Translations under genes and position numbers: made by a program
Shown here: one piece after another, positions 1-4,395 of the stretch
Layout: every line of letters begins with the position of its first letter
Position numbering within the stretch: the first letter of the stretch is position 1
Virus record (IMG/VR): IMGVR_UViG_2778261572_000003
Coordinates: 1-4,395 of that record
Reading direction: 5' to 3' (one strand)
Length of the DNA stretch: 4,395 bases
Source of the DNA: a virus
Lineage: Duplodnaviria; Heunggongvirae; Uroviricota; Caudoviricetes
The notes under the pieces: model-generated
The model's input: the letters and a program-made list of their open reading frames with translations, nothing else
What the model was told of the DNA's origin: nothing
Databases searched by the model: none

Positions 1-16
1 CCTCGTTGGTTAGCTA

Positions 17-235
17 TTAACGTGGGTATGTAATCATTCTGGCAATGCTTAATGCCGCTGCTTTTTCCAGCCTGGTGATATCCTGCTCCAGAGCGGACAG
101 ATTTTCAGCCTGCTTAGCCCTGGCTTCATTGGCCCATTTCAGATCCTGCGCTGCATTAATTTTCTGGCGCATCCACTCATAAAGTTCATCATCGGTATAG
201 TCTGGCGCGATGATGACGGGTTCTCGTTTCTGCAT
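17..235 (-). CDS. Hypothetical small early-left protein, 72 aa, predicted coiled-coil or helical
   Basis: Complete ORF with ATG at 233-235 and TAA at 17-19 on the minus strand. A consensus SD (AAGGAG, read from the complement of 241-246) sits 5 nt upstream of the ATG. The protein is charged and helical (DELYEWMRQKINAAQDLKWANEARAKQAENLSALEQDITRLEKAA). The opposite strand in the same register translates to implausible hydrophobic sequence with a stop. Confidence 0.7.
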   Translation of the reverse strand: MQKREPVIIAPDYTDDELYEWMRQKINAAQDLKWANEARAKQAENLSALEQDITRLEKAAALSIARMITYPR

Positions 236-246
236 GTCGGCTCCTT

Positions 247-274
247 GTGGTTAGCGTTGCCTGCTTTTAACCAC
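247..274. repeat. Inverted repeat GTGGTTA-N14-TAACCAC directly upstream of the SD of the 17..235 gene
   Basis: Arms at 247-253 and 268-274 are perfect reverse complements. The 14-nt spacer is long for a terminator hairpin and there is no U-run, so a protein-binding site or mRNA leader structure is more likely. Confidence 0.3.
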
Positions 275-306
275 GTCAGGCGAGGTGGTATCCTCTGAGG
301 GGTCTG

Positions 307-663
307 TTACTCGAGAGGAAATTGGTTATGGATACAATCAAGTTTTCTTGCCCAGAATGTGGTGGCGAAGTCTTTGACACATCCTTTAAGCCGCAGGGCT
401 CTGACAGTTTCGCGGGAGCCATCTGCAAAAATTGTGGTCACCTTGTAACTGAAGATTAGTCCTCGCAGTTCGATGACGAAATCGTTGACAATATCTTCGG
501 TGCACTCACCAGAGACTTTCTGAAATAAAGACGCATACCGCTTAGTTACCGCTCTGATAACTCTTACCTGTCCGGCAATGGCGCTGATGTCAATATAAAG
601 CGCCATTGCTGCTTCTTTGCCGATCCCGTGATGCCTTCCATTCTGATGTTTGACTTCGCCCAC
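307..663 (-). CDS. Hypothetical protein, 118 aa from GTG 661-663 (alternative ATG at 604-606 gives 99 aa); coding status uncertain
   Basis: Only long ORF in 300-800. GTG start is preceded by GAGG 8 nt upstream. It lies downstream of a candidate repressor-controlled leftward promoter at 746-774. Against it: 8 of its 10 Arg codons are rare (AGA/AGG/CGG/CGA), and its C-terminal third is exactly antisense, in codon register, to a zinc-ribbon ORF on the plus strand. The neighbouring 17..235 gene also uses rare Arg codons, so codon usage is not decisive. Confidence 0.4.
   Translation of the reverse strand: MGEVKHQNGRHHGIGKEAAMALYIDISAIAGQVRVIRAVTKRYASLFQKVSGECTEDIVNDFVIELRGLIFSYKVTTIFADGSRETVRALRLKGCVKDFATTFWARKLDCIHNQFPLE
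328..459 (+). CDS. Candidate small zinc-ribbon protein, 43 aa (MDTIKFSCPECGGEVFDTSFKPQGSDSFAGAICKNCGHLVTED), nested antisense in the 307..663 ORF
   Basis: ATG at 328 with GAGAGGAA (313-320) upstream, TAG at 457-459. Two CxxC knuckles (C8/C11 and C33/C36) are spaced as in a zinc ribbon. Codon choice is E. coli-like (GAA, GGT, GGC, CCG, CAG, ATC, AAA). No convincing sigma70 promoter was found in 236-327, and it lies inside a putative leftward operon, so it remains a candidate only. Confidence 0.3.
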   Translation: MDTIKFSCPECGGEVFDTSFKPQGSDSFAGAICKNCGHLVTED

Positions 664-745
664 TGAGAAATCCTCTGTTTCCCCTTAACGCCGGGGTGGC
701 GGAACTTTAGCCTGACAACGATGCGGTTCGTTGTTGATGGAATGA

Positions 746-797
746 ATGGTAAAACTATTGGTTTTATTGGTCAATAGGTAATGGAACATAAAGTTTT
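746..797 (-). promoter_or_regulatory. Putative repressor-controlled leftward (pL-like) promoter with two operator copies
   Basis: On the minus strand: -35 TTGACC (complement of 769-774), 17-nt spacer, -10 TACCAT (complement of 746-751). The spacer contains AAAACTATTGGTTTT (751-765), 14/15 identical to the operator at 1293-1307. A second, weaker AAC-N5-GTTTT site is at 785-797. Tandem TATTGGT repeats sit at 755-761 and 764-770. Confidence 0.45.
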
Positions 798-809
798 ATT
801 TGTGAGGAT

Positions 810-837
810 AAAAAAAGCGCCAAGGAGGCGCTTTTTT
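810..837. terminator. Bidirectional rho-independent terminator ending the repressor transcript
   Basis: A7 (810-816), stem GCGCC (817-821), loop AAGGA, stem GGCGC (827-831), T6 (832-837). It starts 9 nt beyond the repressor stop (846-848). The perfect symmetry makes it usable on both strands. Confidence 0.8.
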
Positions 838-845
838 CATGTAAC

Positions 846-1256
846 TTATTGTTTTTGAATATCATTGATTATGTCGTATACATCGTTTTTTAGAAGATCC
901 ATTTCATGAAGAATGCTTTTTGTGTGCATGATTAGTCTCAGCTTTTCCGTTTCTGGCAACTGATTAAAAAGGGACAATAGCGCCTTTTCTTTGTCGTCAA
1001 GCTGGATTAGTGGTGGTGCATCTTCTTCCTTTGAATGTTCATTTAGCGGCATAAAAAACCAATGTTCTGGTTTTCCTGTTACTGCGGCAAGTCTTTTTAA
1101 TCTTTCTCCGCTGGCAATGGTTTCTCCTGTTGCCCACTTACGCACAGCGGTATGGGACAGCATAACCTTTTTAGCCAGACCGGCTAACGACCAGCCATGT
1201 TCGCTCATTGCTTGCCGAACTCTCTCAGCAAATATTGGATGGTTTATTTTACTCAT
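846..1256 (-). CDS. Prophage repressor, XRE-family HTH, DicA/RacR-like short type without a peptidase S24 domain
   Basis: 136 aa. An HTH is visible at about residues 22-42 (SLAGLAKKVMLSHTAVRKWATGE). The C-terminal segment LLSLFNQLPETEKL resembles the DicA-type C-terminus as I recall it. It faces the Cro-like gene across an operator-rich intergenic region. There is no SD, and a TATACT -10 lies about 7 nt upstream of the ATG, consistent with a leaderless mRNA. Confidence 0.85.
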   Translation of the reverse strand: MSKINHPIFAERVRQAMSEHGWSLAGLAKKVMLSHTAVRKWATGETIASGERLKRLAAVTGKPEHWFFMPLNEHSKEEDAPPLIQLDDKEKALLSLFNQLPETEKLRLIMHTKSILHEMDLLKNDVYDIINDIQKQ

Positions 1257-1368
1257 TTTTTAAGTATACAACCAAAGGTTTCACCAATCAGCAAAACTAT
1301 AGGTTTTGTGTTGAAACTTATAGTTTTTGATGGTAGCGTAGGTGAAATTAATAGTACTGGTGGAAAGT
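1257..1368. promoter_or_regulatory. Divergent promoter/operator region (pRM-like leftward, pR-like rightward) with three related operator sites
   Basis: Operators of form AAAAC-N5-GTTTT: AAAACTATAGGTTTT (1293-1307), AAACTTATAGTTTTT (1314-1328), and a degenerate copy ACAACCAAAGGTTTC (1268-1282, 11/15). Centres are 21-25 bp apart. Rightward candidate: -35 TTGAAA (1311-1316), 17-bp spacer, extended -10 TGgTAGCGT (1331-1339). Leftward candidate: -10 TATACT (complement of 1263-1268) with a weak -35. Confidence 0.65.
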
Positions 1369-1644
1369 ATGAGTAATCAAATTCACGATAAGATCTCTAA
1401 AAAAATGTCGAAAACTGACATTGGCAAACACTTTGGCATTAGCTCCCAGGCCGTAGGCAAGTGGTTCATTAAAGGCAAGGTTCCTGCTGAACGCGTGTCG
1501 TCACTCTGTGCATTACTGAATTGGGAAATTACTCCCCACGAACTTCGCCCTGACATTTATCCCAACCCAACAGATGGACTACCTTGTGGAAATAAGTGTA
1601 TGTCGAATGAATCACTGGCGGTGAACAATGATATTCACTCCTGA
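1369..1644 (+). CDS. Cro-like / YdaS-family HTH protein, 91 aa from ATG 1369
   Basis: HTH (IGKHFGISSQAVGKWF) followed by the HELRPD motif I associate with the YdaS/Cro-like family. ATG 1369 is preceded by GGTGG (1359-1363). The ORF-track start at 1342 (GTG) lies upstream of the predicted transcription start, so 1369 is preferred. An ATG at 1405 is also possible but has no SD. Stop TGA at 1642-1644 overlaps the next gene. Confidence 0.75.
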   Translation: MSNQIHDKISKKMSKTDIGKHFGISSQAVGKWFIKGKVPAERVSSLCALLNWEITPHELRPDIYPNPTDGLPCGNKCMSNESLAVNNDIHS

Positions 1645-2149
1645 GCAGGCTCGCGAGGCTCTGGATGCCTGGGTATGCCGACCAGGAATGACGCAGGAGC
1701 AGGCGACGATATTAATCACGGAAGCATTCTGGGCTCTGAAAGAACGCCCGAACATCGATGTTCAACGCGTCACGTTTGATGATGGCGCGGTTGATCAACG
1801 GGCGCTGGGCGTTAACCGGGTGAAGATATTCGAACGCTGGAAAGCGATCGACACCAGGGATAAGCGGGAAAAATTCACGGCGTTGATTCCGGCAATCATG
1901 GAGGCTATCCGGATAAGTGATTTCAGGTTGTATTGTGAAATTACTGATGGAAAAAGCATTACGTACATGCTCGCCGGGTTAAATAAAGAATATGGCGATG
2001 TGGTGGAGTCCGGTCTGCTTTTGGCAGATCCCGCTGTTGTGGAGCGCGAGACTGACGAGCTTATAGAAAAAGCTATTGCTTTCAAGCATGCGTATCGTCA
2101 GCAATATCAACAAAAAGCCGGATGGAATTATGAGTCTTCTTTTTGCTGA
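1628..2149 (+). CDS. YdaT-family protein (CII-position regulator; annotated in databases as putative toxin YdaT), 173 aa
   Basis: Sits second in the rightward operon with a 17-nt overlap onto the Cro-like gene. The segment KIFERWKAIDTRDKREKFTALIPAIMEAI matches my recollection of the conserved YdaT core. The family call is from memory, not a search. Confidence 0.7.
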   Translation: MIFTPEQAREALDAWVCRPGMTQEQATILITEAFWALKERPNIDVQRVTFDDGAVDQRALGVNRVKIFERWKAIDTRDKREKFTALIPAIMEAIRISDFRLYCEITDGKSITYMLAGLNKEYGDVVESGLLLADPAVVERETDELIEKAIAFKHAYRQQYQQKAGWNYESSFC

Positions 2150-3095
2150 ACGCCCACTGGTTATTAACACGCAGCTGGCGATGAAAATTGGTCTGAACGA
2201 AGCCATCGTGTTGCAGCAGCTGCATTACTGGTTGAGAGATACCGGTTCCGGCATGGAATGTGATGGTGTTCGCTGGATTTATAATACAACAGAACAATGG
2301 CTGGAACAGTTCCCGTTCTGGTCAGAGTCAACGTTAAAACGCGCATTTGCAAGTCTGAAAGCGCTGGGGCTTTTGCGTTGCGAAAAGCTCAACAAATCAA
2401 AGCGTGACATGACTAATTTTTACACGATTAATTACGAGAGCGAGCTTTTAGATGGTGGCAAAGTGAGCGAATCCATCAGGTCAAAATGCGCCGCTCCATC
2501 AGGTCAAAATGACACGATGGAAGAGGCCAAAATGACACGCTCCATTGGTTCAAAACGACACAATGTCATCGGGTCAAAATGGCCTGATGATCTTACAGAG
2601 AATACAACAGAGATTACTACAGAGAATAAAAACACTTCTCGTCCGGAAGCTTCGCAACCGGACATGCAGACGGCTGAACAGGATTTTTTAAACCGACACC
2701 CTGACGCGGTTGTGTTCAGTGCGAAAAAACGCCAGTGGGGCAGCCAGGAAGATTTAGCGTGTGCGCAGTGGATCTGGGGACGAATCGTGAGTCTTTACGA
2801 GCAGGCTGCCAGCGATGATGGCGAAATCATGCGACCGAAAGAACCCAACTGGACTGCATGGGCCAATGATGTGCGCACAATGCGGATGCTGGATGGCAGA
2901 ACTCACAGACAAATTTGCGAAATGTTTGGTCGGGTACAGCGGGATCCATTCTGGGTAAAAAACGTCATGAGCCCGTCAAAGCTTCGCGAAAAATGGGATG
3001 AGCTGGTTATTCGTCTGGGGCGTTCACCTGTACAGCGTTGCGTGAATCACATTTCTGAACCGGACACCGAAATTCCGCCGGGATTCAGGGGGTAA
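2130..3095 (+). CDS. Replication initiation protein, lambda O-like / YdaU-position, 321 aa from ATG 2130
   Basis: The ORF opens at 2076, but 2130 is the first ATG that minimises overlap with the upstream gene, giving a 20-nt overlap. The N-terminal domain looks like a winged-helix DNA binder. The gene contains five 23-bp iterons and an adjacent AT-rich repeat block, as lambda ori sits within O. It is immediately followed by a DnaC-like loader. Confidence 0.8.
   Translation: MSLLFAERPLVINTQLAMKIGLNEAIVLQQLHYWLRDTGSGMECDGVRWIYNTTEQWLEQFPFWSESTLKRAFASLKALGLLRCEKLNKSKRDMTNFYTINYESELLDGGKVSESIRSKCAAPSGQNDTMEEAKMTRSIGSKRHNVIGSKWPDDLTENTTEITTENKNTSRPEASQPDMQTAEQDFLNRHPDAVVFSAKKRQWGSQEDLACAQWIWGRIVSLYEQAASDDGEIMRPKEPNWTAWANDVRTMRMLDGRTHRQICEMFGRVQRDPFWVKNVMSPSKLREKWDELVIRLGRSPVQRCVNHISEPDTEIPPGFRG
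2472..2584. repeat. Five direct iterons (23-bp period), putative prophage replication origin inside the initiator gene
   Basis: TCCATCAGGTCAAAATG occurs exactly at 2472-2488 and 2495-2511. Related copies have cores GGCCAAAATGACACG (2525-2539), GGTTCAAAACGACAC (2547-2561) and GGTCAAAATGG (2572-2582). Core starts are 2479, 2502, 2525, 2547/2548 and 2572. Confidence 0.8.
2594..2633. repeat. AT-rich block with three 12-bp tandem repeats (ACAGAGA core), candidate DNA-unwinding element next to the iterons
   Basis: The ACAGAGA core recurs at 2595-2601, 2607-2613 and 2619-2625 with a 12-bp period, in an AT-rich stretch immediately downstream of the iterons. It encodes the repetitive peptide LTENTTEITTENKN. 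Confidence 0.5.
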
Positions 3096-3101
3096 CGAAG
3101 C

Positions 3102-3848
3102 ATGAAAAATATTGCGACAGGCGGTGTTCTTGAACGCATCCGTAAGCTGGCTCCGCAGCATGTAACCGCGCCATACCGAACAGTGGACGAGTGGCGCGAG
3201 TGGCAACTTGCAGAAGGCCAGAAGCGTTGCGAGGAGATCAACCGCCAGAATCGTCAGTTGCGGGTGGAAAAAATTCTGAATCGCTCCGGCATCCAGCCGT
3301 TGCACCGCAAGTGCTCGTTTGCGAATTACCAGGTGCAGAATGACGGCCAGCGATACGCGTTGAGCCAGGCGAAATCCATCGCCGATGAACTGATGACCGG
3401 ATGCACAAATTTCGCATTCAGCGGAAAACCTGGTACCGGGAAAAACCACTTAGCGGCGGCTATCGGAAATCGCCTGCTGAAAGATGGCCAGACAGTGATT
3501 GTGGTTACCGTGGCTGATGTTATGAGTGCTCTACACGCCAGCTATGACGACGGGCAATCAGGCGAAAAATTTTTGCGGGAACTGTGCGAAGTGGATCTGC
3601 TGATTCTTGATGAAATTGGCATTCAGCGCGAGACGAAAAACGAGCAGGTGGTACTGCACCAGATTGTTGATCGCCGGACAGCGTCGATGCGCAGCGTGGG
3701 AATGCTGACAAACCTGAACTATGAGGCCATGAAAACGCTGCTCGGCGAGCGGATTATGGATCGCATGACCATGAACGGCGGGCGATGGGTGAGTTTTAAC
3801 TGGGAGAGCTGGCGTTCAAATGTCGGCTATTTGAGGGTTGTTAAGTAA
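3102..3848 (+). CDS. DnaC-family replicative helicase loader (AAA+ ATPase), prophage copy, 248 aa
   Basis: Walker A GKPGTGKN at 3423-3446 and Walker B DLLILDEIG. Similarity to host DnaC, as I recall its sequence, runs along the whole length (MKN..., NRSGIQPLH, CSFANY, FSGKPGTGKNHLAAAI, VDRR, GMLTN, LLGERIMDRM, FNW). SD GGGGG at 3087-3091. Start is 7 nt after the initiator stop. Confidence 0.93.
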   Translation: MKNIATGGVLERIRKLAPQHVTAPYRTVDEWREWQLAEGQKRCEEINRQNRQLRVEKILNRSGIQPLHRKCSFANYQVQNDGQRYALSQAKSIADELMTGCTNFAFSGKPGTGKNHLAAAIGNRLLKDGQTVIVVTVADVMSALHASYDDGQSGEKFLRELCEVDLLILDEIGIQRETKNEQVVLHQIVDRRTASMRSVGMLTNLNYEAMKTLLGERIMDRMTMNGGRWVSFNWESWRSNVGYLRVVK

Positions 3849-3862
3849 TTTCATGAGGGCTT

Positions 3863-4258
3863 ATGGCAAAACCTTTTACACCCGAACAGCGGGAAGAGCT
3901 GAAGGCACGAATTATCGGGTTGGTACGCAAAAATGGACGCATGACGATGTCGCAACTGGAGAGAGCGACGGGAGCTGGCTGGCATTCGGTCCGACGCTGC
4001 CTTGTGGATGTACTGGCTTGTGGTGATTTATACATGTCCGGGGAATACGGTGTTTTTGCATCAGAGCAGGCGTATCGTGAATGGCGTAAGACACCGGAGA
4101 AAACAACTGACCAGACACTGATTCGAAAGTTACCAGACGGAGAAATACGCCGCTACGACAGACACCTGAACATAATTTGCCGTGAGTGCCGGAAGAGTGA
4201 AGTTATGCAGCGAGTGCTGGCGTTCTATCAGGGAGATTTTCAGGAGGTGATGGAGTGA
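3863..4258 (+). CDS. Hypothetical protein, 131 aa, with a possible N-terminal winged-helix-like segment
   Basis: ATG 3863 with AGGG 4 nt upstream. Same strand and tight spacing after the DnaC-like gene. Residues 10-55 (ELKARIIGLVRKNGRMTMSQLERATGAGWHSVRRCLVDVL) look like a wHTH. One CxxC at the C-terminus. No family recognised. Confidence 0.65.
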   Translation: MAKPFTPEQREELKARIIGLVRKNGRMTMSQLERATGAGWHSVRRCLVDVLACGDLYMSGEYGVFASEQAYREWRKTPEKTTDQTLIRKLPDGEIRRYDRHLNIICRECRKSEVMQRVLAFYQGDFQEVME

Positions 4259-4395
4259 GGGTGAGGGTTTATATCGCCGGTCCGATGACCGGGTATAAAA
4301 ATTTCAACCGTGAGGCGTTCCACAAGGCGGAAGAGGAACCGAAACGGGAAGGGCATACAGTCTTAAACCCGGCAGTACTTCCGGACGGACTGACA
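4255..4395 (+). CDS. DUF4406-like (nucleoside 2-deoxyribosyltransferase-like) protein, N-terminal fragment; 3' end beyond window
   Basis: GTG 4255 overlaps the upstream TGA (GTGA at 4255-4258), with AGGAGG at 4242-4247. Translation VRVRVYIAGPMTGYKNFNREAFHKAEEEPKREGHTVLNP matches the YIAGPMTG...NF...F...G..V.NP N-terminal signature I associate with DUF4406. The frame stays open to the window end. The ORF track misses it because no stop is present. Confidence 0.55.
   Translation, partial: MRVRVYIAGPMTGYKNFNREAFHKAEEEPKREGHTVLNPAVLPDGLT

Follow-up and report, generated by a model that had tools for sequence, protein, structure and literature searches.

ydfC, a known but uncharacterized gene in the leftward early operon of a lambdoid Escherichia coli prophage, and its recurrent association with variable modules

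The ydfC locus and its operon

The stretch of DNA analyzed here (4,395 nucleotides, hereafter the window) is the immunity and replication region of a lambdoid phage. At its left end lies a 72-aa ORF on the minus strand, which we identify as ydfC. The features of the window are as follows.

1-16, minus strand: intergenic region following the ydfC stop; it ends in GAGG (window positions 1-4), the predicted Shine-Dalgarno (SD) sequence of the next gene
17-235, minus strand: ydfC coding sequence, 72 aa, TAA stop at 17-19 (ORF list and matches to K-12 and PHROG)
241-246, minus strand: SD sequence of ydfC, AAGGAG, read from the sequence, with a 5-nt spacer to the ATG
307-663, minus strand: 118-aa ORF between the leftward promoter and ydfC (PHROG 21318, E 1.4e-65)
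328-459, plus strand: antisense zinc-ribbon ORF overlapping the 118-aa ORF (NCBIfam ECs_2282, 47.5 bits, above the cutoff of 37)
746-774, minus strand: predicted leftward early promoter (PL/dicBp equivalent), TTGACC-17-TACCAT, sigma-70-like (promoter scan)
808-840, minus strand: hairpin with flanking A/T runs, intrinsic terminator 3' of the repressor gene (RNA fold dG -19 kcal/mol, z -7.0)
846-1256, minus strand: short DicA-type HTH repressor, 136 aa (Pfam HTH_3, E 6.9e-10; no peptidase domain detected)
1369-1644, plus strand: YdaS-type Cro (domain scans)
1628-2149: YdaT-type CII-like protein (domain scans)
2130-3095: O-like initiator, with five 23-bp iterons at 2474-2589
3102-3848: DnaC-like loader (domain scans)
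3863-4258: DUF977 protein (domain scans)

It is almost certain that this ORF is ydfC and that it codes for protein within a dicBF-type operon, the leftward early operon under repressor control in a lambdoid E. coli prophage. Transcription would start at the predicted operator-bearing promoter (about 774-746) and pass through an upstream module before reaching ydfC; beyond the left edge of the window a variable gene, DicF, dicB, and an exonuclease gene are expected to follow. The window protein is identical to E. coli K-12 YdfC (b1573) at 71 of 72 residues (99%; BLASTP E 6e-52), the two being of equal length, and RefSeq/PGAP names 100%-identical copies "protein YdfC" (ydfC). The protein also matches PHROG 1744 with an E-value of 1.9e-39, residues 1-68 aligning to positions 1-68 of the 68-position profile. 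PHROG 1744 is a family without known function. The preliminary description of this DNA could assign the protein to no family; profile searches of the kind it proposed give this full-length PHROG match and 103 clusters of homologs. Scans of YdfC against Pfam and NCBIfam gave nothing above threshold, neither collection having a model for the family, and a PADLOC scan of the protein gave no match.

The program-generated ORF list places ydfC at 17-235 on the minus strand with an ATG start, exactly as first described, and the good SD noted for it at that time is the AAGGAG listed above. On the coding strand, the start reads ...ACAAGGAGCCGAC-ATG, and for the six-base AAGGAG core an anti-SD duplex of -7.7 kcal/mol is predicted. 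This is not the strongest ribosome-binding site in the window, as had been claimed: the start of the DnaC-like gene at 3102 (anti-SD score -10.7) and one near 4255/4261 (AGGAGGTGA; -11.6) pair better. The AAGGAG sequence is part of the window-type upstream module, and in most loci, where ydfB lies upstream, ydfC is preceded by GCGAGGAATCAGT-ATG rather than by this form. ORF length proves nothing alone in a window with 47 ORFs of at least 30 aa; ydfC is considered a real gene because it is conserved. No RNA family was recovered when the window was scanned with Rfam, so no RNA element lies over the ydfC ORF.

The location of ydfC in a repressor-controlled leftward early operon, already suggested in the preliminary description, is supported by the promoter running from 774 to 746, by the operator-like site in its spacer, and by the hairpin closing the repressor gene, the promoter itself being a prediction. 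The operator-like site, AAAACTATTGGTTTT at 751-765 within the promoter spacer, is one mismatch away from a site repeated between the repressor gene and cro (1293-1307 and 1313-1328), and the operator motif has six matches in the window versus 0.08 expected by chance. The hairpin at 808-840 lies upstream of the leftward promoter. Against the NCBIfam DicA model the repressor scores 47.6 bits, under the cutoff of 101.

In K-12, YdfC is encoded by the third gene of the DicA-repressed Qin operon ydfA-ydfB-ydfC-dicF-dicB-ydfD-ydfE (PMC5069750; PMC10448788). Like that of the window, K-12 Qin ydfC lies downstream of a DicA-type repressor gene and a leftward promoter, and in close relatives of the window the gene is likewise upstream of DicF and dicB. 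Both dicF and dicB are present in the closest relatives, loci L001 and L108, and would fall past the left edge of the window. Among the tabulated ydfC loci (IMG/VR loci L003-L082, L001, K-12 as L002, and the window), 46 have the order ydfA, ydfB, ydfC, dicF, dicB, and the others are variants or truncated forms. The module upstream of ydfC is ydfA-ydfB in most loci, K-12 included, whereas the window carries a 465-bp alternative with a different SD. Downstream, ydfC and dicF are separated in K-12 by an untranslated stretch of 340 nt; in the window the spacer is of the GAGG form that predicts a gene of the MEFKDLP family, described below. Public annotations differ on the coding strand of the 307-663 region, and substitution patterns there comprise only 17 variable sites in the ORF, too few to favor either strand, with codon-position bias absent.

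The gene is already known and very common, a member of the E. coli "y-ome" whose K-12 product UniProt lists as uncharacterized, and its function has been stated in print as unknown (PMC5069750; bioRxiv 10.1101/2025.03.22.644768). At a threshold of at least 90% DNA identity, 3083 of 5426 complete E. coli genomes carry ydfC; they hold 4302 copies in total, and no genome has more than five. It is carried by the inducible phages Evi, Tritos, and PhiR42_1 and by the PPompW group, and Shigella phage SfIV has an unannotated homolog whose product is 40% identical to YdfC. A specialist will recognize at once a gene carried by over half of the complete E. coli genomes, and as found it has little significance.

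Conservation and predicted structure of YdfC

Profile searching across 1.84 billion representative proteins recovered 103 YdfC clusters at 50% identity, with members in Enterobacter, Yersinia, Edwardsiella, and Xenorhabdus, to which a genome scan added Ewingella and Rouxiella. All divergent members tested fall within PHROG 1744. In every locus examined, the homolog lies just downstream of a repressor gene and reads leftward. At overall identities of 25-45%, three residues never change (M1, W21, and K25) and three others hardly do (E5, P6, and L32); the family alignment shows all six in the window protein. The consensus is M-x-K-x-E-P-x-I-I-A-x-G-x-S/T-x-x-E-L-x-x-W-M-x-x-K.

Among the loci compared, K-12-like ydfC is 97-100% identical at the nucleotide level and its flanks are mosaic. 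Compared with the window sequence, E. coli ydfC alleles have pairwise dN/dS values of 0.3-0.55, and values near 1 are reached only between some divergent alleles. The C-terminal two-thirds of the protein is highly variable, with dN of 0.5-0.7 between E. coli alleles. Synonymous divergence differs sharply along the gene (dS 0.08-0.26 in the first 24 codons versus 0.9-2.3 in the remainder), and we therefore place a recombination (mosaic) joint inside ydfC. Within Escherichia, the conserved 5' end thus reflects in part a shared DNA ancestry. Conservation across genera shows that the protein itself is under selection as well.

AlphaFold2, run with an alignment of 16 sequences, predicts YdfC as a single helix spanning residues 15-69 after a non-helical N-terminal peptide (mean pLDDT 88.7, above 90 in the helix core). 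Averaged over the family, hydrophobicity is most strongly periodic at 3.5 residues, which places heptad a positions at 18/25/32/39/46/53/60 and d positions at 21/28/35/42/49/56/63. The invariant W21 and K25 occupy core positions in the N-terminal half of the helix, and the C-terminal half is zipper-like, with L42, L46, L49, I53, and L56. "Coiled coil", the term used in the preliminary description, is on this model a fair description of YdfC, agreeing with both the predicted helix and the 3.5-residue repeat. Sequence matches of the protein and of the family profile in the PDB are to coiled coils only, designed or natural, with weak E-values, and are composition-driven. Foldseek searches with the YdfC model found no match at E <= 0.001 in BFVD or the PDB, and none in the PDB even at E <= 10, an outcome to be anticipated with a lone helix. 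Enzymatic or nucleic-acid-binding features are absent from the protein. A bZIP-like reading was considered and dropped, as the basic region is absent and N27 is not conserved.

Genes downstream of ydfC and fused modules

We compared approximately 92 loci with K-12-like ydfC: the window, 80 loci from IMG/VR, and annotated relatives. Approximately 30 of the 92, about a third, have a gene that starts exactly 22 nt past the ydfC stop codon and encodes a protein beginning MEFKDLP. In this protein a conserved N-terminal domain (about 50 residues) is followed by very different C-termini, for a total length of 106-215 aa. About 60% of the loci, including K-12, run from ydfC straight into the untranslated dicF leader without a MEFKDLP gene. 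The form of the spacer distinguishes the two arrangements: the 16-mer found 3' of ydfC in the window, TAGCTAACCAACGAGG on the coding strand, is followed 6 nt on by ATG-GAA-TTT-AAA in 29 of 31 loci, and a MEFKDLP gene never follows the GAAG and AAAG spacer forms (58 loci). In strain TUM1881, the best overall relative of the window (98.8% identical over positions 1-3814), ydfC is followed by a 124-aa MEFKDLP gene, then a DicF-like RNA, dicB, and an exonuclease gene. Because of this spacer form and the TUM1881 layout, window positions 1-4 are most likely the SD sequence of a MEFKDLP-family gene beyond the left edge.

The MEFKDLP family comprises 404 clusters at 90% identity, nearly all of them from E. 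coli. Some sources name it Ybl81. A Pfam scan of the family found no domain, and its members are spread over PHROGs 1363, 2151, 6937, and 9419, none of which has a known function. Among phage records, 12 of the 25 with YdfC also carry a MEFKDLP gene, and 61 carry MEFKDLP without YdfC.

The longer YdfC homologs from other genera are fusions with these modules. In the natural proteins P0188, P0202, and P0203 (149 aa, 62-87% mutual identity), a linker joins a YdfC domain to an EFKDLP domain. Other YdfC-like proteins end in modules shared with MEFKDLP-type neighbors. The C-terminus of Yersinia P0151 resembles the C-terminal module of a 135-aa neighbor (38% over 69 aa, E 7e-12), and the extra C-terminal module of a 201-aa neighbor is matched at the C-termini of P0158 (Edwardsiella), P0169, P0176, and P0136 (for P0169, 58% over 43 aa, E 4e-15). 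P0138 matches a 59-aa ORF found behind divergent ydfC alleles in loci L083 and L088, and the same 59-aa module stands behind the MEFKDLP domain in a 133-aa class. The modules therefore occur free-standing, behind MEFKDLP, or behind YdfC.

A single YdfC sequence (at least 97% identity) adjoins MEFKDLP domains that differ by about 50%, and so gives no sign of a co-evolving specific interface. In the AlphaFold2 model of a natural YdfC-EFKDLP fusion the linker is disordered (pTM 0.40), so that the model carries no information on packing of the domains; a Foldseek search of this model against the PDB returned nothing significant.

Possible roles of YdfC

Published work bears directly on the effect of the operon on its host. 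When the K-12 construct Plac-ydfABC-(delta dicF, delta dicB)-ydfDE was induced, growth, CFU, and morphology were normal; in this construct Plac replaces dicBp and a ydfC 99% identical to that of the window is retained (PMC5069750). Rem-mediated derepression of the K-12 operon showed the same absence of defect (PMC10448788). A filamentation screen did recover the region, which also holds dicB and dicF (PMC6206680), and phage resistance conferred by the operon has been mapped to dicB (PMC6832061). In hhalign comparisons, the YdfC family profile gave probabilities of at most 0.4% against lambda Gam, Kil, CIII, Ea10, Ral, SieB, and N and against YdfA, YdfB, DicB, YdfD, and the Kil protein of phage Evi (0.4% for lambda CIII; at most 0.3% for lambda Kil, Evi Kil, and DicB; at most 0.2% for Gam and Ral).

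These data bear on the proposal made in the preliminary description, that YdfC is a host-killing or division-inhibiting factor of the Kil or DicB type. YdfC does share with DicB, Kil, and KilR a small size, early expression, and a place in the same repressor-controlled operon, in common with DicF and DicB. However, it is not homologous to Kil, KilR, or DicB; expressed in its operon but without dicF and dicB, it neither filaments nor kills cells (PMC5069750; PMC10448788), and the region recovered in the filamentation screen contains both of those genes (PMC6206680). The published data remove the host-killing reading, which we regard as largely refuted and to which we give next to no credence. 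The K-12 operon result comes close to the outcome, no phenotype on expression, that the preliminary description had itself named as contradicting its proposal. That no phenotype has been reported (PMC5069750; PMC10448788) is in keeping with a YdfC that has no function of its own, its translation shielding the dicBF precursor RNA from Rho termination or RNase, or the gene merely being linked to dicF and dicB. The 97-100% DNA identity over hundreds of prophages could then reflect recent spread, accounting for persistence in E. coli, and dN/dS values of 0.3-0.55, with some pairs near 1, amount to moderate constraint. This explanation is nonetheless quite improbable, given that W21 and K25 are invariant across genera in which synonymous sites are saturated, that the ORF is kept without dicF and dicB in the SfIV, Xenorhabdus, and Ewingella loci, and that fused forms are conserved. 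A nucleic-acid-binding regulator, either a zipper-type DNA binder or an RNA factor aiding DicF processing, might be read from the dimeric zipper-like C-terminal half with its leucine and isoleucine core, from a weak sequence match to the Max zipper, and from the position of ydfC immediately upstream of the DicF precursor in K-12. Yet a basic region is absent, the N-terminus is acidic (DYTDDELYE) with a net charge of about -1, no HTH or RHH profile matches, and the family is found in phages without DicF, all of which make such a regulator very unlikely.

By position, and by analogy with lambda, the most attractive of the alternatives would be a CIII-like modulator: YdfC would inhibit a host protease such as FtsH, stabilize YdaT (1628-2149), which from the CP-933P literature we take to be the CII equivalent, and so tune the choice between lysis and lysogeny. 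The succession of ydfC, a division inhibitor gene (dicB or kilR), and an exonuclease gene mirrors the lambda order cIII-kil-gam-bet-exo, both genes preceding division inhibitor and recombination genes, and YdaS/YdaT-type cro- and cII-like modules stand alongside ydfC in every Escherichia locus examined. Lambda CIII, an FtsH inhibitor of 54 aa, is like YdfC a small amphipathic helix from a leftward early operon and a non-toxic accessory protein, and the lack of toxicity of YdfC at operon-level expression fits a modulator (PMC5069750). On the other side, the helix of YdfC is much longer, with seven heptads, its conserved N-terminal peptide is distinct, and no sequence or profile similarity to CIII, whose conserved central helix spans residues 14-37, is detectable (the 0.4% hhalign probability given above). 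K-12 Qin has ydfC but has lost the YdaT module, and a CIII-like role leaves the fused or adjacent variable C-terminal modules unexplained; we consider it unlikely. A stand-alone anti-defense or anti-restriction factor, in a Ral-, Gam-, or Ocr-like role, would instead neutralize a host nuclease or defense protein early after induction or infection. The predicted early-left, repressor-controlled expression and the occurrence of the gene in the inducible phages Evi, Tritos, and SfIV are consistent with such a role, and the variable C-terminal two-thirds of the protein together with its hypervariable neighbor fits an arms race. The hhalign comparisons found no homology to Gam or Ral, however, and PADLOC found no match; the net charge of about -1 indicates that YdfC is not a DNA mimic, and dN/dS stays below 1 against the window sequence, approaching 1 only between some divergent alleles. 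An anti-defense factor of this kind is likewise improbable.

The simplest reading, which we tentatively put forward as a best guess, is that YdfC is a coiled-coil protein without toxicity that may serve variable early-lytic modules as a scaffold or adaptor. The protein combines a conserved 14-residue N-terminal peptide (M-x-K-x-E-P-x-I-I-A) with a seven-heptad helix some 55 residues long; it would self-associate as a coiled coil and act early in lytic growth, with its conserved N-terminal face binding a conserved partner. The function proper would come from the variable modules, supplied by the next gene (MEFKDLP/Ybl81-like) or, in other Enterobacterales, fused to the YdfC-like domain itself, so that YdfC-like and MEFKDLP-like domains may be alternative N-terminal carriers for one pool of C-terminal modules. 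Several points speak against a scaffold. The association of YdfC with MEFKDLP is facultative, a single YdfC sequence stands beside widely differing MEFKDLP domains, and the fusion model says nothing in favor of packing; moreover, recombination in a mosaic hot spot, of which the joint inside ydfC is a sign, may have generated the fusions as by-products.

A more specific version, which we hold to be rather doubtful, treats the YdfC-like and MEFKDLP-like domains as interchangeable N-terminal carrier or oligomerization domains of a domain-shuffling system expressed in early lytic growth of enterobacterial lambdoid phages. The at least four hypervariable C-terminal modules would be counter-defense or exclusion "warheads", and stand-alone YdfC would be a split-off carrier acting in trans, that of the window perhaps partnering with the protein encoded 22 nt downstream.

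The recurrent adjacency or fusion of ydfC to hypervariable modules is a new, if modest, lead. It concerns the front of the leftward early operon, which is where lambdoid phages keep their host-interaction genes, and if the pairing of YdfC with these modules is functional, it would represent a new class of early-lytic accessory system beside the well-studied DicF and DicB. The MEFKDLP/Ybl81-like proteins resemble YdfC in having helical N-terminal domains that bear variable C-terminal modules, and the two are found adjacent or fused (P0188-type), but they form an unrelated sequence family and in Stx phages are also encoded at a distance from ydfC.

Mosaic structure of ydfC and the gene that follows it

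Divergence is distributed unevenly along ydfC (17-235). Between E. coli alleles, dS is 0.08-0.26 over the first 24 codons, compared with 0.9-2.3 over the remainder of the gene, which places a mosaic joint inside ydfC near codons 23-25; the variable stretch thus opens within ydfC and runs on into the next gene. A second joint lies exactly at the ydfC start codon, upstream of which one of two alternative modules is found, each with its own Shine-Dalgarno (SD) sequence.

In about one third of ydfC loci, a gene of the MEFKDLP (Ybl81-like) family, named for its N-terminal residues, starts 22 nt past ydfC. The stretch predicted to precede such a gene in the window, and the genes themselves in four fetched loci carrying ydfC, including the two closest relatives of the window (L001 and L108), are as follows.

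Window 1-16: stretch ahead of a predicted MEFKDLP gene
L001 4587-4994: MEFKDLP gene
L108 3120-3494: MEFKDLP gene
L039 4242-4847: MEFKDLP gene
L085 4232-4867: MEFKDLP gene

The family is hypervariable: it forms 404 clusters when grouped at 90% identity, and almost all of these come from E. coli. Its proteins share a conserved N-domain (about 50 aa), which is joined to one of at least four mutually unrelated C-terminal modules. No Pfam domain was found in this family. YdfC-like domains in Yersinia and Edwardsiella are fused to the same C-terminal modules as the MEFKDLP proteins, and in the 149-aa proteins of the P0188 type the MEFKDLP N-domain is itself fused to a YdfC-like domain. In contrast to the Yersinia and Edwardsiella fusions, the YdfC homologues of Xenorhabdus and Ewingella carry C-terminal extensions of other, lineage-specific kinds.

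DicF-like RNAs are present downstream of ydfC in both closest relatives.

L001 3991-4040, minus strand: DicF-like RNA, 45.4 bits (Rfam)
L108 2095-2145, minus strand: DicF-like RNA, 34.1 bits (Rfam)

Both scores fall below the Rfam gathering threshold of 48 bits, and these dicF alleles are therefore divergent and would be missed by default Rfam annotation.

A ydfC gene 99% identical to that of E. coli was also seen on a 2.5-kb contig labeled "MAG: Collinsella sp." (JAIIUG010000151.1). The contig almost certainly derives from an E. coli prophage and was wrongly binned with an actinobacterial MAG.

Repressor, operator-like sites and an antisense ORF pair

The following features were identified upstream of ydfC.

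751-765, 1293-1307 and 1313-1328: near-palindromic operator-like sites, AAAACTATAGGTTTT and variants
846-1256, minus strand: short DicA-like HTH repressor, 136 aa (47.6 bits to the DicA model, cutoff 101)
328-459, plus strand: zinc-ribbon ORF, CxxC...CxxC (NCBIfam ECs_2282, 47.5 bits, cutoff 37)
307-663, minus strand: 118-aa ORF (PHROG 21318)

The operator-like motif has six strand-matches in the window against 0.08 expected by chance. The predicted leftward promoter has one site (751-765) in its spacer; the other two are in the interval that separates the repressor gene from cro. An S24 peptidase domain was not detectable in the short DicA-like repressor, which suggests that it is controlled by an antirepressor and not by RecA-dependent cleavage; control of this type has been shown in K-12 for DicA and Rem (PMC10448788).

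The zinc-ribbon and 118-aa ORFs overlap as mutual antisense partners between the leftward promoter and ydfC, and public annotations differ between genomes in the coding strand chosen here. In the window, a GAG codon has become TAG through a G-to-T substitution at 457, which shortens the plus-strand ORF to 43 aa, versus 66 aa in relatives; the minus-strand ORF is unbroken in all relatives. Substitutions across the pair are sparse, too few for choosing the coding strand.

Presumed replication origin and right edge

The gene for the O-like replication initiator contains five tandem 23-bp iterons (CATCAGGTCAAAATG...) at 2474-2589, which presumably constitute the phage origin of replication. The strongest SD sequence in the window (CAGGAGGTGA, -11.6 kcal/mol) belongs to a gene that runs off the right edge.

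About 4255-4395, plus strand: right-edge gene, GTG start

This start and the 3' end of the DUF977 gene overlap, and in one relative the gene at the same position after DUF977 is annotated as DUF4406.

Follow-up and report, generated by a model that had tools for sequence, protein, structure and literature searches.

Layout of the locus

The window analysed here, that is the whole stretch of 4,395 nucleotides from a Caudoviricetes virus (IMG/VR record IMGVR_UViG_2778261572_000003), carries two reading frames that occupy the same bases on opposite strands. On the plus strand, an ORF of 43 codons opens with ATG at 328, continues as MDTIKFSCPECGGEVFDTSFKPQGSDSFAGAICKNCGHLVTED and contains two CxxC knuckles, CPEC and CKNC. 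On the minus strand, the ORF at 307-663 encodes 118 amino acids from a GTG start, or 99 amino acids from ATG 604-606. Both frames are antisense codon for codon: the first position of a plus codon faces the third position of a minus codon, and the two second positions face each other. In-frame stops on the plus strand are TAG 457-459, TAA 526-528 and TGA 664-666. A previous sequence-only reading had described this arrangement (a 43-amino-acid peptide with two knuckles, a Shine-Dalgarno motif and these stops, nested in an open minus frame of 118 amino acids), and all of it is present in the sequence of the window. The features considered below are as follows.

258..294, plus strand: conserved element GCCTGCTTTTAACCACGTCAGGCGAGGTGGTATCCTC, 37 nt, 100% identical in unrelated phages
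291..319, plus strand: inverted repeat TCCTCT...AGAGGA, pairing a -10-like box with the ribosome-binding site
313..320, plus strand: GAGAGGAA, the plus-ORF ribosome-binding site, 7 nt upstream of its ATG; AGGA-type motif kept in all lineages
328..459, plus strand: truncated zinc-ribbon CDS of 43 aa, ECs_2282 family, by its match to NF047912; ends at TAG 457-459
328..528, plus strand: full-length family frame of 66 codons, to TAA 526-528, by alignment with TUM1881 (a RefSeq 66-aa CDS)
307..606, minus strand: early-operon CDS of 99 aa, ATG 604-606, stop at 307-309; PHROG 21318; encloses the whole plus ORF
607..663, minus strand: possible N-terminal extension, giving 118 aa from GTG 661-663; AGAGGA ribosome-binding site 7 nt upstream
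746..774, minus strand: candidate pL-like sigma-70 promoter, TTGACC-17-TACCAT, pointing into the minus ORF; 9/12 matches in a consensus scan

Homologues were found for both translations, down to about 50-60% identity and spread over five genera, as the search proposed in the sequence-only reading had called for. From these we assembled 13 divergent lineages of Escherichia, Citrobacter, Klebsiella, Enterobacter and Serratia, for which alignments are shallow. When all six frames are compared across the lineages, only the plus and minus frames described here stay open, the minus frame being the sole one open in 13 of 13. There are two exceptions to both frames being open: an N-terminal frameshift in the minus frame of lineage L101, and an allele of L233 that breaks both frames. 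Indels in the divergent lineages occur in multiples of three only, and the locus has no match in Rfam.

The minus-strand early-operon gene

The minus-strand protein matches phrog_21318 over its entire length (E=7.3e-66, residues 1-99 on profile positions 1-99 of 99), and is annotated in relatives as hypothetical protein WP_001240336.1. The family is tiny, with 8 clusters recovered by an exhaustive profile search; coding DNA was not found for its most divergent members, P0043 and P0044. The start codon and ribosome-binding site of the minus ORF are conserved. The extension at 607..663 is poorly conserved and confined to E. coli-type lineages, which keep a start codon there (GTG, ATG, GTG), and in the other genera the minus start lies near 606-612.

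In the genome, the minus ORF opens the early-left operon, which is under repressor control, and is followed by ydfC and, in close relatives, dicB. It is always co-oriented with the early operon, whether its place is the pL side or, as in L086 and L087, immediately behind cro. The candidate promoter sits between the repressor terminator and the minus ORF, and homology with prophages of other immunity types stops at about 705-743; promoter-like matches in this region are no commoner than in shuffled sequence (2 found, 2.1 expected). A role as an N-like antiterminator was considered and rejected, the protein having neither an arginine-rich N-terminus nor a match to such a family.

Of the nine arginine codons in the minus ORF, eight are rare in E. 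coli (AGA four times, CGG twice, AGG and CGA once each), which the sequence-only reading had taken as the usual sign of a shadow ORF. Because four of them lie outside the overlap, we ascribe them to phage-gene composition and not to shadow status. The part of the ORF outside the overlap evolves as a minus-frame coding sequence: over its 24 codons, inferred changes at positions 1/2/3 number 42/40/79 (p=1e-4), and in Klebsiella, Citrobacter and Enterobacter pairs dN/dS is 0.09-0.39 in the minus frame versus 0.8-2.2 in the plus-phase frame. The 13 lineages show no stops or frame-breaking indels in the minus ORF, which is also unbroken in all 96 close copies. These substitution patterns argue that the minus ORF is a coding gene and not a shadow ORF.

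Structure prediction with AlphaFold2 gave a compact helix-helix-strand-strand-helix model for the minus protein (pLDDT 69.5, highest in the overlap part), in which the hairpin and helix encoded by the overlap pack against the N-terminal helices. The plus protein was modelled poorly (pLDDT 58); confidence in the two models is low to moderate.

The plus-strand zinc-ribbon gene

The 43-amino-acid product matches the NCBIfam family NF047912 (ECs_2282_CxxC) with 47.5 bits (curated cut-off 37 bits; E=1.2e-12) over profile positions 1-40 of 60. Full-length members comprise about 60-66 amino acids including an acidic C-terminal region, and the window copy, which stops at codon 44, is a truncated member of this family. 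The truncation stems from G457T, which converts GAG to TAG (E44*) and removes the acidic tail, and which leaves the minus protein unchanged (CTC to CTA, both Leu). Relatives read on to TAA 526-528 to give 66 amino acids, and a plus ORF of 62-67 amino acids is unbroken in all divergent lineages examined. The earlier suggestion of a decayed plus-strand gene accordingly holds for the window copy and not for its relatives.

The allele of the window is not unique: an identical 43-amino-acid protein is WP_414651349.1 in RefSeq (strain tcmA_3), and it is present on 51 contigs. Another nonsense allele, E14*, occurs in O157-type copies, at about 20 of 95 IMG/VR loci. Of the natural changes G457T and G367T, both of which stop the plus frame, the second alters a single residue of the minus protein, Phe to Leu. 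The plus gene is dispensable in some prophages.

Two CxxC pairs, C8/C11 and C33/C36, are kept in the window and in every full-length homologue, and the product is a putative four-cysteine zinc ribbon. In the divergent lineages examined, the plus ATG, the ribosome-binding site, all four cysteines (whose conservation the sequence-only reading had proposed as a check) and the position of the stop are conserved. The ribosome-binding site is of AGGA type with 6-9 nt spacing in all lineages, even where it falls outside the minus ORF. No convincing promoter for the plus gene was found.

Searches of Pfam, NCBIfam, PHROGs and PADLOC for a function by homology gave generic zinc-ribbon or unknown-function matches only; a PADLOC match to PDC-M14A (E=0.0014) was too weak for use. 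The plus protein resembles the N-terminus of a separate phage family of 194 amino acids, phrog_4852 (E=1.4e-9). Like the restriction alleviation proteins of the Lar/Ral type in lambdoid prophages, it is a small protein whose gene lies in the early-left region, and Lar is also a zinc ribbon. Its scores are far below cut-off (15 bits versus 39.6 for the Lar family TIGR03655, E=0.023; E=0.0085 for a "Lar-like" PHROG), and a possible kinship with Lar is taken as a lead only. The species representatives of GTDB, when scanned, yielded no zinc ribbons other than unrelated ones of distant metagenome-assembled genomes (L003-L005), tblastn against phage GenBank returned near-identical E. coli phages only, and a literature search retrieved no paper mentioning ECs_2282.

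Selection within the overlap

Substitutions within the overlap follow the plus frame. Pairwise dN/dS of the plus gene is 0.05-0.35, and when only changes to the minus protein are considered, those that change the plus protein as well are about one fifth as frequent as plus-silent ones (dNN/dSN 0.18-0.22, bootstrap confidence interval below 0.35; control-gene median 0.79). Read in the minus frame, the overlap has 115 inferred first-position changes versus 80 at third positions (p=0.015), while the third/first ratio is at least 1.08 in every one of 12 control genes. The minus third-position rate is 2.5 times lower within the overlap than outside it (p=2e-7), with a region-by-phase interaction of p=2e-6. 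The three-base periodicity of substitutions is strict and flips exactly at the plus stop codon. Taken together, these comparisons indicate that inside the overlap the plus frame is under stronger purifying selection than the minus frame. The sequence-only reading had proposed to decide between the frames by where substitutions fall; this check returned a plus-frame signal inside the overlap, and minus-frame periodicity only in the non-overlapping part.

For the minus frame, the direct signal of selection in the overlap is moderate, with dNN/dNS at 0.33-0.43 (bootstrap confidence interval below 1). Among control windows of 65 codons, 8-10% reach values as low, and YfdP, a control gene, has 0.43. 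Ratios of this OLGenie type, which have a control null median of about 0.79 and a wide spread at 65 codons, were therefore down-weighted.

Codon choice supports selection on the minus frame. Among leucine codons of the plus ORF, TTA and CTA are absent (0/42, background 19-20%), and TCA accounts for 2/87 serine codons (background 19-20%), both being the minus gene's own stop codon. In total, 2 of 129 synonymous codons make a stop on the minus strand versus about 25 expected, and of nine third-base changes at the relevant plus codons none is to A. Across the 13 lineages, the codon counts indicate that each frame avoids codons that would stop the other.

The conserved upstream element and the sieB slot

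The element at 258-294 contains a hairpin, ACCAC..GTGGT, and a promoter-like TTAACC-16-TGgTATCCT, and is found on at least 120 IMG/VR contigs. It also lies just upstream of sieB in lambda (element region 34395-34461, matched stretch 34409-34430), in P22, where it immediately precedes the annotated P sieB, and in lineage L091, in which sieB and the zinc-ribbon gene stand in tandem, each with its own copy. In other prophages, at least nine unrelated ORFs of 65-106 amino acids are preceded by the element, with their ATG fixed at +27 to +37.

At the inverted repeat 291..319, a perfect stem of at least 6 bp is present in 20 of 20 distinct cassette variants (chance 0.245 per variant), with covariation of the distal stem from cassette to cassette. 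Within one short mRNA, the -10-like box is incompatible with the hairpin at the ribosome-binding site. The reading of 258-294 as a simple promoter seems doubtful, as the hairpin must have both arms on a single RNA and P sieB of P22 lies downstream of the element.

As with lambda sieB and gene N, and with P22 sieB-esc and gene 24, the zinc-ribbon gene is a rightward accessory gene in a leftward pL operon: it lies behind the sieB-upstream element and converges on the first pL gene. The products differ, SieB being a membrane protein and the product here a predicted soluble zinc ribbon of 66 amino acids without a SieB domain (no match to PF14163 for the plus ORF). The zinc-ribbon gene shares the sieB slot and not the SieB protein family. 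The geometry differs as well: in lambda, sieB and gene N abut without overlap, whereas here the plus gene is fully nested in the minus gene, and the promoter spacer of P22 has no counterpart, the ATG following the element after only about 33 nt. In P22, the region corresponding to the plus gene is controlled by the cis-antisense sas RNA (PMC12197685). The first pL gene of other cassettes overlaps the cargo ORF by 30-170 nt only. In at least one of them, HannyBb, we observed a long antisense ORF, of 205 amino acids, that looks like shadow sequence.

Weighing of the alternative explanations

Three options had been offered by the sequence-only reading, namely a genuine zinc-ribbon gene antisense to an early-left gene, a decayed plus-strand gene, or a real minus gene whose antisense motif arose by chance. 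The first is the best supported. We consider it probable that 328-528 is a true nested antisense gene pair with both strands coding, because the plus frame is under selection, the non-overlapping minus part has its own periodicity, each frame avoids stops in the other, and starts and ribosome-binding sites are conserved. It is unlikely, in our judgement, that the plus gene alone functions across the shared segment while the C-terminal 66-70 residues of the minus protein are an unselected run-on of a short upstream gene, of the sort that convergent pairs in other cassettes of the hotspot appear to have. Such a run-on would agree with the stronger constraint on the plus frame, with plus position ratios in the overlap (p1/p2 2.4-2.8, p3/p1 1.3-1.4) that fall within the range of single-coding control genes, with a minus dNN/dNS not past the 5% tail of controls, with the shorter overlaps of other cassettes and the shadow-like HannyBb ORF, and with the plus family being the one curated by RefSeq. 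However, in every lineage the minus frame runs open through the full 62-66 shared codons, in spite of a plus-frame dS of about 0.6-1.7 between clades. From codon usage alone the chance of this is 0.04-0.27 per lineage, probabilities that are not independent since the lineages share ancestry, and the deficit of stop-making codons speaks against it too. Furthermore, the stop of the minus ORF invariably falls just beyond the plus start and never within the plus ORF, a functional protein of about 26 residues would be unusual given the conserved length of 93-118 amino acids, and the AlphaFold2 model packs the overlap-encoded hairpin and helix onto the N-terminal helices.

The converse, in which the minus early gene alone is real and the CxxC ORF is a by-product (Thr/Ala codons reading as Cys in antisense) catalogued as a family by mistake, seems very improbable. 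It is known that long shadow ORFs arise most readily in the codon-for-codon antisense frame, and the unbroken minus ORF in 96/96 close copies, the two independent nonsense alleles of the plus gene, the co-orientation of the minus ORF with the operon in both genomic contexts and the poor plus structure model would all fit. This explanation, which includes the chance motif of the sequence-only reading, fails on the excess of first- over third-position changes in the minus frame, matched by 0/12 control genes, on the 2.5-fold drop of the minus synonymous rate in the overlap and on the low dNN/dSN. It also leaves aside the conservation of the plus start codon and ribosome-binding site, which extends to sites outside the minus ORF, the nine unrelated plus-strand ORFs that follow the element with equal spacing, and the independent similarity of the plus protein to phrog_4852. 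Slighter still is the probability that conservation acts mainly on the nucleic acid, as the target of an antisense RNA or the structured RNA of a sieB/sas-like switch, with both ORFs secondary. The upstream element and covarying hairpin are clearly features at RNA or DNA level, and the P22 counterpart is under sas control; RNA structure would not, however, produce a three-base periodicity that is strict and changes phase right at the plus stop, indels in multiples of three and two open frames of six, and the locus has no Rfam match.

Relation to known antisense gene pairs

Pairs with a coding ORF embedded antisense, as here, have been described in E. coli O157:H7 (for instance oloz0137/yadF, PMC9927249) and P. 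aeruginosa (PMC8850804). For those pairs and for this one, the case is made from conservation and selection in both frames, and annotation pipelines keep one of the two. The present locus is not a named pair in the main text of the EHEC papers on overlapping genes that were consulted. The O157:H7 examples are full-length only in Escherichia/Shigella, their mother genes being far more widespread (PMC9927249); here, unlike those examples, both partners share a narrow prophage distribution yet are open in at least five genera. The embedded gene is here also the more constrained partner and has a recognisable fold, unlike in the O157:H7 and Pseudomonas pairs.

The sequence-only reading had further proposed the zinc-ribbon gene as something undescribed, which does not hold: it already belongs to NF047912, a family named after a locus tag, and RefSeq uses the same name for this allele, in an annotation without the antisense gene. 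In the records examined, RefSeq annotates either the plus or the minus gene at the locus and never both. Thus each gene is already catalogued, and the dual coding is not recognised. The pair is present in 937 of 5426 complete E. coli genomes, and copies in E. coli number 1403.

Proposed mechanism and significance

In the nested-pair reading, 328-528 would encode on the minus strand the C-terminal two-thirds of the 99-118-amino-acid PHROG 21318 protein, and on the plus strand the 66-amino-acid ECs_2282 protein, with a predicted N-terminal zinc ribbon followed by an acidic C-terminal tail. The zinc-ribbon gene would be the rightward accessory gene of the sieB slot, in which convergence with the first pL gene has become total. 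We infer that it may be expressed in the lysogen, where the early operon is repressed, and that, once induction or infection has set off leftward transcription, the antisense transcript would silence or modulate it, much as sas acts on P22 sieB. The minus protein would then be made only in the lytic/early programme. That the plus protein is a lysogen-expressed binder of an exclusion or anti-restriction type is a guess from its position only.

More speculatively, and with lesser odds than the gene pair itself, the locus could be a long-maintained dual-coding module of 201 bp whose products belong to opposite life-cycle states, the zinc ribbon to the lysogen through a sieB-type control region and the antisense protein only to the time when pL/pR fires. 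The choice of strand would then act as a switch between lysogeny and the lytic state, and the functions of the two proteins may be linked. The module would be one cassette of an undescribed exchange hotspot, in which the element and the covarying hairpin at the ribosome-binding site drive numerous small accessory genes of lambdoid prophages that are unrelated to one another.

Few antisense pairs of protein-coding genes with one fully nested in the other are on record from bacteria and phages, and they are disputed, in part because most candidates are young and confined to a single genus. A pair open on both strands in at least five enterobacterial genera, together with the natural one-strand knock-outs G457T and G367T, makes a convenient test case for dual coding. 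The locus also exposes a blind spot of annotation, with one of two strands labelled. Finally, the shared element suggests that the sieB slot is a hotspot of small genes that are probably expressed in the lysogen, and exclusion or anti-defence functions are known from locations of this kind.

Opposing reading frames in the early region of a Qin-like prophage

Two conserved ORFs lie on opposite strands of the window, which comes from an E. coli prophage of lambdoid, Qin-like type and comprises its immunity and early region:

17-235, minus strand: ydfC
307-663, both strands: nested ORF pair, of which the minus ORF spans 307-663
313-320, plus strand: ribosome-binding site of the plus ORF, GAGAGGAA
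328-459, plus strand: plus ORF, 43 aa, with CPEC and CKNC motifs
457 (TAG), 526 (TAA) and 664 (TGA), plus strand: stops in the plus frame
774-746, minus strand: candidate sigma-70-like promoter, TTGACC-17-TACCAT, directed into the minus ORF
about 810-838: terminator-like hairpin
846-1256, minus strand: DicA-like repressor
1369-1644: YdaS/Cro-like gene
1628-2149: YdaT-like gene
2130-3095: replication-initiator-like gene
3102-3848: DnaC-like loader

When re-read from the window sequence, all coordinates and features that the sequence-only reading gave for the two frames are correct. The frames run codon for codon, with plus position 1 opposite minus position 3 and position 2 opposite position 2. 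The same reading had called the minus-strand Arg codons almost all rare, as in a shadow ORF; eight of nine are indeed rare, but four of these lie outside the overlap.

Because the candidate promoter at 774-746 is directed into the minus ORF, this ORF is placed as the first gene of a repressor-controlled leftward operon, which in close relatives runs on via ydfC to dicB. The hairpin immediately after the repressor gene (GCGCC-AAGGA-GGCGC) has an A-run and a T-run at its flanks and resembles an intrinsic terminator acting in both directions between repressor and leftward promoter; its sole Rfam match, to STnc420, is weak (E=0.45). At the positions of cro and cII (1369-2149) the window has YdaS-like (PF15943) and YdaT-like (PF06254) genes in place of the classical ones, an arrangement shared with the Rac prophage. 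Downstream of the DnaC-like gene lies a 131-aa ORF (3863-4258) with no NCBIfam match. Since strain TUM1881 has a DUF1627 protein there instead, we place a mosaic boundary at this position.

The plus ORF is a truncated member of a known family

The plus ORF of the window is a truncated member of NCBIfam NF047912 ("ECs_2282 family putative zinc-binding protein"), which it matches with 47.5 bits (cut-off 37 bits) over profile positions 1-40 of 60 only. In TUM1881, which is 98.6% identical to the window, RefSeq annotates a 66-aa CDS corresponding to 328-528. Relative to that strain the window carries G457T, which converts GAG to TAG in the plus frame and leaves the minus-frame Leu unchanged (CTC to CTA). 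The 43-aa allele is present on 51 contigs, with an identical copy annotated in strain tcmA_3 (WP_414651349.1). A second, independent plus nonsense allele, G367T (E14*), is typical of O157-type copies, where RefSeq annotates the minus 99-aa ORF and not the plus ORF. In a third, decayed allele, that of O111-type copies such as the one in E. coli E2855 (NZ_AP018796.1, 1423300-1423601), two 1-nt insertions near window positions 437 and 446 break both frames. A frameshift affects the N-terminus of the minus ORF at a further locus, which adjoins a host molybdopterin oxidoreductase gene and has the plus ORF intact.

In the full plus protein a four-cysteine zinc ribbon is followed by a tail of strongly acidic character (12 acidic, 5 basic residues); the window allele, without this tail, may be inactive. 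Matches of the plus protein to Lar-type restriction-alleviation models are weak and sub-threshold only, and the N-terminus of a 194-aa family, phrog_4852, is similar to it (E=1.4e-9).

Distribution of the pair

Among 5426 complete E. coli genomes, 937 carry the locus. Annotation at these copies shows either one strand's gene or the other's, and never both together in the loci inspected in detail. Citrobacter, Klebsiella, Enterobacter and Serratia contain relatives of the plus protein that reach down to 48-64% identity. For the minus protein, relatives extend down to about 57-60% identity; an exhaustive profile search gave only eight clusters at the 50% level for the minus family, PHROG 21318.

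Frames and selection were compared on DNA of 13 divergent lineages, throughout which only the plus and minus frames, of six, are open. The sole break in the plus frame is the TAG of the window, and the minus frame stops solely at its own terminator. The minus ORF is always part of an early operon: it comes first where this operon is on the pL side and follows cro immediately where it is on the pR side. The zinc-ribbon ORF is antisense to that operon in every case. The pR-side arrangement is seen in prophages of Citrobacter amalonaticus (L086, 3001-3285) and Klebsiella variicola (L087, 3001-3285), where the whole pair sits across the immunity region in the rightward operon, without the conserved upstream element and with its relative orientation unchanged.

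Selection on the two frames

The plus frame is under purifying selection in the overlap (60-65 codons). Pairwise differences at plus codon positions 1, 2 and 3 stand at 460:195:611, and by the Nei-Gojobori method the plus frame has a dN/dS of 0.05-0.35, the minus frame one of 0.35-1.7. Parsimony on a neighbour-joining tree assigns 115, 29 and 80 changes to minus positions 1, 2 and 3. Because the first position thus outpaces the third (p=0.015), whereas the third/first ratio is at least 1.08 in 12 of 12 neighbouring phage genes used as controls, a minus-only reading of the overlap is rejected, and we hold it very improbable that the minus gene alone is real. Among changes that alter the minus protein, plus-altering ones are about five times rarer than plus-silent ones (0.18-0.22); in the controls the median of this ratio is 0.79, and about 3% of 65-codon windows are as low as 0.18-0.22.

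Outside the overlap, in 24 aligned N-terminal minus codons (about 532-603), the pattern is flipped: minus positions 1, 2 and 3 change 42, 40 and 79 times, the third fastest (p=1e-4 versus equal rates). For Klebsiella, Citrobacter and Enterobacter pairs, dN/dS is 0.09-0.39 in the minus frame and 0.8-2.2 in the plus-phase frame. This part contains no stops or frame-breaking indels, and the minus start codon and its GGAG-type ribosome-binding site keep a constant place across lineages. The region-by-phase interaction has p=2e-6. At the minus third position the overlap evolves 2.5-fold more slowly than the non-overlap part (p=2e-7), as expected when a second layer of coding is present. Where it stands alone, the minus frame shows purifying selection; where it shares its bases with the plus frame, it has stayed open.

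Within the overlap, evidence for selection on the minus frame is moderate but consistent. Here dNN/dNS lies at 0.33-0.43 and its bootstrap CI stays below 1, although 8-10% of control windows are equally low. Synonymous codons that would put a stop into the minus frame are avoided by the plus ORF: no TTA or CTA occurs among its 42 Leu codons, and TCA makes up two of 87 Ser codons, against backgrounds of 19-20%; both TCA codons form the stop of the minus gene itself, in L086 and L087. Nine third-base changes were inferred at such plus codons, none of them to A. The minus ORF always ends just past the plus start, never within the plus ORF. AlphaFold2 predicts a compact helix-helix-strand-strand-helix minus protein (pLDDT 69.5), with highest confidence in the overlap-encoded part; the plus model is poor (pLDDT 58). 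A plus gene opposed by an unselected run-on is an unlikely account of the locus: codon usage alone would leave the antisense frame open with a chance of 0.04-0.27 per lineage, and synonymous divergence between clades is about 0.6-1.7. Conservation at the RNA level only, set beside these codon-phase patterns, is the least probable explanation we weighed. Probably, then, the locus is a true nested gene pair whose plus copy is truncated in the window.

A shared upstream element and the sieB slot

Both the position of the plus gene and the element upstream of it are of the sieB type. At 258-294, 37 nt recur in unrelated phages with 100% identity, and the element, about 33-37 nt long across phages, is on at least 120 IMG/VR contigs; Rfam has no family for it. 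Behind it, at least nine unrelated plus-strand ORFs (65-106 aa) occur in different prophages, with ATG at +27 to +37. The element has the appearance of a portable control region or a hotspot for cassettes; its candidate roles are promoter, mRNA leader, or sas-like structure in the leftward transcript. In each cassette (element plus ORF) a hairpin pairs TCCT with AGGA of the ribosome-binding site. Its distal stem covaries from one cassette to the next, and in 20 of 20 distinct variants the stem is perfect over 6 bp or more (chance rate 0.245 each). Element and hairpin regions are:

258-319: window
1501-1571: L113, Escherichia phage HannyBb (PP925841.1)
2221-2253 and 3028-3064: L091, a related locus
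34395-34461: lambda (J02459)
about 29654-29683: P22 (AF527608)

In lambda the element lies just upstream of sieB, whose ORF (34482-35036; PF14163, E=1e-29) is convergent on N and abuts it. In P22 it is upstream of sieB, with the annotated P sieB directly after it, and L091 has one copy before sieB and another before the zinc-ribbon ORF. Since the element also precedes sieB in these three, we regard the zinc-ribbon gene as cargo carried in the sieB slot. In P22, the cis-antisense RNA sas switches sieB translation (review PMC12197685). The first pL gene shares only 30-170 nt with the cargo in other cassettes, whereas here the overlap is complete and conserved.

The unrelated ORFs behind the element include the following two. 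In HannyBb, an unannotated 106-aa ORF (1572-1892, plus strand; about 48 IMG/VR loci) follows the element, and its hydrophobic stretches suggest a membrane protein; it is antisense within a 205-aa CDS, annotated as hypothetical, in which the C-terminal half resembles shadow sequence. Another locus, L134, encodes a different 67-aa zinc ribbon (381-584, plus strand; CPKC...CRC), on which a 127-aa protein with its own CxxC pairs (417-800, minus strand) converges with about 168 nt of overlap. With this pair the sieB slot may contain a second case of extensive antisense overlap.

Implications

Both genes are already catalogued, the plus gene in NCBIfam and RefSeq and the minus gene in PHROGs and RefSeq. 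We found no literature in which dual coding is described for this pair, and the locus is not named in the main text of EHEC overlapping-gene papers. The arrangement suggests that the zinc-ribbon protein would be made in the lysogen and the minus protein in the early lytic programme, and that leftward early transcription may silence or modulate the zinc-ribbon gene in antisense. The locus is best filed among antisense overlapping gene pairs, as an unusually well conserved one in the lambdoid sieB slot.

Follow-up and report, generated by a model that had tools for sequence, protein, structure and literature searches.

The dicB promoter (dicBp) of the Qin prophage of E. coli K-12 is directly repressed by DicA: deletion of dicA derepresses it 22-fold, and a 165-fold relief of repression is obtained with the antirepressor Rem (PMC10448788). 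An earlier study, cited in PMC10448788, placed operators both in the dicA-dicC gap and at dicBp and likened the two positions to lambda PR and PL. In another E. coli prophage, CP-933P, the leftward promoter PL933P holds three operators (OL1 to OL3) and is repressed about 100-fold by PaaR2 and YdaS, that is, by both regulators of the prophage (PMC8630535). YdaS itself has been described as a Cro analogue (PMC8630535; PMC11879457).

Here we compare with these systems a 4.4-kb stretch of DNA (the window), which spans the immunity and replication genes of a lambdoid E. coli prophage, of the same kind as Qin, Rac and CP-933P. A short segment of the window, at positions 746-797, had been predicted to contain a distal copy of the immunity operator within a repressor-controlled leftward promoter. 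This original prediction is supported by homology to dicBp, by co-variation with the right operators and by conservation in diverged relatives. On the strength of these sequence comparisons, the segment is very probably the left operator-promoter of a DicA/YdaS/YdaT-type lambdoid immunity module, homologous to Qin dicBp and equivalent to PL933P.

Results

An immunity module with a DicA-like repressor

As a single piece, the whole window is absent from complete E. coli genomes. It is a mosaic whose modules occur separately elsewhere at 96-100% identity. The immunity module, which extends from about position 675 to beyond 1640, is found at 99-100% identity in five E. coli genomes; since the copies of this exact module are all at least 99% identical, we read conservation from relatives at 76-80% identity, within a graded series of repressor relatives spanning 46-100% identity. 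The genes for the repressor, the cro-like protein and the cII-like protein are intact in the window (Table 1), and 3' of the YdaT-family gene lie a replication-initiator-like gene, a gene for a DnaC/YdaV-like ATPase and a DUF977 gene.

Table 1. Annotated and predicted features of the window discussed in the text
Feature	Position	Strand	Basis and remarks
ydfC	17-235	-	Annotated as such in RefSeq and GenBank records of DNA 96-99% identical; first credible leftward-operon gene in the window
ECs_2282-family zinc-ribbon gene	328-459	+	Scores 47.5 bits with NCBIfam NF047912 (cut-off 37 bits); convergently oriented to the left promoter
Leader RNA (predicted)	664-738	-	Hairpins at 734-715 and 696-681; also present in Qin dicBp and in over 120 viral contigs
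-10 hexamer TACCAT	746-751	-	Promoter scan; mediocre -10
Left operator 1, OL1 (predicted)	751-765	-	AAAACCAATAGTTTT; in the promoter spacer, overlapping the first base of the -10
-35 hexamer TTGACC	769-774	-	Promoter scan
Left operator 2, OL2 (predicted, weaker)	783-797	-	AAAACTTTATGTTCC; centre 32 bp upstream of the OL1 centre
Bidirectional intrinsic terminator (predicted)	808-840	both	14-bp hairpin with flanking A and T tracts; separates the repressor gene from the left promoter
DicA-like repressor, 136 aa	846-1256	-	HTH_3 only (Pfam E = 7e-10)
Right operator cluster (predicted)	1268-1327		Sites 1268-1282 (weaker), 1293-1307 and 1313-1327
YdaS-family cro-like gene	1369-1644	+	Pfam YdaS_toxin, E = 6e-10; RefSeq annotation of identical modules
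YdaT-family cII-like gene	1628-2149	+	Pfam YdaT_toxin, above cut-off

We also observed that the mosaic has a junction at about 675-719: the immunity module begins at about 675-678, and the module to its left, known from the phages Evi and PPompW, stops at 705-719. These edges put the junction inside the shared leader and imply that the promoter-operator travels with the repressor; judged from the sequence boundaries, recombination between modules appears to occur within the conserved leader.

The repressor aligns with K-12 DicA at 30% identity over 100 aa (BLASTP, E = 2e-11), but its score against the NCBIfam DicA model (47.6 bits) is under the 101-bit cut-off, which makes it a DicA homologue and not a DicA equivalog. 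The Pfam search returned no Peptidase_S24 match, neither Pfam nor NCBIfam gave a match to the RacR family, and a sequence search of the PDB with the repressor gave no meaningful match. RefSeq start calls for this gene disagree, with 121 aa in E423 and 136 aa in SLK172. The repressor ATG (1256, minus strand) follows TATACT by 6 nt and has no Shine-Dalgarno sequence before it (1254-1268); the mRNA is probably leaderless, like those of lambda cI and paaR2, and the sequence suggests that, as in those two cases, the transcript may be self-activated by the repressor (PMC8630535).

The predicted right operators lie between the repressor and cro-like genes, with centres 25 and 20 bp apart, and form blocks that are conserved in the relatives. 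By inspection, about 44 bp separate the repressor ATG from the centre of the upstream site at 1293-1307, and the cluster as a whole looks lambda-like.

A putative leftward promoter holds a copy of the operator

The 15-mer AAAACTATTGGTTTT (751-765) differs from the right operator AAAACTATAGGTTTT (1293-1307) by a single mismatch, as originally claimed. When at most one mismatch is allowed, these two are the sole matches in the window, and not one such match arose in 200 dinucleotide-preserving shuffles. With up to three mismatches there are 6 matches against 0.08 expected, five of which are strand-readings of 751-765, 1293-1307 and 1313-1327. The shorter pattern AAAC-N5-GTTT, allowing one mismatch, is found 7 times against 2.7 expected (at least 7 matches in 4 of 200 shuffles), and five of the 7 matches fall in 751-797 and 1268-1328.

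On the minus strand, the 15-mer (765-751) fills the 17-nt spacer between TTGACC (774-769) and TACCAT (751-746), and a terminator hairpin lies immediately upstream, between this promoter and the repressor gene; both parts of the predicted layout—a repeat inside a -35/-10 spacer, just beyond the repressor terminator—are thus found in the window. The hairpin begins 6 nt past the repressor stop codon (846-848) and was revealed by direct folding of 850-800 (minus strand), at -19 kcal/mol and with z = -7.0. The terminator scan did not detect it, probably on account of the A and T tracts, which lengthen the stem. Taken by itself, the promoter scan is not significant, with 2 matches found against 3.0 expected, so that support for the promoter comes from homology.

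The second, half-conserved site that had been proposed at 785-797 was recovered as GAACATAAAGTTT (784-796, plus-strand reading), with one mismatch to AAAC-N5-GTTT. Read on the minus strand (797-783), its left half is good and its right half degenerate. Full sites occupy the same position in the 80% and 76% relatives (AAAACTTTTTGTTTT and GAAACTTTTTGTTTT, respectively). In Qin, two of the three right operators predicted from sequence were not bound by DicA in vivo (PMC3441716), and by the same token the weak site at 783-797 may be non-functional. Yet another left match, TAACTTATTGTTT at 842-854, likewise has one mismatch to AAAC-N5-GTTT and sits in the 3' end of the repressor gene. We rejected it as a third left operator because it is not conserved in relatives; it is probably a chance match.

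Correspondence with Qin dicBp

Aligned by eye with K-12, the minus strand of 664-800 matches the Qin dicB promoter and its leader: K-12 Qin reads cacTTGACCgatatGTTAGTCATGGCTAATCTtgtttgCATCAAC...GTTCCGCTACCCCAGCGTTAAGGGGAAA, and the window reads ctaTTGACCaatAAAACCAATAGTTTTACCATtcattcCATCAAC...GTTCCGCCACCCCGGCGTTAAGGGGAAA. Broken down into its elements, the Qin sequence downstream of dicA is GTTAGCTATAGCATAC-aaaatcac-TTGACC-gatat-GTTAGTCATGGCTAATCT-tgtttg-CATCAAC..., with the leader ending in GTTCCGCTACCCCAGCGTTAAGGGGAAA just before ydfA, and the minus strand of the window is AAAACTTTATGTTCC-attaccta-TTGACC-aat-AAAACCAATAGTTTTACCAT-tcattc-CATCAAC...GTTCCGCCACCCCGGCGTTAAGGGGAAA. The -35 hexamer, the operator in the spacer, the second site about three helical turns upstream and the leader all correspond, and the operator sequence alone differs, being GTTAG-N6-CTAAC in Qin and AAAAC-N5-GTTTT in the window.

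The two loci share a TTGACC -35 followed by a 17-nt spacer that contains an operator (TTGACC-17-TAATCT in K-12), a second site some 32-35 bp further upstream (35 bp in Qin, 32 in the window), a leader of the form CATCAAC...GTTCCGCYACCCCRGCGTTAAGGGGAAA, and ydfC and dicB downstream. In both, the promoter lies 3' of, and in the same orientation as, a gene for a short HTH repressor (about 135 aa) without a cleavage domain. The spacer site of Qin resembles the proven DicA operator Oc, TTGTTAGTCATAACTAACAA (PMC3441716), and OL1 of the window is placed as this DicA operator is in dicBp. Besides the operator and the repressor, which is only 30% identical to DicA, the differences concern the neighbouring elements: the window has a terminator between the repressor gene and the leftward promoter, its rightward genes are of the YdaS/YdaT type instead of the DicC/YdfX type, and an inverted zinc-ribbon gene takes the place of Qin ydfA-ydfB.

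Comparison with CP-933P, Rac and lambda

Like the window, CP-933P combines a cI-like repressor with YdaS and with YdaT, a CII analogue (PMC8630535), and by analogy the two would share a layout in which the right operators are repeated at a second promoter located past the repressor operon. In CP-933P, however, PaaR2 is co-transcribed with the toxin-antitoxin pair paaA2-parE2, whereas the repressor gene of the window is directly followed by a terminator. The operators differ as well, with a repeat consensus of GTTTAGTAA and three left operators in CP-933P (PMC8630535) against AAAAC-N5-GTTTT and two left sites in the window. The accessible part of the report on Rac (PMC11879457) describes the same gene order of repressor, YdaS and YdaT and several repressor sites in the divergent intergenic region, and that part contains no mention of a left operator-promoter; the Rac repressor and operators are unrelated in sequence to those of the window, as far as tested.

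The locus had also been likened to lambda OL/pL, and this likeness stands for the layout of operator clusters and leftward promoter. As in lambda, the repressor gene is located between two operator clusters of one consensus, the left one of which overlaps a promoter directed away from that gene and towards the early-left operon. The likeness does not extend to three operators and a cleavable repressor. Lambda has three tandem operators spaced by about 24 bp, whereas the window has two left sites (centres 758 and 790) that are 32 bp apart, and the C-terminal S24 domain through which the lambda repressor is cleaved with RecA is lacking from the window repressor. Moreover, lambda rexAB has no counterpart between the repressor gene and the promoter, and we found neither an N-like ORF or family match in the window nor a recognisable nut site in the leader, where a search of Rfam with E values up to 1 also returned nothing relevant; the leader does, on the other hand, carry two conserved hairpins (see below). 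From these sequence features, the likeness to lambda OL/pL would be one of working arrangement, and the membership that of the Qin dicBp-type promoter-operator family.

The spacer operator co-varies with the right operators

A motif scan of related prophages had been suggested as a check of the original prediction. Scanning IMG/VR with the leader motif retrieved more than 120 contigs. The promoter-operator has been replaced in the majority of contigs that possess the 3' half of the leader. Where the promoter is retained immediately before the leader, at least seven operator types occur on one scaffold. For six independent immunity classes, the best 12-, 14- and 16-mer match of the spacer 20-mer is to the repressor-cro gap of its own class, and with each of the three word sizes no other of the 720 permutations scores as high as the true pairing. 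The spacer operator therefore co-varies with the operators of the repressor-cro gap across the six classes. In a first co-variation matrix, with targets reaching 1 kb upstream, the background was excessive (10-12 of 14), and the diagonal separated once the targets were narrowed to the 250-nt intergenic zone. When the 1-kb upstream region was searched without restriction, the best own match was located 520-660 bp upstream in 25 of the 27 loci, which corresponds to the divergent intergenic region. A second co-variation test, within the closer repressor subfamily, was marginal (1 of 120 permutations at word size 14 and 8 of 120 at word size 12), and its weakness is explained by the fact that the operators of this subfamily are all related.

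The graded series of relatives shows the same pattern at the level of single positions. In the 76-80% relatives the recognition helix SHTAVRKWATG is identical, and AAAAC/GTTTT is kept at both left sites, OL1 included, and at all right sites, together with TTGAC and a -10 of the form T-A-x-x-x-T; variation is found in the five central base pairs of the site and in its flanks. In relatives with an altered helix, the half-sites are altered left and right alike (GAAAG/GAAAC, CAAG...CTTG and TGAAAC...GTTTCA). Among the promoter elements, most immunity classes have the TTGAC core at one and the same distance from the conserved leader, one class having TTGCC instead and some relatives TTTACA or CTTGTA, and the -10 reads TAATAT or TAATGT in relatives, positions 1, 2 and 6 being invariant.

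Could the repeat nevertheless have arisen by chance, or be a non-functional relic in a prophage undergoing decay? The region is AT-rich, promoter-like matches are common, and the adjacent zinc-ribbon gene is broken (see below), all of which would fit such a view. Yet no match was found in 200 shuffles, the position is identical to that of the Qin dicBp site, the site co-varies with the right operators across classes and is conserved in diverged relatives, and the repressor, cro-like and cII-like genes are intact. Chance similarity of 751-765 was rejected on the shuffles, the co-variation and the conservation, and we hold the broader explanation, relic included, to be very improbable.

A different question is whether repression of the leftward promoter is the main role of a genuine site. 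Across classes, the left and right operators stay about 520-660 bp apart. Octamers are formed by lambda CI and by PaaR2, and looping between OL and OR has been proposed for CP-933P (PMC8630535). It is therefore conceivable that the site chiefly serves as a partner of the right operators in repressor looping, tightening control of the cro-side and repressor promoters, or, given that YdaS also represses PL933P (PMC8630535), that it is mainly a target of YdaS. Still, in every class the site lies exactly in the spacer of the conserved promoter, and the homologous dicBp is directly repressed by its repressor (PMC10448788). Roles of this kind can coexist with occlusion of the promoter, without replacing it, and as the main role of the site we consider them possible but rather unlikely. 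The reading we prefer is thus repression of the leftward promoter: its homology to dicBp and the co-variation lead us to infer that 746-797 has promoter activity and is bound by the repressor.

A shared leader and the leftward targets

The leftward transcript would start near A738 and begin with the predicted leader. The stem of its hairpin 1 is ACAACGA/TCGTTGT in the window, ACACC/GGTGT in Qin and GCAC/GTGC in others, with one A-U to G-C double change in L140, and that of hairpin 2 is CCCC/GGGG in the window and GGCCA/TGGCT or CCGG/CCGG elsewhere. In single-sequence folds, both hairpins thus appear to persist across heteroimmune prophages despite their differing stem sequences. When the leaders were aligned with MAFFT and folded with RNAalifold, the two hairpins were not recovered; another stem, of 4 bp, was proposed instead. 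It is tempting to speculate that the leader (738-664) is an uncharacterised cis-acting RNA of DicA-type prophages—be it for stabilising the 5' end, for gating translation of the first gene or, in phages that have no N gene, for antitermination in place of nutL—and that the transcript additionally silences an inserted convergent gene by antisense on induction, although we regard this proposal as tentative and somewhat doubtful. In about 70 IMG/VR contigs (e.g., L004, L006, L008 and L010), another, well conserved stretch of about 120 nt (CCCCACAGAATGCAGGGCAATACTTCGAGTTACC...) occupies the place of the promoter-operator upstream of GTTCCGC...GGGGAAA.

As targets of the promoter, two leftward ORFs had been named. 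One of them, ydfC, holds up. The other, a 118-aa ORF on the minus strand (307-663) that would have been the first gene of the operon, does not: it overlaps the plus-strand zinc-ribbon gene, and across eight homologous sequences 6 of the 9 substitutions in the overlap fall at codon position 3 of the plus-strand gene, which is position 1 of the minus-strand ORF. This pattern favours the plus frame; the ORF was rejected for that reason and is probably a shadow of the zinc-ribbon gene. The same ORF is carried as a gene in the records of the phages Evi and PPompW. Just upstream of ydfC, we noted a 37-nt block (258-294) that recurs in about 19 otherwise different viral contigs, in 17 at 100% and in 2 at 97% identity; judged from its position alone, it is probably the 3' end of ydfB.

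The dicF and dicB genes lie beyond the window and are found further left after the same module in SLK172 and E423. In SLK172 the immunity module is joined to the canonical ydfA-ydfB...dicB arrangement, and in E423 directly to ydfC. That the module occurs with differing left neighbours in these two genomes again indicates that the left promoter travels with the repressor. From this gene order, the leftward targets would be the ydfC...dicF-dicB operon, with the dicF/dicB-type genes outside the window.

Between the promoter and ydfC, the conserved gene is the zinc-ribbon gene on the plus strand, whose homologue in TUM1881 is annotated in RefSeq with 66 aa. In the window, the nonsense change G457T, which no other copy has, cuts it from 66 to 43 aa. 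The presence of a conserved plus-strand gene at this place raises the alternative that the leftward promoter is chiefly its convergent antisense partner, such that the zinc-ribbon gene would be expressed during lysogeny and, on induction, shut off through collision or antisense RNA; the bidirectional terminator at 808-840 would then halt plus-strand transcripts ahead of the repressor gene. Antisense control is not the general role, however, since the same module drives canonical ydfA-ydfB-...-dicB without the insert. In addition, the promoter scan found no convincing plus-strand promoter upstream of 328, and in the window the gene carries the nonsense mutation. We therefore judge this alternative improbable, and retain the ydfC...dicF-dicB operon as the likely target.

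Discussion

Taken together, the comparisons point to the following mode of action. During lysogeny, the 136-aa HTH repressor would bind as a dimer to the 15-bp operator AAAAC-N5-GTTTT at 751-765, whose half-site centres are 10 bp, or one helical turn, apart. The bound repressor would cover the spacer between TTGACC and TACCAT together with the initial base of the -10, leaving no access for RNA polymerase. Cooperative binding is probably contributed by the weaker site some three turns upstream (783-797), and looping may bring the left sites together with the three right ones at a distance of about 540 bp.

Upon inactivation of the repressor, transcription would begin near 738. As the repressor has no RecA-cleavable (S24) domain, we propose an induction of the antirepressor type; inactivation would probably be brought about by an antirepressor or, alternatively, by instability of the repressor as for DicA (PMC10448788). 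The transcript would run leftward through the two-hairpin leader to ydfC and into the dicF/dicB early-left operon beyond the window, and it would pass, in antisense, through the inserted plus-strand zinc-ribbon gene before reaching ydfC.

An exact-string literature search with four spellings of the operator retrieved no paper. The AAAAC-N5-GTTTT specificity thus appears to be new to the literature searched, while the layout of operator and promoter is already known from Qin and CP-933P. In this sense, the understanding of such switches is unchanged: the arrangement had been described for Qin (PMC10448788, which cites the earlier study) and was retested in 2021-2023. What is gained is a probable function for a short intergenic stretch and what would be a new immunity specificity in the DicA/YdaS/YdaT family of E. 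coli prophages, in which the operator AAAAC-N5-GTTTT goes with the recognition helix SHTAVRKWATG. The comparative set, with its at least seven operator types on one promoter-leader scaffold, provides data for relating residues of the HTH recognition helix to operator half-sites. For the biology of these prophages, knowledge of this specificity helps to predict which of them are co-immune and at what point the toxic cell-division inhibitors dicF/dicB come on.

Follow-up and report, generated by a model that had tools for sequence, protein, structure and literature searches.

The type of repressor that a prophage carries determines how it senses host stress. The stretch of DNA analyzed here, referred to as the window, is 4,395 nucleotides of a tailed phage (IMG/VR record IMGVR_UViG_2778261572_000003, positions 1 to 4,395) and contains an immunity repressor gene encoding 136 residues. 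The question raised by this locus is how so short a repressor is inactivated on induction. The initial annotation, made from the sequence alone, described an N-terminal HTH followed by a short helical C terminus, with no room for an S24 peptidase domain, and proposed that self-cleavage stimulated by RecA is unlikely, so that induction would require an antirepressor or another route.

The repressor gene and its surroundings

The window is a lambdoid early region, the features of which are collected in Table 1; an Rfam scan of the window gave no match. The region is a mosaic, and no complete E. coli genome reaches 80% coverage of it. The immunity segment, positions 700-1650, matches E. coli E423 at 100% identity, and only 5 of 5,426 complete E. 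coli genomes contain it at a coverage of at least 80%. The exact repressor protein is widespread among draft assemblies. In E423, the element is an apparently complete prophage of ~45 kb that lies between yccA and a tRNA-Ser gene and carries integrase, replication, lysis, head, and tail genes.

Gene callers in public assemblies are divided between a 136-residue and a 120-residue form of the repressor, the latter starting at Met17 and represented by RefSeq WP_001360157.1. The longer form is favored because residues 1-16 are conserved throughout the family alignment. The annotation of the gene is thus corrected from 120 to 136 residues, and from a generic HTH protein to a CI analogue of the Gifsy type. 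The 120 homologues listed, from Yersinia, Citrobacter, Klebsiella, Enterobacter, Salmonella, and other genera, are mostly 133-144 residues in length, and therefore the short repressor is a family trait rather than a truncation; none of these 120 has a precomputed S24 domain.

Table 1. Features of the immunity region and early operons (window coordinates unless a contig is named)
Feature	Position	Strand	Basis or detail
PL-like sigma-70 promoter, leftward	746-774	minus	-35 TTGACC 774-769, -10 TACCAT 751-746; consensus scan only
OL-like dyad AAAACTATTGGTTTT	751-765		contains core 753-763; just beyond the terminator-like hairpin of the repressor gene
OL-like operator cluster, downstream of repressor	753-853	none	AAC-N5-GTT cores 753-763, 785-795, possibly 843-853
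Hairpin GCGCC/GGCGC between A and T runs	808-840	minus	inverted repeat, 14-nt arms, 93% complementary
Immunity repressor gene (CI analogue, Gifsy GtgR-type)	846-1256	minus	ATG-to-stop ORF, 136 aa
Repressor stop codon	846-848	minus	
Conserved C-terminal two-helix module, aa 88-135	852-995	minus	invariant columns, AlphaFold2 helices
Variable acidic linker, aa 69-87, predicted disordered	996-1052	minus	pLDDT, alignment
Five-helix HTH DNA-binding domain, aa 7-68	1053-1238	minus	Pfam HTH_3, AlphaFold2 helices, Foldseek
OR-like operator cluster, between repressor and cro	1270-1325	none	AAC-N5-GTT cores 1270-1280, 1295-1305, 1315-1325
15-bp dyads in OR-like cluster	AAAACTATAGGTTTT 1293-1307; AAACTTATAGTTTT 1314-1327		repeat search
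Cro analogue, 91 aa, divergent	1369-1644	plus	Pfam YdaS_toxin 5.7e-10; phrog_35 2e-21; similar to Gifsy-2 Cro
CII-like activator analogue, 173 aa	1628-2149	plus	Pfam YdaT_toxin 1.5e-5; phrog_163 "CII-like transcriptional activator" 2.4e-40
Replication module	2130-3848	plus	O-like initiator and DnaC-like helicase loader
O-like initiator	2130-3095	plus	phrog_391 3e-96
DnaC-like helicase loader	3102-3848	plus	phrog_50 8e-86; NCBIfam PRK12377 3.6e-153
DUF977/Ren-like gene	3863-4258		right of repressor, transcribed divergently from it
LexA box TACTGTATATACATACAGTA upstream of Citrobacter orf70 homologue	L027 6722-6741		contig L027, outside the window

Domain architecture of the repressor

The repressor is modular and comprises an HTH domain, a linker, and a C-terminal helical module. 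All of its Pfam matches are of the HTH type, with HTH_3 at residues 14-67 (E=6.9e-10). The AlphaFold2 model, built from a 38-sequence alignment (pLDDT 77.8), places helices at residues 7-20, 24-31, 35-43, 51-60, 64-68, 88-98, and 102-135. In Foldseek comparisons, the HTH matches the N-terminal domains of P22 C2, 434, and SinR with an rmsd of 0.9-1.7 Å. The linker columns are the least conserved of the family alignment, and residues 74-82 are predicted to be disordered (pLDDT below 50). The C-terminal module, on the other side of the linker, follows the family motif LD.KE..LL.LFNQLPE.EK...H...LLK..V, with invariant columns at L86, D87, E90, L94, L96, F97, N98, Q99, P101, E102, E104, K105, H111, L122, K123, and V126. 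This module is proposed to form a dimerization surface and to serve as the docking surface for an antirepressor.

No trace of an autocleavage domain is observed. Only ~68 residues are left after the HTH, as compared with the 116 positions of the S24 profile, and Peptidase_S24 has no Pfam match in the repressor even at a permissive E<=1, nor in any of the 38 family members, GtgR, or DicA; the same library places Peptidase_S24 at residues 105-227 of lambda CI (6.8e-29). The AlphaFold2 model contains no β-strand and no β-rich Ser/Lys-dyad fold, and none of the 50 Foldseek PDB matches listed is an S24 catalytic domain. The sole Ala-Gly of the protein, residues 25-26, lies within the HTH helix 24-31, and the linker has no Ala-Gly or Cys-Gly scissile site. 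Because it has no S24 protease domain, the repressor would be unable to cleave itself on RecA filaments and would be expected to stay uncleaved in vivo. Given a model free of β-strands, the description of the protein in the initial annotation is accurate: the ORF is real, the architecture is as described, the S24 domain is missing from the repressor and from 38 relatives, and this architecture, together with the 63% identity to GtgR described below, argues that RecA-stimulated self-cleavage is unlikely.

Similar to lambda CI, P22 C2, and LexA, the window protein is an HTH_3 repressor, and it shares with the phage immunity systems a divergent cro and flanking OL and OR operators. It differs from them in having neither the S24 domain, the linker Ala-Gly, nor the β-rich C-terminal domain, and in being ~100 residues shorter. 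The best full-length fold match in Foldseek is SinR of Bacillus subtilis, in the SinR/SinI structure (PDB 1b0n), in which an HTH_3 domain is likewise followed by a short helical oligomerization tail that is the target of a small antirepressor, SinI. The two proteins are, however, only 15% identical (Foldseek E=1.2e-3, rmsd 7.7 Å over 112 columns), and the resemblance, although helpful as an analogy for the mechanism, is one of architecture only, with no evidence for common descent beyond the HTH.

Relation to the Gifsy repressors and DicA

The closest characterized relatives of the window repressor are found in Salmonella. A tblastn search of phage genomes returned the Gifsy-1 and Gifsy-2 repressors of strain LT2 at 63% identity over the full length, and the CI protein of a Klebsiella phage at 55%; against GtgR, the identity is 63% over 136 residues (E=3.6e-66). 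GtgR, also termed GogR or GftR, is the repressor of Salmonella Gifsy-2 and of LT2 Gifsy-1, and it too has 136 residues and lacks an autocleavage signature (PMC3121763). Lemire, Figueroa-Bossi, and Bossi (2011) found that mitomycin C induction leaves the Gifsy repressors uncleaved and their levels stable, and that induction requires LexA cleavage (PMC3121763). Small antirepressors such as GftA and GfoA bind the Gifsy repressor and take it off the DNA; their genes are not part of the immunity region but belong to a dinI-antirepressor-irsA operon under LexA control, located ~1.3 kb downstream of the replication genes (PMC3121763). Antirepressors also act across prophages, as does FsoA of Fels-1 on GtgR, and a single antirepressor, GfoA, acts on the heteroimmune repressors GfoR and GfhR (PMC3121763).

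Repressors of this class are defined by a length of ~135-150 residues, an N-terminal HTH, and no cleavage motif, and homologues have been reported in most E. coli genomes, with DicA and RacR as named members (PMC3121763). The window repressor has this size, HTH, and lack of a cleavage motif, is homologous to GtgR over its full length, and lies in an immunity region of the lambdoid type, where operators flank its gene and a cro analogue is transcribed divergently. As in GtgR, an HTH, a linker, and a conserved helical tail make up the 136 residues, and the recognition-helix regions are nearly identical (LSHTAVRKWATG vs LSHTSVRKWASG). In addition, the Cro proteins of Gifsy-2 and the window are homologous. 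The main differences are the host (Salmonella for GtgR, E. coli for the window repressor), the linkers, and the controlling module: the LexA-box/dinI/gftA/irsA module of Gifsy-2 is missing from the prophages with the window repressor, to which an unrelated-looking 70-residue ORF (orf70) is linked instead. The window repressor thus belongs to an established class of which many E. coli members have already been reported, and, because of the close homology to the experimentally characterized Gifsy system, the observation made in the initial annotation is correct and its interpretation supported, but not new.

DicA of the cryptic prophage Qin provides a second precedent. This protein of 135 residues, without an Ala-Gly site, is relieved by the small Qin antirepressor Rem, as reported by Ragunathan and Vanderpool (PMC10448788). 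By analogy, the DicA/Rem and Gifsy precedents support the proposal that induction here would proceed through an antirepressor or another route not involving self-cleavage. Similar to the window repressor, DicA consists of HTH_3 and a helical tail with the LLELFNALPESEQ motif, and it controls the leftward ydfABC-dicF-dicB operon. Rem is encoded in the Qin nin region just upstream of the block formed by an orf92 homologue and ydfU, which is the position of orf70. K-12 DicA is only 30% identical to the window repressor, over 100 residues only, and the repressor scores 47.6 bits against the NCBIfam DicA model NF007257, for which the cut-off is 101. From these sequence comparisons, the repressor is considered a relative of DicA and not its ortholog.

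Operator-like clusters, PL-like promoter, and probable terminator

The spaced palindrome AAC-N5-GTT occurs six times in the window, as compared with 1.19 expected, and none of 200 shuffled sequences reached six. All six cores fall in two clusters that flank the repressor gene (Table 1). The same core is clustered at the equivalent positions on both sides of the Gifsy-2 repressor gene, with 33 bp between the first two cores of the left cluster there and 32 bp here. An operator core common to both phages agrees with the nearly identical recognition-helix regions of their repressors. The possible core at 843-853 overlaps the repressor stop codon.

The PL-like promoter overlaps the operator at 751-765, as judged from the coordinates. 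Upstream of this promoter, the hairpin at 808-840 is probably the terminator of the repressor transcript; this assignment rests on a reading of the sequence, because the terminator scanner made no call.

Search for the Gifsy antirepressor module

The Gifsy-2 module, composed of the LexA box TACTGTGTTTATATACAGTG, dinI, the 73-residue gftA, and irsA, was used as the query. No homologue of DinI, GftA, or IrsA was detected by tblastn in the window, in the whole E423 prophage, or within 10 kb on either side of the repressor in 20 repressor loci. A weighted LexA-box scan of the window, the E423 prophage, and the 20 loci gave no strong hit in the early regions; both positive controls, the sulA box of the host and the box of Gifsy-2, were recovered. 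One defining feature of the Gifsy system, a cis-encoded dinI-antirepressor-irsA operon that lies downstream of the replication genes and is controlled by LexA, is thus missing here. The remark in the initial annotation that no antirepressor gene is visible in the window holds for both homologues and LexA boxes, and the search of the rest of the prophage that it proposed as a check yielded, for the whole E423 prophage, no homologue of the Gifsy module.

Even true GftA homologues are not always under LexA control: for the copy in a Klebsiella phage, neither a LexA box nor dinI is found within 1.5 kb. In phages 186 (CI/Tum) and N15 (CB/AntC), SOS is relayed to a non-cleavable repressor by a LexA-repressed antirepressor gene (cited in PMC3121763). 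Those repressors, however, belong to folds and families unrelated to that of the window repressor, and the searches here gave no sequence resembling Tum or DinI.

A 70-residue candidate antirepressor

The 70-residue ORF orf70 lies outside the window, ~6-7 kb downstream in the nin region. It is found in 20 of 20 loci with the window repressor, at 96-100% identity, across intervening DNA that is mosaic. It is located upstream of the orf92 gene and a DUF968 gene, just as rem of Qin is located upstream of a homologous orf92 and ydfU. In six relatives, among them a Citrobacter-type contig, the repressor of which is 76% identical to that of the window, and several Salmonella prophages, an orf70 homologue is immediately upstream of an IrsA/DUF1367 homologue, IrsA itself being a DUF1367 protein (4e-98). 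The position directly upstream of irsA, which in both Gifsy-2 and the Klebsiella phage is occupied by gftA, is thus that of the orf70 homologue in these relatives. In four contigs (L026, L027, L038, and L097), a near-perfect LexA box, TACTGTATAT(A/G/C)CATACAGT(A/G/T), is observed 220-243 bp upstream of the orf70 homologue, and in all four a Rho-independent terminator and a -35-like element directly precede the box. This arrangement of terminator, LexA box, and small ORF mirrors the Gifsy layout of Lemire et al. (PMC3121763).

Genes of the orf70 family were found in 80 viral contigs, none of which encodes an S24-type repressor when the C-terminal domains of LexA or lambda CI are used as queries. 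A short repressor is present in 61 of the 80, including every contig with the full 9 kb of upstream sequence except L039; the other 18 have less upstream sequence. The longest possible repressor ORF is 132-141 residues in 59 of these 61 and 156 and 164 residues in the other two. Among the 61 repressors there are 16 distinct sequences, the HTH domains of which differ greatly, and the LL.LFNQLP tail motif, common also to DicA, is present in 59. Because only a few lineages account for all 80 contigs, these linkage statistics overstate independence. In contig L035, an identical orf70 lies beside a repressor that is only 46% identical to that of the window, a pairing that fits a broad specificity of the orf70 product but also mere co-location. 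A search for related loci with orf70 among genome contigs gave no confirmed locus.

The predicted model of the orf70 product (pLDDT 84) contains four β-strands and a C-terminal helix. Aligned to the GftA family by hhalign, orf70 gives a weak, collinear match (P=7.5e-4, probability 25%); orf70 and GftA both touch phrog_340, the family of Rem, at E of about 0.2, and a broad family HMM gives about 3 bits. Across BLASTP, PHROGs, hhalign, and the family HMM, the signals are marginal and do not establish orf70 as a homologue of either GftA or Rem.

The E. coli copies of orf70 adjoin a divergent RelE/HTH toxin-antitoxin pair. No LexA box precedes them, and SOS coupling is for that reason not evident for this particular prophage; most Salmonella copies likewise have no LexA box upstream. 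The idea that insertion of the toxin-antitoxin module had split a LexA box upstream of orf70 in E. coli was considered on the basis of a 12-nt identity to a right half-box (E of about 0.2), and it is unsupported because there is neither flanking homology nor a left half beyond the module. The 92-residue ORF beside orf70 was likewise rejected as a repressor-specific partner, because it is a widespread nin-region gene that occurs in Qin and Gifsy-2 as well.

Taken on its own, orf70 is a plausible candidate for the cognate antirepressor of the window repressor, at roughly even odds. A more far-reaching proposal, tentative and on balance doubtful, is that the orf70 family is an unrecognized family of antirepressors that replaces GftA in the terminator/LexA box/antirepressor/irsA cassette, targets the conserved LL.LFNQLP tail of short repressors, and has become uncoupled from LexA in the E. 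coli prophages with the window repressor. If this proposal is right, something other than the SOS response would induce these E. coli prophages.

Proposed mechanism of repressor inactivation

The window repressor is likely a lysogeny repressor of the Gifsy GtgR/GfoR-DicA class, from an E. coli lambdoid prophage, that acts through flanking operators, does not cleave itself, and is inactivated by a small antirepressor, for which orf70 is the most likely source. In the mechanism proposed, the dimeric HTH repressor would bind the AAC-N5-GTT dyads at OL and OR and thereby shut off both the rightward cro/cII/replication operon and the leftward PL-type operon, with dimerization probably mediated by the two-helix C-terminal module. 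A small antirepressor, encoded either at another site of the prophage or by a different prophage, would bind the repressor and remove it from the DNA; this step is proposed by analogy with GtgR/GftA, GfoR/GfoA, and DicA/Rem. Docking probably takes place on the conserved C-terminal helices, since the module is conserved across heteroimmune repressors, GfoA acts on both GfoR and GfhR, and SinR/SinI has a comparable architecture. The product of orf70 would be the most likely cognate antirepressor and is put forward as a candidate only. Induction driven by an antirepressor is reversible and allows co-resident prophages to trigger one another, with consequences for how virulence and resistance genes carried by prophages spread when DNA-damaging antibiotics are present. 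At this locus, RecA cleavage in the manner of lambda should not be assumed; the practical value of this and of the corrected annotation is modest.

Alternatively, the antirepressor could be supplied in trans by another prophage of the same host cell, with orf70 an unrelated gene of the nin region. Cross-prophage antirepressors were documented by Lemire et al. (PMC3121763), the Gifsy module and its LexA box are missing in cis, the similarity of orf70 to proven antirepressors is marginal, and 54 of 5,426 E. coli genomes carry DinI-family modules resembling that of Gifsy. None of the 25 genomes listed with such a dinI-like module, however, carries the window repressor, and orf70 is linked to the repressor in 20 of 20 loci and takes the gftA slot by irsA in relatives, sometimes behind a LexA box. 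A purely trans-acting source is judged unlikely.

It is rather improbable that there is no dedicated inducer at all and that the repressor is one arm of a bistable CI/Cro-like switch, changing state spontaneously or in response to general stress, as reported for DicA/DicC in Qin. Derepression of dicBp reportedly occurs spontaneously and independently of RecA, and no inducing signal is known for Rem (PMC10448788); the E. coli prophages lack a LexA box, and the leftward operon of related loci contains dicB/kilR-type genes. Against such a switch, the E423 element looks like a complete prophage, and the strong conservation of both orf70 and the C-terminal module points to a regulatory interaction that has been preserved.

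Returning to an antirepressor as the preferred agent of inactivation, its replacement by other proteolysis, either by an ImmA/IrrE-type metalloprotease or by host Lon or ClpXP, is very improbable. DdrO, an HTH_3 repressor with a helical C-terminal domain, is among the fold matches, DdrO is cleaved by IrrE, and the predicted disorder at residues 74-82 of the window repressor could offer a protease site. Proteolysis is weakened because no ImmA/IrrE-like gene (COG2856, Peptidase_M78) is present among the window proteins or the Pfam listings of the 20 loci and their 10-kb flanks, and the closest characterized homologue keeps stable protein levels during induction (PMC3121763).

Finally, a truncated remnant of a CI/LexA-type repressor that has lost its S24 domain, a reading favored by the short length alone, has a negligible chance and is rejected on the family-wide conservation of length and C terminus: the listed homologues nearly all share the same length, a conserved C terminus, and a common end point, BLASTP against lambda CI gives nothing significant, and the stop codon of the window gene is followed by the terminator-like hairpin.

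Pairing of orf70 with the repressor and its neighbors

The viral contig L035 encodes a repressor and an orf70 that is identical to the E. coli orf70. On this one contig the repressor is only 46% identical to that of the window, and the two repressors have the LLSLFNQLPETEKLRL tail in common. This pairing is consistent with a partner that would read the repressor tail rather than its HTH. Salmonella prophages that contain a 132-residue short repressor and an orf70 homologue also contain a gene for a 283-residue Rha/Ash-family protein, which is a second antirepressor-like type in the same element. In four different lineages, a toxin-antitoxin or hok module directly adjoins the slot occupied by orf70 or by rem, the Qin antirepressor gene.

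Coordinates of features in the window and in the extracted loci
Feature	Location	Strand	Remarks
RelE/HTH, E. coli	L001 26237-27369		beside orf70 slot
PIN/Phd, Salmonella	L028 9078-10219		beside orf70 slot
hok	L030 7215-7927		beside orf70 slot
hokD-relBE, Qin	L024 12652-13873		beside rem
283-aa Rha/Ash-family gene, Salmonella prophages	L028 465-1316		leftward operon; Pfam Phage_pRha + Phage_ASH
Repressor, 138 aa	L035 3277-3690		viral contig
orf70	L035 9001-9210		viral contig
Two overlapping candidate genes	window 307-663	opposite	
Candidate ORF, 99 aa	window, from 606	minus	phrog_21318 match at 1.4e-65
Candidate ORF, 43-45 aa	window 322/328-459	plus	CxxC...CxxC zinc-ribbon
Repressor aa 1-16	window 1209-1256		upstream of RefSeq start
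AAC-N5-GTT operator cores	window 753-853 and 1270-1325		
AAC-N5-GTT operator cores, Gifsy-2	L023 6757-6800 and 7288-7347		
Near-LexA box TACTGTAAAAATATCCAGTT	L001 30577-30596		very start of N6/N4 DNA methyltransferase gene, downstream of Q
12-mer ATATACATACAG	L001 26970-26989		upstream of E. coli orf70

LexA-box-like sites

The 12-mer ATATACATACAG is identical to the right-hand half-site of the LexA box upstream of the Citrobacter orf70 homologue (E about 0.2). Neither a left half-box nor flanking homology was found at this position upstream of orf70 in the E. coli locus L001, and the match may be a relic or may have arisen by chance. The near-LexA box TACTGTAAAAATATCCAGTT is conserved, with the same site present in L003, L004, L006, L010, L011, L014, L017, L018, and L021; it may be a coincidence of the methyltransferase coding sequence or a genuine SOS-responsive site.

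Repressor start, operators, and adjacent regulators

Both a 136-residue and a 120-residue start are called for the repressor among public assemblies, and RefSeq WP_001360157.1 is the 120-residue version, beginning at Met17. Since residues 1-16 are conserved family-wide, including in the Gifsy repressor GtgR, the 136-residue form is very likely correct. The AAC-N5-GTT operator core is common to the window and Gifsy-2, the left-hand sites are spaced alike in both, and the recognition-helix regions of their repressors are nearly identical. Judged from these shared features, the two repressors might recognize each other's operators, which would confer partial homoimmunity between an E. coli prophage and a Salmonella prophage.

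In Pfam, the families of the Cro and CII analogues (window 1369-2149) are called "YdaS_toxin" and "YdaT_toxin," respectively. Gene position and the PHROG assignments, a transcriptional repressor for the former and a CII-like activator for the latter, indicate that these proteins are regulators and not a toxin pair; the Pfam names are therefore misleading here.

Mosaicism and the head of the leftward operon

The window (1-4395) is a mosaic. Coverage of 80% is reached by none of 5,426 complete E. coli genomes, and the best matches change from the segment left of the immunity module to the module itself and again past the DnaC-like gene. The ydfA/ydfB position heading the leftward operon has been taken over by the segment with the two overlapping candidate genes, of which the zinc-ribbon ORF is named elsewhere in RefSeq as "ECs_2282 family putative zinc-binding protein."

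Follow-up and report, generated by a model that had tools for sequence, protein, structure and literature searches.

A right-operator region with three sites between divergent promoters in a probable Gifsy-2/Qin/Rac-type prophage of E. coli

A spacer of 112 bp (positions 1257–1368) separates a leftward HTH repressor gene from a rightward YdaS-type cro gene in the 4395-bp stretch of phage DNA analyzed here (the window). The spacer raises the question of whether its short inverted repeats and the promoters facing away from each other form a genetic switch, and to which kind such a switch would belong. The first-pass annotation had described a compact arrangement of three operator sites between back-to-back promoters, with a repressor mRNA that is probably leaderless. 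The three-site divergent switch is confirmed, and the spacer is very probably the right operator (OR) of a Gifsy-2/Qin/Rac-type E. coli lambdoid prophage immunity region. Switches of this sort have already been described; the novelty lies in a new immunity variant, without a new mechanism. The sequence anatomy, its non-randomness, its conservation and the family membership of its proteins are demonstrated below, and the coordinates of all features are collected in Table 1.

Table 1. Predicted regulatory features and genes of the immunity region in the window.
Feature	Position	Strand	Placement or detail	Evidence
pL-like promoter	746–774	-	TTGACC (774–769), 17 nt, TACCAT (751–746)	promoter scan
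OL1-like operator	751–765		AAAAC-TATTG-GTTTT; pL spacer, abutting -10	top matrix score, 21.6 bits
OL2-like operator	783–797		GGAAC-ATAAA-GTTTT; upstream of pL -35	matrix, 17.4 bits
Bidirectional intrinsic terminator	810–837		stem GCGCC/GGCGC (817–831), A7 and T6 runs flanking	folding
Possible extra operator-like site	841–855		GTAAC-TTATT-GTTTT; overlaps repressor stop codon	matrix, 10.3 bits only
Repressor gene, GtgR/DicA class	846–1256	-	136 aa	Pfam, homology, AF2 model
pRM-like -10	1263–1268	-	TATACT	sequence; conserved in relatives
OR3-like operator	1268–1282 (centre 1275)		ACAAC-CAAAG-GTTTC; -19 from repressor ATG	motif search; matrix, 20.4 bits
pRM-like -35, weak	1286–1291	-	CTGATT (3/6); 17 nt from -10	sequence
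OR2-like operator	1293–1307 (centre 1300)		AAAAC-TATAG-GTTTT; -44 from predicted pRM start	matrix, 17.2 bits
pR-like promoter	1311–1339	+	TTGAAA (1311–1316), 17 nt, TAGCGT (1334–1339)	sequence, alignment
OR1-like operator	1313–1327 (centre 1320)		GAAAC-TTATA-GTTTT; pR -35 and spacer	matrix, 17.7 bits
cro analogue, YdaS family	1369–1644	+	91 aa	Pfam YdaS_toxin, E = 5.7e-10; PHROG 35
cII analogue, YdaT family	1628–2149	+		Pfam YdaT_toxin; PHROG 163 CII-like activator, E = 2.4e-40

The surroundings are those of an integrated prophage, which in the matching prophage of E. coli E423 include int, xis, recE, dicB, Q and lysis genes. The gene order is that of a lambdoid immunity region, with the divergent repressor and cro genes followed by YdaT/CII-like, O-like and DnaC-like genes. 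Other lambdoid features are also present: a single dyad operator occurs in several copies that overlap both divergent promoters, and a second operator cluster lies on the leftward early promoter. The immunity region is carried by E. coli E423, SLK172, Z1323CEC0019, JB2 and Z1323CEC0005. A BLAST search against phage genomes found it in none of the sequenced phages and matched only the cro/ydaT junction. A search of Rfam at a permissive threshold returned nothing relevant apart from two sub-threshold chance matches.

All three proposed sites were found in the spacer where the first-pass annotation had placed them. OR3 occupies the pRM spacer and abuts the pRM -10. OR2 is separated by 1 bp from the pRM -35 and by 3 bp from the pR -35 downstream of it, and the overlap of OR1 with the pR -35 (TTGrAAC) is kept in relatives. 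We scored the sites with a family matrix built from the sites of relatives only, with those of the window left out. The five main sites of the window score 17–22 bits, while the best background position reaches 5.2. OR3 is among the highest-scoring sites and is the most conserved. The rightward pair had been ranked as the strongest and the site on the leftward promoter as the weakest. The position of the pair stands, with OR1 on the pR -35 and spacer and OR2 just upstream, but the ranking does not, as the matrix puts OR3 (20.4 bits) above OR1 (17.7) and OR2 (17.2). OR3 scores at the level of OL1, which fits poorly with a lambda-style repressor hierarchy in which OR3 is filled last. AAAAC/GTTTT was rejected as a family consensus, since AAC(Y)...(R)GTT is all that relatives keep, with variation at positions -7 and -6.

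The relatives that were read comprise Gifsy-2, 17 genomic loci and 33 distinct IMG/VR upstream regions. Loci of the same specificity group share one layout, with OR3 at -19 or -18 from the repressor ATG in every locus, OR2 at -44 or -43, and OR1 at -64 to -68. This layout, together with two OL sites, is found in Gifsy-2, in Citrobacter, Yersinia, Enterobacter, Kluyvera and Leclercia prophages, and in IMG/VR contigs. The distance between OR3 and OR2 is constant at 25 bp, whereas that between OR2 and OR1 varies (20, 23 or 24 bp). The OR1-OR2 spacing is 20 bp here and 23–24 bp in all relatives, and thus cooperativity may differ. OR2 is degenerate in Gifsy-2 and in one other locus (L006). Loci whose repressor has a different recognition helix carry other repeats at the same positions (ACAAG-N5-CTTGT in L012; CTTGAA/TTCAAG in L010 and L014), as would be expected of heteroimmune operators.

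Both pR and pRM fell below 9/12 in a consensus promoter scan and were not called; the support for them is comparative, since the key bases of their -35 and -10 elements are invariant in the alignment. In the pRM -10, the invariant columns are the T, A, A and T positions. Conservation in the pRM -35, which is poor in all relatives, is limited to CA (TG on the minus strand). For pR, they are the T, T and G of the -35 and the T, A and final T of the -10. The -10 of pR matches at only 3/6 positions, the spacer ends in TG (1331–1332), and relatives have TATTCT, TAATCT, TACTTT, TATGCT or TATCCT at the equivalent place. Transcription from pR is predicted to start near 1346, giving cro a leader of about 23 nt. 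An SD-like GGTGGA (1359–1364) precedes the cro ATG, unlike the SD-less start of the repressor gene.

The leftward -10 had been placed about 7 nt from a repressor ATG lacking a Shine-Dalgarno sequence, and this geometry is seen in the sequence: the hexamer TATACT (1268 to 1263) is followed by 6 nt and then by the ATG at 1256, so that the A is the seventh base after the hexamer. No G-rich Shine-Dalgarno sequence precedes this ATG. Judged from this spacing, the A of the AUG (1256) is the predicted first base of the repressor transcript, which would be leaderless. A TAnnnT hexamer lies 5–7 nt before the repressor ATG in 18/18 genomic loci read and 5–6 nt before it in all 33 distinct IMG/VR upstream regions, which are also free of SD-like motifs between -16 and -5. 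The start codon is ATG here and in each of the 14 further loci listed. The spacing and the absence of a Shine-Dalgarno sequence are therefore kept across the relatives read, consistent with the suggestion of a probably leaderless message. The architecture as a whole (divergent promoters, three common operators, an SD-less repressor start and a cro gene with a normal Shine-Dalgarno sequence) is backed by comparative evidence.

The short repressor had been described as unrelated, which proved incorrect. Over 99% of its length, the protein shows 63% identity to Gifsy-2 GtgR; identity to K-12 DicA is 30% (E = 2e-11), and the two have a common C-terminal LLxLFNxLPExE motif. Its size, its N-terminal HTH without an S24 domain and its homology to characterized members place it in the GtgR/GfoR/DicA/RacR class. 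Most homologues are 133–142 aa long with 99% query coverage, and some are named DicA by their sources. Repressors of the GtgR/DicA class are short (about 135–150 aa) and non-cleavable, and are inactivated by small antirepressors; for the GtgR/GfoR/DicA/RacR class, the antirepressor genes lie beyond the immunity region and are often LexA-controlled. Pfam matches are confined to HTH_3 and HTH_31, with none to Peptidase_S24. The AF2 model consists of an HTH domain (residues 7–68, with helix 1 at 7–20), a disordered linker and a helical hairpin (88–135), leaving the C-terminal part all-helical. The only Ala-Gly of the protein is inside the HTH (residues 26–27), and the combination of S24 domain, Ser/Lys dyad and linker Ala-Gly typical of LexA/cI-type autocleavable repressors is lacking. 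The N-terminal domain of the model superposes on P22 c2 at 0.9 Å over 59 residues; over the full length, the closest structure is that of SinR bound to its antagonist SinI. A sequence search of the PDB gave a spurious lipoprotein match only and was less informative than the fold search.

Left of the repressor gene lies the OL/pL half of the circuit (746–797), which was absent from the first-pass annotation. The pL-like promoter is the sole promoter called by the consensus scan between 700 and 1700, and its transcript would start near 739. It is the counterpart of K-12 dicBp (TTGACC-17-TAATCT), with the same -35, the same spacer and a homologous leader, and relatives have TTTACA-17-TAGTCT or TTGACA-17-TAATGT at the equivalent place. 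The geometry of OL1 on pL equals that of OR3 on pRM, and OL1 is conserved in relatives. OL2 is 32 bp from OL1; in relatives, the second site is 30–33 bp from the first. The additional site at 841–855 and its flank are identical to OR1 and its flank at 18/20 positions and are missing from relatives, which makes it a tentative operator candidate only. The terminator (-19 kcal/mol, z = -5.7), with hairpins at the same place in relatives, was found by folding and missed by a pattern-based terminator scan. The conserved pL leader has no convincing consensus structure (RNAalifold; single-sequence fold z = -0.8), and hence a nut- or put-like RNA is not claimed there.

From these features, we infer how repressor and Cro binding, transcription starts, site hierarchy, self-activation and the route of induction may fit together. 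The repressor and the YdaS-type Cro, which are divergently transcribed, would both bind three 15-bp dyads with the core AAC(Y)-N3-(R)GTT. Repressor at OR1, on the -35 and spacer of pR, and at OR2 would keep cro, the cII analogue and the replication genes off. At OL1 and OL2, it would shut off the pL-like promoter and the leftward operon, which in the E423 prophage contains dicB and recE and continues through to int. Cro, or excess repressor, at OR3 would turn off the repressor's own promoter. Activation of pRM by repressor bound at OR2 is plausible, given a good -10, a poor -35 and an OR2 adjoining that -35. The activating operator of lambda is centred at -42 from the pRM start. OR2 is at -44 from the predicted start, not at the position found in lambda, and an activating contact is thus not assured. 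The repressor mRNA would be leaderless and monocistronic, about 445 nt long, and would end at the terminator. Since the repressor has no S24 cleavage domain, an antirepressor is expected for induction, most likely a small one whose gene is located elsewhere, as is the case for Qin and the Gifsy phages. Induction would probably not follow the lambda logic. No LexA box (CTGT-N8-ACAG) was found in the 25 kb of the matching E423 prophage that were searched.

Three alternative explanations would remove all or part of this picture. Palindromes might arise by chance in intergenic DNA as AT-rich as this spacer (32% G+C), and the looser pattern AAAC-N5-GTTT (one mismatch allowed) shows no more than a mild excess in the window (7 matches vs 2.69 expected; 4/200 shuffles reach 7). 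However, the core AAC-N5-GTT occurs 6 times vs 1.19 expected, a count reached by none of 200 whole-window shuffles, and all six matches lie within the two regulatory regions flanking the repressor gene. At least three core matches are obtained in the spacer in 4/20,000 local dinucleotide shuffles and in the OL region in 1/20,000. The sites also hold fixed positions across diverged relatives despite varying bases between them. Chance, which has practically no probability left, is refuted by these motif statistics and by conservation. It is very unlikely, too, that translation of the repressor starts internally, at the ATG at 1208 (M17), the start given by RefSeq for the identical region of E. 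coli E423 (PGAP CDS at window 846–1208, 120 aa, WP_001360157.1). A GAGAGAG lies upstream of that codon, and its use would imply an mRNA leader of at least 48 nt with a weak GAGAG Shine-Dalgarno sequence, and hence a message that is not leaderless. However, residues 1–16 are conserved in 20 homologues, and the invariance of F9 and R12 among them argues for a start at 1256. Residue 17 is L or Q in several homologues, the Pfam HTH_3 match already begins at residue 14, and a start at M17 would truncate helix 1 of the model. The length and coverage of most homologues and the -10/ATG geometry, conserved in every locus read, point the same way. On this comparative basis, the RefSeq start is almost certainly wrong, with translation beginning at the ATG at 1256, and a systematic RefSeq start-codon error is flagged for this protein. 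The names YdaS_toxin and YdaT_toxin in Pfam, and 'toxin YdaT family protein' in RefSeq for the second rightward product, could instead suggest a toxin-antitoxin-like module, in which the HTH protein is the regulator and the repeats are an autoregulatory operator, with no lysis-lysogeny switch. This, we believe, is equally improbable. In CP-933P, YdaS acts as Cro and YdaT acts like CII, and the two form no toxin-antitoxin pair (PMC8630535). PHROGs labels the products as a transcriptional repressor (PHROG 35) and a CII-like activator. The genes are located between the pL operon and O-like/DnaC-like replication genes in an integrated prophage, and the Cro protein is 60% identical to the Gifsy-2 Cro analogue.

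A weightier alternative keeps the lambda-like layout with another logic. The repressor would truly target just one or two of the sites, much as DicA does at Oc; OR3 would serve chiefly for Cro binding or for simple negative autoregulation, and the repressor promoter would be constitutive or driven by CII (YdaT), with no self-activation. We regard this as possible, although not the favoured interpretation. In vivo, DicA bound only Oc, one of its three predicted operators, and not Om or Oa (PMC3441716), and YdaT provides an alternative positive control of paaR2 (PMC8630535). The conservation and high score of OR3, the degenerate OR2 of Gifsy-2 and L006, and the centre of OR2 at -44 are in agreement with such a logic. 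On the other hand, the region protected by PaaR2 (about 78 bp) takes in both promoters, and several shifted complexes form with this protein (PMC8630535). The OR3-OR2 distance is fixed while OR2-OR1 drifts, suggesting that OR2 is constrained relative to pRM, and the poor pRM -35 in all relatives is as expected of an activated promoter.

The closest known system to the proposed three-operator switch is the immunity region of Salmonella Gifsy-2 (and LT2 Gifsy-1), with GtgR and a Cro analogue. GtgR binds a Gifsy-2 right-operator fragment, from which the antirepressor GftA releases it (Lemire et al. 2011, PMC3121763). Gifsy-2 and the window share the operator core AAC-N5-GTT. In Gifsy-2, OR3 is at -19 and OR1 at -68, and OR2, at -44, has lost one half-site, whereas it is a full dyad here. 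Both have a -10 hexamer before the ATG (TAAAAT, at 6 nt, in Gifsy-2) and two OL sites on the leftward promoter, followed by the same pL leader. The two differ in host genus and in the OR1-OR2 distance (24 bp in Gifsy-2, 20 bp here). The cII analogue is YdaT-type here and a 'Lambda gpCII analog' by annotation in the Gifsy-2 record, which describes it as similar to phage ST64T and ST104 C1. The literature searched contained no nucleotide-level GtgR operators and nothing joining 'leaderless' and Gifsy with regard to gtgR.

Lambda shares with the window three operators common to two divergent promoters, a second operator set at pL, a repressor mRNA starting at the AUG (predicted here), a Cro antagonist and a cII-type gene downstream. 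The superposition on P22 c2 indicates that the N-terminal DNA-binding domains have folds of the same class. However, the window repressor has a helical hairpin as its C-terminal part in place of an S24 autocleavage domain, and RecA-stimulated self-cleavage is not expected. The operator sites are 15 bp long in the window and 17 bp in lambda; OR1 lies on the pR -35 here and covers the pR -10 in lambda; and OL is about 0.5 kb from OR here and 2.3 kb from it in lambda.

The PaaR2/YdaS/YdaT switch of CP-933P from E. coli O157:H7 has been footprinted (Jurenas et al. 2021, PMC8630535). There, too, a short HTH repressor gene faces ydaS-ydaT, the two being about 100 bp apart. 5' RACE located PRM and PR and, together with N-terminal sequencing, identified the paaR2 mRNA as leaderless; the footprints of PaaR2 and YdaS span PR/PRM, and both proteins repress PL, which has OL sites; expression from the switch is bistable (PMC8630535). 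The spacer there contains four repeats, which unlike those of the window are 18-bp palindromes (half-site consensus GTTTAGTAA). paaR2 is the first gene of an operon that also encodes the ParE2 toxin and PaaA2 antitoxin, whereas the repressor gene of the window is predicted to be monocistronic and to end at a terminator. Qin resembles the window in its short DicA-class repressor and in three predicted operators between dicA and dicC, with more at dicBp. It differs in its operator (Oc, TTGTTAGTCATAACTAACAA) and in being a cryptic remnant. DicA represses dicC and is an activator of its own transcription (PMC3441716); it is countered by the antirepressor Rem (PMC10448788). By dRNA-seq, neither the dicA mRNA nor that of racR in Rac has a leader (PMC4681348).

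Published precedents thus exist, in close or distant relatives, for short repressors, for YdaS as Cro and YdaT as CII, for leaderless repressor mRNAs and for the OR/OL architecture. The practical value of the present analysis is modest: it provides a nucleotide-level operator model for the GtgR (Gifsy-2) clade, whose members are prophage repressors under antirepressor control and are widespread in Enterobacteriaceae. The model consists of RAAC(Y)-N3-(R)GTT(Y) sites, with OR3, OR2 and OR1 at about -19, -44 and -64 to -68, plus two OL sites. A predicted promoter positioned for a start at the AUG is a fixed feature across the whole clade.

A Gifsy-2 operator core combined with a nearly identical recognition helix (LSHTAVRKWATG vs LSHTSVRKWASG) makes cross-immunity, or cross-induction by antirepressors, with Salmonella Gifsy-2-type phages possible. 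We consider it doubtful that such cross-talk occurs together with an effect of the 20-bp spacing and a looping contact at 841–855. In that case, the extra OR1-like site might add a contact to an OL-OR loop. The 20-bp OR1-OR2 spacing would put adjacent dimers on nearly the same face of the DNA, and could alter cooperativity and the sharpness of the switch. The 20-bp layout is seen only in the immunity type of this prophage.

The window is early regulatory DNA from a lambdoid prophage of E. coli. Positions 800–1700 match, at 100% identity, a prophage inserted beside yccA in E. coli E423. Among 5426 complete E. coli genomes just 5 have the immunity region, and a search of phage genomes found it in no sequenced phage. 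Left of about position 700, the window departs from the E423 prophage although 800–1700 matches perfectly; the background of the immunity module is therefore mosaic. The interval 1257–1368 is exactly the spacer between the repressor and cro start codons.

Features of the immunity region and flanking genes
Feature	Position	Strand	Sequence or remark
OL1	751–765		AAAAC-TATTG-GTTTT, within the pL spacer
OL2	783–797		32 bp from OL1
pL (predicted leftward promoter beyond the repressor gene)	774–746	−	TTGACC (774–769), 17 nt, TACCAT (751–746)
Bidirectional intrinsic terminator	810–837		stem GCGCC-AAGGA-GGCGC (817–831) between A7 and T6 runs
HTH_3 repressor gene	846–1256	−	leftward
−10 of pRM (predicted repressor promoter)	1268–1263	−	TATACT
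OR3	1268–1282		ACAAC-CAAAG-GTTTC, 15-bp dyad
OR2	1293–1307		AAAAC-TATAG-GTTTT, 15-bp dyad
OR1	1313–1327		GAAAC-TTATA-GTTTT, 15-bp dyad
pR (predicted cro promoter)	1311–1339	+	TTGAAA (1311–1316), 17 nt ending in TG, TAGCGT (1334–1339)
YdaS-family cro analogue	1369–1644	+	rightward
YdaT/CII-like gene	1628–2149	+	rightward
O-like gene, DnaC/IstB-like loader, DUF977 gene		+	after the YdaT/CII-like gene

All three operator-like sites reported by the first-pass annotation are present in the spacer, and share the core AAC-N5-GTT. This core occurs six times in the 4395-bp window (1.19 expected; none of 200 shuffles attained six), with all six copies in two non-coding regions on either side of the repressor gene. 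When the AT-rich spacer (32% G+C) was shuffled by itself, three or more cores arose in 4 of 20,000 trials; the same local test of the left-hand region gave 1 in 20,000. On a weight matrix trained solely on sites from relatives, the five main sites of the window score 17.2–21.6 bits, compared to 5.2 bits for the best background position. The site on the leftward promoter, OR3, had been considered the weakest, but at 20.4 bits it is not the lowest on this matrix. A further copy, GTAACTTATTGTTTT at 841–855, overlaps the repressor stop codon and, with its flank, matches OR1 plus flank (1313–1332) at 18 of 20 positions. It scores 10.3 bits, is absent from relatives, and could be an extra operator or a chance occurrence. 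At 1342–1360, downstream of the pR −10 and ahead of the cro Shine-Dalgarno (SD) sequence, there is a weak operator-like GAAAT-TAATA-GTACT (centre 1351, 4.3 bits), which is not conserved in relatives.

Repressor homologues of 133–142 residues are numerous in Enterobacteriaceae prophages. We read loci from species genomes (L002–L015), two close relatives with 76–79% identity (L018–L020) and Gifsy-2 (L017), together with 80 IMG/VR contigs. All loci whose repressor has the recognition helix LSHT(A/S)V..W carry AAC-N5-GTT sites at the same distances from the repressor ATG (OR3, −19/−18; OR2, −44/−43; OR1, −64 to −68), as well as two more sites, 30–33 bp apart, placed on either side of a leftward promoter's −35 just past the repressor terminator. 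Relatives with other recognition helices have other repeats at the same positions: ACAAG-N5-CTTGT in L012, and CTTGAA/TTCAAG in L010 and L014. A change of repeat with the helix, at unchanged positions, is what heteroimmune operators would show. The OR3-OR2 distance is constant at 25 bp throughout the clade, whereas OR2-OR1 is 20, 23 or 24 bp, the 20-bp spacing being unique to the immunity type of the window; this fits a fixed placement of OR2 relative to pRM and of OR1 relative to pR. A useful by-product is a nucleotide-level operator model for the clade of GtgR, the Gifsy-2 repressor.

A consensus promoter scan called pL only; pR and pRM were missed because each matches fewer than 9 of 12 consensus positions, and their assignment therefore rests on comparison with relatives. 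The proposal of back-to-back promoters around the sites is supported, as the hexamers could be located and their key bases are invariant among relatives. An alignment of eight spacers has as its invariant columns the start codon, the leftward −10 (T-A-x-A-x-T), the operator cores, and the rightward −35 (TTG.AAC) and −10 (T-A-x-x-x-T). An SD-like GGTGGA lies a few bases 5' of the cro ATG. The same eight bases, ATGAGTAA, open both divergent genes (1249–1261 and 1364–1376), so that the spacer is bracketed by a 13-nt inverted repeat, probably a coincidence.

The predicted left operator and promoter (746–797) lie outside the region first annotated, and their arrangement is conserved in relatives. 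OL1 shares its last base with the pL −10, and OR3 on the repressor promoter has identical geometry. The terminator between the repressor gene and pL, not detected by a pattern scan, is strong by folding (−19 kcal/mol, z = −5.7), and the repressor RNA is therefore predicted to be monocistronic, about 445 nt long. Both pL and the ~70-nt leader after it (664–740, minus strand; CATCAACAACG..CGTTGTCAGG..GTTCCGCC..GGCGTTAAGGGG) have homologues in Qin, namely dicBp and the ydfA leader. This leader is kept in all relatives, regardless of immunity type or first downstream gene; K-12 Qin has it behind dicBp, and several unannotated phage genomes contain it too. It has no Rfam family, and neither single-sequence nor alignment folding gave a convincing structure.

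The repressor had been described as short and unrelated. It is indeed short, but by sequence it belongs to the GtgR/DicA class: it is 63% identical to GtgR and distantly related to K-12 DicA (30% identity, E = 2e-11), while the Cro analogue is 60% identical to that of Gifsy-2. The modelled repressor consists of a five-helix HTH domain, which superposes on P22 c2 at 0.9 Å, a disordered linker (69–87) and a helical hairpin (88–135); its best full-length structural match is SinR in complex with SinI. Lemire et al. defined this class: its short repressors are not cleaved upon induction, and are released from DNA by small antirepressors that bind them (PMC3121763); DicA with its antirepressor Rem widens it (PMC10448788).

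RefSeq (PGAP) starts the identical E423 gene at M17 (window 1208; 120 residues, WP_001360157.1). This start is almost certainly wrong, as it drops conserved residues and HTH helix 1. Residues 1–16 are conserved among homologues, with F9 and R12 invariant; the AlphaFold model places helix 1 at residues 7–20, and the Pfam HTH_3 match begins at residue 14. The ATG at 1256 is thus the supported start, a useful correction in itself. Its A is the seventh base after TATACT (followed by TAAAAA on the minus strand) and no purine-rich SD precedes it, in agreement with the −10 about 7 nt from an ATG without SD noted at first pass. The geometry is clade-wide, which is also of use: a TAnnnT hexamer lies 5–7 nt 5' of the ATG in 18 of 18 genomic loci and 5–6 nt 5' in all 33 distinct IMG/VR upstream regions, which uniformly lack an SD-like motif, and the start codon is ATG in 15 of 15 loci tabulated. 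In relatives the arrangement has been confirmed by experiment: dRNA-seq in K-12 detected just five leaderless mRNAs, among them dicA, racR and ymfK (PMC4681348), and evidence from 5' RACE, protein N-terminal sequencing and mass spectrometry shows paaR2 of CP-933P to be leaderless too (PMC8630535). From sequence and these analogies, we infer that the repressor mRNA is leaderless.

The region has the structural features of a lambdoid immunity region, and its predicted working resembles lambda OR and OL. The sites and divergent-promoter layout of the suggested lambda OR logic hold; a cI/LexA-type system is ruled out because the S24 peptidase domain was tested for (Pfam) and is absent. Repressor dimers at OR1 and OR2 would shut pR, and those at OL1 and OL2 would shut pL, while OR3, in the repressor-promoter spacer, would allow shut-off through Cro or surplus repressor. 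The poor pRM −35, with OR2 1 bp off, could permit self-activation, as for DicA, which is reported to activate its own transcription (PMC3441716). In CP-933P, low PaaR2 affects PRM933P oppositely to its repression of PL933P (PMC8630535); read as activation, this suggests that PaaR2 may be self-activating like DicA. Weak points are the OR2 centre lying at −44 relative to the presumed start of pRM, the high matrix score of OR3, the exceptional 20-bp OR2-OR1 spacing, and the finding that DicA bound just one of three predicted operators in vivo (PMC3441716). Induction would probably proceed via an antirepressor; none came up in 25 kb of the E423 prophage, where a search for LexA boxes gave no hit. 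Of the systems described so far, the element comes nearest to the Gifsy-2 immunity region and to the PaaR2/YdaS/YdaT switch; it is an immunity variant not described before, of a type of switch already known.

A 43-residue zinc-ribbon-like ORF (CxxC...CxxC; 328–459, plus strand) with weak, sub-threshold Pfam matches lies antisense within the first ORF of the pL operon (307–663, minus strand). The PHROG 21318 match of the latter begins only at residue 20, and its true start is therefore probably the ATG at 606.

Follow-up and report, generated by a model that had tools for sequence, protein, structure and literature searches.

Are the two small overlapping genes of the ydaS and ydaT type in a Caudoviricetes sequence (IMG/VR record IMGVR_UViG_2778261572_000003) a toxin-antitoxin module, as their database names imply, or do they fill the Cro and CII positions of a prophage switch? 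We addressed this question in the whole stretch of DNA analysed (4,395 nucleotides, positions 1 to 4,395 of the record; hereafter the window) and in a comparative set of more than 390 related loci.

Family membership of the two proteins

The two plus-strand reading frames lie where an earlier note on this DNA had placed them (Table 1), with the ydaT-type ATG inside the ydaS-type gene and an overlap of 17 nt. That note had also read a HELRPD motif after an HTH in the first protein, and we find the motif at residues 57-62 (nt 1537-1554), with the HTH before it spanning roughly residues 14-34. Profile searches bore out the family assignments made in the note, with matches far stronger than chance would give. 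The Pfam YdaS model PF15943 covers residues 14-66 of the 91-aa protein (E 5.7e-10, 39.3 bits against a gathering cut-off of 30), and the YdaT model PF06254 matches the 173-aa protein (E 1.5e-5, 25.8 bits against a cut-off of 21, a margin of only about 5 bits). PHROG agrees for both, assigning the ydaS-type protein to PHROG 35 (E 2e-21) and the ydaT-type protein to PHROG 163, a 'CII-like transcriptional activator' (E 2.4e-40). The ydaS-type protein further matches PDB 3bd1, deposited as 'Cro protein' (E 4e-6), and its PHELRPD stretch (residues 56-62) aligns with CEELRPD of Rac YdaS and CRELRPD of 3bd1. No NCBIfam model matches either protein, and neither hits the Pfam families of lambda CII or lambda Cro at E values up to 0.01; the pair is related to lambda CII and Cro by functional analogy only.

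A phmmer search of the ydaT-type protein against the PDB was marginal (E 0.03), so that a structure comparison was needed to settle its membership. The predicted structure, for which the input alignment did not contain Rac YdaT, has the POU-like all-alpha HTH domain, the long alpha2-alpha3 loop and the long C-terminal helix of PDB 8bt1. Identity to characterised YdaT proteins is low, at 25-29% over structural alignments. The recognition helix spans approximately N63-W71 and carries R70 and W71, which are invariant in a 17-sequence alignment including Rac YdaT. Their aligned Rac counterparts, R57 and W58, have been assigned roles in DNA binding and in the fold (PMC11879457).

The pair is ordinary and already annotated. 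RefSeq labels in near-identical E. coli prophages are 'YdaS family helix-turn-helix protein' or 'transcriptional regulator' for the first gene and 'toxin YdaT family protein' for the second. The immunity allele is rare: of 5426 complete E. coli genomes, 5 carry it at full length.

Gene order and candidate early control elements

The order of genes is repressor, cro-like, cII-like, O-like and DnaC-like (Table 1). Because the pair forms the first two rightward genes after a divergent repressor and is followed by replication genes, it occupies the Cro and CII positions, in agreement with the earlier note. The repressor scores 47.6 bits against the DicA model NF007257 (NCBIfam), below its cut-off of 101, and on its sequence it is an HTH_3 protein of DicA-like length and not a DicA orthologue. 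No N-like gene is visible within the window. Rfam returned nothing credible (best scores 22.7 and 20.1 bits, gathering cut-offs 70 and 43), and no OOP-like RNA family was found there. Downstream of the repressor gene, a strict terminator scan missed the hairpin that folding recovered; on the minus strand a UUUUUUU run comes after it.

Table 1. Coordinates of the genes and candidate control elements in the window.
Feature	Position	Strand	Evidence or remark
PL-like leftward early promoter, candidate (TTGACC-17 nt-TACCAT)	746..774	-	predicted
OL-like set of operator-like palindromes (AAC-N5-GTT)	753-763, 785-795, 843-853		motif count
Intrinsic terminator, hairpin and U-run downstream of repressor gene	811..838	-	fold -19 kcal/mol, z = -7.0
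CI-like prophage repressor, 136 aa, HTH_3, weakly DicA-like, without peptidase domain	846..1256	-	PF01381 E 6.9e-10
PRM, candidate (CTGATT-17 nt-TATACT)	1263..1291	-	lenient promoter scan; predicted
Operator palindromes, candidate, OR3/OR2/OR1-like (AAC-N5-GTT)	1270-1280, 1295-1305, 1315-1325		overlap PRM and PR candidates
PR, candidate (TTGAAA-17 nt-TAGCGT with TG extended -10)	1311..1339	+	read from sequence; predicted, low confidence
ydaS-type cro analogue	1369..1644	+	ATG 1369, TGA 1642-1644, 91 aa
-10 hexamer TACACT of predicted YdaT-dependent leftward promoter (lambda PRE role)	1600→1595	-	predicted by comparison
Predicted YdaT-box, inverted repeat GTGAAC-AATGAT-ATTCAC with ydaT ATG in spacer	1621..1638		conservation
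ydaT-type cII analogue	1628..2149	+	ATG 1628, TGA 2147-2149, 173 aa
Replication initiator O-like gene	2130..3095	+	PHROG 391 E 3e-96; 20-nt overlap with ydaT
DnaC-like helicase loader (YdaV-like)	3102..3848	+	NF009043 (NCBIfam) 508 bits; PHROG 50 E 8e-86
DUF977 protein (PHROG label: Ren-like exclusion protein)	3863..4258	+	PF06163 E 2.7e-63; PHROG 142 E 4e-44

The motif AAC-N5-GTT occurs six times in the window against 1.19 expected, a count reached in none of 200 shuffles. Three of these palindromes lie in the 112-bp intergenic region between the repressor and ydaS-type genes, and the OL-like set resembles the OR-like set, for example AAAACTATTGGTTTT versus AAAACTATAGGTTTT. The PL-like candidate, the sole match of the strict promoter scan, carries the first OL-like palindrome within its spacer. 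With the PRM candidate, transcription would begin at the first base of the repressor ATG (1256) and the mRNA would have no leader; the sequence shows no Shine-Dalgarno upstream of that ATG. Since leaderless cI-type mRNAs have been shown for lambda and CP-933P (PMC8630535), the repressor mRNA from this candidate is probably leaderless too. For PR, the leader from the tabulated candidate holds the Shine-Dalgarno GGTGGA (1357-1362); we prefer this candidate because the alternative, TTGATG-17-AATAGT (1327-1355), leaves no room for a Shine-Dalgarno of the ydaS-type gene.

A conserved inverted repeat over the ydaT start codon

The pattern GTGAAY-N6-RTTCAC has one exact match in the window, at the predicted YdaT-box. 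Across the comparative set, every YdaT clade has an 18-bp site of the form xTGAxx-N6-xxTCAx across the ydaT start codon, and TGA-N10-TCA spans the ydaT ATG in all 202 unique contexts, with all clades covered. In position, the predicted box matches the boxes mapped by DNase footprinting in Rac (PMC11879457) and CP-933P (PMC9986795). In YdaT of the 'MITPET' clade, an N-terminus shorter by one codon goes with a 3-nt displacement of the ATG, while the half-site spacing is unchanged. The same box accompanies DicC-type cro genes as well as at least six YdaS-type cro alleles, so the box tracks ydaT and not the immunity allele. Half-sites differ by clade, with TGATT in Rac, CP-933P and P0119 and TGAAC in the window and Citrobacter clades. 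As the TGAAC...TCAC half-sites are unlike the footprinted TTGATT...AATCAA, binding by the window protein is an extrapolation from these homologues, and within that limit the ydaT-type protein most likely binds the repeat at 1621-1638. Since two coding frames run across the box, its conservation may in part reflect coding. Two further TGA-N10-TCAC sites, at 1369-1386 and 1487-1504, were considered as secondary YdaT sites; they recur in no other locus, and their restriction to the window's ydaS allele makes them probably chance matches.

The 17-nt overlap of the genes is present in 83 of 83 loci of the same ydaT clade. It is not family-wide, since two distant homologues have overlaps of 4 or 7 nt and Rac has a 22-nt gap; at the level of the aligned sequences, the family-wide feature is the DNA site over the ydaT start codon and not the gene overlap. 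A scan of genome contigs with one alignment (A4) yielded only 9 loci, and a scan of viral sequences with P0108 as query found no relatives.

A predicted YdaT-dependent leftward promoter

To the left of the box, 28 of 29 dissimilar flank clusters have a TAnnnT hexamer that starts exactly 20 or 21 nt beyond its edge; the background rate is 0.012 per position. In Rac the hexamer reads TATGAT, and the CP-933P clade also has TAnnnT 20-21 nt from its box. From this fixed distance we predict a YdaT-activated leftward promoter with the box centred near -41.5. In the window the start would fall near 1588, and a -35 element is absent (CACCGC stands there). The TACACT hexamer matches the -10 consensus at four of six positions; some sister alleles have TACTCT, which matches at three. 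Another minus-strand candidate, TCGCGA-17-TATCAT (1656→1628), was set aside, as its -10 depends on the minor ATGATA variant present in the window and the majority ATGAAA form lacks it.

Published reports place the corresponding promoters elsewhere. Activation in Rac has been attributed to PracR4, a promoter about 190 bp from the box, and the CP-933P box has been described as lying downstream of the proposed PRE (PMC9986795); neither placement fits the -41.5 geometry. The published YdaT-activated PRE933P reporter fragment contains both the box and the TAnnnT flank. It is quite possible, if a shade short of probable, that all YdaT-type CII analogues share one promoter architecture consisting of an 18-bp inverted repeat over the ydaT start, a 20-21 bp spacer and an antisense -10, with the activator at about -41.5 or -42.5 in a class II arrangement. 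If so, the working PRE of Rac and of CP-933P would be placed differently from the published models, and both the protein and the DNA site would constrain the first ydaT codons (M-x-I/F, then an A-initial codon). The window clade would then have switched its half-site specificity from TGATT to TGAAC, in which case its CII-like regulator might act independently of co-resident Rac- or CP-933P-type prophages.

Alternative explanations

That the pair forms a true type II toxin-antitoxin module, one protein neutralising the other by direct binding, is extremely improbable, even though much in its annotation invites the idea. Pfam names the families 'YdaS_toxin' and 'YdaT_toxin', RefSeq writes 'toxin YdaT family protein', the genes form a small two-gene operon with an overlap, and depletion of RacR is lethal via ydaS/ydaT in K-12 (PMC5700377, PMC5700373), so that the earlier note was accurate in calling the Rac genes toxic upon loss of the repressor. 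However, both products have HTH DNA-binding folds, with a Cro-type match for YdaS and a POU-like fold for YdaT, they occupy the Cro and CII slots between repressor and replication genes, and neither matched any PADLOC model. One and the same ydaT occurs with unrelated DicC-type partners or with any of several YdaS-type ones. Such interchange argues against a cognate toxin-antitoxin pair, which would not tolerate it. Experimental papers on homologues have rejected a toxin-antitoxin classification: YdaT of CP-933P lacks toxicity (PMC8630535), and the toxicity of Rac YdaT has been attributed to upregulated host rcsA (PMC11879457). The contrast that the earlier note drew between database labels and later work was also a fair one, since the Pfam names still say toxin while the pair is treated as Cro and CII analogues by Jobling 2018 (PMC5917428), Jurenas 2021 (PMC8630535), Prolic-Kalinsek 2023 (PMC9986795) and Wons 2025 (PMC11879457). 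The window pair thus adds a further instance in which the labels 'toxin YdaT' and 'YdaS toxin' are probably misleading, the genes most likely being Cro-like and CII-like regulators of a prophage switch.

Two other readings concern the DNA site. The 18-mer and the hexamer might be by-products of coding and translation-initiation constraints (the M-x-I N-terminus, Shine-Dalgarno spacing and the tail of the upstream gene), with the YdaT of the window clade binding elsewhere or nowhere. The right half-site does fall in ydaT codons 2-4 and, in the window clade, the left one in the last codons of the cro-like gene, and sequences within that clade are more than 90% identical, so conservation inside it tells little. 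We nevertheless regard this as very unlikely, given that the left half-site precedes the ATG whether the genes overlap by 17, 7 or 4 nt or leave a 22-nt gap, that the half-site spacing of the MITPET clade stayed constant despite a 3-nt move of the ATG, that the window's I2-F3 variant alters amino acids and retains the TC-A core, and that the hexamer differs between loci in its reading frame and falls in unrelated genes or, in Rac, in non-coding DNA. It is likewise unlikely, to a lesser degree, that the site acts mainly as an autoregulatory operator or roadblock on transcription of ydaT and the replication genes from PR, the TAnnnT spacing having some other cause. Its location inside the PR transcription unit at the ydaT start would suit such a role, YdaT proteins have been termed 'repressors' (PMC9986795), and Rac YdaT also binds over PydaST (PMC11879457). 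Yet binding to the Rac box left ydaT expression unchanged, whereas reporters for the reverse promoter and for racR rose by as much as 29-fold (PMC11879457), CP-933P YdaT activated a leftward fragment containing the box (PMC8630535), and an antisense TAnnnT at a fixed 20-21 nt in nearly all flank clusters is hard to explain without a promoter.

Proposed switch mechanism

We consider it likely that the pair serves as Cro-like and CII-like early regulators of a lambdoid E. coli prophage immunity region and that the YdaT-type protein activates a leftward promoter from the box. In such a switch, the 136-aa repressor would bind AAC-N5-GTT in the OR-like (1270-1325) and OL-like (753-853) sets, silencing PR and PL. 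Firing of PR would lead to transcription of ydaS, ydaT, the O-like gene and the dnaC-like gene. By analogy with its homologue, the ydaS-type protein would be a Cro analogue, a small HTH protein competing for the operators of the repressor; operator binding and PRM repression by a YdaS protein have been shown only for CP-933P YdaS (PMC8630535). The ydaT-type protein, with its POU-like HTH domain followed by C-terminal helices, would be the CII analogue, and its solved relatives are tetramers. Seated on the box at about -41.5, it would activate a leftward promoter without a -35 through the predicted TACACT -10, a role that, like the status of the pair as something other than a toxin-antitoxin module, is carried over from homologues for which box binding and reverse-promoter activation have been described. 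The leftward transcript would cross ydaS in antisense and continue into the repressor gene, and would thereby help repression to be established or re-established.

None of this would alter how lambdoid switches are understood in general. The 173-aa YdaT clade is widespread in E. coli prophages and shares only about 25-29% identity with the two YdaT proteins studied so far, and the comparison yields base-level predictions that bear on the binding site of its CII analogue, on the promoter it drives and on whether YdaT clades in one genome cross-talk. Such cross-talk bears on how multiple resident prophages keep or lose repression.

Comparison with known systems

Prophage CP-933P of E. coli O157:H7 (PDB 8bt1; PMC8630535, PMC9986795) has the same layout, with a divergent repressor, a Cro-like YdaS and a CII-like YdaT. 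Its YdaT shares with the window protein the long loop between the HTH helices and an R-W pair in the recognition helix (R60 in CP-933P), and both loci have a 6-N6-6 inverted repeat at the ydaS/ydaT junction. Structure-based identity of the two YdaT proteins is only about 29%, however, and the window protein, at 173 aa, has a longer C-terminal region, for which two helices are predicted. Half-sites read TGAAC/TTCAC in the window and TTGATT/AATCAA in CP-933P, the window ydaS overlaps ydaT by 17 nt, the window repressor is a DicA-like HTH protein and not PaaR2, and the paaA2-parE2 toxin-antitoxin module is absent from the window.

In Rac of E. coli K-12 (PMC11879457, PMC5700377, PMC5917428), the two proteins fall into the same Pfam families as those of the window, the ELRPD motif is present in YdaS, and the YdaT-box is in the same register, with the ydaT ATG at positions 8-10 of the 18-mer; in both loci replication genes follow, each with a DnaC/YdaV-like gene. 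Similarity at the protein level is short, amounting to 35% over 51 aa for YdaS and 45% over 29 aa for YdaT, and the window repressor lacks similarity to RacR. Rac has a ydaS-ydaT gap of 22 nt where the window has an overlap. The residue before R-W is Glu69 in the window and His56 in Rac, and mutation of Rac H56 and R57 together abolished DNA binding. Targeting of host rcsA and toxicity are features of Rac and are not to be assumed for the window pair.

With lambda Cro, CII and PRE, the window shares gene positions and logic. By analogy, the product of the second rightward gene would activate a weak leftward promoter from a site overlapping its -35 region, and the leftward transcript would run antisense to cro and enter the repressor gene. 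In lambda, cro and cII are separated by nutR and tR1, whereas their analogues in the window overlap. The window site is an inverted repeat, unlike the direct TTGC-N6-TTGC repeat of lambda, a contrast stated in PMC9986795.

Lastly, the window can be compared with the DicA/DicC immunity region of Qin-like prophages, including phage PhiR42_1. Its Cro slot holds a YdaS-type gene and not the 76-aa DicC type, to which it has no significant similarity, whereas its repressor is weakly DicA-like and the same ydfC-type genes are found in the left arm. The 'cII' of PhiR42_1 is 91% identical to the window's YdaT-like protein and has the same 17-nt overlap.

Identity and setting of the gene pair

The earlier note had read 1369-2149 as a YdaS/YdaT-type pair in the Cro and CII positions. 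Both plus-strand ORFs are present and overlap as tightly as it described, with the ydaT-like ATG (1628) lying 17 nt ahead of the stop of the first ORF, and the HELRPD motif follows the HTH at residues 57-62 of the YdaS-like protein (nt 1537-1554). Profile searches bear out both family calls, as the YdaS family (PF15943) matches at 39.3 bits (gathering cut-off 30, E 5.7e-10) and the YdaT family (PF06254) at 25.8 bits (cut-off 21, E 1.5e-5). In PHROGs the proteins fall into phrog_35 'transcriptional repressor' (E 2e-21) and phrog_163 'CII-like transcriptional activator' (E 2.4e-40), respectively, while NCBIfam had no model matching either. Similarity to the K-12 Rac prophage proteins is real but short (YdaS, 35% identity over 51 aa; YdaT, 45% over 29 aa). 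PDB entry 3bd1, deposited as 'Cro protein', matches the YdaS-like protein (E 4e-6). In the Pfam search neither protein matched the lambda CII or lambda Cro families, so the relation to lambda is one of analogy only.

By sequence, the solved YdaT structures are marginal matches to the YdaT-like protein (8bt1 from CP-933P, E 0.03; 3c4r, E 0.04), and its subfamily is narrow (66 clusters at E <= 1e-3 when 1.84 billion cluster representatives were searched exhaustively). AlphaFold2, given a 19-sequence alignment, predicts an all-helical protein (pLDDT 83.9) with a long loop, 36-56, between the HTH helices, and in Foldseek the two top matches of this model, each at probability 1.0, are 8bt1 and 3c4r. 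In an alignment with Rac YdaT among its members, columns N63, R70, W71, L86, P88, A89 and I90 are invariant, and R70/W71 align with Rac R57/W58, which are reported to be DNA-binding and fold residues (PMC11879457). Profile, predicted fold and key residues thus agree in supporting family membership. Both the literature and existing RefSeq and PHROG annotation already contain the pair, its families and the Cro/CII reading, which makes the finding as stated an ordinary one. The window copy is a member of a 173-aa YdaT clade that is divergent and uncharacterised.

The window is the immunity and replication region of a lambdoid E. coli prophage, and its closest genome matches are 96-98% identical and mosaic. 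Residues 20-118 of the minus-strand member of the antisense ORF pair match phrog_21318 (E 1.4e-65), and the plus-strand member (43 aa, CxxC) matches NCBIfam NF047912 (ECs_2282 family; 47.5 bits, cut-off 37). In genomes sharing the window's immunity allele, ydfB and a DUF1391 gene replace this ORF pair. The hairpin separating the repressor gene from the PL-like region has A-runs and T-runs on its flanks and so could terminate transcription in both directions. A strict terminator scan of the window did not pick it up.

Features of the window
Feature	Position	Strand	Remarks
ydfC-like gene	17-235	-	
Antisense ORF pair	307-663; 328-459	-; +	complete overlap; family support for both
Candidate PL, TTGACC-17-TACCAT	774->746	-	consensus-level guess
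AAC-N5-GTT x3 (OL-like)	753-763, 785-795, 843-853		left of repressor gene
Terminator hairpin, strong	811-838		-19 kcal/mol, z -7.0
HTH_3 repressor gene	846-1256	-	136 aa; weakly DicA-like
Repressor-ydaS intergenic region			112 bp
Candidate PRM, CTGATT-17-TATACT	1291->1263	-	consensus-level guess
AAC-N5-GTT x3 (OR-like)	1270, 1295, 1315		intergenic
Candidate PR, TTGAAA...TAGCGT	1311-1339	+	consensus-level guess
ydaS-like ORF	1369-1644	+	91 aa
ydaT-like ORF	1628-2149	+	173 aa
O-like initiator gene	2130-3095		right of ydaT-like ORF
DnaC-like loader gene	3102-3848		right of O-like gene
DUF977 gene	3863-4258		right of DnaC-like gene

The repressor scores 47.6 bits against the DicA profile (cut-off 101). 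RefSeq starts its homolog at an internal Met (120 aa). Two points instead favour a leaderless mRNA giving a 136-aa product: alignment to the DicA profile begins at residue 7, and the -10-like TATACT (1268->1263) of the candidate PRM would put the transcription start at the A of ATG 1256. Lambda cI and CP-933P paaR2 offer precedents for leaderless repressor mRNAs (PMC8630535). RecA-type self-cleavage is not expected of the repressor, which lacks a peptidase domain. AAC-N5-GTT palindromes occur six times in the window (1.19 expected; none of 200 shuffles reached six) in two groups resembling OR and OL operator sets. One left-hand copy sits in the spacer of the candidate PL, the sole strict promoter-scan match, and the left-hand group together with this promoter resembles an OL/PL unit.

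Mosaicism of the cro slot

Across 83 loci with ydaT at least 91% identical, the commonest upstream partner is a 76-aa DicC-type Cro with three N-terminal variants, and the remaining loci carry YdaS-type alleles, of which there are at least six; the overlap with ydaT is 17 nt in every case. The N-terminal HTH halves of the YdaS-type alleles are unalignable while the C-terminal halves (TPHELRPDIYPNPTDGLPC...) are kept. Among these alleles DNA homology starts near position 1519 and is confined to the 3' half of the gene, roughly W52/T55 onward (1519-1644 against loci L004, L009, L021, L025-L027, L076 and L078), with wholesale replacement of the repressor gene, operators and HTH half of cro, which places the immunity cassette boundary inside cro. 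Against the DicC type, homology starts only at TGAACAATGA, 7 nt ahead of the ydaT ATG. The window repressor/ydaS allele is rare (full-length in 5/5426 complete E. coli genomes). Three loci (L086, L087, L088) with an E. coli-type ydaT (91-92% identity) lie on contigs assigned to MAGs labelled Collinsella, Bacillota and Veillonella parvula; these contigs are probably binning contaminants, and the labels probably do not give the true hosts.

A conserved site over the ydaT start codon and a predicted leftward promoter

Published YdaT footprints cover ATGATT-CATGAA-AATCAA in Rac, where the spacer holds the ydaT ATG (PMC11879457), and TTGATT-N6-AATCAA at the ydaS/ydaT junction in CP-933P (PMC9986795). 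The predicted box in the window is GTGAAC-AATGAT-ATTCAC (1621-1638), the only exact match there to GTGAAY-N6-RTTCAC, with ATG 1628 in register with Rac. TGA-N10-TCA lies over the ydaT start codon in all 202 unique 800-nt contexts of the first locus set, and five further YdaT clades were added to the collection. By clade, the site reads TTGATT-CATGAA-AATCAR (Rac and CP-933P type), YTGATW-TATGGA-AATCAA (P0119/P0106 type), KTGAAC-AATGAW-AWTCAC (window type) and STGAAC-AATGRY-GATCAS (Citrobacter type). Half-site type tracks the YdaT clade and recognition helix (F/Y-[H]-R-W-L with TGATT, I-F-E/Q-R-W-K/R with TGAAC) but does not track the allele of cro or of the repressor.

Inside ydaS, 134 bp from the box, there is a second exact TGAAC-N8-TCAC (1487-1504), and a weaker copy covers the ydaS start codon (1369-1386). 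Both occur with the window ydaS allele only and may be due to chance or be allele-specific secondary YdaT sites for looping by a tetramer. In Rac-clade loci (L093-L172), 65 unique contexts carry a second TGA-N10-TCA at +14 from the ydaT ATG, 20 nt downstream of the start-codon site (TGAGCACATCGAATCA in Rac K-12), which would make a tandem arrangement with two helical turns between the sites.

Reading away from the box to the left, on the ydaT antisense strand, we compared 70-nt flanks in 29 clusters below 70% ungapped identity. In 28/29, TAnnnT starts at a distance from the box edge of exactly 20 nt (14 clusters) or exactly 21 nt (the other 14), with a background of 0.012 at other positions. 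The flanks are otherwise unrelated: they are the ends of various cro genes, read in differing frames, or, in Rac K-12 (hexamer TATGAT), intergenic DNA. The CP-933P/3c4r clade has the same spacing in 15/16 contexts. The window hexamer, TACACT (1600->1595), predicts a transcription start near 1588. Taking the -10 at -12 to -7, the box would span about -50 to -33, centred near -41.5 or -42.5, a class II activator position. This promoter has no -35 element, the window carrying CACCGC there. A primer for the published YdaT-activated PRE933P reporter lies inside ydaT codons 4-10, so the reporter includes the box and leftward flank and is compatible with our placement, which is a comparative prediction. 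It differs from that of Wons et al., who credited activation to PracR4, ~190 bp away (PMC11879457), and from that of Prolic-Kalinsek et al., who describe the box as lying downstream of the proposed PRE (PMC9986795).

Proposed mechanism and comparison with known systems

We consider it likely that the pair is an ordinary Cro-like/CII-like regulatory pair, the most likely reading. Acting at the AAC-N5-GTT operators, the repressor would keep PR and PL silent and would be opposed by the YdaS-like Cro, and the YdaT-like protein would bind 1621-1638 and activate the leftward promoter, raising repressor synthesis. The box is probably functional in the window copy, while for the -10 at 1595-1600 the chances are even. 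Rac YdaT is toxic, with host rcsA upregulation as the proposed route (PMC11879457), and CP-933P YdaT is not (PMC8630535); the half-sites of the window's YdaT clade are unlike those of either. That the window genes form a genuine toxin-antitoxin pair is highly improbable, as the free swapping of ydaT's upstream partner argues against a cognate pair.

A box acting only as an autorepressor or roadblock seems unlikely. That its conservation is a coding by-product is very unlikely, as three lines of observation point to constraint on the DNA itself. The 'MITPET' clade, with a protein shorter by one residue and a 3-nt shift of the ATG, still has its half-sites the same distance apart (RTGAAC-AACCAT-GATCAC). 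The left half-site is retained irrespective of how the upstream gene ends, be it with an overlap of 17, 7 or 4 nt or 22 nt before ydaT, and the window's M-I-F variant alters amino acids while retaining the TC-A core.

The modest, testable addition is a proposed family-wide architecture in which 20-21 bp separate the box from the -10, with clade-specific half-sites. As with lambda PRE, the predicted leftward transcript would be antisense to ydaS and continue across OR into the repressor gene.

What the first reader, a model, noticed from the sequence alone, without database searches (positions are those of the whole stretch)
2472..2633. Replication origin embedded in the initiator gene: five 23-bp iterons plus a 12-bp-repeat AT-rich block
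Two exact 17-bp copies and three close variants at a regular 23-bp period are followed by three 12-bp ACAGAGA repeats in an AT-rich stretch. This is the lambda-style ori-within-O arrangement. The repeats are also translated, producing a repetitive linker (SIRSK...GSKR...GSKW, then TENTTEITTEN) in the initiator.
Basis: partly seen in the sequence, partly recalled or inferred. Interest (0 to 1): 0.5.

Follow-up and report, generated by a model that had tools for sequence, protein, structure and literature searches.

The report
Phage replication origin inside initiator gene
This is a lambda-style replication origin sitting inside a prophage's own initiator gene, which is an ordinary arrangement, but its presumed unwinding block is a 12-base motif that recurs almost letter for letter beside unrelated initiator-binding repeats in phages of bacteria as distant as E. 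coli and Staphylococcus.

Summary
The window is a Rac/mEp460-like lambdoid prophage module: repressor, cro-like, cII-like, initiator (2130-3095), DnaC-like loader.

Inside the initiator gene lie six, not five, dyad-symmetric repeats with a 23-bp period (2451-2589). Three 12-nt units, ACAGAGAnTACn, follow at 2595-2630.

Four results show selection on the DNA rather than the peptide:
- The repeat core is translated in all three frames.
- Across 60 alleles, third-codon diversity falls from 0.14-0.19 to 0.03 in the iterons and 0.01 in the 12-mers. First and second positions do not fall.
- The encoded peptide is predicted disordered.
- Natural alleles lack exactly four repeat periods (93 nt).

The C-terminal half is homologous to lambda O (E=3e-27), and this places the 12-mer block where lambda has its AT-rich region.

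One result goes beyond the finding. The same 12-mer lies next to about 40 unrelated iteron types, in phages from Staphylococcus and Bacillus to Pseudomonas. Its codons are fixed (GAG 72/72) whatever the GC content, and I found no description of it.

Verdict: a new member of a known kind, with one potentially novel conserved cis-element.

The parts
2130..3095 (+). Initiator gene (321 aa). RefSeq calls it 'hypothetical protein' and it has no Pfam domain.
   Evidence: ORF. An identical CDS is annotated in E. coli TUM1881. phrog_391 'replication initiation O-like', E=3e-96. No Pfam hit. 4286 homologues; the best 120 listed are unnamed and have no Pfam hit of their own (PF06254/PF17761 appear only on four longer products).
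2130..2450 (+). N-terminal domain (aa 1-107), the presumed iteron-binding winged-helix domain.
   Evidence: AF2 model gives helix-helix-strand-strand-helix-helix at pLDDT 60-72. Top Foldseek hits are RepA_N plasmid initiators 4pql, 5kbj and 4pt7, but they are weak (E 0.04-0.12). P9, Y33, W34 and L76 are nearly invariant across 39 motif-bearing initiators.
2451..2473 (+). Iteron 0, degenerate in this window (12 of 23 match the consensus).
   Evidence: It is a good copy in relatives, GATGARGTCAAAGTGACCAAATC. The lag-23 maximum starts at 2449.
2474..2496 (+). Iteron 1, CATCAGGTCAAAATGCGCCGCTC.
   Evidence: 78% to the reference copy.
2497..2519 (+). Iteron 2, CATCAGGTCAAAATGACACGATG. This is the best dyad and equals the reference copy.
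   Evidence: It forms a hairpin when folded as single-stranded DNA.
2520..2542 (+). Iteron 3, GAAGAGGCCAAAATGACACGCTC.
   Evidence: 74%.
2543..2565 (+). Iteron 4, CATTGGTTCAAAACGACACAATG.
   Evidence: 78%.
2567..2589 (+). Iteron 5, CATCGGGTCAAAATGGCCTGATG. It is a near-perfect dyad and overlaps a GATC at 2589-2592.
   Evidence: 83%; hairpin.
2595..2630 (+). Three tandem 12-nt units ACAGAGAnTACn, the presumed DNA-unwinding and strand-capture element. They are positionally equivalent to lambda's AT-rich region.
   Evidence: Third-codon diversity here is 0.009. The same motif occurs next to about 40 unrelated iteron types. Codon-independent invariance is shown.
2382..2654 (+). Region encoding the predicted disordered linker (aa 85-175). 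It contains the whole origin.
   Evidence: pLDDT about 25-48 over aa 85-175. In pSK41 Rep the origin-encoded central domain is a dispensable linker (PMC5703833).
2655..3020 (+). Lambda-O-like C-terminal domain, presumed to recruit the loader and helicase.
   Evidence: BLASTP against lambda O gives 35% identity over aa 147-294, E=3e-27. The module is exchanged independently of the N-terminal half, with the breakpoint at about 2628/2629.
3030..3092 (+). C-terminal tail VNHISEPDTEIPPGFRG, matching the C-terminal tail of E. coli DnaT.
   Evidence: PDB sequence hits 2ru8, 6aep and 9zbt. NCBIfam DnaT positions 160-179. The same tail is the only similarity to Rac YdaU.
3102..3848 (+). DnaC-like helicase loader (YdaV type).
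   Evidence: PRK12377, E=3.6e-153. E. coli DnaC 6qel, E=6.7e-76. 95% identical to Rac YdaV.
846..2149 (.). Upstream immunity and early-right genes: cI-like HTH repressor (846-1256, minus strand), YdaS/cro-like (1369-1644, plus) and YdaT/cII-like (1628-2149, plus). Rightward transcription from here would run through the origin.
   Evidence: Pfam HTH_3, YdaS_toxin and YdaT_toxin; phrog_163 'CII-like'. The promoter itself was not found by the simple scan, so transcription through the origin is inferred from gene order.

Best explanation
Positions 2451-2633 are the vegetative (theta) replication origin of a lambdoid prophage, embedded in the linker-coding part of its initiator gene.

Proposed mechanism:
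1. Dimers of the initiator's N-terminal winged-helix domain bind the six dyad-symmetric iterons (consensus CATCAGGTCA-AAA-TGACCYGATG, 23-bp period). The strongest sites are copies 2 and 5. Together they form an O-some-like bent nucleoprotein complex.
2. This complex destabilises the adjacent three ACAGAGAnTACn units (2595-2630). These are the least stable stretch of the gene and carry no secondary structure as single strands.
3. The C-terminal lambda-O-like domain, with its DnaT-like tail, brings in host DnaB through the phage DnaC-like loader encoded next door.

The peptide encoded by the origin is only a flexible linker between the two domains.

Shown here: the repeats and their anatomy; DNA-level rather than peptide-level selection on them; homology and position relative to lambda O and its origin; co-variation of iterons with the N-terminal domain; and conservation of the 12-mer.

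Inferred: binding, unwinding at the 12-mers, loader recruitment, and activation by rightward transcription.
For: Repeats and their significance.

DNA-level selection:
- The 23-nt period makes the same core GGTCAAAATGA read in all three frames (SIRSKC / PSGQND / EEAKMT).
- In 60 distinct alleles (at least 90.7% identical), third-position diversity is 0.029 in the iterons and 0.009 in the 12-mers, against 0.138 and 0.186 in the flanking domains. First and second positions are not lower (0.042 against 0.013 and 0.025).
- Variable third positions number 15 of 61 inside 2451-2633 and 158 of 260 outside (Fisher p=3.5e-7). The lowest third-position sliding windows in the gene start at 2481-2508.

Initiator identity: phrog_391, 3e-96; lambda O C-terminal homology, E=3e-27, aligning TENTTEITTEN with lambda's TKDTITKEKRK, which is the AT-rich region.

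Neighbour: DnaC homologue.

Iteron form: dyads converging on an A-tract, as in lambda and RepA_N iterons (PMC7145576). Overall consensus is 16 of 23 self-complementary. Hairpins form in single-strand folding, z=-2.6.

Conservation: the six-copy array is kept in mEp460_4F5, Klebsiella, Citrobacter, Enterobacter, Raoultella and Izhakiella relatives, and a comparable array in register in Trabulsiella, down to 53% protein identity.

Co-variation: relatives with other N-terminal domains carry other iterons (AAACCCAATTTCG in Stx2_14040; TTGACCCGTCAA at a 15-bp period in the O104:H4 prophage).

Modularity: N-terminal domain, iterons and 12-mers move as one unit, with the breakpoint at window 2628/2629.

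Linker: aa 85-175 is predicted disordered.

Iteron-number variation: 290-aa alleles lack exactly 93 nt, from copy 1 to copy 5. One relative has four 12-mers (L011).

12-mer block: least stable 40-mer in the gene. It occurs immediately 3' of about 40 unrelated iteron types.
Against: - There is no experimental evidence for this element or any close relative. The open-access literature searches, which did not search for this family by name, turned up none.
- The block is only 65-69% A+T, and two intergenic regions of the window (about 830-870 and 1230-1270) are thermodynamically less stable.
- Three of the six iterons are poor matches (copies 0, 3 and 4).
- The structural model is of low confidence (mean pLDDT 54) and the fold matches are weak (E of 0.04 or more). 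The DNA-binding role of the N-terminal domain therefore rests mainly on analogy and co-variation.
- Low synonymous diversity could be partly inflated by recent recombination at this module junction, although the undiminished first- and second-position diversity argues against that.
- Many carriers are probably defective prophages, so the origin may be inactive in this particular copy.
Confidence: 0.85

Rival explanations
1. The repeats are only a repetitive, low-complexity protein linker produced by slippage. They have no function as DNA.
For: The region is translated and predicted disordered. T/E-rich linkers with similar peptides exist in unrelated proteins.
Against: A 23-nt period cannot be a peptide repeat, because the core is read in three frames. 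Synonymous sites are frozen while amino-acid-changing sites vary. In the 12-mer, Glu is GAG in 72 of 72 cases and Thr is ACA in 69 of 72, across contigs of GC 0.30-0.63. The same genes use GAG 42% and ACA 28% of the time elsewhere, and the middle base of the third codon is free. The unrelated T/E linkers use mixed codons.
Confidence: 0.02
2. The iterons are operator or titration sites, used for autoregulation, copy-number control, incompatibility or exclusion of related phages. The place where replication actually starts is elsewhere, for example in the AT-rich intergenic immunity region.
For: Intergenic regions at about 830-870 and 1230-1330 are less stable than the 12-mer block. Cloned lambda origin copies do inhibit related phages (abstracts of PMC3349717 and PMC4488673), so iteron arrays can have control roles.
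Against: No iteron-like site lies outside the array in the window. The arrangement of iterons followed by a conserved easily-melted block, in the linker of an O-like initiator next to a helicase loader, matches the mapped origins of lambda, P22, SPP1 and pSK41. A control role would be additional to origin function, not an alternative to it.
Confidence: 0.06
3. The 12-mer block is conserved mainly as a recombination linker, a shared micro-homology at the junction between exchangeable N-terminal and C-terminal modules. It is not the unwinding element.
For: Similarity to relatives breaks exactly at the block. Klebsiella phages match query 58-499, other E. coli prophages match 500-966, and Stx phages share only the 40 bp of the block at 97.5%.
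Against: Homologous recombination within one gene pool cannot keep the same 12-mer in Staphylococcus, Bacillus, Acinetobacter, Pseudomonas, Burkholderia and E. coli phages whose flanks are unrelated. The block also occupies the place of lambda's functional AT-rich region. Serving as a junction is probably a by-product of the conservation.
Confidence: 0.05
4. The 12-mer acts at another level than duplex melting. It could be a priming signal: the invariant CAG gives CTG, the E. coli DnaG recognition triplet (own knowledge), on the other strand once per unit. Or it could act as RNA, for example a purine-rich transcript forming an R-loop during transcriptional activation.
For: Invariance is base-specific, not just A+T richness. 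Orientation relative to transcription is constant in 38 of 41 contexts. Lambda's origin needs transcription (PMC5043065).
Against: Primase triplet preferences differ between phyla (own knowledge), whereas the motif does not. An occurrence in a plasmid intergenic region with no ORF does not distinguish the DNA level from the RNA level.
Confidence: 0.12

Closest known systems
Bacteriophage lambda ori-lambda within gene O (with P as loader)
   Same: - The origin lies in the middle of the initiator gene.
- Tandem dyad-symmetric iterons have a central A-tract (lambda TCCCTCAAAACGAGGGA; here CAGGTCAAAATGACCTG).
- An easily melted block follows on the distal side.
- The origin-encoded peptide is a linker.
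- The C-terminal domain is homologous (35% identity, E=3e-27).
- The helicase loader gene comes next, and the cII-like gene lies upstream.
   Different: - Six iterons with a 23-bp period, against four 18-bp iterons spaced 20-24 bp.
- The N-terminal domain is not of the Phage_rep_O family (no Pfam hit).
- The loader is a DnaC homologue, not P.
- There is an extra DnaT-like tail.
- The melted block consists of three ACAGAGAnTACn units, not lambda's purine-strand A-rich 40 bp.
Salmonella phage P22 ori within gene 18; Bacillus phage SPP1 oriL within gene 38
   Same: Both have iterons followed by an A+T-rich block built of short repeats inside the initiator gene. P22 has 4 x ATCGGTAAAAC followed by ACAAAAGACAATAT ACAAAAGACAATAA. 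SPP1 has GAAAAAGACAC repeats followed by AACAATGATAAC repeats.
   Different: The iterons and the short-repeat motifs differ. P22 pairs with a DnaB-type helicase, and SPP1 with G39P and G40P.
RepA_N plasmid initiators (pSK41, pTZ2162) with the origin inside rep
   Same: - A winged-helix N-terminal domain binds semi-palindromic iterons that converge on a poly-A tract and lie centrally in the rep gene.
- The origin-encoded central domain is a dispensable linker.
- The C-terminal domain is host-specific and DnaD-like.
- The N-terminal domain and origin are exchanged as one module, as in pPR9 (PMC7145576, PMC5703833).
- These proteins are the best structural matches to the model of the initiator (4pql, 5kbj, 4pt7).
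   Different: There is no RepA_N Pfam match and the structural match is weak. These are plasmids of Firmicutes, and no helicase-loader gene is reported alongside rep in what I read (PMC5703833).
Rac cryptic prophage of E. coli K-12 (racR-ydaS-ydaT-ydaU-ydaV; oriJ, the latter from my own knowledge)
   Same: Gene order is the same. The loader is 95% identical to YdaV. Both have YdaS/YdaT-type early genes.
   Different: The initiator is unrelated to YdaU (DUF1376) except for the 19-aa DnaT-like tail. This window is therefore not Rac and its origin is not oriJ.
Sequence-specific unwinding elements: oriC 13-mers and DnaA-trios; single-strand DUE capture by plasmid Rep proteins
   Same: These are short repeats inside the melted region whose exact sequence matters and which the iteron- or box-bound initiator contacts as single strands (PMC5043065; abstracts of PMC4081077 and PMC10602881).
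   Different: The motif is different, and no binding data exist for ACAGAGAnTACn. Here the motif stays constant while the double-strand sites vary.

Membership tests
Lambda-type origin embedded in the initiator gene | Three or more tandem, dyad-symmetric initiator-binding repeats in the central, linker-coding part of the initiator gene | tested here: met
   Six copies with a 23-bp period at 2451-2589. Dyad symmetry is shown. The encoded segment is predicted disordered.
Lambda-type origin embedded in the initiator gene | An easily melted A+T-rich region directly adjacent to the last iteron, on the promoter-distal side | tested here: met
   2590-2635 is 65-69% A+T and is the least stable 40-mer in the gene. 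It aligns with lambda's AT-rich segment in the protein alignment.
Lambda-type origin embedded in the initiator gene | DNA-level selection on the repeats, independent of the encoded peptide | tested here: met
   Translation in three frames. Third-position diversity of 0.03 and 0.01 against 0.14-0.19, p=3.5e-7.
Lambda-type origin embedded in the initiator gene | The initiator binds the iterons and unwinds the adjacent region; the fragment supports initiator-dependent replication | not testable with these tools
   Needs EMSA or footprinting, KMnO4 probing and a mini-replicon assay.
Lambda O protein family (Pfam Phage_rep_O N-terminal domain plus O C-terminal domain) | N-terminal Phage_rep_O domain | tested here: not met
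   No Pfam family at E up to 0.01. BLASTP against lambda O finds nothing in the N-terminal half.
Lambda O protein family (Pfam Phage_rep_O N-terminal domain plus O C-terminal domain) | C-terminal domain homologous to lambda O residues about 160-270 | tested here: met
   35% identity over 148 columns, E=3e-27.
Lambda O protein family (Pfam Phage_rep_O N-terminal domain plus O C-terminal domain) | Partner gene immediately downstream is lambda P | tested here: not met
   The downstream gene is a DnaC homologue. Among relatives that carry the same 12-mer, P, DnaC-like and DnaB-like partners all occur.
RepA_N / DnaD-N-like initiators | RepA_N (PF06970) sequence signature | tested here: not met
   No Pfam hit.
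RepA_N / DnaD-N-like initiators | Winged-helix N-terminal fold like pSK41 or pTZ2162 RepA | tested here: inconclusive
   The top Foldseek hits are 4pql, 5kbj and 4pt7, but at E 0.04-0.12 and on a model with mean pLDDT 54.
RepA_N / DnaD-N-like initiators | Semi-palindromic iterons converging on a poly-A tract, located inside the rep gene | tested here: met
   CATCAGGTCA-AAA-TGACACGATG. The feature is as described in PMC7145576.
Rac prophage replication module (YdaU/YdaV, oriJ) | Initiator of the YdaU (DUF1376) type | tested here: not met
   Only the last 19 residues are similar.
Rac prophage replication module (YdaU/YdaV, oriJ) | YdaV-type DnaC-like loader | tested here: met
   95% identity to YdaV.

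The most novel reading that the evidence does not exclude
The 12-nt unit ACAGAGAnTACn, in 2-5 tandem copies, is an undescribed sequence-specific origin element and not merely AT-rich DNA. It is shared by a large superfamily of phage, prophage and phage-plasmid initiators that carry a common N-terminal 'YW' winged-helix domain. That superfamily spans Firmicutes and Proteobacteria.

The motif stays constant while the neighbouring iterons, the C-terminal domain and the helicase or loader partner all vary. The most likely reading is that a conserved surface of the iteron-bound initiator oligomer captures one strand of it, one protomer per 12 nt. This would be a phage counterpart of DnaA-trios or of Rep-ssDUE 'loop-back' binding.

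If true, the motif also gives a one-line search handle for locating origins in thousands of unannotated phage genomes.
Probability: 0.4. Interest if true: 0.7.

Novelty: new member of a known kind. Interest (0 to 1): 0.45.

Why it matters
- **Annotation.** The finding assigns a function and a cis-site to a gene that RefSeq labels 'hypothetical protein' and that has no Pfam domain. Most of the gene (at least 80%) is present in 1846 of 5426 complete E. coli genomes, and part of it in 3105.
- **Phage biology.** Knowing the origin and its specificity module helps predict replication compatibility and mosaic exchange among lambdoid prophages. Phage origins built of dyad iterons have also been reported as the in-vivo site to which the Lamassu defence sensor is recruited (bioRxiv 10.1101/2025.04.02.646746).
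- **Overlapping codes.** It is a clean natural example of a cis-element overriding codon choice.
- **The 12-mer.** If the cross-phylum motif is a specific recognition element, it makes testable an open question: how iteron-type initiators choose and hold the strand they open.

Tried and rejected
- **Pfam on the initiator:** nothing. NCBIfam gave only the DnaT tail.
- **Rfam on the whole window:** nothing.
- **Promoter and terminator scan:** nothing in or near the origin, and it did not find the expected early-right promoter.
- **Identity with Rac/oriJ:** rejected. YdaU is unrelated apart from the tail.
- **Literature search for the motif:** searches for the motif strings, their reverse complements and the peptide TEITTE returned only primers and noise, or nothing at all. 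Weaver 2009 and Weigel & Seitz 2006 are not held, so an older description cannot be excluded.
- **12-mer tied to one loader or helicase type:** rejected. Downstream genes include DnaB-type helicases (7), DnaC/IstB-like loaders (7), lambda P (3), DUF6475 (3) and others.
- **Further conserved DNA flanking the 12-mers:** rejected. GTCCGG or GTCAGG appears in only 7 of 38 cases and the preceding 5 nt vary.
- **Single-strand secondary structure in the 12-mer block:** none beyond shuffles (z about -0.5).
- **Structure route:** the available alignment was shallow (10 close sequences), the model was poor and fold matches were weak.
- **B. velezensis plasmid element as a decayed initiator gene:** no N-terminal-domain remnant was found. 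Its status is left open.
Full report
**Context.** The 4395-nt window is the immunity and early-right region of a lambdoid prophage of the Rac/mEp460 type. Its genes are as follows:
- a cI-like HTH repressor (846-1256, minus strand);
- a YdaS/cro-like gene (1369-1644);
- a YdaT/cII-like gene (1628-2149);
- a 321-aa protein (2130-3095);
- a DnaC-like ATPase (3102-3848);
- a DUF977 protein (3863-4258).

The closest complete genome match is E. coli TUM1881 (99%). There the 321-aa gene is annotated 'hypothetical protein' with the same start codon, and no origin is annotated. At least 80% of the gene is present in 1846 of 5426 complete E. coli genomes. Of 4286 homologues, the best 120 listed carry no informative name and no Pfam hit of their own.

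**The observation.**
- Exact 17-mers lie at 2472-2488 and 2495-2511.
- Five 23-nt copies start at 2474, 2497, 2520, 2543 and 2567, with spacing 23, 23, 23, 24.
- TRF reports period 23/46 arrays.
- Three 12-nt units lie at 2595-2630.
- Self-identity at lag 23 is 62 of 93. No random sequence exceeded 48 at any lag from 5 to 60.

That best window starts at 2449. Relatives show that 2451-2473 is a sixth copy that has decayed in this allele. The region is only moderately A+T-rich: GC is 0.35 against about 0.48 for the gene. It is still the least stable 40-mer inside the gene.

**DNA or peptide?** Three independent results show that selection acts on the DNA.
- A 23-nt period puts the same core GGTCAAAATGA into all three reading frames, giving unrelated peptides (SIRSKC, PSGQND, EEAKMT).
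- I compared 60 distinct alleles of identical length (at least 90.7% identical). Third-codon diversity is 0.138 in the N-terminal domain and 0.186 in the C-terminal domain. It is 0.029 in the iteron array and 0.009 in the 12-mer block. First- and second-position diversity is not reduced (0.042 against 0.013 and 0.025). Variable third positions number 15 of 61 inside 2451-2633 and 158 of 260 outside (Fisher p=3.5e-7). The minimum of a sliding third-position window falls on 2481-2508.
- AlphaFold models aa 85-175, which includes everything encoded by the repeats, as disordered.

The codon signature is thus erased exactly where the repeats lie, as expected for a cis-acting site that overlaps a tolerant linker.

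**What the protein is.** PHROGs place it in 'replication initiation O-like' families (phrog_391, E=3e-96). BLASTP against lambda O aligns residues 147-294 with lambda O 135-270 (35% identity, E=3e-27).

In that alignment the peptide DDLTENTTEITTEN pairs with lambda's GDTKDTITKEKRKD, the translation of lambda's AT-rich origin segment. The 12-mer block therefore occupies the same position as lambda's unwinding region, and the iterons lie just upstream in both.

The N-terminal half is not lambda-like. Its low-confidence model has a winged-helix topology. The best fold matches are weak (E 0.04-0.12) and are the RepA_N plasmid initiators 4pql, 5kbj and 4pt7. That family also carries its origin inside the rep gene. 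Its iterons are described as inverted repeats converging on a poly-A tract (PMC7145576, PMC5703833). The form here is the same: CATCAGGTCA-AAA-TGACACGATG. The consensus is 16 of 23 self-complementary, and individual copies fold as hairpins.

The next gene is a true DnaC homologue (E=6.7e-76 to 6qel) and is 95% identical to Rac YdaV.

**Comparative evidence.** The six-copy array with the same core is kept in mEp460_4F5 (80% nucleotide identity) and in Klebsiella, Citrobacter, Enterobacter, Raoultella and Izhakiella elements. Trabulsiella keeps a comparable array. Protein identity in this set falls to 53%, and each copy position has its own conserved variant.

Relatives that share the C-terminal domain but have another N-terminal domain carry other repeats. 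These are AAACCCAATTTCG in Stx2_14040 and TTGACCCGTCAA at a 15-bp period in an O104:H4 prophage.

Similarity to different relatives breaks at window 2628/2629. N-terminal domain, iterons and 12-mers therefore travel as one specificity module, and the C-terminal domain as another. This is what is known for lambda and for pSK41/pPR9.

Copy number also varies as expected for iterons. Several 290-aa alleles lack exactly 93 nt, from copy 1 to copy 5. One relative has a fourth 12-mer.

**The 12-mer is more than AT-rich DNA.** Among 105 usable contexts there were 41 different upstream sequences. Nearly all of these were obvious but mutually unrelated tandem iterons.

In 38 of the 41, the motif lies in the same frame (T-E-x-T) in the middle of a 770-1470-nt ORF. 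Contig GC ranged from 0.30 to 0.64.

In GenBank phages a 44-nt consensus found 130 records from Acinetobacter, Staphylococcus, Bacillus, Klebsiella, E. coli/Stx, Pseudomonas, Burkholderia, Erwinia, Xanthomonas, Vibrio and Geobacillus phages. Most annotated matches lie inside genes called replication initiation, O-like, DnaD-like or primosomal protein I. In plasmids it found 84 records, mostly in phage-type replication proteins.

To separate DNA conservation from peptide conservation, I scanned with a codon-agnostic pattern (ACN GAR NNN ACN, 2.5 units). I then classified hits by whether the upstream ORF matched an HMM of the shared N-terminal domain. Among 24 distinct iteron types the results were as follows:
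- The first Thr codon is ACA in 69 of 72 cases.
- Glu is GAG in 72 of 72 cases.
- The same ORFs elsewhere use ACA 28% and GAG 42% of the time.
- The third codon is A-n-T with a free middle base, so the amino acid varies (N, I, T or S) while its outer bases are fixed.

Hits outside initiators use mixed codons. Flanks of the block are not conserved.

The gene following these initiators is variously a DnaB-type helicase, a DnaC/IstB-type loader, lambda P, DUF6475 or something else. The motif is therefore not tied to a loader. It goes with the N-terminal domain, which shows nearly invariant P9, Y33, W34 and L76 across 39 members.

Lambda, P22 and SPP1 origins have other short repeats in the same place, for example ACAAAAGACAATAT twice in P22.

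I found no paper containing the motif, but key older reviews are not in the library.

**Mechanism (inferred).** Initiator dimers occupy the dyad iterons and form a bent complex. The adjacent 12-mer units open. The constant motif beside variable iterons suggests that a conserved surface of the initiator oligomer holds one strand, in the way DnaA and plasmid Rep proteins contact specific single strands in their unwinding elements (abstracts of PMC4081077 and PMC10602881; PMC5043065). The lambda-O-like C-terminal domain and its DnaT-like tail then deliver DnaB through the DnaC-like loader. Rightward early transcription would pass through the origin as in lambda, but the promoter was not detected by the simple scan.

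**Verdict.** This is an uncharacterised member of the well-known class of origins embedded in initiator genes, so the finding as stated is ordinary. The cross-phylum, codon-overriding 12-mer is the part worth following up.

Noticed in passing
window 3030-3092 (aa 301-321): The initiator ends in VNHISEPDTEIPPGFRG, which matches the extreme C-terminus of E. coli DnaT (PDB 2ru8, 6aep, 9zbt). The same 19-aa tail is the only similarity to Rac YdaU, whose body is unrelated. Relatives have variants ending IPAGFRG. It may be a portable peptide for engaging the DnaB-DnaC machinery, and it explains the database label 'primosomal protein I'. Some carriers, such as the O104:H4 prophage L004, have no loader gene of their own.
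   Followed up: partly
window 3102-3848 compared with L005 2984-3730: The DnaC-like loader is 95% identical to Rac YdaV although the two initiators are unrelated. The loader and the initiator body are therefore exchanged independently.
   Followed up: yes
window 2474-2566; proteins P0017, P0019, P0020, P0022, P0023: Natural 290-aa alleles carry an in-frame 93-nt deletion that removes exactly four iteron periods, by recombination between copy 1 and copy 5. This leaves two iterons. Whether these origins still fire is unknown.
   Followed up: partly
L282 (NC_022531.1, B. velezensis plasmid pBamNAU-B3a) 7260-7380; also H134, H136 and H137: Small rolling-circle Bacillus plasmids carry three CCTACAGGGAAAG-type repeats followed by three exact TACAGAGATTAC units. 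These lie in an intergenic region with no ORF in the T-E-I-T frame, and no initiator N-terminal domain is found anywhere on the plasmid. The element could be a decayed fragment, or an origin that borrows a phage initiator in trans.
   Followed up: partly
window 2628/2629: Similarity to different relatives switches exactly at the end of the 12-mer block. Stx phages with a different initiator share only these 40 bp at 97.5%. The conserved block thus doubles as a mosaic junction.
   Followed up: partly
L011 2966-3013; L191; L001 1507-1549: The number of 12-mer units varies from 2 to 5. In 38 distinct contexts the counts were 2 units in 10, 3 in 23, 4 in 4 and 5 in 1. One close relative of the window has four.
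   Followed up: yes
proteins P0005, P0007 and P0008 (448 aa): Some database entries join the YdaT-like gene and the initiator into one 448-aa product carrying PF06254. The two genes overlap by 20 nt here (2130-2149), so these are probably frameshifted or mis-called models.
   Followed up: no
window 2589-2592: A single GATC (Dam site) sits exactly between the last iteron and the first 12-mer. It is present in many enterobacterial relatives (GATGATCTTACAGAGA), while others have GATGATCCT or TGTTCTT.
   Followed up: no
window 322-459: A small ORF encodes a zinc-ribbon-like peptide (CPECGG...CKNCGH) upstream of the immunity region. It was not examined further.
   Followed up: no
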